Shown here: positions 1 through 64,000 of the stretch, piece by piece
Layout of the letters: each line of letters begins with the position of its first letter
Numbering within the stretch: position 1 is the first letter of the stretch
Source: Piromyces finnis finn
Taxonomy: Eukaryota; Fungi; Neocallimastigomycota
DNA: 64,000 nt
Assembly (NCBI GenBank): GCA_002104945.1
Contig: MCFH01000009.1
Coordinates: 992,001 to 1,056,000, forward strand
Direction: 5' to 3'
Notes under the pieces: generated by a model
Databases searched by the model: none
What the model saw: the letters and a program-made list of their open reading frames with translations, nothing else
What the model was told of the DNA's origin: nothing
Made by a program: the position numbers and the translations under genes

Positions 1-900
1 TGGTATGAATATATTGCATCATAATTTTTTTTAAAAAAAAAAAAAAACTAATCAAAATTTTATATAAATTAAAGAAAGAAAATATGGTTTATATAAAAGA
101 ACTTTTTAAACCGTCATCTTATCAATTTTTATTATCTGCATCTTTAGGATTAGGAAGAACAAAAATTGAAAAGTAAAGTATTTAATTTAGTAAATACAAT
201 AGATTTTTTGTAATTGGTATAATGGCAATTAAAAAAAAAAAATAAAATAAAATAAAAATTTTATTAATATTAATATATTTTCATGTTAAATAATATTTTT
301 TAGTAAATGGAAGAGAAAAAGTATTAGTGTTGAAAGGTAGTAATAGAAATATTATAAATTATCAAAAAAAAATTAAATTTTATAATAATCTATTTTAATT
401 AAATTATAGAACTTTTTCAAATACATCTGAAATACAGAAATTAGAAGATAAATTACATGAAATATCATGCAAATTAGCAAATGATGTAAAAAAAGAAAAT
501 TTAAAAGTAATTATTTTTGTTAATTATGATAAAAATTATACCATGATTTTTGAGAATAAGTTATTAATATCATATCTATATTAATTTCATTATTTGATTA
601 AAAGGGAAAATCAGTAACATTAAAATTGAAAACATCTTCATTTGAAATATTAACTAGATGTTTGACAATTTCAAAATATATTTATCAACAAGAAGATCTA
701 TATAAAGTTGGAAAAAAAGTAAAATTTATTTACATTATATTTTTTTGATAAAACTTTATAACAGCACAATATAATAAAATAATATGTTCAATTTAAAGCT
801 ATTAGATTCATATTTGAAGGAACGTCCAAATCAAAGTTACAGATTAATGGGTTTACGCCTTTCTTCATTTTTAGATGAAAAAAATGGAACATTTTTAGAC

Positions 901-939
<39 letters not shown>

Positions 940-1547
940 ACTATAATTATATAATTTAAATATACGACATTATTTATTTAATCCATTTTTTATGCCTATT
1001 TTTATAGTATATAAAAGTTATGGATAACAGTAGAAATACAGTTGATATCTTAATACAACAAAAAGAATATGAGTGTCCAATTTGTTTTAAAATTATCAAA
1101 GTTAGTAATATTATGGAATTTGAAAAGCACGTTAATCATTGTATAAGTAAAAATGAATCAAATCAAAATAATAACGATAATTTATGTGAATCGATTAATA
1201 TTAATAAAAAATCTAAACTTAACGAAGAGAACGATTTTATTCCAAAAATTAGACATAAACATGAAATTAACTACTTCCATAAAAGCGAAAAAAATACTGA
1301 ACAAAAAGGGAAACAAAGTGAAGAAAATACAATACAAATGTACATAGAAAATAATAAGAATAATAACATTTACAAATCAAACCAAAAAAATGAATTAACA
1401 AAAAATAATAACCAAAACCAAAATGGCGATCATAATTGTGAAATACAATGTCCAATATGTAAACAAATAATGACCAATTTTTCAAATGAAAAATTGAATA
1501 GGCATATTGATATTTGTTTAAATAAAGATATAATAAATAATTTATAA
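1..1547 (+). CDS. POLK: DNA polymerase kappa (Y-family, DinB), 3' part only: little-finger domain plus two C-terminal UBZ zinc fingers; multi-exon, last exon 1008-1547
   Basis: Spliced reading gives LFKPSSYQFLLSASLGLG / RKSISVER / TFSNTSE...LANDVKKENLK / GKSVTLKLKTSSFEILTR / YRLMGLRLSSF, matching the Pol kappa little finger. The last exon has CPICFK...KHVNHC and CPICKQ...RHIDIC (UBZ4). GT-AG introns. The gene starts before the window. Confidence 0.9.
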
Positions 1548-1621
1548 TTAATAAACTGTACATTCAAAGAAAATTATTAAATTATTATAATTATTTCTAC
1601 ATTTTACTTTATTTTTGTTTT

Positions 1622-1637
1622 TTGCTTTTTTGCTGCT

Positions 1638-1709
<72 letters not shown>

Positions 1710-1790
1710 TTATTATTATTATTGCTGTTTTTTTTTTTTTTTGTTTGTTTGTTTGTTTGTTTTGTTTTTTTTTTTTTTTTTTAATTATTA
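1622..1790. repeat. Compound microsatellite: poly-T, (TTG)n, (TTTG)n
   Basis: Directly visible; it explains the spurious ORFs 1609-1797 and 1622-1849. Confidence 0.9.
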
Positions 1791-1803
1791 ACATCATTAA
1801 AAA

Positions 1804-1836
<33 letters not shown>

Positions 1837-2081
1837 ACTGAATATTTAAATTAAATTACTAATTCACTTTTATTATCAAATCATAATAAAATATAGTTTA
1901 ATATTAATAAATAAAATTATATTCTTCTTAATTATTTAAGAATTTATTCTAAATTATTTTTATTTTTAAAAGATAGTATGTATATATATATATATTGTTT
2001 TAAAAAATTTATTAAGAAAATAAATAAATAAAAAAAAATGTAATGTTAAAAAATGTAGAATTAAAATTAGCACTTGTAATT

Positions 2082-5000
2082 TTAATTAATATAATACAAA
2101 GTATCTTTTATTGCTCTAATGGCTAAAACACTCAAACCTAAATGATACCAATCATTTTCATATAAGCTTCTAAGATCACCAACAGTGAATATTTCTTGTC
2201 GATTAAGCTGAGAAATCCATTGATTGGCAACTTTCTCATCTCTTCCATATTTAATTACGGAATCATAAATTAATGAATCAATTTTCTGACCATCATAATA
2301 CTTTCTACCTGCTATTTCATAAATATTAACATATATTAGCATATTTACATTAATATTATAATATATATTACAATAATTTAAAATTATTAAAATTTAATAT
2401 TTCTACCTTCTTTTGATTTCTTCTTATAACTAGTGGATCGTTCAGAATTATGAACACTTCTGTTTTTGCTATGTTTTATTAGCTCTTTATAATGTTGAGC
2501 AGGTAATTCCTGGTGATTTTTAAATAATGAATGGTTTCTTATAAATGGTTTACCTTTTGTTATATTATATAAATAAAAATAACGTCAAATTCTTATCTTT
2601 AATATTTAAGGAGAAAATATTAAATAATACTTACATTCATTATCTTTAATTTTAATTTTTAGCTCTTCTTTTGATGGTAAAATTAATGATGATTTTTTAT
2701 TATTAGTTGGTAAAGATAATATTCCTTTTGGAGTTATTTCATTTAAATCATCGTTTAAAATATCTGATTTTTTTGAATTGCTTATTAGCATATTGCTTTT
2801 TTCTTTATTTTCATCATTCACAATTGTTGGTTTATTATTACTTTCCTTCCTTTCTTGTTCCACTTTATTATTTAAAATATTAATATTACTATTGTTGTTA
2901 CTGTTGGTATTCATTTCACTACTTTTTTCATCAATATTAATATTAATTTTATTATTATTACTTTCATTGATACTTCCATTATCCTTCTTATTAATACTTT
3001 TTTTAATAGTTTTTATAGGTTTATTATTATTATTATTACTATTGTTATTATTATATTTTTTATTATCATCTAAAGAATTATTAACAATATTAACTTTAAT
3101 TTTGTTTGAACTTAAATCTGATTTAATATTAATACTAGAATTGGTTTTAATATTATTATTTATATCTTCACTACATAAATTATTGGTTATAAAAATATTA
3201 TTTGAATTTCCATTTATTAAATTCTTATTACTACTAGTATTAGTATTATTTGGTAGTGAATTTTGAATTTCACTTATATTTACTTCATTCTTATTATTCG
3301 GCATTGTTTTTTTCGTTTTATTGATATCATCATTATTTATATTATCATAATTATTGATATTTTTAGATGACGCTTTTTCTATATTAATATTTTTTTCATT
3401 TTTATTATTCTGAGGAATTGTTTGATTCAAATTTACTAAATTCATATTTTGATCTAATAAATTGAAATATTTTTTATTTTCAATCATCTGGCTTTTATTA
3501 TCAATGTCATTTAATGAATTCGATGAAATTATTGATCTTGAGCTAATATCTTTATATTTATAATTAGGTTCTGAAAAAATGCTTGCTTTATCATTAAAGT
3601 ATTTTTCCCTTTGATTATTATATTCATTCAATTTTTTATTGATATATATCAAATCTTGACTAAGATTGATTGTCTTATTATTGGATTTGTTATCAATATT
3701 AAACAAATTCTTATTGCTTACTTTATTTATGTTCTTATCATTTATATTTATTTTTGAATTTAAAACTGAATTACCACTACTATTGTTATTTTTATTATAA
3801 ATAGATCTCATTTTTAATATACTATTTTTAATACTTTCAATATTATTATCAAGAGATTGAGAATATACTGATCCTCTTTCAAATGATTCATCTACTATAT
3901 CCCCGGCTTTTTTCATTTCATGCTGAAATTGAAGATTCAATAATTTAATTGGTTTAGTAATATTCTCGACATTCTCATTTTCATAATTCCATTTAGAATT
4001 AATTGTTGAGCTATTTGAATATGATCTATTTTTTTTATTATTTTTAATATAAGCATTACTATTAATGTTTAAATCTTTAGTATGATTTTGATTTTTATCT
4101 TGATTTTGATTACTTTTACAATATTTTAAATAAGCTTCAGATGAAAAATAACCTTTTTTCAGTGATGAAGATAATGCCTTTATTACATCAACACTATTAC
4201 TTGAAGTAACTGATAATGATGATAAATTTCCATTAAAATTATTTATATCGCTACTTTCATTATTACCATTTATATGATATGTAGAATTCAATGCATTTAT
4301 TTTTGGAGAATAACTTGAAAGTGATGATGTAATTGGATAATTATCTTTATATGGATTTATTGAATAACTTTGATTATCAATAAAAAACTCATTACTTTTT
4401 TTGTTCTTATTAGTATAATCCAATCTTCCTACTGAATAAGTTGGACTTGAAGAACGATCAAAAAACTCCGAATTATTTGCTGTAGAACAAGAACTTGATG
4501 GTCTCGTATAGTAACTTTTAAGATTTGTTAAAGAATAAAATGATCTTGCATATTCTGAATTATCATTATCATTTTCTTGATCATATTTATTATGAAATAA
4601 TGAACTACTTTTTTCTGTTTTCAATATATTATACTTCTCATCCTCTAAATTACGAATATATTGGAATCGATTAATATTATTATTTTCTTTATTATTACTT
4701 AAATCAGCATTTAATTTGTTTTTGTTCTTACGTGAATCACTTTTAGGTAATAATTCATTATTCTTACTGTTAATATTTTTCTCCTTAATTGTACTATTTA
4801 TACTATAATTCTCATCATTTTTTCTAATTGTCTTTAAATAATGCTCTTCATTTTTAGTAGCGTTCCTAACAGTATGAGAATTAACATCACTTTCATTATC
4901 TAAAAAGGAATTAGTATTCTTTAATAATATATTATCAACTGATGATTTAATCAGATCATAATTTTTATCATAATCTTTATTGCATTTAATATTACATATT

Positions 5001-6268
5001 GAATTTGATATCTTACTATTTTCATTATTCTCATTATTCAAAATATTTTCTTTACCTTTATCTTTTATAATTTCATTATCATTTTCACATAACGTCTTAT
5101 AAGATATTGATGTTGATTCGAATGAACTATTTTTTGATTTATTATTTACTTCGGTATTAGTACAATTGTTTTTATCCTTAATTTCTTTATTTTCTTTATT
5201 AATAAAATTGCTGGTAGGTATTTTATTTTTTAAGAGATATATCAACTTAATTATTTCGCTATTTATTTTTAAAGATTCTTCTTCATCATGTATTTTCTCA
5301 AGTATATAATTTTGTATTAGAAATGCATTTGAATTTAGCGTTTTTTCATTATTATTTTCATCAATCCAATCTATATTGAAATTATTATGTGTATTATCAA
5401 CCTTAAAGACAGGTGTTATATTATTTATTTTTTTATAACCAAAATCTTCAAACTTATTAATATATTCATATATATTTTTAAATTCAATATTTATACAAAA
5501 TCTTGTTAATAAGTTAAGAGTATTACATAATTCTTTCTTTAGAATTTCATTAATATGAGATAAATATCTTACTAATTTTTTAACATTTAATGTGTATATA
5601 ATATCCTTTTTTATGGATTTATTAAATATTATAATATTTATAAATAAATCAAGCAATTCATTCTGCTTATTTTTCTCTGGATCATTATTTTTCTCAAAAA
5701 TATCATTAAGCTTGCTAGATTCAAGTATTAAGAAATTTAATAAATAAGCCATATTAATAATTAAGTCTTTTAATAACGATGAATTAAAATCTTTATTCTT
5801 TATGCATGAAACAATTTCAAAAGCATAATAATCACAGTCACATAAATATGCTATTAATATTTTTGAAAGCCTATCAGTACATATTGGCCAATTTTTTTTT
5901 AATTGATTTTTATTATTGTTTTCAATTAAATTATAAGGTTCAATAAATATTGTTAAACCCAATATTTTATTAATCTCAAAACAACTATTATGCCATTTTG
6001 CATTATTATTTAAATCTTCAAATAAATTTTCTTCTGATATTATGGGCCATTTACAACCATTACATAATACTTCTTTCTTATTTTCCTTTATTGAATAATT
6101 ATTAATATCATCTAACTGTATTGAGATAGGTGATATATTCTGAAAAGAATTCTTTTCTTTACATTCCTTACATTGTTTTTCAATTACATTTTTATTGTTT
6201 TTCTTTATTTTTTTTTTACAAATCTCACACCTTGATGATTTTTTATGATTAAATATCTTCTTAAACAT
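2082..6268 (-). CDS. ~1336-aa protein: N-terminal Cys/His LIM-like region, long Asn/Ser-rich low-complexity middle, C-terminal SAM-like domain; exons 6268-2635, 2553-2407, 2311-2082
   Basis: ORF 2606-6268 has a GTAAGT donor at 2634 that splices in frame through 2553-2407 into ORF 2082-2342. Motifs CNGCKWPI...WHNSCF (LIM-like) and QWISQLNRQEIFTVGDLRSLYENDWYHLGLSVLAIRAIKDTL (SAM-like). Domain names are by motif resemblance only. Confidence 0.7.
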
Positions 6269-7159
6269 TTTGAATGATAGTAATATATATCTACACTAAA
6301 TTATTAAATTATATTTAAAGGATTTTAATGTATACTTCAAATTTTTATTAAAAATAAAATAAAATAAAATAAATTAATATATATAATGATAATAACAATA
6401 AAGCTATATTCTCGAAACAATATTTTTATAAATAATGAAATTTTTCATATCCTCAAATATATTTTTTGTATATAAATTTATTATTACTTATTGTTGATAA
6501 AAAAATCTTTTTTTAATTAATTCTGAATTCGAATTTAGAAAAGAAATAAATTGTTATAATTTCTTTTGTTTTTTGTTTAATTTCTTGTTTTAACTATATT
6601 AATATACTTTAATCTTTTATTAAATTAAAACAAGTTTACTAGTAATACTAATCATTATAAATTATTAATAGAAAGAAAAATTACTAACAAGGTTAATATA
6701 TTATTTTTTCTATATTTTTTTTTTTTTTGTGTTCTTAAGAAATATTAAACTATAAAAATAATTACTAATGAAATATAATTTCCCTATTTATAATAAAATG
6801 CAAATAAACTTGTTTTTTCATTATCAATTAATGATAAAAATAACGATTTTCTAATTTTGTATATTCATTTTTATTTAAAACAGAGAGAAAATATCACAAT
6901 GAAATAGTAAAATAACACTCGTTAAAAAAAACTGATATATTATAAATTGACTTATTAATATATTAAATTATGTGGCAAATATAGTCTTGTTTTAATTTAT
7001 ATTAAATTTAATTAAACAATAATATATTTTTTAATAGCATGATTTAATATTTTATATAAAACAATTAAATTTTTTTTGAAAAAGTATGGAATAATAATAT
7101 TAATAAAATACTATACAACGTTACACATAATTTATAGGTTATCATTTAAAAAATTAAAC

Positions 7160-7226
<67 letters not shown>

Positions 7227-7227
7227 T
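7160..7227. repeat. (TATT)n microsatellite
   Basis: Directly visible; it accounts for the FIYL-repeat ORF 7076-7339. Confidence 0.9.
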
Positions 7228-7591
7228 AAAATATAGTATATTTTATATATTCTCCAATTCAGTAATACAACACAAAACCACACCTACATTTGTAATATTT
7301 TTATTTTTATTTTTTTTTTTTTTACTTTATTTTTATTAATTTTATCATCATTTTATTTTATTGCTATTATCCTCATTAAAAGAAAAAAGAAAAAAAAAAA
7401 TTAAATAAAAAGTTTTTTTAATGAGATTTTATATTTTATTTTATATTATATTATTATATTATATTATATTAATGAGTTATTCGAATTTCAAGAAAATCAT
7501 ACAAAAAAATTAATATTTATAGATATACTAATTTAAAAATATAAAATGTTGTAGAAATGGAATTATAAAATTTTATCGAAATTTAATTAAA

Positions 7592-10500
7592 TTAATGTCT
7601 CATTGAACTTGAATGGGAATAATGTTGATGAGCATTACTTCTATGCATAACTCTTCCTTTTGGATTACTTTTAAATGCTCTAATAATTTCATCAACACTT
7701 GAATAAGTAGTTTTTCTAAATATAAATCCATTTGGTTGTAATTGTATATACTATAATAAAGTATAATATTAATTTATTATTGAAAATTTATTTTATTATA
7801 ATTATTACTTAATACTTAAATTTAAACTTACTTCATGTTTGGGTCTATCATTAGAATTAAATTTATAAGCAAGGTAGAAATATCCAGGTTTTCTGTGTGT
7901 GATACAAAATGCATAAGCAGCCATATTAGGCTTGTTTTTAGTTTGAACTGCAAGATAATCATCTAATTATAAATAAAAAAAAATAATAAAAATATTTTAT
8001 TTTTATTATTTAATTATTTATTCATTATATATTGTATTATATTATTTAAATATTTGAATAAAATAAAGTATATTTACTTATATCATCTAATGTTCCCTTT
8101 TTATATTTTGGATGATTCATCATTTCTTCAGCCCATCTAGCCATAGGTTCAACGTATACTACTACTAATTCATCTAATTCAGTAAACTCGGTATCATTTA
8201 CCTTCAATATTTTTCCTATTTTAAATTCACCATCTTTACCTTGTTCTTGAATATCTTTTGCACAATTTACAATAATAATTAATAAATAATATGATATACA
8301 ATATATGAAATTAATATATTAATTATATAATTAAAATATATATATAAAAATAATTATGTAGATTGAATAAAAATTTTGCTATGAAATTCTTACCTAAATG
8401 TTGATAAACATTATCATCAATTTTCCATGTAATTGCTAGGTGATCATTACCCTTTGACGAAGGGCGAATTACAATTTCACCTCTTGGGCGAGATGAAAGA
8501 TAATTTTCAGCTTCTCTATAATCAAATGATTTAAAGTATGGATGTTGTATATTTCTAGTAATTCTTTTAGTTGCTTTTTTATATGCATCTATTAAATAAC
8601 AATATAAATAACATTTTTTATTCATTATTTATTATTTTTAACATAATAATTTAAATATAATTTATATATTAATAATATATAGCATTAAAATATACTATAT
8701 ACTATACCTGATAAAATTTTTTTATCTTTTCTTTCTTCATCATAATTCCAATAATCATCATGTAAAATATTTAATTCACGTTTTACTTCTTCTGGAACAG
8801 TTGTAACATCAACAACAAATCTTTCTTTATCTACACTCAAAATTTTACCAGATAAAACATCACCAGCTCCAACATAATCTTCAACATTACGTATATTTTC
8901 ACCAGTTAAATTCTCAACAGCAATATTTACTTCAATACCAGATGGTAATATACCTTTAACAGTTCTTCCAGCAGCATATGTAATTTCAACACTAACAGAC
9001 ATTCCTTCAGAAAGAGTATCATTAGTTTCACCTGTCAACATAACAAATATTTCATCTTCATTTAATGGATGCCACTTACGACGCTTTTCTTTATACGGGT
9101 TTTGTAATTCTTCTCTAATTTGATTTAATGTAATTTTTTTTGGTTCATGAATAACATTATTTTCAAGTTCTTCTGCGTATGCATCTAATAATAATGTATC
9201 TAAACGATAAGCTTCTCCATTCATTAATTCTTCTACATGTTGAGATGGATTTTCATCATCATCAATTTGTTCGTCGACATCTAATGCATCAGCAGCCATC
9301 TTTCTTGCTAAATCATAATCTTCTGGGTGAATACGTGTATCATCTAATACATCATAAAACATATCACTTCTTCTTTGATTAAAATATTTTTCTCTAATTC
9401 TTAGAAAACTAGCACAGTTCATAAATATGTTTCCACCAATAATATTTTTATGAATTAAATCAGAACGAGAAAGTATAACTCCTCCTGAACGAGTAATCTT
9501 TGAAATAATATTAGCAGCCTTTCTTTTTCCAAGGCCACTTACAAATTGAAGAGTATTGGAATATTCTGGATATTGTACTGCACGGTTAATATCGACACCA
9601 ACATGTGCAATGGCATTTATAAATGAACGTTCAAAACGTTGATTCATTAGTGTTTCTGGAACCATAGGTTGTAATGGGTCTAATCTTAATAAGCTAATTT
9701 CATTATCAGTATTACACAATGCTGCATACTCCATTAATGAATCTTGAACTGTTCTTGCCAAAGATACACAATATAGCATTAATGGTGAATATAATGGATA
9801 TTCATTCTTTCCTCTTGTAGATTTCATATAGATCTTTGCTGGATTATCATCACCAATTTCAACTGGAATATTTCTAATAAGATTTAATTCCTTTGATACA
9901 TCATCAGCAACGTTCCTTATTCTATCCATCATTCTATTAGTAATTAAATCTGGTGTCCAGCCACCAACAACAATTATATCAGGAATATGATGCATTAAAA
10001 ATTCTTTTAATTTTTCAGCCCCTGGAGATGATTCTGCAGCTTTTTGATTACGATTATGAAAACCTTCGAGTATACAATGATCAGCAACTTTACCATCTGA
10101 ACCAATTGCCATACATATGCCAGGTTCGTTTATCTTAAAATCACCCCAACTTATACTTACTACTTTACAATATTCACCTTCTGAATCATAATCTTCCAAT
10201 ATTTTTTCATTATATGGAGCCTTTGTAATACTCTATATATAATAATATAATATAAGTATATAAACAAATACAAATTTTATTAAAAAAAAATAAATAAATA
10301 ACTCACATTTTCTAATTTTCCCATACAATGATCAGCAACAATAATGCATGCATCATTAATAATCTTTGCCTTCAACCAATCCGAGGTTATTGGGAATAAT
10401 ATATCCTTTAACGCCTTTTCTAGAACTTCTTTTCTTAGTTCATTCCATGCTTTTGCAACTTCGTTGTAATTATCATTTACAATATGTTCATATATACTAT

Positions 10501-13461
10501 CAATTCTTTGATCTTCATTTTCTAAATGAATAGATGTTGTTACAAGACCTTCCTTTTCTGCTTTAACAATTTGAAGAAAAACTACCTTATTAATAGGTTC
10601 TCCTGTACTATATTCTTTGATTGGTTTACCTGTAATATATTTAAATTCCTTTTAAATATAAATATATATTATATTTGATTATTAATTGATAACTTGATAA
10701 TACTAGATAATAAAATAATTAAACATAATTCATTTTTACATAATATATATGATTTTCATCAATTTCTTTTTTTCCTCTATCTGTTGGTAAAATATCTATT
10801 ACAGCATGTTCTTCGTATATATGCCTTATATAATCCTTAAATAAAGGTTCATTTGCTATTTCTTGCACAAGCATACTTTTTGAAGCTATATATTTATAAA
10901 TATTTATATTTAAAATACTTATTTATTTCATTTATATATTTTATAATTAAATAATAAAATACCATTAATAATTTGCTGGGGTGTTCTTAAGTAAACATTT
11001 GACTTAACAACGAATTTTTCTGCAAGTTTTTCTGGTGATTCCATCTCATCTTCTGGGAAAAATTTTTTAATTCCTTCACTAATACTGACAGCTAATTCTC
11101 TTACTTTAACATGGAAGAGCTTAAAATAATATAACATCATTGTTTTAAAAAAACAAATTCATAATATCTTTATAAATATATTTAATATTTTATTTTAACC
11201 TACTTTAACAAATTCACCAACACCAGCTTTTTTCATTTTTTCATAAAATCTAACTCTTACTGGACGTTTTAATTTCTTTTCATTAGATTGTGAGTCATTA
11301 CGGGCATCACTTCCATAAATAATTTGAATATACTCTAGCAAATCTTGTGCTCTTTCAATTGAATTAATTTGTTTTAATGACTCTGTAATTGATTTATCAT
11401 TTTTTGCTTCTGAATTATTATTACATAAATTTTCATATATAGACATTATTAATTTTTTTTTATTTTCAATTGCTTGGAATTCTTCATCATAATCATAAAT
11501 TAACCATAATTCATGATCATTTAATTTATTTTCATCTTTCCAAAAATCTTTTCTATGAGAAAAAATAAATGGTACTTCATAATTATCTTCACGTATAAAT
11601 CTTAAAACATCTCTAATTGGTGTTTGTAATGAATTATTACTATACTTTTCTCTTTTCATAAGAATCTTTTCTTCAATAAAAGCAGCTTCCCGATTCAATT
11701 CATCACCTTCAGGTGGATTATTAATATATTTTAACTATTATTATAAAGACGTGAGCATTTGCATGTATATAAATGTATATATAAATATATAAATATGTAC
11801 ATATATATTAATTAAAATATAAAAACTATTTAAAAAATCATGTAATTTTATCAATAAATATATTTCTTTATACTTGTATTCTTTCTGGAACATCCTTAAT
11901 TCTAATTGCATCATCTTCTTCTGTAAGAAGTTTTTCAGCTATTTCATCTGGTTCGTAAACATCTTTAAGTCTAACTGGATTGTCTCTATTTATATCATTA
12001 ACATCATCTTCATCTTGCATATCCTATTTAAAAAAAAACCGGAATGAAAATTTAGCCAGATATACTCTAATTATTAATATTGTTATTCTATATTAATAAA
12101 TTAGACTATTATTTATAATTAATAGTTTAATTACATTAATATCCATGGCATAAGCATATTCACTACCATCACCAAAAATTTGTTGAATCATAAATAATGA
12201 CCTATATATTAATTATATAACTTATATTAATATTGCACTTTTCTCTATATAATTTTAAAAAAAAATTGATAAATAGTAATTTAAAACTTTTGAATTACTC
12301 ACTCATCTGTAATACCCAATGATTCACCAATATCTTTTACGAATTGCTTTTGTTCTTTTCTTTCATTTGCTCTTTGTTCTTTCATTTCTGGAGTTAACTC
12401 ATCTTCATCATCATCGATAAAATCACCTAAATCATCTTCATCATACATTTCATGATCATCGTCATGTTGTTTAATTTCACCTTCTTCTGCATCTTCATCA
12501 TCCATAAAAATCTTAGTTAAATCTTCTTCTGCTCTATCTCTTGATGGAATAGATGTTTCTTGTCTTCTCTTCTTCAATCTCTTAAAACGTTTTTCCTTTA
12601 TTTTTAAAATTATAAATCCTTTATTAATATAATAAAATTTATCATTTATACAATACTTAAAAATTAACTAATTTAAAATTTATAATACATACCTCTGGTT
12701 TTTGCCATTCTATACCAGTGTTTTCTGCAATTAACATTCTATCTTCATCTAAATCACTTTCTGAATCTGAATCTTATTGTTATTAATTTGAATGTTTTTA
12801 TATTTTTATAAATTAATTTTAAATTTACAATAATTCCAATTGATATATAATAAATTAAAAGTTTCATTATTTTGTATAATTTAAAATACCTTTAAATGAA
12901 TGATGCTTTCTTCTTTTTTTTTTTTTGTGTGAAGAAATTTCAGTTTCCTCTTCAATTTCTTCCTCCTCCTCTACACCCTCATCATCTACAATAAATTTTT
13001 TATCTTCTTCTGTTTCCTCAATATCATCACCTTCATCATCTTCATCATCTATATTATCATCTTCTTCTACTTCATCTGAATTGTAATTACGACGCTGATA
13101 ATACGAAATAAAAAAAGATAATTATAAATTAATACAACATTCATTCTTTAAAATTTTATATATTATTATGATTTTTTATATGTATTAACTGAATAATCAT
13201 CTTCATCTTCATCTTCATCTTCTTCATGGATCTTTATATTGCAAAATATTTTAAAAAATTAAAAATAAAAATAAATATAAAAAATATATATATATTTAAA
13301 AATTGAAGTTTAGTTTAGATTTTAAGAATTCTTTATTAATTAAGCCAAATATGATTTATATATTAAAATATTTTTATATTATTATATACCTTTCTTGATT
13401 TTCTTGGTCTTATAACTTCATTGTCTGAATAATCAAAATCAGAATTTTCTTCTTCGGACAT
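7592..13461 (-). CDS. SPT6: Transcription elongation factor / histone chaperone Spt6, multi-exon
   Basis: Acidic N-terminus from the ATG at 13461 ([13 protein letters not shown]). YqgF region VVSISWG, Hh[43 protein letters not shown]1 domain, and SH2 [16 protein letters not shown]...[16 protein letters not shown]. Stop TAA at 7592-7594. Confidence 0.96.
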
Positions 13462-16400
13462 TAGATATTAATATAAATCTATTTATTTTTATAAAATTTA
13501 ATTATATTTATTAAAAAATAACAAAAATATATTTATTTTGAGATATTAAAACAGCACTATATACTAAAAACTTGACACAATAGTAATAACAAGCTAAAAA
13601 TAAATAAATAAATAAATAATGCGATATTAAAAAGGGAATGTATTTTACATTGATAAAAACTATATAAATATTATAATTTTTATATATAATATTAAAACAT
13701 AAGAAACTTTTAAAAAAAATTTTTTTCTCTTATTTTAAATTTTTTACTTCATAAATTTTATATAATTATAATTATATATTATATATTAATCTACATTTAA
13801 ATAAATAAAAATGTAATATAAATGTAATGTAAAAATAAATTATTAATAATAATAATTGATTTATAAATAATGATTATGATTAAATAATATTATAATAAAA
13901 TATCTACTATTTTTAAACTGTATTATGTATAATAGTATTAATATTATTAATAAAAAAACTAATAAATATAATGAATTGTTTTTATTATCCTCAAATAAAA
14001 AGATAAAAAAAAAGTTGCAAATGTATTTATTATTTCTAATTGTTTTAAAATTGTTCTATTAAGGATTAGGTATCACACAAAATTTAAAATAATATTATAT
14101 AATTCTAATTAATATTACTACATCATATTTTCCATTTTAAATCAAACAATTATATATTTTATTTTAAGTCTTAATTATCTTTAATGTCGTTTATCATTTA
14201 ATGAAAGTAAAAATCAACACTAATAAGCTAATAGTTATACGAAAGTAAATTAAAAAGAAAATTTATTAATAAGTATTCCAAAATGAATATAATTTTACTT
14301 ATATTCATTTGATTATAATAATTAAGAAATAATCATGTATTGAATAGAGATGAAAAAAAGGCTTTCTTTTTTTTTTTCTCATATATGATTCCATATATAT
14401 TATTATTACCATTCAATCTCGTATCATAATTTATTTTTTATCTTACCTAGTAACTTTAAGGATCTTAATAACAGTAGGAAAAGTACTTACAGAATATTAA
14501 TCACTGTAACCATAAATTACGTTTAATATATAAGCAATAATAAGAAAAAGTTAACAAATCTACATTATAAAAATATAAAAAAAGATGATTCCCTTTAAGA
14601 CAATTGCTTTCCACTACTTAATACTTAAAATTTAATATATTTTCCTCTGAAAAATATATAAAATTAATTAAAATTAAAATTTACTTCATACATTCTCCAA
14701 GTTATTTGAAGTGCTAAAACTTATTATGTAGTAAAAACTTTAAAAAAATATTATTAAAAATAAATGAATTGTTAATAAATTTTTAGTTTTATAGAACTCA
14801 ATAGATAAAAATGGATAGCTTAAAAATATAAAAAATATAAAATAACATATATATATTAGATTAAATTATATTAAACTGGTTCAACAACTTTAACAATTTT
14901 ATTTATATTTAATTATCGGTTTTTATGGCGGATAAGTTAATATTAATAATATTTTTTTATTATTTTAGATTAGAAAAAATTTAAGTGTATACATATCTTT
15001 TAATTACAGAAAATACTTTGAAATCATTTTTTAATTAGTAAAAATATGAAACATAGTATATCGAAAAAATAAATATTAAAAAAATCAAAATAAATATAAT
15101 TAAACATAAATAATTTGGTGCAATGTATTATAGTAATTTTAATTAAAAGAAAAGATTACTATTAAATAAAATTATAATAATTATAATAATTATAATTAAC
15201 CTCAAATACGATAAAGAATCAAAACAGAAAAATATCATTAAGCCGGTCTACTGGCCAGTATTACTATTCCTTTAACATTAATTCTATTGTTACTTTAAAT
15301 CTTCTGATATTAACCATTGTTTTTCAATAATATAAGTCATAAATTTACCAGTGATTGACAAAAAATGAAGATTCTTCATAGATTGTATAATTTAATTTAT
15401 TTTGCAAATGATGGTTTAATAAAACTACTAATGTTTTCTTAAATTTACTATCAAAAAGGGCTAGGTAAAAAAGTTATATATTAAATAAATGTAGAAAGTT
15501 CTAAAGTCTAAAGATAAAAGTTTATCATTACTACAAAATGAATAGACATGAAAGCTGCATTTATATCCATTATTGAGATTACTTTCCATTGTTAGTTAAT
15601 TTCCTTAGTATATTTAATTCTAAATTTAAAAGATACTTTAGTCCAAGAATAATATGAATAATTAGGCGCTGCAAGAATGCTATGAAAAATATCTTTAATA
15701 ATTTGATCTTTTCATATAACAAAGCAAAGCATCTTACTTAATAACTATTATGGATACTTTTAAAAGAAGATATCCTTAGATCCTTAATAAAAATATGTAG
15801 TATCGTAGTATGATAAATGAATTTACTTGTTTGTATAAGAAATAATTATTAAAAACTATAAATACTCCATCCTAAGGTTGTAGTATTAGTTAACAATAAT
15901 ACTTTAAACTATATTTTCAAGACAGTAGAAATTTATTTACTGAAGATAAAGCATTCAAAAAAGTAATTATTATTATTATTATTAATAGGGTAATTATATA
16001 TATATTTTTTAACGACATCAAATATTTTTAAACTTTATTATTACTTTAATTAAAATTATAATACATGTAATAAAAAAAAGAGGGTAATTATATTATTATA
16101 TTATCTTAAAAATACAGTGAAAATATAAAATAGACAATTTAAAATTTTGTTACGAACATTTATATACATATTTTTTTTTTAGATTTCGTGTATTTATTTT
16201 ACACAATTTATATTAGGTAATACTTATTGATACTTACTGATAGTATTTACAAAATAAATATTAAAAATAATTAAAATATATAAATTATATTTAACTCAAT
16301 AAACTATATACATAATATATTCTTTTGAAAAATTTAAAAAAATAAGACCTTATTATCTATTTATTAAAATTATGACTATAATTAAAGATCAAACTTTACT

Positions 16401-16657
16401 TATTTAGAAAATATTCAACATACCTATAAATAAATTATAATTCCATCTGTTTTAACAAAAATTCAATAAATTTTAATTACTGCAAAATTTTCTACCATTA
16501 AACATTAGCAATAATCGCTTACTTCCAATTTTCTCATTTCTATTTTAAATAAATTATTCTCTTATTATTTACAATTATTTCACACTTAATTATCGATTTT
16601 TATTTGACTTTATACTTTATTTAAATATAATTTAAAATTATTCAATTTTAATTACAT

Positions 16658-17080
16658 TTATTGCTTGTTGAAGTGTTGAAGGATAACATTCATAGCTTCA
16701 CTGTCTTCACCGTAGTTCTTAACAACAACACAAGAACAACCAACAACCTTACGTGGGTTACCATCACGATCGATCTTGCAGAGACCAGCCCATTCACCTA
16801 ACTTCTTGGCATCAGAAATCTTGATGAGATTGATGTTGTGTTCGTTACATAAAGCTTCAACAAGCTTAACGTATTCCTTTTCGGTACAGCTTTCGACAAG
16901 GACACAAAGAGAAGCTTCACGTCTGTCTAAAGCCTTAACACATTCTCTTAAACCTCTAGCGAGACCATCGTGGATAAGAGCCTTCTTAAGGACATCTTGA
17001 AGGGCTTGTTCAATGGTCATACCAGCTTGAGATGGAGCGTTAGCTTCAACTTGAACAGGAGTGGCTTCTTCGGCAGACAT
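16658..17080 (-). CDS. RPS12: 40S ribosomal protein S12 (eS12); probable 5'-UTR intron ~17091-17317
   Basis: [36 protein letters not shown]...[28 protein letters not shown]. Strong C/G-ending codon bias. A GTATGT donor and TTTTAG acceptor lie upstream of the ATG. Confidence 0.98.
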
Positions 17081-17540
17081 TTTAATATACTAAAAGTATC
17101 AATAATAATAAATAATATTTATTAATAATTTGCATTATTTAATACAATTTTTAAATATATTCATCCATCCATCCATATATTTATTAAATAACAATTAATA
17201 TTATAACAATTCATCATACAACCTTAAAAGTTATATCATGAACTCTTATTATACTTAATCCATTATTAATTAATATTTAAAATCAACAAAAATTCGATTA
17301 TTTTCATAATTACATACTTTTTGATGATTTAGTCAAAAGGAGAGAGTAATTTAATTTATTAAAAAAAATTCTTTTTATTAACAATGAACCAACCAATCAA
17401 ATTTGATTATTTTAATATTTCTTAACATCCAATTTACAATAATTTTGTAATATAGATTAAGAGAAAAATTTAAGGTGAATTATATATTAAAAAATTAATT
17501 AAAAGCAAAACCTTTATATATTTAAAGATATTATTTAAAA

Positions 17541-19861
17541 ATGTCGGATTCAATTAAAAATAAAGGTTTAGTTGAAAAGAAAAAAAATGAAAAACCACAA
17601 GAAGAAGAACATTTAAATCAGCAAAATAGAAAGGAAAATGAGAATAAGAAAAATACTTTAAAAGATTTAATTCCAACAATTGCAAGAATGTTATTTTTCT
17701 TTTTTATGTATAAAATGATGTGTAAATATTTTTGTTATAATATAATAATTCCATATTATTAGATATTTATTTATTTATTTATTATTAATAATGATAATAA
17801 TTCTAATAATAAGCTGGATATGCACAGAAAAAAGTAAATCAGCAAAGTACAGTTACAAATCCACCTTATTCAACAAATGATAACATTAATCAAAATTCAA
17901 ATAGTGCTACTAAACAAACAAACAATTATATTATTAAAAATATTTGGAGGACTAACGAAAATACTAGAGCTGTAATATTCTTAAAAATTTAACAATTTTT
18001 TGAAAGAGCAAAATAGTTAATTTATAAATATTAAACATTAATATAATAATATAGGATTTCTACGCTTATTTATCAGAAAGTGAGGTTTTTCAAGACTTTG
18101 ACAATGAGGATAAATTATTGTGGAAAATTGATAATATAAAATTTAATGATTGGAATGAGATTTATACAAAAGAATTTAATATTGAACTCCCAGATGTATA
18201 TATTAGATATAATATAATATAGTTATGTATATTATTAAATATATTAAATTATTAAATTTATAAATATAATAGAATGTCTTAAATAATGGTACTTATTACA
18301 TTCATGCTTATTTTACTGAAAGTGGAAATTCTCCAAATTCAAGAAGTCCAAAATTCAATAGTAAAAAAATTGCATACAATAAAAAATGTAAAATCGCATT
18401 TTTAATATATACATTATTTATAAAGATAATATTAATGTTATTAATGTTTATTCCATTGTATTCTTGTTTTATGTTTTTAGTATTAACAAAATATAAGAAG
18501 AAGAAGAAGGTTGTAATTAAGAAAAAACTCTTTTCAAAAGATAATGAAGAAAATAATGAGCAAAAAGAAATTGAAATAAAAGTAATATAAATTAGTAATT
18601 ACAATTTTAGTTTAAATTCTATTGTTTTCATATTTTTAATAAATCAGTGAATATTTATTTATTATTAGAAAAATCAAAACAATGAAGAAGATTTAATTAT
18701 TTCATACTGGAATCCAGAATTAAATATTAATTATCTCCCAGATACTCATAGCATTGATATAACCAAATTACAAATGGATATGTATAAAGGTAATTATATA
18801 TATTTATTAAATTTTTTTATTGTTGATGTTATTTATATATTTACATTATTATAAATAAAAATAAAGATCTTTTACTTGCTGACAAAGGGAAAAAATATCA
18901 TCCAATTGTATATATGAATGATTTTTGGCAATTGGCAGAGCATGAACTTGAAATTAACAAAACCTCAAAGTATTATTTTTTTCTTAATATCAAATAATAA
19001 ATTAAATATTCATAAAAATAAAAGCTTAATTAAAAATATTAACAATAATTATTAAAACAGAAATCTTCCATTAAAGCTTAGTGTTTATCCTATCACATTT
19101 ATAAAATATCAACTTTATGTTTCCATGGATTACTCATTTAAAGTAAATTCAGAAATGATGGGAGGATCTTCAGATAAAAATGAATTTGATGAAATTAAGG
19201 TAAATTTAAAATGAATTTATTTTTAATTTATAAAGGAAATTTTCAATGAAATAAAACATTAAATAAAATATTTTATTACTATAGAGAATGCTACGTGAAA
19301 CTAACCCAATCTTATTAGGAGTAACATTTACTGTATCAATAGTTCACTCAATTTTCGACTTTCTTGCATTCAGTAATGGTATGATATTTACATATATAGC
19401 AAATTTTAAAATATATTTTGATAATAAAATTATTAAAATTAAAATATATGACAGATGTTAAATTCTGGAAAGAAAGGAAAGATATGGTTGGATTGTCTTT
19501 CAGATCATTGGTTATGAATATTTTCACCCAAACTGTTATCTTCCTTTATTTGTTAGATAATGAAACAAGTTGGATGGTAATTATAAGTAATGCAGTTGGT
19601 TTAGTTATTGAAATTTGGAAAATCCATAAAGTTGTTAATATTAAAGTAAGTGATATTTATAAAAATAAAGAATCATAGAAATAAAATATATATATATATA
19701 TAATAATTATTTATTTATTAATTATTTTTATTTAATTGAAGATTGATACCTCTAGAACAGTACCAAAAATTAAATTCGAGACTCGTGTTAAAAACGAGAA
19801 AGTTGATAAAACAAATGAATATGATGTTGTATGTAAAATAATATTTTTAAATTAAATTAAT

Positions 19862-19952
<91 letters not shown>

Positions 19953-20490
19953 GGAAGCATTTAAATATTTCCAATATCTCATGTGGCCACTTCTTGTTGG
20001 TTACATAATTTATTCATTAATATATGAAGAATACAAAAGTTGGTACTCATTTATCATTAGTACCCTTGTAGGATTCGTCTATATGTTTGGTAAATCTTTA
20101 ATTTTATAAATATATAAATATATATATATTATTTATACATTTATTTCAATAAATAATATAGGGTTTTTGGCACTTCTTCCACAATTATTTATTAATTATA
20201 AATTAAAATCAGTTGAGCATATGCCATGGAAATCATTTATGTATAAAGCATTAAATACATTTATAGGTACTATTTTAGAAAGATAAATAATAAATATAAT
20301 ATTAAAAACATTTTAATCATTAATATTATAATAAATTATTAAATGGTTCAATATATATAAGATGATTTGTTTGCATTCTGTATTAAGATGCCAACTCTTC
20401 ATAGAATTGCATGTTTACGTGATGATGTAGTCTTTTTCGTTTACTTGTATCAAAGGTAATATACTGATTATTTTAATTATAATAGCGCTG

Positions 20491-20538
<48 letters not shown>

Positions 20539-20729
20539 TATATTATATTATATTTAAAAAATATAAATTATAAAATCAATTATTTAGATGGATTTATCCT
20601 GTAGATCATTCAAGAAGAAATGAATTTGGACAAGTTGATGAAAAAGCTCTAAAAGAAAAATTAGAAAAAGAACATAAAGCAGTAGAAAACGAAACAAATA
20701 TTGAAAATGAAACAAAGAAAACAAAATAA
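17541..20729 (+). CDS. CLPTM1: CLPTM1-family membrane protein (lipid scramblase family), multi-exon
   Basis: ETNPILLGVTFTVSIVHSIFDFLAF, WKERKDMVGLSFRS, PQLFINYKLKSVEHMPWKSFMYKALNTF, DDLFAFCIKMPTLHRIACLRDDVVFFVYLYQ, WIYPVDHSRRNEFGQ. Stop at 20727-20729. The first splice junction is uncertain. Confidence 0.93.
19863..19951. repeat. (AAT)n microsatellite (~29-30 units) inside a CLPTM1 intron, ending at the AG acceptor
   Basis: Directly visible; the exon resumes at 19954 (GAA GCA TTT AAA). Confidence 0.9.
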
Positions 20730-22232
20730 ATTGTTAAAAAAAATATATATAAAATATATAAACATCAAATATTTTAATCTCATAATTAAAATAAATAAAA
20801 TAAAATGAAATATAAATATTTGTAATAAATAATAAAAAATGAAAAAATAAATAAAAAAAATTTAATGAAATAAAATAAAATAAATTGGTATTTAAAAATT
20901 AAACAATTATCTTTTAATATATATTCATTTAGTAAAGAAACAATATATAAAAAATATTGTATGCAATTTAATTAAATTATATAGAGTGAAAAATTATTTC
21001 TTTATTTTAAAGTTTAATAATCAGCAAGTTATCTATGACTATGTAATTACAAATACAGTTTAAGATTATATAATTATTATATAATTATTATATATTATTA
21101 ATTTATAAAATGAAACTGAAACTATTAAAATTCAGATTTTTTTTTATTTTCATTTAAATATATATATTATTACTTCCAAGGTTGATAATTTTGAAACCTT
21201 TTCTTTGAAATATACCGTTTTATATTATTCATAATTCTTATTTTCTGTAATAATTGCATGAAATATTTATATATATATTTAGAAAATACTAAGCTATTAA
21301 AATTTAAAGATATTATAGTGTAAAAGTTTATTATTTTTTATCAGTAATATTATTTATAATTCAATTTGGAAAAATAAAGATATTTTTATAATACCATAAA
21401 AATATTTAATAATATTGTATGACTTAACCACCACCAGCAGAATTAAAAATATTCATTTTATTTTTCAATATTAATCAATAAAAACATATTTATATATATA
21501 ATAGAGATATATTGCTTATTGAAAATTGATACAAATATCACTATATTTTCTATTTTAAATATAATTAAATATTAAAAAATCAGCATCTTCATGTTAAAAA
21601 TAAAACATTTTAATAAATATTTGTAGTGGTAAATTATTTTTCTAACCCTATAGCTAAAAAACATACACTTTAATATATAATCACGTGTTATTATTGAAAT
21701 ACAATTAAGATTAATATATATAATATATAAGTATTAATTTATGGTGAATTATATATATATATAAAAAAGAATTAATAATGATATAATGAAATGCTAAATT
21801 TTAGTGTGACACAAGTTATTTGGATAATTGTTGAAACGAATGTTTTTTTTTTTTTTTTTTTTACAGAAGGTAATATTGAAATTAATTTAAAAATATCAAA
21901 TTATAAATAATATTTTATTTCAATTAATACTGTTATTGTTGATTTAATATCAGGTTTACATTCAGGATTGATTTTTAAGATATATGATATTTTATTATTC
22001 AATTTTTTTTTTTTTTTTTAATCATTTGATAAATTTAAAATTAAAAAATTTTATTAATTATTAACCTATTAAGTTTAAATTTCGAAATTATTAATAAAAA
22101 AACTAATTTAATTAATTATTATTAAATTATAAATAAAAAGAAATCTTAAAATTTCATGTTATAAATGATGTTAATTAAATTAATGAAATAATAATAAAAT
22201 ATATTTACATATATAATTATTGATTATTAAGA

Positions 22233-23794
22233 ATGTCTTTCATTGAATTAAGCAATAATTTATTAAAAGAATTTAATTATGATGAACAAACTATATTATT
22301 AAAAAAACTATTATTAATACCTTATCCTATTCCAGATATACCACAAGAAAATGTATAAATCATTTTAATTTACTACAAAAAAAAAACAAAAAAAAAGTTA
22401 TTTATTTATTTTTTTTATTTGTTTGTTTATATTCATGAGCCTTTTTATAACAGATTAATAAATAATAATAATAATAATAAATATTAATTTTATTTAAATC
22501 TAGGTAATTTTACTGTTAAGATATGGTATTAAAGAATTTAATGTTTCAAATATTGAAAATAATATATACTTCTATAAATTAATAAGTTTATTATTTTCAA
22601 AAAGACAAGTATGGATTTCAATATGTGATAATTAATATTATTTATTGGAAATGCCTTTTATTAATATTTTTATATTTTAATTAAAATTTTTAAATGAATT
22701 ATTTAACAAATTATTTATCAAGCTAAAATTTAGTACAAATCATAATATAATCAATGAAATAATTCATTACTTATTAACAAATTTTGGTAAAAATAAAAAA
22801 GAACAAATCGAAAATTTAAAAGCTTTAAGTTTTGTTTTATATGAAAATGGAAGCTTTTGCGAGAAAGTAAATCTTAATATTAAATCTTAATAATAAAATA
22901 TTAATTACAAAATTAAGATTAATTATTTTACTTTTTATTTTTTGAAATAAAAGTATTATGAAACATTAATTAATAAATTAGTTTGTTTAGCGAATAAAAA
23001 TGATTTACCTGGACTTGAAATAAAGCGTCTTGCTATCATATCATTAGGGAATTTATGTTTTAAAACGGGTTCAAAATTAGACTCTTCTCAATATAAAACA
23101 ATTTATAATACTATATATAATCATATTATAAATAATCAAAATAATATATCTTTAAATCAAAGCAAAGTAATATTAGTATTTAATTTTAATATCAAATATT
23201 TTTTCATAAATAAGATATATTAATATAATATTATATTATAATATAGATAATTAATAGCTCATTAAGAGTATATCAAATTATGATTTCAGAAGATAAAGAA
23301 ATATTGGCTAAATCAAAAAATAATTTAATATATTTATACAATTTTATATTTAATGGTAATTTTTATTAAAAACATTAATATTAAATTATAGTAATATAAG
23401 TAAAATAACAACAACAACAACAACAACAATAATAATAGTAATAATATATATATATATTAAAATATATTTGTATAAGATTATAAAAGTATAGGAAAACGTG
23501 ATTCAAATACTAAGTTAAATATATATAATAGTAATAATAATTCAAACATGTCGATATCATACATAGTTCAATCAGATTCTGAAATATCAGATAGTGATTA
23601 TTATAGTAATTCAAGGTATGAAATACATTTCATTATACTATTTTAATTTAAATTGATGTATTAACAATAGTAAATTCATAAATAACAAACAAACAAATAA
23701 TATTGTGATTTATAGGGTTAAAATTGATAATTATAATAAAATTAAATTAAATGCGTTATACTGTTTACAAGCAATTATAAAGGTAATATAATTA

Positions 23795-23825
<31 letters not shown>

Positions 23826-26800
23826 TTTTTTTTTTAAGTTTATATTAACAAATTAAAAAAAAAAAAAAATCCAATATATATTTATTTTGTTTAAAAGAGT
23901 TCACCGAAGTTATTTTATCCTTATTGGGATATGTTTATTCCGTATGTAAACAATACAAAAAAATCACTACTAACTTTAGTTCAAAATGATCCAGTTCCTC
24001 AGGTTCGAGCTACAGCTATTACTACATTAACTTGTATGGTTGATGGAGCTAAGCCATATTTAGCTGTTGCAACAGATTCGTAAGACAATATAAATATCTA
24101 GTTGATAATTATATAATATTAATTTAAAAATATTTTTTATTACTAGACATTTGAAAACAAATTTCTTGTCTCTTTCAGAACGTTTAGGAATACAAATAGA
24201 TTTATTACATAATGGTTTGATCCATGCATTAAAAACAGAAAATAATATATCAATTTTAAATTTGATAATTAAAGTAATATTAAATTTTTAAATATATAAT
24301 ATAATAACAATAACATTTCAATTATAATTTATTGATAATTTATAAATTTAGTGTATATATATATTAGTACAAAATTCATCTTATAATAAAATATCAACAA
24401 ATTATCCTGTTATAATTAGGGATAATATGGTTCCATTAATATTTCATGATGGTAAGCATTTTTTAAAAGTTAACCCAATATAATAGTTATAAATTTAAAA
24501 TAAATAATTATAAAATAATATATATATTATATCAATAAAATATATGAATTAAAATATTAGATGATAAAATTAAAGAATCAGCATTACATTGTATTAACAT
24601 ATTATTGGATTCTCAGTTTGATTCTCGTTTTTTAACCAAAGATCTCGATATACCAAAAGAACTTTTAAAATCTTTTGAAAATATAATAATTTTTAAAGAA
24701 AAAAATAGTTACACAATTATAAATACTATTATTTCGTTGATTAAAAAAGCAGAATCAAACATTGTAAAAGCTGAAAGTTATTCAATAATTTCTACAATTG
24801 CAAAACATGATGTTGAAATAATAAAGTAATTTTAAGGCCAATCAATCTAATTCAATATTATTTTATATGTAATTTTTAATAACAAATGCATTTTTTCATT
24901 TTTTCTTATTCTAATTTTATTGAAATGTAATAACAGAGAAAATTGGAATATCATTAAAGAACTTATTGATTCTGGACTTAATGATAATAACGAATTAATA
25001 AAAATAAATACTCTGAAAGTATTAGAATCATATACCCAGGCTATTAATTTAAATTATGATCAGTGGCGAGAAATCGTAAGATATATATTAATTTTATTAA
25101 TTTATATATCAATGATATTTAAAAATCATGTAATATCAATTTGATTATATATTTATATTTTTATTTAATTATTATTATTATTATTATTTTTAATAATAAA
25201 GTTTACTCTAGATTGGTGGGAAGATATCATAAGTTATTTTTTAACTCAAATAAATAATGATAATGCAATTATTAGAGCAACTTCTTGTGATTGTATATCA
25301 AATATCCCTGAAATAATCTTTGAACAAATGAATGTAACTATTTTTATTACTAAAAAAATTAATATATATCATGATTAACTTGTATATATAATGTCTACCA
25401 AAATAGAAATTAAAACAAATACCATGCATCACAATTCCTCTCAATCATTCTCAAAATGATAGAAATTTCAATGTTAGAGCTGCCGCTTGTCGTACATTGG
25501 GAACTCTTATTACTTATAAATTCTTAAGCAATGTTTGTACTCTTTTTTTTTTAACTTTATTTTAATTAAGATATTCATTTTAAATTATTAATGTACAATA
25601 TTTAATATGTAGGATACAATGTTTATTATTGATGTAGCATCAACAATCCAAGATACAATAAAAGATAATAATTTGATTGTTAGAATAAGATCAAGTTGGC
25701 TCTATGGTAACTTTTGTGATAATTTAATATTTATAAGGTAAAAGCTTACTAACAATAAATATTAAAAAAATAGAATAATTATTATTTGAGAAAATATTAA
25801 TAATTATTTAATAAATTTTTAATCACTAAAAAGTGATAGCCAAGAAAGTGTATCTATATTAAATGAATGGTTTAACAATAATATGATTAAAAACTTATTA
25901 GAATCAGGAATATCAGCAGCAAAAGATAATGATAAAGTAATATTTTTTTCTTTCTCAAAAATGTTTTTTTTTATTATTATTATTTATATTGAAGTTAAAT
26001 TTTATTTACAATAAAAAAAAATAGTGTAGAGCAAGTGCTCTAAGAGGATTGGGTGGAATAGTAAGAATTTGTCCAAAAGATTTTATAAATAGTCAAATAA
26101 ATAATATTATTAAAGAAGTTGTTCTTGTGACTAAAAAAAATGCAGAAACTGGCTCAGTTAAAGTAATTTTTTGATGTTTATTAAGATTATATAAAATTAT
26201 AAAAGTGTTAATATATCAAATATTTACATCTCTAACTATAAAAAATATGTTTACAAAATCATATTAATAAATAAATATAAATAAATATTATTATTGCTTA
26301 TATATATAATATTTATTTCATAGATTAGGTGGAATTCATGTCATTCAATTTGCAATATGTTCAAAAATAAAAATTTTCCTATTGGAAAAGCATTATGGAC
26401 ATCACCATTAATAATGTCATTATTGAAGTCGATTAAGAATTGTAGAAACTTTAAGGTTAGAATTAATGCTACAAATGCTTTAATAGAACTTAAAGTAAAA
26501 GAACAATATGGAAACAATGATCTTATTAAAAATACACTTGAATGTGTTTTAAGTTCATTAGAAAACATTGATGATTTGGCTAATACAAGATATGGTGAAT
26601 ATAAATATCAGCAACAATTAAAAGAAAAGGTAAATAAATAATAAATCATATATATATATAAATCTTTATTAACATCATTATTATAGCTGTATATTCTTTT
26701 GGATATCGTAATGAATATTTTTTCTGAAATTTCCGATGAGAATTCCGAAGAAATAAAATCATATAACAATAGAATTAATAATATCAAACAATCACAAGAA

Positions 26801-26881
26801 ATGGAAGAATTAATTTCTAAAAACCCTGCTAAATTTTATGAAGATTTCTTAGATACACATAAGGATGAATATAATAAATAA
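22233..26881 (+). CDS. HEATR6: HEAT repeat-containing protein 6 homologue, multi-exon
   Basis: NDPVPQVRATAITTLTCMVDGAKPYLAVA, FLSLSERLG, RATSCDCISNI, VRAAACRTLG, VRIRSSWLYGN, DNDK-CRASALRGLG, IRWNSCHSICNMFKN, NCRNFKVRINATNAL. Confidence 0.85.
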
Positions 26882-26915
26882 TAAATAATAATAATAAATA
26901 GAAACTGTATATTAT

Positions 26916-26993
26916 TGATATAATAAAGAAATTATAATTAAAATGTACAATAAATGATATAATAAAGAAATTATAATTAAAATGTACAATAAA
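26916..26993. repeat. Perfect 2 x 39-bp tandem duplication just downstream of HEATR6
   Basis: TGATATAATAAAGAAATTATAATTAAAATGTACAATAAA at 26916-26954 and 26955-26993. Confidence 0.85.
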
Positions 26994-27651
26994 TGAATGT
27001 TCATTTTCTCTATATATTGTTATTATTTCTGGTTAAATAATATTTATAAATAAAAAAATTTTTAATTTTTATTTTAAAATATTAGTAAAAAATTTCATAA
27101 ATTATTATTTATATTAATATTAATAATACTGGAGTAAAAATATCTATATTTAATTTTTAATCAAATCATTTTTTATATGAAATATGAATATATTTATATA
27201 TTACTTTTCCTCCACTAATTTTTAAGAAAATTTTTTTAAAAAAAAAAAAGAATTATATGTGAATATATCATGTGATCAATAATATTTCATTTTATGAAGC
27301 TAAAATTATTACTTCACTAATTCAGAGGTTGGAAAAAAAAATGTTTATGAATTAATAATTATTGTAATAATAGATTTTAGAAAGAACAATAATTGATATT
27401 AATAATTTTAAAAATTAAACAATTTTTTTCTTTCTTTCTTTTTTTTTTTAAAAAAAAAATAAAGAAAAAGCATTTTTATTCAATAAAAATAATAATTTAA
27501 TTAACTTTCTTTTATTCATAAAAAAAATAATAAAGCATTACAATTATATAGAAAGACATCTTTTCTTTTTTCTTTTTCAAATATATTAATTTGTGTATTA
27601 TAAGAAAATAAATAAAGACAAAAAAAAAAAAAAAGTAAATAAATAAATAAG

Positions 27652-28955
27652 ATGGTTTCCAATTCAGCCAATACAAATGAAGTAAATAATAAGAAACAAA
27701 TTAATGGTAATATGGATTCAAATATTGTAGATAAATTTGGTCTTTGTTTTCCAGGTAATTAACATAATACTAAATGGTAACAGTAAGCTATTTCATTAAT
27801 TTTATTAATGAATGAATGTTATTGTTCCTTGAAATATGAAATATATATAGAATATATAATAATATTGGTATATATATTTTTAAATATCATCTTAATTTCT
27901 ATTTTAATAATAATTATTTCTTATATTTATCTTAAAAACCCAAATTTCAAATAATCGAAATACCTATAAATTAATATTAAATAATAAAATAATTAATATG
28001 AATAATTAAAAAAATGGCACTTGAAATTAAATAATATAAACAATACAACATATTAAATCAATTAAGCTGAAGGCACATTAAAACGTAAAAATGAAACAGA
28101 GGAGGAGAAAGAAATAAGATTAAAGCAACTAACCAATGCTGTTACTACTATTTTGCAATGTTTAGGAGAAGATCCAAATCGTGAAGGCTTATTAAAAACA
28201 CCAGAAAGATATGCTAAAGCTTTATTATTTTTTACTGAAGGATATGAAAAGAATATAAATGAAGTAGTTAATAATGCAGTATTTGAAGAAGATCATGATG
28301 GTATGGTCATAGTAAAGGATATTGAAATATTTTCTTTATGTGAACACCATTTGGTACCATTTTCAGGAAAAGTAATTAAAATATAATAATAATATATAAA
28401 TGTGAATGATAATTAATATTTTCATTATATGAATATAATAGATACATATTGCGTATATTCCAAATAAAAAGGTAATTGGTTTGAGTAAGATAGCAAGAAT
28501 TACTGAAATGATTAGTAGAAGATTACAAATACAAGAAAGAATTACAAAGCAAGTTTGTGAAATTCTTGAGGAAGTTTTACAACCAAAAGGTATAGCGGCA
28601 GTAATGGAATCAAGGTGAATATTTCTCAATATATTAATTCACAGATATAATAATTTAAGTATTTTTTTATATTAATCATCTAACAATATTGCCTTTTATA
28701 AATATTATTCCAAAGTCATTATTGTATGGTTATGAGAGGTGTTCAAAAAACTCAATCATGTACTGTTACTTGTCATACCACTGGTATATTTAAAGAAGAC
28801 ATTAAATTAAAGGATGAATTTTTAAGGTATTATTAATTAAATATTATCAATAAGTAATATTATTTATTAAAACTTATTATTCATTTTTATTTTAATATTA
28901 ATTTTATAATTATTTTTTTATTTTTTAATAAATTAATAGTTTGATAAGACATTAG
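27652..28955 (+). CDS. GCH1: GTP cyclohydrolase I (FolE/Fol2 type), 5 exons
   Basis: [69 protein letters not shown]. Stop TAG at 28953-28955. Confidence 0.96.
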
Positions 28956-31900
28956 ATTCTAGTTAAAACATAATTCATTCATAATATGAATGAAACTATA
29001 ACGTCACCCATAATTATTTATTAATGAAATAACAATAACAAACTATTTTTTTTATTTTTCTTCAATATATATTTAATTTTATAACTATAATTTATTAACA
29101 TCATCATAATATTAAATAATTAGAAAAAGAAATCATATAACATTCAAATTGTTTATATTTCAAATATTTAATATTTAATGTCATAAATCACCTAAATAAT
29201 ATCACCTAAATAATAATTTAAATAAAATACATTTTTTTAACATTATTATTTTAATTTTTATAATTAACTTTATTGTTTATTTTTTGTTTTGAATATAATC
29301 AAACCAATAATATTTTTTTTTATATTTTATTAAAATTTAAAATTTAATCAAAATTTTAAATTATTTAATATTTGAAAAGAAAATAAAAATATTTGCAAAG
29401 AAAATAAAAAATATTTTCAAAGAATTGTTATTTTTTTTTTCTTTTACGGTTTTATGTTATATAAATAGTATTTAATACGTAATAAGAAAACCATTTAATC
29501 TTTAATTTTTTCTCTATTCTACTAACCAAAATGATTTATTGATTTAATATTTCTGTAAAAAAAGGTATTATAATTAAGGATTAATATAATTATATTTTTT
29601 TTTTCCCCATTTAATAGATATTGAATCAAATAATGTAATTTTTATTCAATAATAATAGTTTTTATTTATTATTTATGCATATATTGATTCAAACAACTAT
29701 TGGATAGTTATATATATAAGTTAATCTTAACTATTTCAACAATTAAATGATAGGTTAAATATTACACAATATGAGGTAGTATATATCTATTAAATTTGTC
29801 CTAATTACATATTTAATTATATTGGCTAATAAATAACAAATATGATTAGACTATTAACCAATAATATATCAATATTAATAAAATGCATATTATAAAATTA
29901 TAAAATTATTTATTGTTTTATAAAAAGAAAAATATAATTTTAATCTATTTATTAATATGATAAAACAATTCACCGATGAATACTAATTAAGGAAATGAAT
30001 ACTTGTTAAAAACATAATCATTTATAATATAAAAATACATGTTTTAAATTATTAATATTAATGTAGTTAATAATTTATTTGGTACATTTAATTTTAAAAA
30101 AAATTCAATATTTAAATTGTAATAATAATTTCATTAATATTTTTTTTAAGACATAATAATATGAATAATAATACTTTTCTTTATATACACTTTACTAGTT
30201 TTTTTTTTTATTTAAATTTAGAATAACATTTTCTAAAAAATTAGTGAATTGTTTAATTTAAACTAATCTATTTAATTCATATATTCTAGTATAATTACTA
30301 TATATTTATTTTAAGTTTTATTTTGTTATTAAATAAGTCGATAGAAGGAATGGAAAATACTTTTAAATATATTAGTAATAATTTTTTAGTTTATATTCAA
30401 ATAACTTATTTCACTCAATTTTGTACCTTCATTTAGATAAAATATAAAATATGTATATGCTAATTAATATATTCAATTCCTGTTAATAAATTTATTTGAA
30501 TATTAATTGAATTCTAAGTTAGTTTTATTTCACTTATATTTTAAGAATGATTTTTAAGGCTGATAGGTGAATAAAATGTTTAAAAATTGCTAAAAAAATA
30601 AAAACAGAAATTTTAATATATAATTAATTAATTGAATAATATCATAATTAAAAGTTTATTCACTAGAAAAAACAAATCTAAATAATTTAATATTAATTTA
30701 GATTATTAAAATAATCCTTAGTATTGTAATCTTGTGTAACGTTAAAATTTTATATAATTAAATATAAATAATTAAGATTAACCCATTCTGTACTTCAAAC
30801 CATATTAAAGTTTTTATTTTTCTACGGAGGATTAGGATACACAAGTAAGAATTATTTTAAGATAATATAAAATATTCTATATGTTTAAAATGAGAGAATT
30901 ATGATGGTATTATTTCCAATAGCTGACAAGGATTTCAATGAAACGTAATCCTATATCTTTAATAAAATCACATTAAATAGTAATTATTAATGATACCTTG
31001 TATCCTCGGTACTGTCCTTATAATTATTATGGTAAAAGAAATTAAAAAATATTTTCTTATAAAAACATATAAAATACTATACAAAAAAAAAGTAATGATT
31101 TCTTTTCAATAATAAAATAATATACCATTTTTGATTTTGTTTAAATTGTATATTAATACAATTTTATCATATACTATTTAGATGATATTATATATATTTC
31201 AAGTAAAAATAAAAAATAGTAACTTCATAAATATAATAATTTATTAATATTATTATGAAAAAGATAGAATTTTAAAATTGGTATGTTTTATTAATGTAAG
31301 AAATCTGATTTCATGGATTTAAGGGTTTTTTTTTCTCCTTATTATATAATTTTATTTATATTGATTTTAATTTATATTTAATAATTCAACATTTCTTTAT
31401 TTAATAATTAGGCATAAAATAACAACACATAATATTGTAAGTTTGTTTTTGTTTTAAGTATAGTGTTAATTAAAATGATACTGTGGTATTTATTTAAGAG
31501 AACTCAATCATATTAATTATATAAATCATAAACAATAATTGAATAATTGTAAATATTAGATGCTAATTTATTTTATAGTCATTATAGTTTTAATACACAT
31601 AGTTTGCAACTTCTATATATAAAACTTTTTGATTATTTATTTTTAGAGTTTGAATTAGTAAATTATTCAAATAATCAAATTCTTTCCTTCCAAAATAATA
31701 GTAGTTAAAGTTTAATATGTATAATATATAAACCTTTAATTATTTATATTTTCCAATAATTTTAATATATAGATAAATATTATATATATTAAAATTAATT
31801 TATAACAAATATAATATTAAATAATAGAAAACAATTATTATTAAAAATTAATTCTTATTATAAAAGTATATAATAAAGTTCACGATATAATGTTTTTATA

Positions 31901-32279
31901 TAGCTTTGTCATACAACTTTTTAATATACCCATCCATTATTAAAATATAATATTAATGTAATAATAAAAAATAATAAAAATTAAGCTTTTTTTAATTTTC
32001 TATATAATTATTTATAATTATAAATAAAATACTTTTTTTTTTGAGTTTATTATTTATCATTATACTATTATTGATTAGTAATAAAATAAATAAAAAATAT
32101 ATATATTTATATTGTTAAAAAGTTCGGTAGATAGACAGACGAAACTATAGTAGTGCAATTGTATATATAAACGTATAATTTATATATAAATATTTTTATT
32201 TATTTTATGACATTAATAAATCCTTATAAATAATAATAATAAAAATATACTTTTATAAAGGTAGATAAAAAAAAAAACA

Positions 32280-34718
32280 ATGACTTTATATGAATCATAT
32301 CCAATTCATCGTTGCGTCTATCGTGACGATGAAATGACCCTTAAGGAACTTTTAAAAAATGAAGAAATTAAAAAACAGATAAATGAGAAAGATAATCATG
32401 GAAACACACCAATTCATTTAGCACTTATGTTAGGTAGACGAAATTGTATTATTACTTTAATTAATAATGGATGTGATATTATAACGCGTAATAATTATGG
32501 TTGGAATCCTTTGGAAGAATCAATTTTGTAAGAAATTAAAATAATATTAATAAATAAAAAAAAAAGTTGATATATAATTTTAAAAAGAATAATGAGTATT
32601 GAGTGGTGTTAAAATGAGAATAAGAATAGTAATTAATATCAGTATTATATTTTAAATAAATTTTTAAATTGTCTTTTATTTTATGTTTTACAGTTTAGGA
32701 GATGTTGATATCATTGAAAAAATTTCTGTTTTAAAAATAAAAACTTATATTAAAACCTTCGGTAAAGTAATTTTAAAGAAGTGGAATGACATTTTACCAA
32801 ATTTTTATTTCAAAAATAAAATTAAATTCAAATGTCCAAGTAAGTAAAAATATTTTAATAAATGTATTAATATATCATTAATATTAAATATTTGGATTAT
32901 TATTATTATTATTATATTAATATAAAAATGTAATTAATAACTTTTAATTATAATAGTTTCTGTTCTTGCAAAACTATTGGTATCAGATACAATGGAGTTA
33001 TATAAAAGGGACAACTGTTTTAGAATTAACACAACTATTGGAGGATTATCACATAAAGGAATTCCAAGAATACTAAAAGGTAACATTTCATTCATTATTC
33101 GTTTTTATGAAGATACAGGTATGAATAAAATATTGTAAAAATATATTATTTATAGATATTCTTGAAATGAAATTATGTATTGATATACTTAAATTATATT
33201 TTGCATATATTAATTTAGGCGACTGCAAGTGTTTTATATTAGATAATAAAAAGAAAACATATCAGGAAATATATCCAAATTTTCCACAATGGTGTATGAA
33301 TAATATAATTAAAAGTAATATTAACATAAAAACGCTATATAAAGTTTTTATACTTTTTACCGATTGTATTGTCAAACAAAAAAAGGGAGGTTTATTAAAA
33401 AAAGCATCGAGATCCATTTCAATGGAAAATGGAAAAATTTACAAAACTGATATAGTTAAAATTAAGGATGTGAAGACAGTTATCCGAAAGAGAGATAATG
33501 AAACTGTTATAGGAGATTATAAGAGTGATATAAAATCTAAAGTTTTAAATTTAACTATAAATTCTGAAAAATTTAGTAACATTTCATTAAATAAAAATAA
33601 TACAAATAGTAATGAATCTTTAATTAGTAATGATACTGCAAGCGATAATGATGAAGATAGTGATGATAATGAGGATAGTGATAATGATTCAGAATACACT
33701 ATTAATGATAAAATAGATATTTATAAAGAATATAATGATAGTACTCAACATGAAAGTATTTTTAAAAAGTATATAAAAAATGATACAATCGATCTTGAAA
33801 CTGAAAAAATTATCACTGAAATTTTAATAAACGGCGAAGATAGTGAGCATAATAAAGTAGATACTAATGATATAGCATTTTTAAGTTCTAATTATCCTGA
33901 CTATATTGAAAATCTTATTAATAAGCCAATATCCAGAAAGAAGTATATTCAAATGTTACAACATTTAAATATTGAAGATAAAACTGATTCTTCTAATAAT
34001 GAATATCATTCTACTTTAACTAGAAGAAATAAAATTAAAGTATCTGAAGATCCAAATGTTGCATTTTATAGAATTATTAGTGGTATTCCATCAGAAGAAG
34101 AGGAAAAACAAACAGAAGAGGTAAAAAATAGAATAAAAAATTTCGATTGGAATAAAAATAAAATTACTGAAGAAGACTATTTCAATCCATCCAATACTGA
34201 AAATCTTCATATGGGTAGATTAATGAATATATCAGAAAATACTAGAAGTAATAGATATATTAAACTTTGGATGACTCAAAATAATGAATTTCCAATTTCA
34301 TTAGAAAGCTTAGAACCTGTGTTTGAATTTATTAATATGATTTTTTTTGATACCATAAATAGTGGAATTAATGGAGAAAATGTTTTATTTGGTAAAAAAA
34401 ATGAATATTTAAAGTGCCTATTTAATGAGAAAAGATTCCCAGTTAGACTTGGTAAGTTTTTATTTCTTTTTTTTTTTTATGGAAAAATCATTTTATATAA
34501 ATATATAAATATTTTTATTAGGTGTATGAATTATTATCATTAATTATTTATGTATATATTTTCTTTTATCAAAATAATGATTATAGAATTACCAATATAT
34601 CCAACAGTTAAAATGGTAATTAAAAATGTAGATTGTAGTATTGACAAAGAGAAAATACCTCAAAGTTTATTTGAAATACCATCTGATTACGTAGAAGATG
34701 ACATTTTTTTCAGAATAA

Positions 34719-34729
<11 letters not shown>
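32280..34729 (+). CDS. ANKRD13: Ankyrin repeat domain 13-like protein (ankyrin repeats plus C-terminal GPCR-chaperone-type domain), multi-exon
   Basis: YPIHRCVY...DNHGNTPIHLALMLG...NNYGWNPLEES; LLVSDTMELYK...RINTT; HMGR...KLWMTQNNEFPISLESL; FPVRL-ELPIYPTVK...LFEIPSDY. Confidence 0.8.
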
Positions 34730-34769
<40 letters not shown>

Positions 34770-34783
34770 ATATAATAAGTAAG

Positions 34784-34818
<35 letters not shown>

Positions 34819-34838
34819 GTAAATTAGTAAATAAATAA
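34715..34838. repeat. (AAAT)n microsatellite overlapping the ANKRD13 stop codon
   Basis: Directly visible. Confidence 0.9.
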
Positions 34839-36830
34839 AATCTTTTATAATAAAATAATAATCATAAATATAAAAATTAGAATGTTATAAAAGAAAGTAT
34901 TTTAAAATATATTTATACTATTCAAAAAGAATATATTAATAGTTATGTATGGATATCCATTCATAATAATTGATTATTTTATAAATTATATTTTTTTTTT
35001 AAATTTTGTTTTTGTTATTAATGCCATTATAATTTTGAAATTAATGGTTATTTTAATACTATATTTCTATTACTAAAACAATTACCATTATTAGTTGTTA
35101 ATGCTACTTCAATTAGACTTCCAATTTTTATTAAATACTTTTGTGGTTTTGAAATATGAAACCTAGTTCTGATGACATCATTCATTGTTTAACATATAGT
35201 GGTGCATTAAAGAATTATTGTAGTATTTATTTTCAAATTAAATATTGGTAATTTCTATTTGAATAATTATTATAATACATTTTACATTTTAATACATTAA
35301 AGACGGGCAATATATCTATCATTAATATTCATTAATATTAATAATATTAAAGATATATAATAAATAGTATATTATTTTTATGTAATTAATTTTGTTAAGT
35401 TTTTTTTTATTTATTATTAATGTTTATGCAGTTCCATGTTATATACAGAAATTATAAACATATTTTGATCTACAATGCAGCCACTAATATATATACAATA
35501 AATTTAATTATTATTTCTTTATATTAAATTATATATATATATTTATTATAATTAAAGTTTTATTTATTATAAATTTTTTTTGTTGATATAATAAGGAAAC
35601 CTCAAATATCTATATCAATAACAAAATTCAAAAATTATAAAGATTATTATTTGCTAACTCTAAGCAATAAATGATAATTAGTAATCCTTTTTACTTATTG
35701 TTTATTCATGATAATAAATAATTTCAAATCTCTAAGATTAATTGATTAATTTAACAAAAAGATTCATTATATAATTTTAAATAATAATTAATTTAGCATC
35801 TGTAACACCATGTTATGTTATAATTATGTATAATTGAGTTATGAATAAAACTAACTAAAAAGAAATTATTAAAAAAGTTATTTTTATAATAATTCTTTTC
35901 ATTTCATTTTAATTTTTTCTTTTTTTAAAAAAATTGTTTCTCATACATTAAAAACATATTACCATTATTATTAATATTCTTTTAATAATAAAAATGGTAC
36001 TGAAAATAAAAATATATTAATTATATGGTTATATAATTGTGTAATGAGTCTTCAATTTTAATGTTAGAGATAATATTTATATGTATATAACCATTATTAC
36101 CATAGTAAATAGACACTATAAAAAAAATAAAATAATAAACAACAGAGAATTATAGAATTAATAATGTACAAAATAAAATTTAGAGAAAGATATAGAATTA
36201 AAGTATTGAAATGAAAAAAAAATATTTTTGAGATTTCAAAAAAGGAGTCTTAAAATAAAAAATGATATATTATCTATATTATTTTTCTATTTAAGACTGA
36301 TAGTTTTTTATTTTTATTATAAATAAATAAAAAAGGAAATTAATATATGTATGCAAAGTATTATATTAATAATTATGTTAAATATATAGTATTCCATAAA
36401 TATATTTAGATTAATTTTTTTTTTTTAAAGTTTATAGCCATCTTTAAAAAATATGTATATATAAATTAAACTAATAATATTAATTTAATAATATTAATTT
36501 AAATATTGTAATATATTTTAATATATAATCAAATAATATTATATAATTATTAATTATAAATATTATAAAAGAAATATATTTAAGTTAAAAAAAAGAATTT
36601 TTAATATATAATAAAAATGTAATTATTAATATAAAATTATGAATATATAATATTATATATTATTATTATATAATTAAATTAAACTTTTTTAATAATTATT
36701 TTAAATAAAAAAATTCATTGCTCATAGTTTTATATAAATATAATTATATATCCTATATTCAAATATTCTTTTGTTTTACTTTTTTTTTATTTGTAATTAT
36801 AATTAAATATTAAATTTGAAAGAAACGAAA

Positions 36831-37857
36831 ATGAAATTTATTTCAGGAATTTTCTTCGCTACTGCTTTATTAAGTCAATATAAATTAGCTTCATCCGCTT
36901 CATTCCCAAATTGTAACGGATGTGTTCTTTACGCTTCTGGTACTGATGGTGCCTTATGGGGTTGGGAAAACAGTAACTTCTGTAAACTTTCTTCAAGTTG
37001 CAATATTTCAGGAGTTACTAACAATAATTCTTCTTCCTCTTCCTCTTCCTCTTCCTCTTCCTCTTCTTCAAATACTTCTAACTCTTCTTCAACTTCCGCT
37101 TCCAACTCTTCTTCCAACTCTTCCTCCAATTCCTCTAGTTCTAATTCTTCAGATTCTGATTCTAAGAATACTACAACTATTGTTAAGACAACAACTGTAG
37201 CTTCATCTCAAACCAGCAGTTCTTCTTCTTCTAGCAACAGTTCTTCTAGCAACAGTTCTTCTAATAATGATTCTAACAATGATTCTTCCAACAGTAATTC
37301 TTCTAGCAGTAACAATGGTAACTCCTCTTCCACTACTTCTTCCAATACCTCAAACTCCACTAGTACTAGCACTAGTGCTTCTTCTACTAACTCCAATAAC
37401 AACAATAATCAAGTTGGTTCAACAAACACTAGTAATAATGGTGTAACCACCCAATCTTCTAATAATAATGGTAATGTTGTAGCTTGTAATTCATGTGACG
37501 TTGTTGCTACTGGTGGTGATGGTGCCTTATATGGTTGGGAAAATGGAGCTGTAAGTATCTAATATGAATAATTATTTATAATTAATATACTTATTAAAAA
37601 ATTTGAATTAAAATGTTTTAATAATTGAAATTAAAAATTTTGATATTATGAAATTTAAAATAAAGACTTGTAAAATTGATGGTGTTAAATGTAACCTTGG
37701 AGGAAATACCGCCACTAATGCTGGTAACAATACTACTACTCTTACTAACACCAATACTTCAAACAATGTACAAGATTCAGGTGCTTCTGATTTCATTGCC
37801 AATTTCTATGTTATCGCTGCTGCTTTAGTTGCTCTTTTAGTTTCATACGGTTATTAA
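36831..37857 (+). CDS. 303-aa secreted protein: signal peptide, CBM10/dockerin-like module, ~160-aa Ser/Asn/Thr linker, second CBM10/dockerin-like module, GPI-anchor-like C-terminus; no catalytic domain; exons 36831-37550 and 37666-37857
   Basis: Module 1 CNGCVLYASGTDGALWGWENSNFCKLSSSC. Module 2 CNSCDVVATGGDGALYGWENGA|TCKIDGVKC, joined across a phase-0 GTAAGT...AAAG intron. C-terminus QDSGASDFIANFYVIAAALVALLVSYGY*. Confidence 0.85.
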
Positions 37858-38268
37858 TTTGATTAGCGCTCTTATAAAAGAATTATAATAAAATTTATTA
37901 AATATTTTCATAAAAATAATTTATACTTTAATTTTTTTAATGAATTAATTATTATTTGATAGTTCATCGCTTATTTAAAACTACTTATTATTATCTATCA
38001 ATAAAATAGTATTAAATATATGAAATAAAAATAATATATAATAAATAAAGTAATATAAAAAATAAAAATCATATTTAATTAAGAAAGTATTAATATTTTT
38101 GATATTAAAAAAATATATGATATATTATAATGAAATATAGCTTTTATGTGTTTAAGCAAAGTGTAATATATTCTTTGCTCAATTGTCTTTATAATGGAGT
38201 GGAGAACATTTTTTTACTATTATTTTTTCATTTTTTTATTAGATATTTAATATACAATGAACCTTTTT

Positions 38269-38372
38269 GATGGTGTTACATATCTTAATGTTCCATTTGA
38301 TAAGAGTTTGCCCCTTAAACCTGTTATTAAAGCTCTTAATAACAAGGTTTTGAAAGGACTTTTCTCAGTCAG
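38269..38372 (+). mobile_element. Left fragment of an older, 5'-truncated copy of the same LINE family (RT C-terminal region), interrupted by the intact element
   Basis: Aligns by eye to ~42190-42294 of the intact element (...CCATTTGATAAGA.TTTG.CCCTTAAACC...TCTTAATAACAAGGTTTTGAAAGGACTTTTCTCAGTCAG). Confidence 0.9.
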
Positions 38373-41300
38373 TTCTACTCATGCTCATGGTACTGAGAGA
38401 GTAGAAAGAATTAAATCCAAGTATTGCGCAATGGATGCTTGGTTAGTCTTAAGGTAAAATTATTAGGACTAAGCTCATGGTACTGAGCGATTAAAAAACA
38501 TTTTATTCATCGAATTTAAGTATTTGATGAATAAGTTGAATGTTTGATATTCAGGTAAGTTTGTATAGTATTTAATTAGAAGAGTAATACATTTTGTTGC
38601 TGTATTTTTTCTTTTATTCATGTATTCATGTAGTACTACTCTTCTCTTGTAAGAATCCAATGTAGTCAACTTTAGCATTTGCATTGTATTTTTATATTCA
38701 TGTAGCTATTGTTGTATTGTTTCTTGTAAGAGACTGATTCACTCTACATCATGTAAAAATACTATTCACAAGCTTTCTGGTGTCGACATTCTTGATTCAA
38801 ATTTTTACCAATTTAAATATTTAATGAAAAGTAAAGTCAAACAAGTTTAGTGTCAAAAAGCGAATCGAATTTACTAACAACAAACCAAAACTAGAATTTT
38901 TAAAAAAAAATTAACAACTAGAATTCAAAAAATAAGAAACTTTAAACAAAGCATCGTAACAATTTTTGTACTATCCAGTACTTTTAAGAAGAGAGAGAGA
39001 GACAGATTTTTTTCCATATACGTTATATTTATAATTTTTATTAGTATTTATTTTATATTCAATATTTTTTTAATTAGAATTTATTATCATGTCAGTCCTT
39101 TATATTAAAGATAAGAATTATATCAGACGTGGTACCCGGTCTTATGGTATCCCCTTAGATGATATTCGCTCCTTCTTTATCCGTGGTATTCGATCATGGT
39201 CAGTAAATATGCTATGGGAAAAACTCGAGGTTATTCTAGAAGATAAATTTAATTCAGTTATTAGTGTTAAATATTTTCAGACTTTCAATGATCACTTTTT
39301 CTTAGTCAAGGTTCATGGTTCATCGAAAGATTGTATTAAAATCTTACACATGTTAAAGAAGAAACTTTCAGTTACCTCAATTTCCTTTTCAGCTCGTAGT
39401 AGAAGGAATCACAAATACACTTTTTCCACTCTCAAACGTAAAATTTTAGTTTCTAATAAACATCAACATTCTATTCAACAATCATTTCAACAATCAGTTC
39501 AACAATCTCATCAACAATCCGATCTTCAACTAGATCTTCAACAAGATCTTCAACAAGTTTCCCATCATGAAAATATTCCAGATCTACAGCAAATACAATT
39601 TCAATCTCAACATTCAACAATTAATTCTAATAGTTCTATCAACTCTGATAACAGTTCAATAGTTGATAGTTTTTCAGTTTCACAGCCATCTAATAATAGT
39701 TCTACTTATTCCTCTGATGCATCATCCATTAATAACGATGACTTTAATAATAATAATAATAGCAACGATTCTTCCTCATCCAACAAGCCTGATAACTTTT
39801 CTTTTTGTCTTAGTTGGAACACCAATGGGTGGAATCACGAAAAGAGAGATAGTATTAGCTATTTCACAGCTATTTTCAAACCATTATTTTTATGTTTCCA
39901 AGAAACTGGTAATGGTTCTGGTTCGAATACAGATTATCCTTGTCGTGTTACTTTGCGAAACTATAGACACTTTTTCAAGAAAGCTGACGAATCAGTTCCT
40001 GGAATGAGAGGTTTATATTTAGGTTTTCACAATTCGTGTCAAGCCTCACTTGAAAACTTCTCTGGAAAGTATATTATTTCTATTTATACTTTTAGTCTCT
40101 GGAATAGATTCAAATGCTCGATTGGAAATGTTTATATGCCTCATAGTCATCACAACATCTATGTTGATCATGCAAAGTTAGAAGTTCGCTTGTGGTTACA
40201 AACTCATTCATCCCATCCATCGATTCTTGTTGGTGATTTTAATATGTCTAAAGTAAAATTATCCAACTGGTTATCAACTAATGGATTAGGAGATTGGGAA
40301 ATTCTTCCGCTTAGAGGGTCTACTATCTCTTGGACTCGAGGTGATCAATCTTCCGACATTGACCATGCTCTTATCAATTCGAAGATGAAAGATCTTATTC
40401 ACTCAGGATCATTTATAAATAATTTTTATCCTGTATCAGACCATAAGCCACTTCTTATTAATGGTAAAATTATTCCTATGGAAGATTTTTCTAATGACTT
40501 TAATGTTCCTAAGAAAATTCTGAAATGGAATAGATTAAAATGTATTGAGGAAAAGGAATCTATTATCAGTCATAATAAATTCCAAATACTTTCAGCAAAA
40601 TTCAACGATCCTAATGTTTCAACAGATGAACTTTCCAAAGAGTTTACTTCAACTGCTTTTTCAATTGCAGACGAGCTCAGTATCACCTCAGCAAATAATG
40701 TTATAAAGTCTTCATTTCATATTTCACAACAAATTTTTAATCTTCAAAAAATCAAAATGAAGTTGTATAAGAGATTTAAAAAAGAAAGAATTTATGATAT
40801 AGATGAATTTATTAAACGAATTAAAATCTACCGTAAGCTCATTGATTACATCCACAAAAGATGTAATGAATTTAGGAAGCAAGAATATCTTCATTGGATT
40901 AAAACAGGATGTGAGTATATGAAGAGTCATAATCCTAAGAAGGCCTGGAAATGGATCAAGAAAACTGCAAAAATTGGAAAAGATTCTTTCTTTATTGCTC
41001 AACCAATTAAAAATAAAAATGGAGAATTAGTTGTTGCTACGGAAGAACAACTAGATGTGTGGCATGATCATTTCGAAAACCTTGCATCAGATCCAAGTGG
41101 TGTAAGTCTTGATTTGGAGCATTGGTATGAAGAACCAACGAATAAACGTTTTTCACTCCCTATGCTTGATGAATGGGATATCAACCAAGATATTAGTATT
41201 GATGAAGTCAAGTCAGCTATCCTCTCTACTCCAAATTATAAAGCATCAGGTCCGGATGGTATTCCAATTGAATTTTACAAAGCATTAATTCCATCAAGTA

Positions 41301-43876
41301 ATGATTCTAATAATGCTACAGATAATAATTCTTCTGGTAATACCACTTCAGATAATGATGCTCATGGTTTAAATTTTATTCTTAAATTATTCAACCGTAT
41401 TTGGGATGGAGACTTCCCCAACTCATGGAATGAATCCAGTATTGTTTCTATTCCTAAGAAGGGAGATTTGACAGATTGTGATAACTATCGAGGTATATCA
41501 CTTATCAATAATGGTATTAAGTTGATTTCCAAAATTGTCACCACTAGAATCTCAGAATATGGTTTAAAGAATAATTTCATTAGACCTGTACAATTTGGTT
41601 TTCGAAAAAAGGAAGAAAGTATCAGTCTTTTCATTTCAATCCAAGAAATATGCCGTAGACGTCAATTAGATAATAAAGAGACATATTTGGCCTTTTTAGA
41701 TCTCAGGAAAGCATACGATTCAGTCCCAATCGGTAATATTCTCCATAAATTAGATTGTTTAGGAATCCGAGGTAAAAGTTTACAATTTATCAAAAATTTA
41801 TATTTAACATCTAAGGCTAATGTCAAATTAGATGGACAATTCTCGAAATCTTTTGATGTGAAGAAAGGAGTTCGTCAAGGTTGCCCTCTTTCTCCTATTC
41901 TCTTTAATCTCTTTATTAATGATATATTTAAAGAGTGCGAAGATCTAGGAGTCAGTTTAGGTGACACTCGATGCTGTGGTGGACTTTTTGCAGATGATAT
42001 AGTTATTTGTGCTCCAACAAGAGGATGCTTAAAAAAGATGCTTAGAAGAGTTAATGAATGGGCATTGTATAATGAAATGGAATTTGGTATCCAGAAGTGT
42101 TCATCGATGGTGATTCGTCCTGAATCAATAGAAAATCAGAACAAGAGAGATCCAACATTTTACTTAGCAGGACAACCCATTCCAACTACTGATTGTTATA
42201 CTTATCTTGGTGCTCCATTTGATAAGAATTTGTCCCTTAAACCAGTAATTAAAGTTCTTAATAACAAGGTTTTGAAAGGACTTTTCTCAGTCAGCAAATT
42301 CTTAAGAAATCCTAATATTCCTATTCCTTTCAAAAAGCTAGTACTTAACTCACAAGTGATTAGCAGAGTTTCATACTTTGCACCATTACTTAGATCCAAC
42401 AAAGCTAGGTCTAGGATTGCTCAGAAGCATGTTAACAAAGGATTACGATGGGTTGCCGGAGTTCATAAAGCTGTATCGTTTATATCTTTATACTCTATCT
42501 CAAAAGATTTGAATATTCCTCCATTGTCAGCCAAATGTGCGTTAGCTCAGGTTAGATGTTTTAACAAATGGAAAAACTCAAATTGTATTATCTCACACCT
42601 TGTCAATTACATTCCTAAATTTAGAAAATACACGTGGTGCAAATCAAGTAGGACACTTGATAAAAAACTAAAGAAGCATGGAGATATTAAAGCAATTAAA
42701 AACTTTTATTGGAAAGATCTCAAAGGGAATTCAATCAAAGCGCAATATTATGATGATAATAAATTTATTGAAACTAAAGATTTTATTAAATTATGTTATG
42801 AATACCCAGAGTTTGCCTATGGCTTCTACTGGCTATTGAAAGCAAGAAGCGGATACAAGTTGGATGCTAGAGTTGCCAAAGCTGCTAAATTTATTGATCC
42901 AGTTTGTCCTAACTACTGTCCATGTTGCAAGTGTGGAGATCAAAGTATTAAACATTGGTTATTAGATTGTCCAACATTTAGAGATATCCGTATTAAACAT
43001 TATGATTCTATAGTCCATCTATTAAATTTTTTCAGTCAACGTAATTCCAATAGTCCTATCAATAATAATGAAATTGATAATGTCAGCAGAGATAGCAATA
43101 ACAGTAATAGTAATAGTAACAATAGTAATAATAACAATAGTAATAATAACAATAGTAGTAATAGTAATAATAGAAATAGTAATAATAACAATAGTAGTAA
43201 TAGAAATAATAATATTAGTAATGATAGCAATAGTGATGATAATAATTCTAATTTAGATAGTAATTTAGTTAATGATAGTAATAGTTCTAATAATCCGGTG
43301 AATATTGATGCGTATGATTATTCTAGTGTGTGCAGTAAAATATTTAAATTCCTTCTTGGGGGAAGAAGTTTTAACAATATTAATTACAATTCAAGGGAAT
43401 GGAAAGAACTTTGTAAGCGTCAGATTCAATCTGGTACTAATGAAGGAACACCATTCTTGACGGTAACAGCGGAACTTCTAACCAAAATCATGCCTTTTGC
43501 TATTGGCCAGCAATGGTCAATGTTCAAAAGGTTTGAAGCAACATCCAAGAGCGTCAATGCTGAAGAAACAGTAAGACAGGCCAGGAGGGCCAGCGCAACC
43601 AATGGAGATCATAATTTTGTCCCATGATAAAATTTTGATCTTTGGCTCGGTGTCCCATTGGAAGTCAAATACAATTATTATACTTTAGTATGATAGTGGC
43701 TTTCTTACTTTAATTAAAATTACTAGAATACATTATACCCAATTTTTATTCATTTGTGTTTATTTAAACATATTTTTTTTTTTTTATATTTAATTTTTTT
43801 ATTACATGTATTATAATTGTAATTAAATTAATAATAAAGTTTAAAATATTTGATGCCGTTAAAAAAAAAAAAAAAA
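38373..43876 (+). mobile_element. Full-length, apparently intact single-ORF non-LTR retrotransposon (LINE), 5504 bp: 716-nt 5' UTR, ORF, ~230-nt 3' UTR, 16-nt poly(A), flanked by an 11-bp TSD; clade not assigned
   Basis: TTCTCAGTCAG at 38362-38372 and 43877-43887; poly(A) at 43861-43876; uninterrupted 1512-aa APE-RT ORF. Confidence 0.93.
39089..43627 (+). CDS. LINE polyprotein: N-terminal RRM-like region, Q/S/N-rich linker, APE endonuclease, reverse transcriptase, CCHC zinc knuckle
   Basis: APE: SWNTNG, CFQETG, VGDFN, SDIDHAL, SDHKP. RT: KASGPDGIP, IPKKGDLTDCDNYRGISL, QFGFR, FLDLRKAYDSV, GVRQGCPLSPILFNLFIND, LFADD. C-x2-C-x8-H-x4-C at ~42917-42970. Confidence 0.96.
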   Translation: MSVLYIKDKNYIRRGTRSYGIPLDDIRSFFIRGIRSWSVNMLWEKLEVILEDKFNSVISVKYFQTFNDHFFLVKVHGSSKDCIKILHMLKKKLSVTSISFSARSRRNHKYTFSTLKRKILVSNKHQHSIQQSFQQSVQQSHQQSDLQLDLQQDLQQVSHHENIPDLQQIQFQSQHSTINSNSSINSDNSSIVDSFSVSQPSNNSSTYSSDASSINNDDFNNNNNSNDSSSSNKPDNFSFCLSWNTNGWNHEKRDSISYFTAIFKPLFLCFQETGNGSGSNTDYPCRVTLRNYRHFFKKADESVPGMRGLYLGFHNSCQASLENFSGKYIISIYTFSLWNRFKCSIGNVYMPHSHHNIYVDHAKLEVRLWLQTHSSHPSILVGDFNMSKVKLSNWLSTNGLGDWEILPLRGSTISWTRGDQSSDIDHALINSKMKDLIHSGSFINNFYPVSDHKPLLINGKIIPMEDFSNDFNVPKKILKWNRLKCIEEKESIISHNKFQILSAKFNDPNVSTDELSKEFTSTAFSIADELSITSANNVIKSSFHISQQIFNLQKIKMKLYKRFKKERIYDIDEFIKRIKIYRKLIDYIHKRCNEFRKQEYLHWIKTGCEYMKSHNPKKAWKWIKKTAKIGKDSFFIAQPIKNKNGELVVATEEQLDVWHDHFENLASDPSGVSLDLEHWYEEPTNKRFSLPMLDEWDINQDISIDEVKSAILSTPNYKASGPDGIPIEFYKALIPSSNDSNNATDNNSSGNTTSDNDAHGLNFILKLFNRIWDGDFPNSWNESSIVSIPKKGDLTDCDNYRGISLINNGIKLISKIVTTRISEYGLKNNFIRPVQFGFRKKEESISLFISIQEICRRRQLDNKETYLAFLDLRKAYDSVPIGNILHKLDCLGIRGKSLQFIKNLYLTSKANVKLDGQFSKSFDVKKGVRQGCPLSPILFNLFINDIFKECEDLGVSLGDTRCCGGLFADDIVICAPTRGCLKKMLRRVNEWALYNEMEFGIQKCSSMVIRPESIENQNKRDPTFYLAGQPIPTTDCYTYLGAPFDKNLSLKPVIKVLNNKVLKGLFSVSKFLRNPNIPIPFKKLVLNSQVISRVSYFAPLLRSNKARSRIAQKHVNKGLRWVAGVHKAVSFISLYSISKDLNIPPLSAKCALAQVRCFNKWKNSNCIISHLVNYIPKFRKYTWCKSSRTLDKKLKKHGDIKAIKNFYWKDLKGNSIKAQYYDDNKFIETKDFIKLCYEYPEFAYGFYWLLKARSGYKLDARVAKAAKFIDPVCPNYCPCCKCGDQSIKHWLLDCPTFRDIRIKHYDSIVHLLNFFSQRNSNSPINNNEIDNVSRDSNNSNSNSNNSNNNNSNNNNSSNSNNRNSNNNNSSNRNNNISNDSNSDDNNSNLDSNLVNDSNSSNNPVNIDAYDYSSVCSKIFKFLLGGRSFNNINYNSREWKELCKRQIQSGTNEGTPFLTVTAELLTKIMPFAIGQQWSMFKRFEATSKSVNAEETVRQARRASATNGDHNFVP

Positions 43877-44329
43877 TTCTCAGTCAGTAAATTCTTAATT
43901 CTTGACAGTAACAACGGAACTTCTAACCAAAATCATGCCTTTTGTTATTGGCCAGCAATGGTCAATGTTCAAAAGGTTTGAAGCAACATCCAAGAGCGTC
44001 AATGCTGAAGAAACAGTAAGACAAGCCAGGAGGGCCAGCGCAACCAATGAAGATTGTAATTTTGTTCCATGATAAAATTTTGATCTTTAACTTCGTGTTC
44101 CATTGGAAGTCAAATACAATTATTATACTTTATTATAATAGTGGCTTTCTTACTTAAATTAAAATTACTAGAATACATTATACCCAATTCTTATTCATTT
44201 GTGTTTATTTAATCATTTTTTTTTTTTTTAATTTTTATTTTTCTATTTTTTATTTTTAAATTTATTTTTTATGATGTATTATAATTTTAATTAAATTAAT
44301 AATAAAGTAGGTGCAGTTAAAAAAAAAAA
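43877..44329 (+). mobile_element. Right fragment of the older LINE copy, with a ~1.15-kb internal deletion, its 3' end and an 11-nt poly(A)
   Basis: 43877-43898 matches 42284-42305, then jumps to match 43453 onward (18 substitutions counted by eye over ~315 nt). It ends GGTGCAGTT(A)11 versus GATGCCGTT(A)16 in the intact copy. Confidence 0.92.
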
Positions 44330-44492
44330 TCTTGGTGGAATTTTAGCTTGTAATGAGCTACAAATAGATAAGATGGAACAAGGATATTTGAATGAACAAA
44401 ATTACAGTTCGTTGTCTATGTTCCATATATAGAGAATCTAGCGGCTTTTCTTATTAAAATAATTCTAATCATTAATAGCTCTATGAATCTAC

Positions 44493-44542
44493 TTTTTAAT
44501 AGGACATAAAGAATGTCAGTATTCTTTATGTCCTGTTAAAAA
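44493..44542. other. 22-bp inverted repeat with a 6-nt loop
   Basis: TTTTTAATAGGACATAAAGAAT-GTCAGT-ATTCTTTATGTCCTGTTAAAAA; the single mismatch is a U-G wobble in RNA. Confidence 0.8.
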
Positions 44543-46436
44543 AAACGTCTCCATGAAATTAAATTATAAAAGATATAATAAAATGCATAATATAATGAAT
44601 TTTATATTTTATTGATACGGAAAAAAGAAAATTTCTTAATTATATGCAGATTAAATAAAAATAATTAAATAAAATATAATATTAATAACTTTCATATAAG
44701 CATTAATGACTTATATATATATTATTGAATTTTTTTATTATCTATTTATTAAATATAAATATCTATATATTTATATATTCTCTATATCTAATCCTAATGA
44801 AGTAGAATTTGATATTATTGAGTTTTAATACAAATAAAATTTTAGATCCTTCTGAAAAGAGAAATAAACTTTTAATAGTAATAAAAAATGAATTACTTAT
44901 TTTGTATTATTTTAAAGGTAATACCTCAATTATTATAAAATATTATTAATAAATATATTACTATCATAATTTAATATTTACTTTAATTGATATTATTATA
45001 TTATTAATAAAGAAATATATATATATATATGTATATTTTTTTTTAATAAAAAACACCAAAATGCAAAATAAATAATTATAAAACCACAAATAATATTAAG
45101 ACTAATTAATATTTATTTATTATAATAGAATTATTATAATAAATAAAAGTTTATTAATATAATTTTTATTGATAATACTACTTAGTTTTAATTTCTATAT
45201 TCATTTATTAATGGTAAATAAAAATATTATAAAGAAAGATTAGTGATAAAAATATTGAGACTATTAATTAATAAATATTTAATTTCTTTTCATCTTCTAA
45301 TAATCATAATAGATATATTGGAAATAGAAATAATTGAAGATATCTACAATATTTGTAATTTTAAATTTTAAAATAATTTAAAAATTAATAAAAGATATAA
45401 CTATAATTCCTTTATTTAAGTGAATTATTTGGTAAATTAATTGGAATAAATAGTAAATTTGTTGATATAAAAATATTTTTTATTAATAACAGTATATCAG
45501 TTTTATATACTAGTAAATATATTTTATAAAGTTTTTAAGTTTTTGAATGTTTTTAAATATAAAATATCAAGTTTTTTTTTATAACAATGTGTTTATTTTC
45601 TGATATGATTATAATATTTATAAATCATATAATAATTTAAAAAAATGGAGTAATAGATTACTCGAAAGAAATCCAAAACAATTTCAGAAATCTTGGAATA
45701 TCTTACAATTTAATATTTTTAATTTAAATATACTGATATTAAAATCATATTTCATTGACAAGAAAAGTAGCGTATTTAATAACATTAAGTTTAGACTTAA
45801 ATAATATATAATAAGTTTTCTATTGAATTACTTAACTTTCTTTTAAAACTGTATTGTCCTTTTTTTTTATTGAATTTAATTAATATTTTTCATATATTTT
45901 AATTAGTCTAATATATTTTTATATTTTTATATATTATAAATTAATATAATATTCAATTGATAAAACAATTTAAAATTTATAATTTTAAAAATTATAGTGT
46001 TACTTTAATAAGCTAAATTTTTTTTTATTTAATTAAAATAAATTAATTATACTAAAACATGGAATTAATTATTAATTATTAATAATATTTATCATAGTCA
46101 TTTCTTTATATAAAAATTGATATTCTATTTTATTTTCATATTTTTTTTCTTTCCCTAAATACAACAAAGAGATATAAATAGTTTTTTAAATAGAATTATA
46201 TTAATATTTGTAAATTAATATATTGTTAGAGGTTTGTATTGTATAATAAATAAATGATATATGTTTAAGAAATAAAAATTAAAATATGTAATCAACTGAA
46301 ATTTTTATACAACAATGCAATAATTAAATATAAAATAATTTATATAATTAATAAATATAACAATTTTTTTAAAATAAATATGTAATATTAATTGTATGTT
46401 ATTATGTAATAAAATAATAATATTTAAAATTTAGAA

Positions 46437-49400
46437 ATGTCTCTTAGGAGGAGCGCAAGAATTAATGCTAAAGCCAATCAAACTAAACAAGGTACTTTTT
46501 TTCAAGATCTTGTTTTTACTTTATCACCAGCAACAAATATTAGTGTAGAAAATAGAATAACTAATAATGGTGGAAAAATTCAAAAAACTTATACAAAAAA
46601 GGTATATAAATAACTAAAATTAAAGAATTTATTAACTTTTATAAAAAAAAAAAAAAAGAAAATTTAAAATAACATACTCAGTTATTAAATTATGGAAAAA
46701 TAAAATTAAATGTATATATTTGGAAAATTATTAAAAGGTCAATTATTTAATTGCAACTAAAGAAGAATTAGCTGAAAATGAATTGAGTACAAAAATTAAA
46801 AATGCTTTAGATAATCCAGAATGTAAAATAGTTGATGAATCATACATTACAAATTGTATTAAGGAAAATAAATTGATTGATGCTGAAAGTTATATATTAA
46901 AACCTCCAAGCGAAGAGGAAAAAAAAACTCATACGCCGGTTATACCAAAGAGAAAATATACAAGAAAAAGTACAAAGAAAGATGGTGAAGAAAAACCTAC
47001 AAAAAGAAAAAGAGCAACAACTTCTAAGAATGAAAGTAAAGGAAGTACAAAAGAAAAAGGTAAAAAAGAAGTTAAAGAAGAAGATCCTATGGATGTTGAT
47101 GATAGTAAAAAGAAGGAAGAAGATGGAGAAGAAGAAGAAGAAGAAGAAGAAGAAATCGTTAAGGAAATTAGAAAAGGAAGAACTGTAATATATATAATAT
47201 AAATAATAAAAAATAATTTATTATTTGTATTGTTCATTCTAACTATAAAAAAATATATATTAAAATGAATAAGTATAATCTTAACTTTAATTTTAATTTA
47301 TTTCAAAAATATGATATAATAAATATACTAGGTTGTTGATCCAAATGTACCAAATAGTAATGTTAGTAAACAAACTCCATATTTAATTATATATCATTTT
47401 TTTTATTTTATTTAAATGTCATTACTAATTTTAAAATATTTATTTTATTATTAGGATTACCATGTACTTGAAGAAGGTGATGAAATTTATGATGCTATTC
47501 TTAACCAAACAAATATTGCAAACAACAATAACAAATTCTATAATCTTCAAGTTTTAAAGAAAGATAATAGTAATCAATATTGTTTCTGGACTAGGTAATT
47601 AAATATTTATTATTGGAAAGACATTTATTTTATATATATTATTAATTATTTTAAAAAAATAAGATGGGGACGTGTTGGTGAAAAAGGTCAATCAAGCTTA
47701 TTAAATTGTTCTAGTAAAGATATAGCAATATCAAATTTCAAATCTAAATTTAAGGATAAGGTATTATATATATTTAAAGTGTTAAAAAAATTTAGGGAGG
47801 AATTGATTGAGTAATCAATAAAAAATTTTACAATACATAAATAATTTAATTTAGACTGGTAATAACTGGAGTGATAGAAACAATTTTGTTAAGAAGAATA
47901 AGAAATATTTCTTACTTGAACGTGATTATGGTGTTACTGAGGAAGATGAAAAACGTATAAAAGAAAAGGAAAAAGAAATAGAACAAATAGATATTCCAGA
48001 TTCTAAATTGGATGAAAAGGTTCAAGACATTATTAAATTAATTTTTGATATTTCATTAATGGAACAACAAATGTCAGAAATTGGGTATAATGGTAAATCA
48101 TTAATAATATTATAATATATATAATTTAATATTGTAAAAAGTATTAAAGCTATATAAAATTTTTGTATTACTTTAGCTAAAAAAATGCCACTTGGAAAAC
48201 TTACCAAAGAACATATTAAAAAGGTAATAAAATAAAATAAAAAAAGAGCAAAAAAGAGTTTCATTGAAAAGTTATTATAATTAAATAAAATAATGTATAA
48301 TATAGTTTTCAAATATATATTAAACATTATAAAATAATTTATTTTGAAACTAGAGTTTTGCTGTTTTAAAGAAATTGGATGATGAATTGAATAATAAAGT
48401 TCCAAAACCGTAAATTATTATTTATATTATATATATTTATTTTTTTTATAAAAATAAAAATTAAAAATTAATTTATAACTAATTACATTTTTTTTTATTT
48501 AAGATCCGTATTATCTGATTTAACATCAGAATTTTATACTATTATTCCACACGATTTTGGAAGAACAAGACCACCAGTAATTAATACAAAAGTATTACTT
48601 AAAAAAAAAATTGAAATGGTAGAATCATTAGCTGATATTCAAATTGCTACTACATTATTAAAGAACCAAAAAGTTGAAATAACTGAAAATCCAATTGATA
48701 TGAATTATAAATCTTTACATTGTGATCTTACTCCATTGGATCATAATTCTGAAGAGTTTGAAATGATTAAAACATATGTTGCAAATACTCATGCTAAGAC
48801 TCATTCTTGGTATGAACTTGAAGTTGGTGAAGCTTACATAGTTGATCGTGAAGGTGAAAAAGAAAGATTCTTGGGTAACAAATATCCAGATAAAAAAAGA
48901 AAACTTTTATGGCATGGTTCAAGAATTACTAATTTTGCTGGTATTTTGAGTCAAGGTTTAAGAATTGCTCCTCCAGAAGTAATATATTTTGTTTATATAT
49001 ATATATATAATTATTCTTATTTTAAGATATATATAGGATAAATAATATATTATTATTAACAATAATAAATTAATGTATAATTAAAAAAATGTATGATATA
49101 CGTATTTTATTTAATAGGCTCCAGTTACTGGTTATATGTTTGGTAAGGGTGTTTACTTTGCTGATATGGTATCAAAATCTGCTAATTATTGCTGTGCTTC
49201 AAGTAATCATCTCGGTTTAATGTTGTTATGTGAAGTTATGACTGGTGAAGAAAATAATTTGCTTTATGCAGACTATAATGCTGGTAGTTTAGCTAAAGAA
49301 AATAATAAAGATTGTACAAAGGGATGCGGAAGAAATGCCCCTGATCCAACAAAATCAGCATATACAAAAGATGGTATTGAAGTACCATATGGTCCTGCCA

Positions 49401-49606
49401 TTGATGTTACACTTGATAAAGATGGTTCATTATTATATAACGAATATATCGTATATGATGTAGCTCAAATTAAAATGAGGTATAAAATATTATAAGTTAT
49501 ATTTTTTAATTTTTTATACAATTTTGTTTTAACAATTTTTTTTTTATTTTTTATTTTTTAATATAGATATTTAATAAAAATGAAATTTAATAAGCCAAAG
49601 AATTAA
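46437..49606 (+). CDS. PARP: Poly(ADP-ribose) polymerase, fungal PrpA/PARP2-like architecture (BRCT - WGR - regulatory - catalytic), multi-exon
   Basis: BRCT (ITNNGGKI...VNYLIAT...IVDESYITNCI); WGR (LNQTNIANNNNKFYNLQVL...WTR-WGRVG); regulatory (KKMPLGKLTK, FYTIIPHDFG); catalytic triad H (LLWHGS), Y (FGKGVYFAD), E (YNEYIVY). Confidence 0.96.
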
Positions 49607-49714
49607 ATTTAATAATTTATAATAATATTAAAAAATAATAAATTTAATGTACATATGTACATATTATTATGTAATAAGAATTCTAAATATAATGGTAAAA
49701 AATATTAGGAATCA

Positions 49715-49817
<103 letters not shown>

Positions 49818-50173
49818 AGTAAATAACAATATTTGAACATAAAAATAAAAATACTCTTTTAAAACGATATTAAATATATAAATATCATTTATGTAATTTT
49901 TATATTATCAGTGAATTAAATTATTAGTTATATTTAAAATGAATAAATGAATAAGTAAATGATTAAGAGGTAATAAATGTGTAATACAAAATCTTTCAAA
50001 TATAGTTTTTATAATTTTTTTTTTTTTTTTTATAACACCTTTATTTATAATTATCGATAATTAGAGTAATTTAAAAACAATACATAAATATTATTGACTT
50101 TCTAATGGTAGTAATAAATTATAAAAACTTGATTTCATATTACGAATTAAATGCATTTTATTTTTTTATTCAA

Positions 50174-52065
50174 TTAAAAATTTTCTTTATTAATTTTCCT
50201 ACCGAAGTGCTGTGAGTTTTTAAATTCAGCATATAAACTAAAAACAGTGTGCATACTCTCTATCAAATTTCTGTGATTTCGTTTTATTGATGACTTATTA
50301 TCAGTATCTGTAAGACTTTTTTGATTTGTGGTATTATTAGAATATACTGGTATATCAAGTATTGAACATACTAATTTACATATATCAGGTAATGGTAAAT
50401 CTAATTGACTGATTGAAAAATCGTTATCCTTATTTTTTTTTCAGTGTATTATAAGAAACATATATAGATAATTTTTTTAAATATAGACATTATATGAATT
50501 ATTAAATAAATAAACATATGTGAATTATTTTAGTGGTTTATAGGATAATATTTCATTTTATATATTAATATTTATATACATTTGAACTAAAGAATTCATC
50601 TATTTCTGGTGGCCATTCTGCCATTAAATCTTCAATATCTGCCATTCGCTTTGAATAAATAACACGATCAGATGGTTTTAAGGAATAAAGGTTTTGTGCA
50701 TTTTCTACCCATTTAGTTAATTCCTTCATACCTTCTATACCTTCTTCAGAATCGTTAAAATTCAAATTAATAGAATATACATTCTTATTATTTTCATCTG
50801 ATCCTGTAGATAATAAAGACGCACGTAATTCTAAATCTAATACTAGATTTATTGAAATATATATATATATAGTGTGTGTTAATATTATATTAATAATATA
50901 TAATGGTAAATATATATTATTACTAATATATATTTACATGCAGGATCAGTTTGCTTTGCTACAGGCTCATCTAAAACTTTTGTACCAAGCTCACATTCCA
51001 TATCTTTATCTTCTTGGTTTGGTTTTGGAATCTAATATATCAAATATATATGAATAAACATTAAACAAATAATTATTTTTATAACATTATGTTATTATTT
51101 AAAGTTTTTTTTTTTACTTTAATAATAGGATCTATATCACCAACTGCTGGTATATAATCTGGAATAAAACATTTAAGTTGGGGTATAAGTGTAAATTCTT
51201 CTGGTTGATAGGTATTAATATATATAAATAATTCTTTCATTTCGTCTGTAATGTTATCCCTATATTGTATAAATTAATTAAGGTTAAAATAAATGTATAT
51301 ATGTGCATTATATTGTTATTGTGATATTATATACATTTTATCAATTAAAAGCTTATCTTCGTCCATTCTTTTTTTACGTTCCTATATGTAGAATGATTAT
51401 ATATTTATTAATGTACTATTTTTATAATCAAATACATTATATTATAATAGCTTTTTTACATCAATATTAATATCATTGTCAGAGTCGTCTGCATCACTTA
51501 ATAATTGTCCACCAAATGAACTTTTCGCTTTACTTTTTAATATATCACTAGCATCTATATCATTATTACTATCTTTTCTTCCATCGTTTTTTGTTTGTCT
51601 AATAGAAATTGATTCACTAGTTCTGTCATCTTGATCCAATGTATTCATTTTATCAATAATTGACATATTCTTTCTTTCTCTGAAATGAAGATTATCATCA
51701 TCATCATCTTCATCATCTTCGTCATCGTCATCATCATCTTCATTTTCGCTTTCAAGATTATCATCTAGATCATCATCAGTTGTAGTAAATTCGTTTTTAC
51801 TTTCATCCTTAACTATAAAAGTAATGATATATCATTGTTTTATATTTATATTTTAATTAATATATAATTTTATTTTATTATTTTATATGTTGATTAAAAT
51901 ATTGTCATGAAACCAATTTTTATATATTTTATATAGAATTTAACCGGTATATTAATATACGTTAATGTTGTTTATGTATGTATATTTATTATTACTAATT
52001 TTACCTGAATTAGTATCTTCTGTATATTCGGATAAATCTTCTTTTTCAAATTGGTTTAAATTCAT
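50174..52065 (-). CDS. IFT46: Intraflagellar transport protein 46, multi-exon
   Basis: Acidic N-terminus; LKCFIPDYIPAVGDIDPIIK; LGTKVLDEPVAKQTDP; MADIEDLMAEWPPEIDE; VCSILDIPVY...FSLYAEFKNSQHF. Confidence 0.93.
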
Positions 52066-53206
52066 TATTTTATAATATTATAAGTATATTAAGCTATTTT
52101 CTAGAATGTGATTTATATTAATTTTATTTAATTATTATATAATTTATTTTCTTATTTATAATCTATAAAAGTAACAGATTAAATATTACAAAGTAATATT
52201 CAAATATAATAATTCTTTTTATTTTATTAACAGAATTTTAAAATTATTTTAATTAAAAATGTACTATAAATAATACTTATAAACTTTATTTGATTATTTA
52301 ATTATGTGTTAATTTTATATATATTTCTAATATTTCTAAATATCATCATTTTATGAAATTTCTATTTATAATAAAAAATACATACTAATATATAATAGAT
52401 ATTTTTAAATTTAATCATCAAAAAATACTGCTTTCCTTGTAATACAAAGAGAAAAATTTTTAATTAAAACTCAGATACAAAAAAAAAAAAAAAAAAAAAA
52501 TATTGAAATTTAATATAGTATACATAATTAAACATTTGACTAATAAAACAATACATTTTTATATGTATTCATAAGCTTTTTAAATAATAAAAAATTAACA
52601 TTATAAAATAATAATGAAATAATATATAAATGCTTATAATTAATAGGATCATCCATCACTATTATTTTGAAAGTATTGTCATATTGTCAAATTAATGATT
52701 ATTAGAAAAAATTAAACAATACTATACTACTTCTCTTTTTTACATTTCTATTTAATTTAAATAACTAGATTTATATATTACATTTTACAAAGAAATTTGT
52801 AAGTAATTTTTATTTATATAAACTTTAAAATGTATGTAATTAAATGTTACACTAAAATTATATATTATAACTATTATAAATAGCTTATTAAATTAAGATA
52901 ATAATGAAATATAAAAGTTTATCGTTAAATGGCTACAATAGTTATATAATCATATTTTATAATTTATTTTAAACTTCATTATTATTTTTTTTTTATTATT
53001 TATAAATATTGTTTTGTTTGTTGTTGATATTATTATTATTATTTTTTTATTTATGATATTATTATTATTTTTTCTGTTTAAATGATAATTTTATAATATT
53101 TTCAAACAAATTTAATTAAAATTTCAAATATTATTGTTTTATTCTATTCATTGTTCCTTTAATTTTTATAATAACGGAATCATTTTTTTTAAAAGATTTT
53201 ATTTAA

Positions 53207-53972
53207 TTACTTTGAGAATTCTTTAATAAACATTTCAACTAATCCCTTTCTTCTAGCTCCAACAAATTCACCACATTTAACACCGTTTTTATAAAGTTGA
53301 ACGGTTGGAATAGTAGTAATCTAAAATCAATATTATATGCATTTAAATTTAAATTATTATTATACATTGTTTTGATTTCATTTTAGATAATAATTCGATA
53401 ATTTGATAATTTTATTTTACTTTACTTACATCTTGTTCAAGGGCTGTATTTCTACATTCATCAATATTGACCTTAACTAATACATTATTTTCATTTTCAT
53501 CAACAACTTCTTTCATAATTGGAGCAAGCATTTTGCATGGACCACACCAACTATTTTAAATTATATTTTAATTATCTATGAATAATTTATCTTATTTTCT
53601 AAATTATTAAAGCTAAAAAAAAAAAACAAATATTTATTTAATAATTTTATTTAAAATAATGGAAAAGAAAATATTACTTAGCATAAAAATCAACTAAAAC
53701 ATTCTTGTCCTTTGGTCCGCTAATTAATTTTTTAAAAGTATTATCGGTAGCTTCAAAAATTCTTGAAGTAGATTCGAATCTTTTAAAATTTTGAGACACT
53801 TTTTTTTTTTTTTTTTTTGAAAATTAAATTAAAATATAATTAATTTAATTATAGAGTATTTTAATATTAATTACTATTATCAAATCAATTTACAATTTAA
53901 TCTGTTAACAGTTAAAGGAATAACTAATCTTGGAAAAGAAGTTTTTAATGGTGAAGCAATAGTAGCTAACAT
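53207..53972 (-). CDS. TRX: Thioredoxin with an N-terminal organellar (hydrogenosomal/mitochondrial-type) presequence, 4 exons
   Basis: Spliced: MLATIASPLKTSFPRLVIPLTVNRLNLSQNFKRFESTSRIFEATDNTF...VLVDFYANWCGPCKMLAP...VKVNIDE...ITTIPTVQLYKNG...FVGAR. Confidence 0.93.
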
Positions 53973-54299
53973 TTTTAGATTTTAAACTTTAATCAATAAA
54001 GAAAATAAAAGTAAAAACAATGATATATTTGAATTTTTTATTATAATAAAAAGTATTTATTAGACATTCTTATTATCTCATGTGAATTTTATTTTATATA
54101 TAAATATTCCATTTTATATAATAAAGCCACAAATAAATTAATAATTATTAAATTTATCAACCACTTTTTTTAAAAGAAAAAATTGGGATGATATTAATAA
54201 TAGAAACTATAAAAGAATTATATAGAAATAAAATTTCATCAAAGAATAACAATTAATAAAATAATAAAATAATATAAGCATAATACAACATATTTTAAA

Positions 54300-55757
54300 A
54301 TGGGAAAGAGAAAACATTTAAATAGTGAAGATTCATACTCAAGTAATTCGGAAAGTGACAGTTATCATGAAAAAAAATCTAGAAAAAATAAAAAAGACCA
54401 TTTATATGAAGATGCTTTAAATAGTATTCCAAGTAAGTATTAATTGAATGTTTTTTTTTTTAAATAAGTTTTAATATTAACAATGATTTTATAATTATGA
54501 ATGTAACTTTTTATATATTTATTAAATTAAATACTAATTCTTGATTTAATATATGCAAAAGAAATTTCAATAAAGGACTATTATAATAAGGTTATTTTGT
54601 TCTTTTAATTTCTATAATTATATATATGCTAAATAAGATACCTGGTTCATTATTAATATGTATTTTGAACTTTAATTATTATTTTGTTTCTTGCAAATTA
54701 ATAATAAAGAATTGTGAGTTTCAGTATTGGTTAAAAAAGAAATATCATATTTATTTTAGCGATATTCCTACAGAAAAAGGGAAGAAATATTTTAAGAAGG
54801 TTTGAATTTGAATCTTTTATATATATGCTCAATGTATAAATTATTATAATTACATTAAATTTTATTAAATAATTTTTTTTTTTTTTCATTTCATTTTAAA
54901 AAGTTTGTAAAAAAATGGAATAATGTAGAATTACCTCGTATGTGTTTATAATTCATATTCTTATAATATTATTTATTATAATTTTAATTAACAATTTTTA
55001 ATAATAGAAAAATATTATGAAGGAAATATAAAAATAAATAATTCTGAAAGGTCAACATATAAATGGGACATAATAAAAGAAGTATATTATAGTATATATT
55101 ATTAATAATTTTTAATATAAGTAAATAATTATTACATTTTGTTAACTATATAAATATATATTCTCTTATTATTATCGTTATTTTAATTTATTAATAAAAC
55201 TAATAAATAAAAATAAGGATATAAAAGATAATGATAGTGGATTTAAATATATTAAGAATGAGAATAAAGGAAATAAAAATAACTTAATGACACCTGAAGA
55301 TTATGGTATATATATAAGTTTATTTATATTACTTTATAAATATGTTAATATTTTCATAATAGAAATATTTATAGTATTATTTAATTTTTCATTGATAAAG
55401 ACTTATTACAAATAGAAAGAGAAGAAAATAATCGTAATAAGTATATAAAAGAAAGACAAGAAAAGAAAAAATTCCGAAAAGAACAAAAAGAATTATTAGA
55501 TGAATTGATACCAAAACCTACGGGGCGGTAAAGCATATTTAATTTTGAATTTTTTTAAGTAACAAGAATTTTATTGAATAATATAATAAAACATAAATTT
55601 CTTTAAAACTCAATGTTTTTATTAACAACTTTTAAATATAGTGAATTGATGATTGATAAGCGTAAGCAAATCACAGCATTTCATCGAGCTAATGCTGAAA
55701 AAGATTTGGATATAGAATATTCTGATTCAGAATTAATGGGTAGTGATGATATAAAAG

Positions 55758-55801
<44 letters not shown>

Positions 55802-56268
55802 GTTAAAATTTTGTTATAATAAATATAAATATAAAATCTGATTATAACAGTATATTATATATATTAATTATTAAATCGTAATAGAATTCGTCAGAGGGAT
55901 AAAAAGAACCAAAAAAAGGAAGAAATGAAATTAAGAAGAATTGCAGAAATAAATATGAAAGCCGAAGCTTATAGAAGTAAGATTATAAAATTAAACATAT
56001 ATATTTTTTAATTTTAATAACATGAAAATATTAAATTTAAATATTCTAAACTCCAAGAAAAAGAGGAAGAAACTATTAATGTAGAGTATTAATTAATTAT
56101 TATATATATATAATTTTATTTTATTTTACATTTTTTTTATTTTATTACTAATAATAAATATATTAAATAAAAGTTATACAAAAAAATTACTAATTTTGTT
56201 TAATTAATTAATTAATGAAAAAGATGTTAAGGAAGATGGCTGAAGCAAGATTTTCAAATCAAAGCTAA
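54300..56268 (+). CDS. Conserved nuclear-type protein resembling plant Style cell-cycle inhibitor 1 (SCI1) and its fungal homologues, multi-exon
   Basis: EISIKDYYNKNCEFQYWLKKKYHIYFSDIPTEKGKKYFKKFVKKWNNVELP..YYEG and LDELIPKPTGRE...SDSELMGSDD. Family assignment is from recalled motif resemblance. Confidence 0.65.
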
Positions 56269-56609
56269 AATAAATATAGCGTTCCATATAAATAAAAATC
56301 TTTAACAATAAAATAAAAAGCTTATATAAAAAACTATTTGAATAAGTTTATCAATATATATTTTTAAATTCATTTACTTTTAAATAAAAATTTTAAAAAT
56401 TTAAAATTCATGTTATATTAAATTTTTTCATTGCACAATAAATCCTCAAATTAAATATGTGTAATTTTTTTTAAAAAATAACTTTAAACTTTAGTGTTTT
56501 GATATATTAGAATTTTTGTGTATTATTGTTTAATTACAATTAACAAATTTTTATTTTTTAATTAAATCATTTTTATTAAAATCTAATAAAGATAATAAAT
56601 AGTATAAGA

Positions 56610-58628
56610 ATGGACGAACTTAGCAATATTAATGAAGAAGAACTTTCAGAAGAGTTAAAAAACATTATAAGTGTATTACGAAATATTATAATAATTATTA
56701 ATTACAATAAATATTTCAATATCATATTAATTATAAAATTCACATTTTATATTTGTTTTCATATAATAGAGTAGATTTCCATTAGTTAGAACAGAAATTA
56801 ATGTAGGATGGTATATATCAACAAATATACATTATAATTTCATTAAAAAGATATAAATTAATTATTATTATATTATTATATTATTATATATAATGGAAGG
56901 ATTGGAACAGGAAAAATTGGGAATATATTAGCAAGTAATTTAATATCTGGAGGATATGATTCAATGTATGTTTATAATAGAACTGTTAAAAAAACGGAAC
57001 CATTGCAAGAATGGGGAGCAAATTTAGCTGAGGATATTAAGGTAATATATAAATAATATTTTATATTATATCAAAGAAAAAACTTTCTAATTATGAAAAT
57101 TATATGTATTTAGATGATTGCAGATAAAACAAATTTTATATTTATAACAGTTGGAACTACTGCTGAAGGTATGGAATAGTTTTGTGATTAAATTAGTATA
57201 TTATTTATAAGCGTATCATTTAAATATATTTATATAATAAAAATAATTAATTTTATATTTAGTTAGTGATATTTTCTATGGAAAAAAAGGATTATTAGAA
57301 AATTTAAAAGTTGGAACAATTATTGTGTATGTTTTAATATTTAATATCGAATATTTGTTTATATTATTTAATTCCCATTAAAATAGTACAAAATTAATAA
57401 TTTTTATTTCTAACAAATAGTGATATGACTACAGGAAGTCCAACACTTTCAAAAGTATAATAACAAAAACATAATATATATATTTTTTATTTATTTTAAA
57501 ATAATATAATAAAAATTATATATATCATAAATTTATTTATATTATTTAGAAATTAAATCGAGATTGTCTTAATAAGCAGTGTTTTTATTTAGATGCACCA
57601 ATTATAGGAAATGAAGAAACTATAAAAAATAAAAAAGGTTCAATGGTAGTTGGTGGAAACCGTGAAGTATATAAAGGAATGTTACCTATATTTTTTGCTC
57701 TTTGTAATGTATGTGAATGTAATTAGTTGAATTATTAATATTTTATTATAATTGAAAAATCATTAATAAAATTAATTTTAACACAATTAAAATATATGTA
57801 TTATTTTATAGTCAGTTAATTATTGTGGTTTATCAGGCAATGGTCAAAATACAAAATTATCAAATCAAATAATTATATCAATGAATATGGTAATTTTCAC
57901 CAAATAATATATTCATTATAAAATTAAATTGGTCTAGTTCTAAAAAACTAAATACTTTTATATATTAAATAAAATACTTTCAAAAAAAAAAAAAAAAAAG
58001 ATTGGAATAGTGGAATCTTTACTTTATTCATACAAAGCAGGATTAGATATAAATATAACTATTCATTCAGTATGTAGTAATTAAATGTATAATATAAAAC
58101 CTAAATATTAATTATTAAAAATGATATTATATAATACAAAATTCAAAAGTTAGCTGTTGGAACAGCAAGTTCATGGTGTTTTAGTAATTATACTCAAAAA
58201 ATTGAAGAAAGAAATTTTAATGATGGTCTTTATGTTAAATATTTTGTAAATGATTTAGAAACCGTATTAAATGAATCATATAAGTTAGGATTAGCATTGC
58301 CAGGTAAATATTTTGATATTAAATAATAATTATAATAATAATAATTTTTTAAAAAAAAAACGTTCTTTATTAAATAATTATTACAGGGTTATCTTTAGCA
58401 AAACAATTATTTTTGGCTTTAAAAGCACAGGGAAATGAATTGAAAGGTATTAATATAAACTGATATAAATAATTGTATATAATTACTAAATTATTAATAT
58501 AAAAAAAAATATTTTAAATAAATATCAAAGGAATTCATTCATTGATCCTTGCATTAGAATCATTAAATAATACTAGAATTGAAAAAAAAATAGTTTGTAA
58601 AACTGATATTTCATCGGGCATAATGTAA
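56610..58628 (+). CDS. Beta-hydroxyacid dehydrogenase family protein (3-hydroxyisobutyrate dehydrogenase-like / YkwC-like), divergent motifs, ~10 introns
   Basis: VGWIGTGKIG, VYNRT, DMTTGSPTL, LDAPIIG, GLSGNGQNTKLSNQ, GLALPGLSLAKQLFLALKAQG...LALESLNN. Confidence 0.88.
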
Positions 58629-58858
58629 ACATTTATATTTAACGAACAAACAAATAATAAGTAAATAGAAAGAAAATTATTTACATTAAAGTTTTGTTTT
58701 AATAATACCTTAATATTATTATAGAAAATTTTATTTTAAATTTTAAATGTATAAAAAAGATAAATAATAAATAGTACAAATAATAATTCAATAATATTTT
58801 ATAAGTTTAATCGAATATATATATATTTCTTTTTTCTTTCTTTCTTTCTTTCTTTCTT

Positions 58859-58893
<35 letters not shown>

Positions 58894-58912
58894 AAACTTT
58901 CATTTAAAACAT

Positions 58913-60295
58913 TCACTCTTTTTTAATTGGCTTTAAGGCATACATCTTTACAGGATATAAAGAAGATGGGAAATTTTTTTGAGTTGCTTCTTTAACCAAT
59001 TCTAATCCTGATTTTTGAAAAATTTCTTTAAATAAACTGTCTGATCTTGTCATACTACTATCGACATCATCTACATCAAATTCATTTATACAATTGTTTT
59101 CCTTAACAAAAATCATACCTTTATCTTTTAATCCCTTTTTACAACGTTCAAAGAATTGAATTAAATCATCTATATACATAAATAATTATATTTATATATT
59201 AGATAATGTTTTTTTTTTTTTTTTTTTTTTTAATAAATGTTATTATGTATTATGGTATTATATATTATTATCAATAGTATATTTACAATTTTTAAGATGT
59301 CCAAGAACCCACTGACACCAAATAACATCTTAGCATTTGTTTTTTTTTTTTTATTTTTGAGATTATAATATATTTTAAAAATATAGTTCAATATTTAACT
59401 ATTATATATATATATAATTACCATATTTCTTTGGTTCTGGAGTAAAAGTTTGTAATCCTTCACAAATATAACTATTTACACGATTTTCTAATGAACCCAT
59501 ATAGGAATTTTTTGCTTTTTCTAAAAATTTTGGATTCTTTATTATTATAAAGGAAAAATTTAATTTAACTTAAATTCTTTTTTCTTATTTTTTTATTTAT
59601 TAGTAATATATAGTGGTATTGCGAGTGAAGCTTTAAATTACTTGTTCTACAAGATCGACTTTTTCAAATATATCCAACAAAAATACTTTTGAAACTCTGC
59701 CTATACCAGCACCACAATCTTCATTTTTTTTTTTTTTTTTTAAGAAAATATTGAGAAAAACGTTAATTTTGATAAATTACATAAAATATTTAAGGACATT
59801 TCATTAATTTATATATATAGAAAAGGATAATTAATAAAGTATACTTTTTTTTTTTTTTCAATAATGATTATTACTTATAAAATATTTATATCAAGCTATA
59901 AATAATTACCACAAGCTAAATGTGTTTCAAATTGAGGTGGTGATATTAAATGATTATTTGCACCATATTTTCCTTCAACAAATTCTTTAATAAATTTTTT
60001 TGAATCTCTGGAATCAAAAAAACTCAAATTTCCGAATCCACCAAGGACACCATCGTCAGTTGCTAATATAAATAAGTAATTTTATAAAATAAATAAAATT
60101 TAATTTTAAATTTTTAAAATAAAATGACATTTTTATTTTTTTTTTTTTTCCTTTTTAATTTCGGATTCAATAATTGTAAATATATTACATTTTTATTTTA
60201 ATATAATTCATAATGTTACACTATTTATATTATATACCTTCAACCTTATCCCAATAATCAGCAGCATCAGTGTACCATTTATCTTGATTCTCCAT
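58913..60295 (-). CDS. NTMT1: Alpha-N-terminal protein methyltransferase 1 (Tae1/NTM1), multi-exon
   Basis: WYTDAADYWDKV-EATDDGVLGGFG, DCGAGIGRVSK, VDLVEQ, DVIWCQWVLGHL, DDLIQFFERCKKGL...IFVKEN, DSSMTRS, LYPVKMYAL. Confidence 0.95.
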
Positions 60296-60803
60296 TTTTA
60301 TAATATTTATTTTTAATTTTCCCTCCCAGAAAATACTTTATAAATTAAACAAAATTTATGATTGGTATAAAATTATAAATTTTTAATATTCATATTTTAT
60401 AAAATTTATTAAAATATTTATTTATTTATTTATTCCTTTTTTTAAATTTTATTATTATTATTTTATTTCTTTCTTTTTTAACACATTATTGATATTATAA
60501 AATATATATTTTATAGATAAAAGAAAATATATTATTAAATATTTTTATTTTAATATTATTTAGTAAACTTTTTCATTCTATGTTGAAATATGTAGCATAT
60601 ATTAGATTAGATATTTTTAATTAAAAAAAGATATAAAAAAAAAAGGGGGGGGGTATTATGCTTTTTTTTTTTAATTAGCATTTTAAAAGGTATATAATTT
60701 GTTTAATATTAAAATATGATTAAAATAAATAATGGTAAACTTTTATAATAAAATAATTAATTGTAGTTTTAATAATTTTTGCATCTTTTATTCTTTGTAT
60801 CAT

Positions 60804-61290
60804 TCAACTTTAAATTCAGCTATTTTCTCTTTCTTTTCCATTTCCTTTTTATATTCTTTAGTTAAATGAATAATTAAATCTCGTACATCTTCTCTTTTTT
60901 TCTTAATACTTTCTTTTGAAAACCACTCATTATCATCTCTTTTTGAAACCTATTAATTTCATTATAAAGTTTTAATAAAAATTAGTTTAAACATTGATTA
61001 TTCATTTCAATTATATATATTATTAAAATTTTATCATTTAAGTATTTACCAAAACCATATCCATGTATTTATCTGGATCTTGTAAAAATGTTTCAATATA
61101 TTTTATTAAGTATACACCACAATCAAGAGAATTTGATTGTTTTGGCACTTTTGCATATAGGCATCTTATTTTTTTATCAATATCAATATTCTTTTTATGA
61201 GACGCTTCACTTGCTAAATAACTAAATATTGCAAAATTAAATTAATATTATAACAAATTCTAAATATTTTTATTTATCATTTTTCTTTTT

Positions 61291-61321
<31 letters not shown>

Positions 61322-64000
61322 TAACCTGTTGATAATTTTTGCTGCTGTTGGATGTTTACCACTTATAGAATCAAAAATAACAATATAACAACTGAAATTA
61401 ATAAAAAAAAAAAGAAAGAAAGAAAGAAAGAAAAGAGAGAGTTTAGTACAGCTTCTCAAAATTATTAAAAAAAAAAAAAAAATACTTACTTATCTTTTGA
61501 TAGTGCTTTTCTAGGTTTTTCTTTATTAATATTTAAGTTTTCTAATATATTATTAGATTCTTCAATTATTTCAGCTATTTAGTTAAATAAAAATAAATAT
61601 TTTAAAAAAAAATTTTGTATACTTTTAGATAATGGATATTGCATAAGTACAAATATATATAATATATAATTACGATTTATATTGGTTCTAGTAAAGTATC
61701 TATTATTGAAAGTAGTTACTATTGATATGGACCATTTTGATGTTAATTATATTATGATAAATATAAAAGATTAGTATCTTTTTGCCTTTTTGATATTTTA
61801 TCTACCATAAAATAACAATTACAAGAAAAATATTGAACTCAAATAAATTAATTTTAGAATTTAAATATTACCTTTTTTACTTTCTTTGACAGAACTTAGA
61901 TCAATTTGAAGTTTCGGTGAGTTTTTACTTGAACTACTCTCTAAATACTGATTTCTTCTTATTTCTTTCCTTATTAAGGCTTTCTATTTATATTGTTTAA
62001 TTTTTTTTTATAAATTTATAAATTATCAATTAATAAATTATAAATAAAATAAATATCTTAAAATATTATATTTTAATTTATTTAAAATTACAATAAAATT
62101 GATCATTTTTAAGGCTAATTCTTTAGTTATAAAAGTTCTTAATCGTTCTAATGAATTATTACTATATTTAAGGTTAACTTCATTTAAAGCTTCTCTTATA
62201 TGTACAGCATTTTCAAGCAAAATTTTAATATTTGGATTTTCTTTTTGTTCCTCAATAAGATTTATATCATCTAAGTCAATATTATTCTTTGAAATTTTCT
62301 TTTCTTTTAAACCTTTGTTTTCTTCTTTATTTCTATTATTTATTAATATTGCGTTTTTAGATTTTGTTTCATCATTAAACTTTATTTCATACTTATTATC
62401 AGTGTTTCCTTCTTCTAAATCAATATTATCAATTTCTATTTTATTCACATCTTTAGGCATATTATTATTTAAAATTCCACTTTTCTTTGTTGCTATTTTT
62501 TCTTTATTAATTTCCATATTTTTCTCTTCGTTTTTATCTGACTCAATATTTTTGATATTAATAAGATTTAGATCTTTATTATTTACATTGATATCAATTA
62601 TTTCATAAGCATTATTTATTATTTTTTCATTATCTTTGCCAATATCAACCTTATTGCTATTATTATTATTATTAGTAGTAGTAGTGGTGGTGGTGTTGGT
62701 AAGTATATTATTAGCTTTTTTATTATTGTTTGGAGTAAAATCAATAGGAATATCATCCAAAATATATGTAGTTTTACCCTTATTATCGCTATTATTATCA
62801 TTATTTTTAATTTCTACCACCATATCTTCATCTTCATTCATTTTTTCATTACTGTTTTCATGATTATAATCAATGGAATTGTTATTTATTATATTTGCAG
62901 GTGTTTTACTATTATTATAATTATTATCTTGACTAAAATCTATTTTAATTTCATTGTTATTTACAAATGAAACTTTATCTTCAATAATTGACTTAGATAA
63001 ATCAGAAGATTCATATAAATTAGAACTTTGGTTTATTTCTTCATCATTTATCTCTGTATCTCTCTGTACCTCATGGAAATTATCGTACGAATCATTTGAT
63101 ATATCTTTATCAGTATTTATAAACGAAGGAGTACTACAAATAGAAAATTTTACTTCATCTAAATATTTATTTTCGTCATCTTTATTTAAATATGCATTTG
63201 GATTGTAAATCATCATTAAATACCAATGCATAGCTTCATTGATCGGAATGAAAATATACTTTTTATCAAAAATATCAACTTTAGATGTCCATTTCTTAAC
63301 ACTCTCATACATTTTATTAGGCTTTAATGATCTTCTACTGTAAAGTTGCTCAAAAAAAAAAGTATTGAAGAAATGTATATCGGATTTTTGTTCTTCTGTT
63401 AATATTACATTTTCTAACCACTTTATACAAAATTCAATTAAATTATCATTAAACATTTTCCCGCTTATTAATCTTTTTTCATCCTCTGTTGTTACTACCA
63501 CTGAATTAATTCCTTTAAATGGGAAAACAAATAAATCTTTTATTTCATCCATTTTCTTCTTTCGAAGAAATAATGAAAATTCAAAACTAAAATCATTTGA
63601 TGGAATACAATTTTGTTTTATAGATTTAGCTAAAATCTCATTCTTATTTCTTACTATTCTAATCAAAATTTTGATTATTTCGTTTTTATAAGGAACCTTT
63701 TTAGCAAATTTTCTTGCTAAAACAGAGCCATAAGAGTTAATAAAATTTTTTAAACTGGATAAATGAAAATCTTTAGCTCTGTCATTGAATACATATAAGC
63801 CATCAAAAAGGTCATTAATAATTAATTCAGTGTATTCATGTAAATGCATTAGAATTTTCTCTGTTAAATAAATCATATTTTGTCTAGGTTTTTTAGTTTT
63901 TAAAATAGTACTAACAATAAATTGTTCATTCGATTTTGAGTTCATTTTATCAACACCTCGTTCTAAAGAAGATGCTTTATGAAATTTTTCACTAAATGAA
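60804..64000 (-). CDS. ULP2: Ulp2/SENP6-7-type SUMO isopeptidase (C48), 5' end outside the window, multi-exon
   Basis: [63 protein letters not shown]. The frame stays open to 64000. Stop TGA at 60804-60806. Confidence 0.9.

What the first reader, a model, noticed from the sequence alone, without database searches (positions are those of the whole stretch)
36831..37857. Non-catalytic, GPI-type double CBM10/dockerin protein: candidate cell-surface tether for cellulose or the fungal cellulosome
Once the intron (37551-37665) is removed, two separate ORF calls become one 303-aa protein. It has a signal peptide, two C-x2-C-x19-C-x5/6-C modules with a DGAL(W/Y)GWEN core, and a ~160-aa Ser/Asn/Thr spacer. 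The tail has a classic omega-like S278-G-A followed by a 21-aa hydrophobic end with no cytosolic tail. There is no catalytic domain. Established: anaerobic-fungal cellulosome enzymes use CBM10-family non-catalytic dockerins to bind scaffoldins. Canonical dockerins read WGVEN..WC, while the WGWE core is closer to bacterial cellulose-binding CBM10. Inference: this protein either anchors scaffoldin/cellulosomes to the rhizoid or zoospore surface, or is an adhesin that attaches the cell to plant fibre.
Basis: partly seen in the sequence, partly recalled or inferred. Interest (0 to 1): 0.75.

Follow-up and report, generated by a model that had tools for sequence, protein, structure and literature searches.

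The report
Surface-anchored CBM10-module protein of Piromyces
This gut-fungus gene encodes a small enzyme-free protein with two dockerin-related binding modules on a sugar-coated stalk and a lipid-anchor-type tail, so it is a testable candidate for how these fungi hold on to plant fibre or to their cellulose-degrading complexes.

Summary
In Piromyces finnis, exon 1 (36831-37550), a 115-nt GTAAGT..AG intron and exon 2 (37666-37857) give a 303-codon gene. It has a signal peptide, two 4-Cys modules, a 161-residue Ser/Asn/Thr stalk and an S278-G-A site followed by an uncharged C-terminal tail. Orthologues support the splice: intron-less transcript-type contigs of a two-module orthologue and of the four-module Neocallimastix orthologue read straight across the same junction.

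The modules belong to Pfam CBM_10 (PF02013), but they are not canonical fungal dockerins. They form a small subclass of 31 sites in about 13 genes, against at least 561 CBM_10 candidates genome-wide. The subclass lacks the N-terminal Cys/GY-CC segment and the dockerin ligand residues Asp23 and Trp35. It carries the W-G-W pair that binds cellulose in bacterial CBM10. The same modules sit beside true dockerins on GH5 enzymes, alone on GH45, next to CBM1, and before GPI-like tails on GH26/GH5.

Best reading (inferred, untested): a glycosylated, GPI-anchored surface adhesin for plant cell-wall glycans. A cellulosome tether is the main rival. The scan found a five-module paralogue earlier on other DNA (s1-176731). 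The spliced protein was never submitted to any tool; all searches ran exon by exon.

The parts
36831..37550 (+). Exon 1 (codons 1-240)
   Evidence: ATG with A at -3. GC 36.5% against 8% in the 5' flank. The ORF runs into a stop 3 codons inside the intron.
36831..36896 (+). Signal peptide, residues 1-22 (inferred cleavage after S-S-A)
   Evidence: MK + a 12-residue hydrophobic core + small residues at -3/-1. Paralogues and orthologues have the same layout, with module 1 starting right after it. No SignalP run was possible.
36900..37007 (+). Module 1 (residues 24-59): 4-Cys CBM_10-type module, W43-G-W45
   Evidence: Pfam PF02013 23.3 bits against cut-off 23. Subclass profile 62.9 bits. AlphaFold model pLDDT 79.7; best matches are 2j4m/1e8p.
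37008..37466 (+). Ser/Asn/Thr-rich stalk (residues 60-212)
   Evidence: S 50%, N 23%, T 14% over residues 63-212; 19 N-x-S/T sequons in exon 1. Orthologues have stalks of different length and composition at the same place.
37473..37550 (+). Module 2, exon-1 part (residues 215-240), Y234-G-W236
   Evidence: Subclass profile 40 bits, profile positions 3-25. 59-71% identical to module 2 of the orthologues.
37551..37665 (+). Intron, 115 nt, phase 0, GTAAGT..AG
   Evidence: GC 9.6%, several in-frame stops. Position is homologous to the 291-nt intron of the Neocallimastix orthologue, which is spliced out in 5 contigs, and to introns in L002 and L004.
37666..37692 (+). Module 2, exon-2 part (residues 241-249) with Cys3 and Cys4
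   Evidence: Restores C-x19-C-x6-C. The same junction is read through in L076 and L083.
37693..37776 (+). Short Asn/Thr-rich spacer (residues 250-277)
   Evidence: Three N-x-S/T sequons.
37777..37785 (+). Candidate omega site S278-G279-A280
   Evidence: Small residues at omega, +1 and +2. An S-G-(A/S) triplet at the same place is conserved in L083 and P0151.
37792..37854 (+). Uncharged/hydrophobic C-terminal signal (residues 283-303), no cytosolic tail
   Evidence: Kyte-Doolittle 11-residue window means above 1.9 for windows centred on residues 288-297 (peak 3.25); no charge after D282. 43-46% identical to the orthologue tails, which end the same way.
37855..37857 (+). Stop codon TAA

Best explanation
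The gene encodes a secreted, heavily glycosylated protein with no catalytic domain. It is attached to the outer face of the plasma membrane or the wall of Piromyces finnis by a GPI anchor added at about S278. It displays two small disulfide-bonded modules: one at the tip of a ~160-residue Ser/Asn/Thr stalk and one near the anchor.

The modules belong to a distinct 4-Cys subclass of the CBM_10/fungal-dockerin superfamily. This subclass most likely binds plant cell-wall beta-glycan (cellulose, possibly mannan) through the exposed W-G-W (Y-G-W) aromatic pair, as bacterial CBM10 does. The protein would then act as an adhesin holding rhizoid or zoospore surfaces to fibre.

Shown here: the gene structure, the module family and subclass, conservation of the architecture and of the splice, and the presence of GPI transamidase genes.

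Inferred: signal-peptide cleavage, GPI attachment, glycosylation, and above all the ligand.
For: 1) Gene model and tail features.

2) The architecture is conserved.
- In this genome: L003 = ORX42538.1 (4 modules + hydrophobic tail) and L002 (5 modules + tail).
- In Neocallimastix, Anaeromyces, Pecoramyces and metagenome/transcript contigs.
- The S-G-(A/S) triplet and the tail are conserved among orthologues.

3) Gpi16 and Gaa1 genes are present in the genome.

4) The modules are a separate subclass.
- 31 sites score 40-75 bits against their own profile, then there is a gap; canonical dockerins score at most 31 bits.
- The canonical dockerins form a clade that excludes them (support 99/93; 88.6 with the window's module included).

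5) Dockerin ligand-site residues Tyr8/Asp23/Trp35 (PMC12954947). In 120 subclass modules Asp23 is replaced by Gly in 73% (D in 4%). Trp35 becomes Ser 54%, Ala 11%, Phe 10% and is never Trp. Tyr8 is variable.

6) The position after W-G is Trp in 75% of subclass modules, against Val/Ile in dockerins. It aligns with Trp22/Trp24 of the Cellvibrio xylanase CBM10, the residues pivotal for cellulose binding (Ponyi 2000, as cited in PMC8121702).

7) Domain contexts expected of a CBM.
- GH5 + 1, 2 or 6 such modules + two canonical dockerins.
- GH45 with only these modules.
- GH5 + 2 modules + CBM1.
- GH26 and GH5 with these modules + a GPI-like tail.
- All the catalytic partners belong to glycoside-hydrolase families (GH5, GH45, GH26) whose annotated activities here are cellulase or mannanase.

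8) Related 2-Cys modules occur in a fungus without cellulosomes (Paraphysoderma) and in many bacteria.
Against: - No binding data exist for any module of this subclass. The literature treats them as dockerins.
- The closest solved structure by sequence and by model is a true dockerin: 2j4m, second module (profile E 7e-4; TM 0.65). The model's alignment included dockerins, which biases it.
- Module 1 of this protein keeps aromatic residues (F26, F50) at the Tyr8 and Trp35 positions, so a dockerin-like site is not excluded for it.
- A third aromatic residue completing a planar cellulose-binding face was not identified.
- In GH5 + 2 modules + CBM1 a second cellulose binder looks redundant.
- The GPI call rests on rules applied by hand, not on a trained predictor.
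- No transcript of the P. finnis gene itself was seen.
Confidence: 0.5

Rival explanations
1. Cellulosome tether. The modules are functional (divergent) dockerins that bind scaffoldin repeats or another cellulosomal protein, so the GPI-anchored protein holds cellulosomes at the rhizoid or zoospore surface.
For: - The modules are members of PF02013, and the best structural and sequence match is the P. equi Cel45A double dockerin.
- Module 1 keeps aromatic residues at two of the three dockerin ligand positions.
- Dockerin epitopes are seen on P. finnis rhizoids and zoospores, and how cellulosomes attach to cells is unresolved (PMC8262932).
- The field counts these modules as dockerins.
Against: - Asp23 is lost in both modules, and Trp35 and Tyr8 are lost in module 2.
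- The N-terminal strand and disulfide of dockerins are absent.
- The two modules are 161 residues apart, not a tandem pair with a ~10-residue linker as in double dockerins.
- The same modules occur together with two canonical dockerins in one enzyme, up to six copies, which is hard to explain if they did the same job.
- Some scaffoldins have their own membrane anchors.
Confidence: 0.25
2. Same ectodomain, but the C-terminal hydrophobic stretch is kept as a tail-less single-pass membrane anchor and is not exchanged for GPI.
For: - A hydrophobic segment of about 17 residues lies at the very C terminus.
- Several paralogues elsewhere end in a basic residue plus two residues after the hydrophobic run, which could be a minimal cytosolic tail.
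- No GPI predictor could be run.
Against: - There is no charged residue after the segment in this protein or in its orthologues.
- A conserved small-residue S-G-(A/S) triplet lies 5-9 residues upstream of the hydrophobic core.
- The segment is short for a transmembrane helix.
- The genome has the GPI transamidase subunits Gpi16 and Gaa1.
Confidence: 0.12
3. The modules recognise something other than plant glycan or scaffoldin, for example the fungus's own wall (chitin/glucan). Alternatively the protein is simply a structural wall mannoprotein.
For: - The stalk makes up more than half of the protein and resembles wall mannoproteins.
- The ligand is unknown for the whole subclass.
- Bacterial relatives sit on unrelated partners such as GGDEF and astacin domains.
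Against: In fungi the subclass was found only on enzymes of the plant-polysaccharide hydrolase families GH5, GH45 and GH26, or in these stalked proteins.
Confidence: 0.1

Closest known systems
Fungal dockerin (non-catalytic docking domain) of Neocallimastigomycota, e.g. Piromyces equi Cel45A double dockerin, PDB 2J4M/2J4N and 1E8P/1E8Q
   Same: - Same Pfam family, PF02013.
- Same core D-G-x-W-G-x-E-N-x3-C.
- The four cysteines align with four of the six cysteines of the 6-Cys dockerin type.
- The predicted fold superposes (TM 0.65, rmsd 1.3 A over 34 columns; VIA Z 4.5).
   Different: - No N-terminal Cys...G-Y-x-C segment and so no first disulfide.
- Asp23 is replaced by Gly. Trp35 is replaced by Phe (module 1) or Thr (module 2).
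- An extra Leu precedes the core Trp, and Val30 is replaced by Trp.
- The modules are not in a close tandem pair.
- They lie outside the dockerin clade.
- Binding to scaffoldin is untested.
Bacterial CBM10 (CAZy family 10), Cellvibrio japonicus Xyn10A module, PDB 1QLD/1E8R
   Same: - W-G-W-E-(D/N)-x3-C-x5-C is shared, including the two Trp pivotal for cellulose binding.
- Same Pfam family.
- Profile-profile E 9.5e-10.
   Different: - The N-terminal half differs: bacterial C-x10-C-x6 against C-x2-C-x12 here.
- The sequence match covers only about 20 residues (E 0.17-0.28).
- No structural hit to 1QLD was returned.
Bacterial tandem 2-Cys CBM_10-like repeats (D-G-D-G-(W/Y)-G-W-E-N, metagenomic proteins such as P0009, P0014)
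   Same: This is the best profile-profile match of the subclass (E 4e-14; mean 21-27 bits both ways). The Cys 12 residues before the core Trp and the Cys 8 residues after it are at identical spacing.
   Different: Only one disulfide. The hosts are bacterial and the partner domains are unrelated (GGDEF, astacin). Function is unknown.
GPI-anchored fungal wall adhesins (Als/Flo/Epa type architecture)
   Same: Signal peptide, N-terminal ligand-binding domain, long Ser/Thr-rich glycosylated stalk and a C-terminal GPI signal. This is established knowledge of these families; the architecture here is.
   Different: No sequence relationship. The binding domains here are 35-residue CBM_10-type modules. 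One of them sits next to the anchor rather than at the tip.
Paralogues and orthologues annotated 'hypothetical / CBM10 domain-containing protein' (ORX42538.1 P. finnis; ORY16862.1 N. californiae; ORX79140.1 A. robustus)
   Same: Same family and architecture. ORY16862.1-type P0151 is the orthologue, with the same intron position and the same tail.
   Different: They have 3-5 modules. The window gene and L083 have two, lacking the last two modules.

Membership tests
Pfam PF02013 CBM_10 (cellulose or protein binding domain) | HMM score at or above the gathering cut-off (23 bits) | tested here: met
   The N-terminal 64 residues score 23.3 bits (E 9e-5); whole exon 1 scores 18.3 bits. The margin is thin, but the orthologue P0151 scores 56.9 bits. 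Module 2 could not be scored intact because it spans the intron.
Pfam PF02013 CBM_10 (cellulose or protein binding domain) | Small disulfide-bonded beta fold of 1E8P/2J4M | tested here: met
   Model of module 1: pLDDT 79.7. The top two hits are 2j4m (TMq 0.65) and 1e8p (TMq 0.59); VIA Z 4.5 and 3.1. The alignment used for the model contained dockerins.
Canonical fungal dockerin | N-terminal Cys and G-Y-x-C-C motif (first conserved disulfide) | tested here: not met
   Absent from both modules and from all 120 subclass modules.
Canonical fungal dockerin | Ligand-site residues Tyr8, Asp23, Trp35 (Raghothama 2001, as cited in PMC12954947) | tested here: not met
   Module 1 has Phe/Gly/Phe and module 2 has Val/Gly/Thr at the aligned positions. 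Across the subclass Asp23 is Gly in 73% and Trp35 is never Trp.
Canonical fungal dockerin | Groups with dockerins in a tree or profile score | tested here: not met
   Module 1 scores 12.4 bits against the dockerin core profile and 50 bits against its own subclass. The dockerin clade excludes it (support 99/93).
Canonical fungal dockerin | Binds scaffoldin/cellulosome | not testable with these tools
   Needs protein-binding assays.
Bacterial CBM10 (CAZy) | Aromatic pair Trp22/Trp24 (W-G-W) | tested here: met
   W43/W45 and Y234/W236 align with the W-G-W of 1e8r.
Bacterial CBM10 (CAZy) | Cysteine framework C-x10-C-x13-C-x5-C and Tyr8 | tested here: not met
   Only the C-terminal C-x5-C half matches; the N-terminal half is not alignable.
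Bacterial CBM10 (CAZy) | Binds crystalline cellulose | not testable with these tools
   Needs Avicel/PASC depletion assays.
GPI-anchored protein | N-terminal signal peptide | tested here: met
   Rule-based only: hydrophobic core at residues 3-14 and S-S-A before the cleavage point. Conserved in relatives.
GPI-anchored protein | Small omega/omega+2 residues, polar spacer, hydrophobic C terminus with no cytosolic tail | tested here: met
   S278-G-A, a spacer of about 6 residues, a hydrophobic run to the last residue, and no charge after D282. Conserved in orthologues. No trained predictor was available.
GPI-anchored protein | Host has the GPI transamidase | tested here: met
   Multi-exon Gpi16 (PF04113) and Gaa1 (PF04114) genes, with matches above cut-off.
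GPI-anchored protein | Lipid anchor demonstrated | not testable with these tools
   Needs PI-PLC release or mass spectrometry.

The most novel reading that the evidence does not exclude
The '4-Cys W-G-W' modules are a functionally separate, carbohydrate-binding sister (or forerunner) of the fungal dockerin that has so far been counted as 'dockerin' in anaerobic-fungal genomes. The stalked, GPI-anchored proteins built only from them (2-5 modules, conserved across at least four genera) are the long-sought substrate adhesins of rhizoids and zoospores. If so, part of the 'dockerin-domain protein' census, including the 'N-terminal dockerins' of GH45, is not cellulosomal.
Probability: 0.4. Interest if true: 0.75.

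Novelty: new variant of a known kind. Interest (0 to 1): 0.6.

Why it matters
How anaerobic gut fungi and their cellulosomes attach to cells and to biomass is named as a key unresolved point (PMC8262932). This gene family gives concrete, small and easily expressed candidates.

The analysis also splits the Pfam CBM_10 hits of these fungi into two classes with different signature residues. That would change which enzymes are counted as cellulosomal, and which modules should be used as 'dockerins' in synthetic cellulosomes. One published 'double dockerin' study probably used this subclass: the architecture and length of its enzyme match L056, although the identity was not proven.

If the modules bind cellulose, they are a new compact fungal cellulose-binding tag.

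Tried and rejected
- The first AlphaFold job, on 15 subclass modules only, gave pLDDT 50 and was not used.
- Word-indexed protein searches restricted to residues 1-64 of exon 1 and of L083 returned nothing. This is uninformative for such a short region.
- Exact look-ups of the exon-1 read-through ORF, of L083 and of L056 were not in the collection, so the public annotation status of this gene is unknown.
- Steenbakkers 2001 (docking-domain subfamilies) is not held under two PMC ids. I recall from memory that it sorted docking domains by cysteine pattern, and could not check whether this subclass was described there.
- PDB profile hits to Photorhabdus PLL/PHL lectins (E 2e-4 summed) are 11-residue matches repeated in propeller blades. 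I reject them as homology.
- 'Purely bacterial-type CBM10' is rejected because only the C-terminal half aligns.
- 'Ordinary dockerin' is rejected on the membership tests.
- The joined 303-residue protein was not built or submitted anywhere.

Full report
**Organism and locus.** The window is contig C222 of a 56.46-Mb, 232-contig genome with about 18% GC. ORFs from paralogous loci are identical to Piromyces finnis proteins ORX42538.1, ORX52602.1 and ORX50076.1, so the organism is P. finnis.

**Observation.**
- The ATG at 36831 opens a 240-codon exon with GC 36.5%.
- At 37551 the sequence turns into GTAAGT. GC drops to 9.6% and a stop follows after three codons.
- At 37665 an AG precedes a 63-codon exon with GC 34.9% that ends in TAA at 37855-37857. 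The flanks are 8-13% GC.
- Splicing is in phase 0. It joins the first half of a second cysteine module (C219, C222) to its second half (C242, C249). The spacing C-x2-C-x19-C-x6-C then parallels C28-x2-C31-x19-C51-x5-C57 of module 1.
- Between the modules lie 161 residues; in residues 63-212 Ser, Asn and Thr make up 87%. The whole protein has 22 N-x-S/T sequons.
- The tail reads S278-G-A. The last charge is at D282, followed by 21 uncharged residues to the end.
- Pfam finds only CBM_10.

**Independent support for the splice.**
- The representative search found a 159-residue protein that is the exon-1 read-through of an orthologue. Its 90%-identity cluster also holds the full 310-residue Neocallimastix californiae/lanati protein, P0151.
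- In three Neocallimastix genome assemblies this gene spans 1224 nt. Five JGI contigs of 1.2-1.4 kb carry the identical 933-nt CDS without interruption.
- The difference is one 291-nt GTAAGT..AG phase-0 intron, at exactly the position of the window's intron: three residues after the core Glu and one before Cys3 of module 2.
- A closer orthologue is L083/L084 (75% identical over residues 1-64). It is a single 405-codon ORF on a 1.4-kb contig with the same two-module layout, a much longer stalk, and a tail 46% identical to the window's that ends in the same last three residues.
- Introns at the same module position also occur twice in paralogue L002 and once in the GH26 gene L004.
- I did not see a P. 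finnis transcript of this gene.
All searches were run exon by exon by reference.

**What the modules are.**
- Module 1 just reaches the Pfam CBM_10 cut-off (23.3 against 23 bits). Canonical dockerins of the same genome score 55-69 bits, with at least 561 candidate sites.
- A profile of 15 modules of the window's type (A1) splits the genome cleanly. Thirty-one sites score 40-75 bits, including the window's two at 62.9 and 40.0 bits. Everything else scores 36.5 bits or less, and canonical dockerins score at most 31 bits.
- Against 1.84 billion representatives only 298 proteins reach E 1e-3.
- Full-length matches are anaerobic-fungal: Piromyces, Neocallimastix, Anaeromyces, Pecoramyces and gut metagenomes. 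Most partial matches are bacterial tandem 2-Cys repeats or classical bacterial CBM10, all PF02013.

**Where the subclass sits between dockerins and bacterial CBM10.**

Mean bit scores on the shared 32-residue core:

| Modules scored | Profile | Mean bits |
|---|---|---|
| Subclass | bacterial 2-Cys | 21.4 |
| Subclass | classical bacterial CBM10 | 14.7 |
| Subclass | canonical dockerin | 8.9 |

Profile-profile E-values:

| Pair | E-value |
|---|---|
| Subclass vs bacterial 2-Cys | 4e-14 |
| Subclass vs dockerin | 7.5e-12 |
| Dockerin vs bacterial 2-Cys | 5e-7 |
| Dockerin vs classical CBM10 | 1.6e-4 |

- The subclass is therefore intermediate.
- In maximum-likelihood trees the canonical dockerins form a clade that excludes the subclass. 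Support is 99/93, and 88.6 with the window's module 1 included.
- Monophyly of the subclass itself is weakly supported but not rejected (p-AU 0.73).

**Residue-level comparison** (A2).
- The four cysteines align with the second Cys of the dockerin C-C pair, the optional Cys three residues later, the Cys of W-C-G, and the optional last Cys.
- What is missing is the N-terminal Cys...G-Y-x-C segment.
- The three dockerin ligand-site residues are Tyr8, Asp23 and Trp35 (PMC12954947). Asp23 is Gly in 73% of 120 subclass modules. Trp35 is Ser, Ala or Phe and never Trp. Tyr8 is variable.
- The window's module 1 has Phe/Gly/Phe at these positions and module 2 has Val/Gly/Thr.
- Conversely, Val30 of dockerins is Trp in 75% of the subclass. 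This creates the W-G-W that aligns with Trp22/Trp24 of the Cellvibrio CBM10. Those residues are pivotal for cellulose binding (Ponyi 2000, cited in PMC8121702).
- An AlphaFold model of module 1 was built with a 56-row alignment and reached pLDDT 79.7. It matches only 2j4m and 1e8p above noise. The fold is therefore the dockerin/CBM10 fold, though the alignment contained dockerins.

**Contexts of the subclass in P. finnis.**
- GH5 + one module + two canonical dockerins (L007).
- GH5-(2 modules)-GH5-(2 modules)-two dockerins (ORX50076.1).
- GH5 + six modules + two dockerins (L058).
- Four clustered GH45 genes with one or two N-terminal modules; the one read in full (L005 = ORX52602.1) has no dockerin (L010-L012 were not read through).
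- GH5 + two modules + CBM1 (L056). This is probably the PfGH5 of PMC12120621, where the modules are called a double dockerin.
- GH26 + one module + a GPI-like tail (L004).
- Three enzyme-free stalked proteins with tails: the window gene, L003 and L002.
- Pecoramyces has GH5 + three modules + a tail (P0004).
- A module that sits next to two real dockerins, repeats up to six times, and accompanies only enzymes of the GH5, GH45 and GH26 families behaves like a CBM rather than a dockerin. This is inference.
- Published work lumps all of these as dockerins and reports no binding test for this subclass. Canonical dockerin enzymes did not bind Avicel.

**Anchor.**
- The tail fits the GPI rules: small omega and omega+2 residues, a short polar spacer, and a hydrophobic end with no cytosolic residues.
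- The S-G-(A/S) triplet and the tail are conserved in L083 and P0151.
- Relatives with 3-5 modules end similarly, some with a basic residue three from the end.
- Gpi16 and Gaa1 are encoded in the genome.
- No trained predictor was available, so GPI attachment is inferred. A tail-less membrane anchor is the alternative.

**Conclusion.**
- The finding is real and the architecture is conserved across at least four genera.
- The most likely function is a glycosylated, GPI-anchored surface protein whose modules bind plant cell-wall glycan, that is, an adhesin (about 0.5).
- A dockerin-like tether for cellulosomes is the main rival (about 0.25).
- The family is unannotated beyond 'hypothetical/CBM10 domain-containing'.
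- No paper combining anaerobic-fungal dockerin or CBM10 modules with a GPI anchor was found.
- The scan itself noted the five-module paralogue and the GH26 case earlier.

Noticed in passing
L058 (G000:C135:723001-726105), minus strand ORF 418-2457: A GH5 cellulase carries six tandem 4-Cys W-G-W modules followed by two canonical dockerins. This is the clearest case of the two module classes in one polypeptide.
   Followed up: partly
L056 (G000:C178:1312981-1316082), minus strand ORF 1228-2793: Signal peptide + GH5 + two 4-Cys modules + C-terminal CBM1, with no canonical dockerin. Its architecture and length match the 'PfGH5' of PMC12120621, whose 'double dockerin' would then be this subclass. 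Identity was not proven because the exact sequence is not in the collection.
   Followed up: partly
L004 (G000:C203:127421-130552), minus strand, about 1270-2013: A GH26-like gene has a last exon, behind an intron at the conserved module position, that completes a 4-Cys module and adds a GPI-like hydrophobic tail.
   Followed up: yes
L005, L010, L011, L012 (G000:C57:557-579 kb): A cluster of four GH45 genes has one or two N-terminal 4-Cys modules each. L005, the only one read in full, has no canonical dockerin. The literature counts these as 'N-terminal dockerins' (PMC7015840).
   Followed up: partly
P0011 / P0173 (Paraphysoderma sedebokerense KAI9136425.1, KAI9136424.1): A blastocladiomycete without cellulosomes has related 2-Cys W-G-W-E modules, next to an RlpA-like double-psi beta-barrel protein. 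This suggests that CBM_10-type modules in zoosporic fungi predate dockerins.
   Followed up: no
A1 profile against PDB: The stretch V-x-A-T-G-x-D-x-x-L-W of the modules matches the blade motif of Photorhabdus PLL/PHL propeller lectins, repeated 5-8 times per chain (summed E 2e-4). It is probably a convergent beta-hairpin motif, not homology.
   Followed up: no
L006 / L069 (G000:C189:428542-431697): A 4-Cys module (52.9 bits) and a canonical dockerin lie in frames broken by several stop codons. This looks like a decayed gene copy.
   Followed up: no
window 33167-34543 (+): A 458-codon ORF upstream of the gene is low in complexity and rich in Asn/Lys/Asp/Glu. It was not examined. The gene of interest is flanked on the other side by the LINE noted at 38269-44329.
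   Followed up: no
P0013 (545 aa, NCBI/JGI contig of 5.6 kb): This protein has two modules almost identical in core to the fungal subclass but with only two cysteines (Cys1 and Cys3 positions). Its source organism is unknown, and it may link the fungal and bacterial forms.
   Followed up: no
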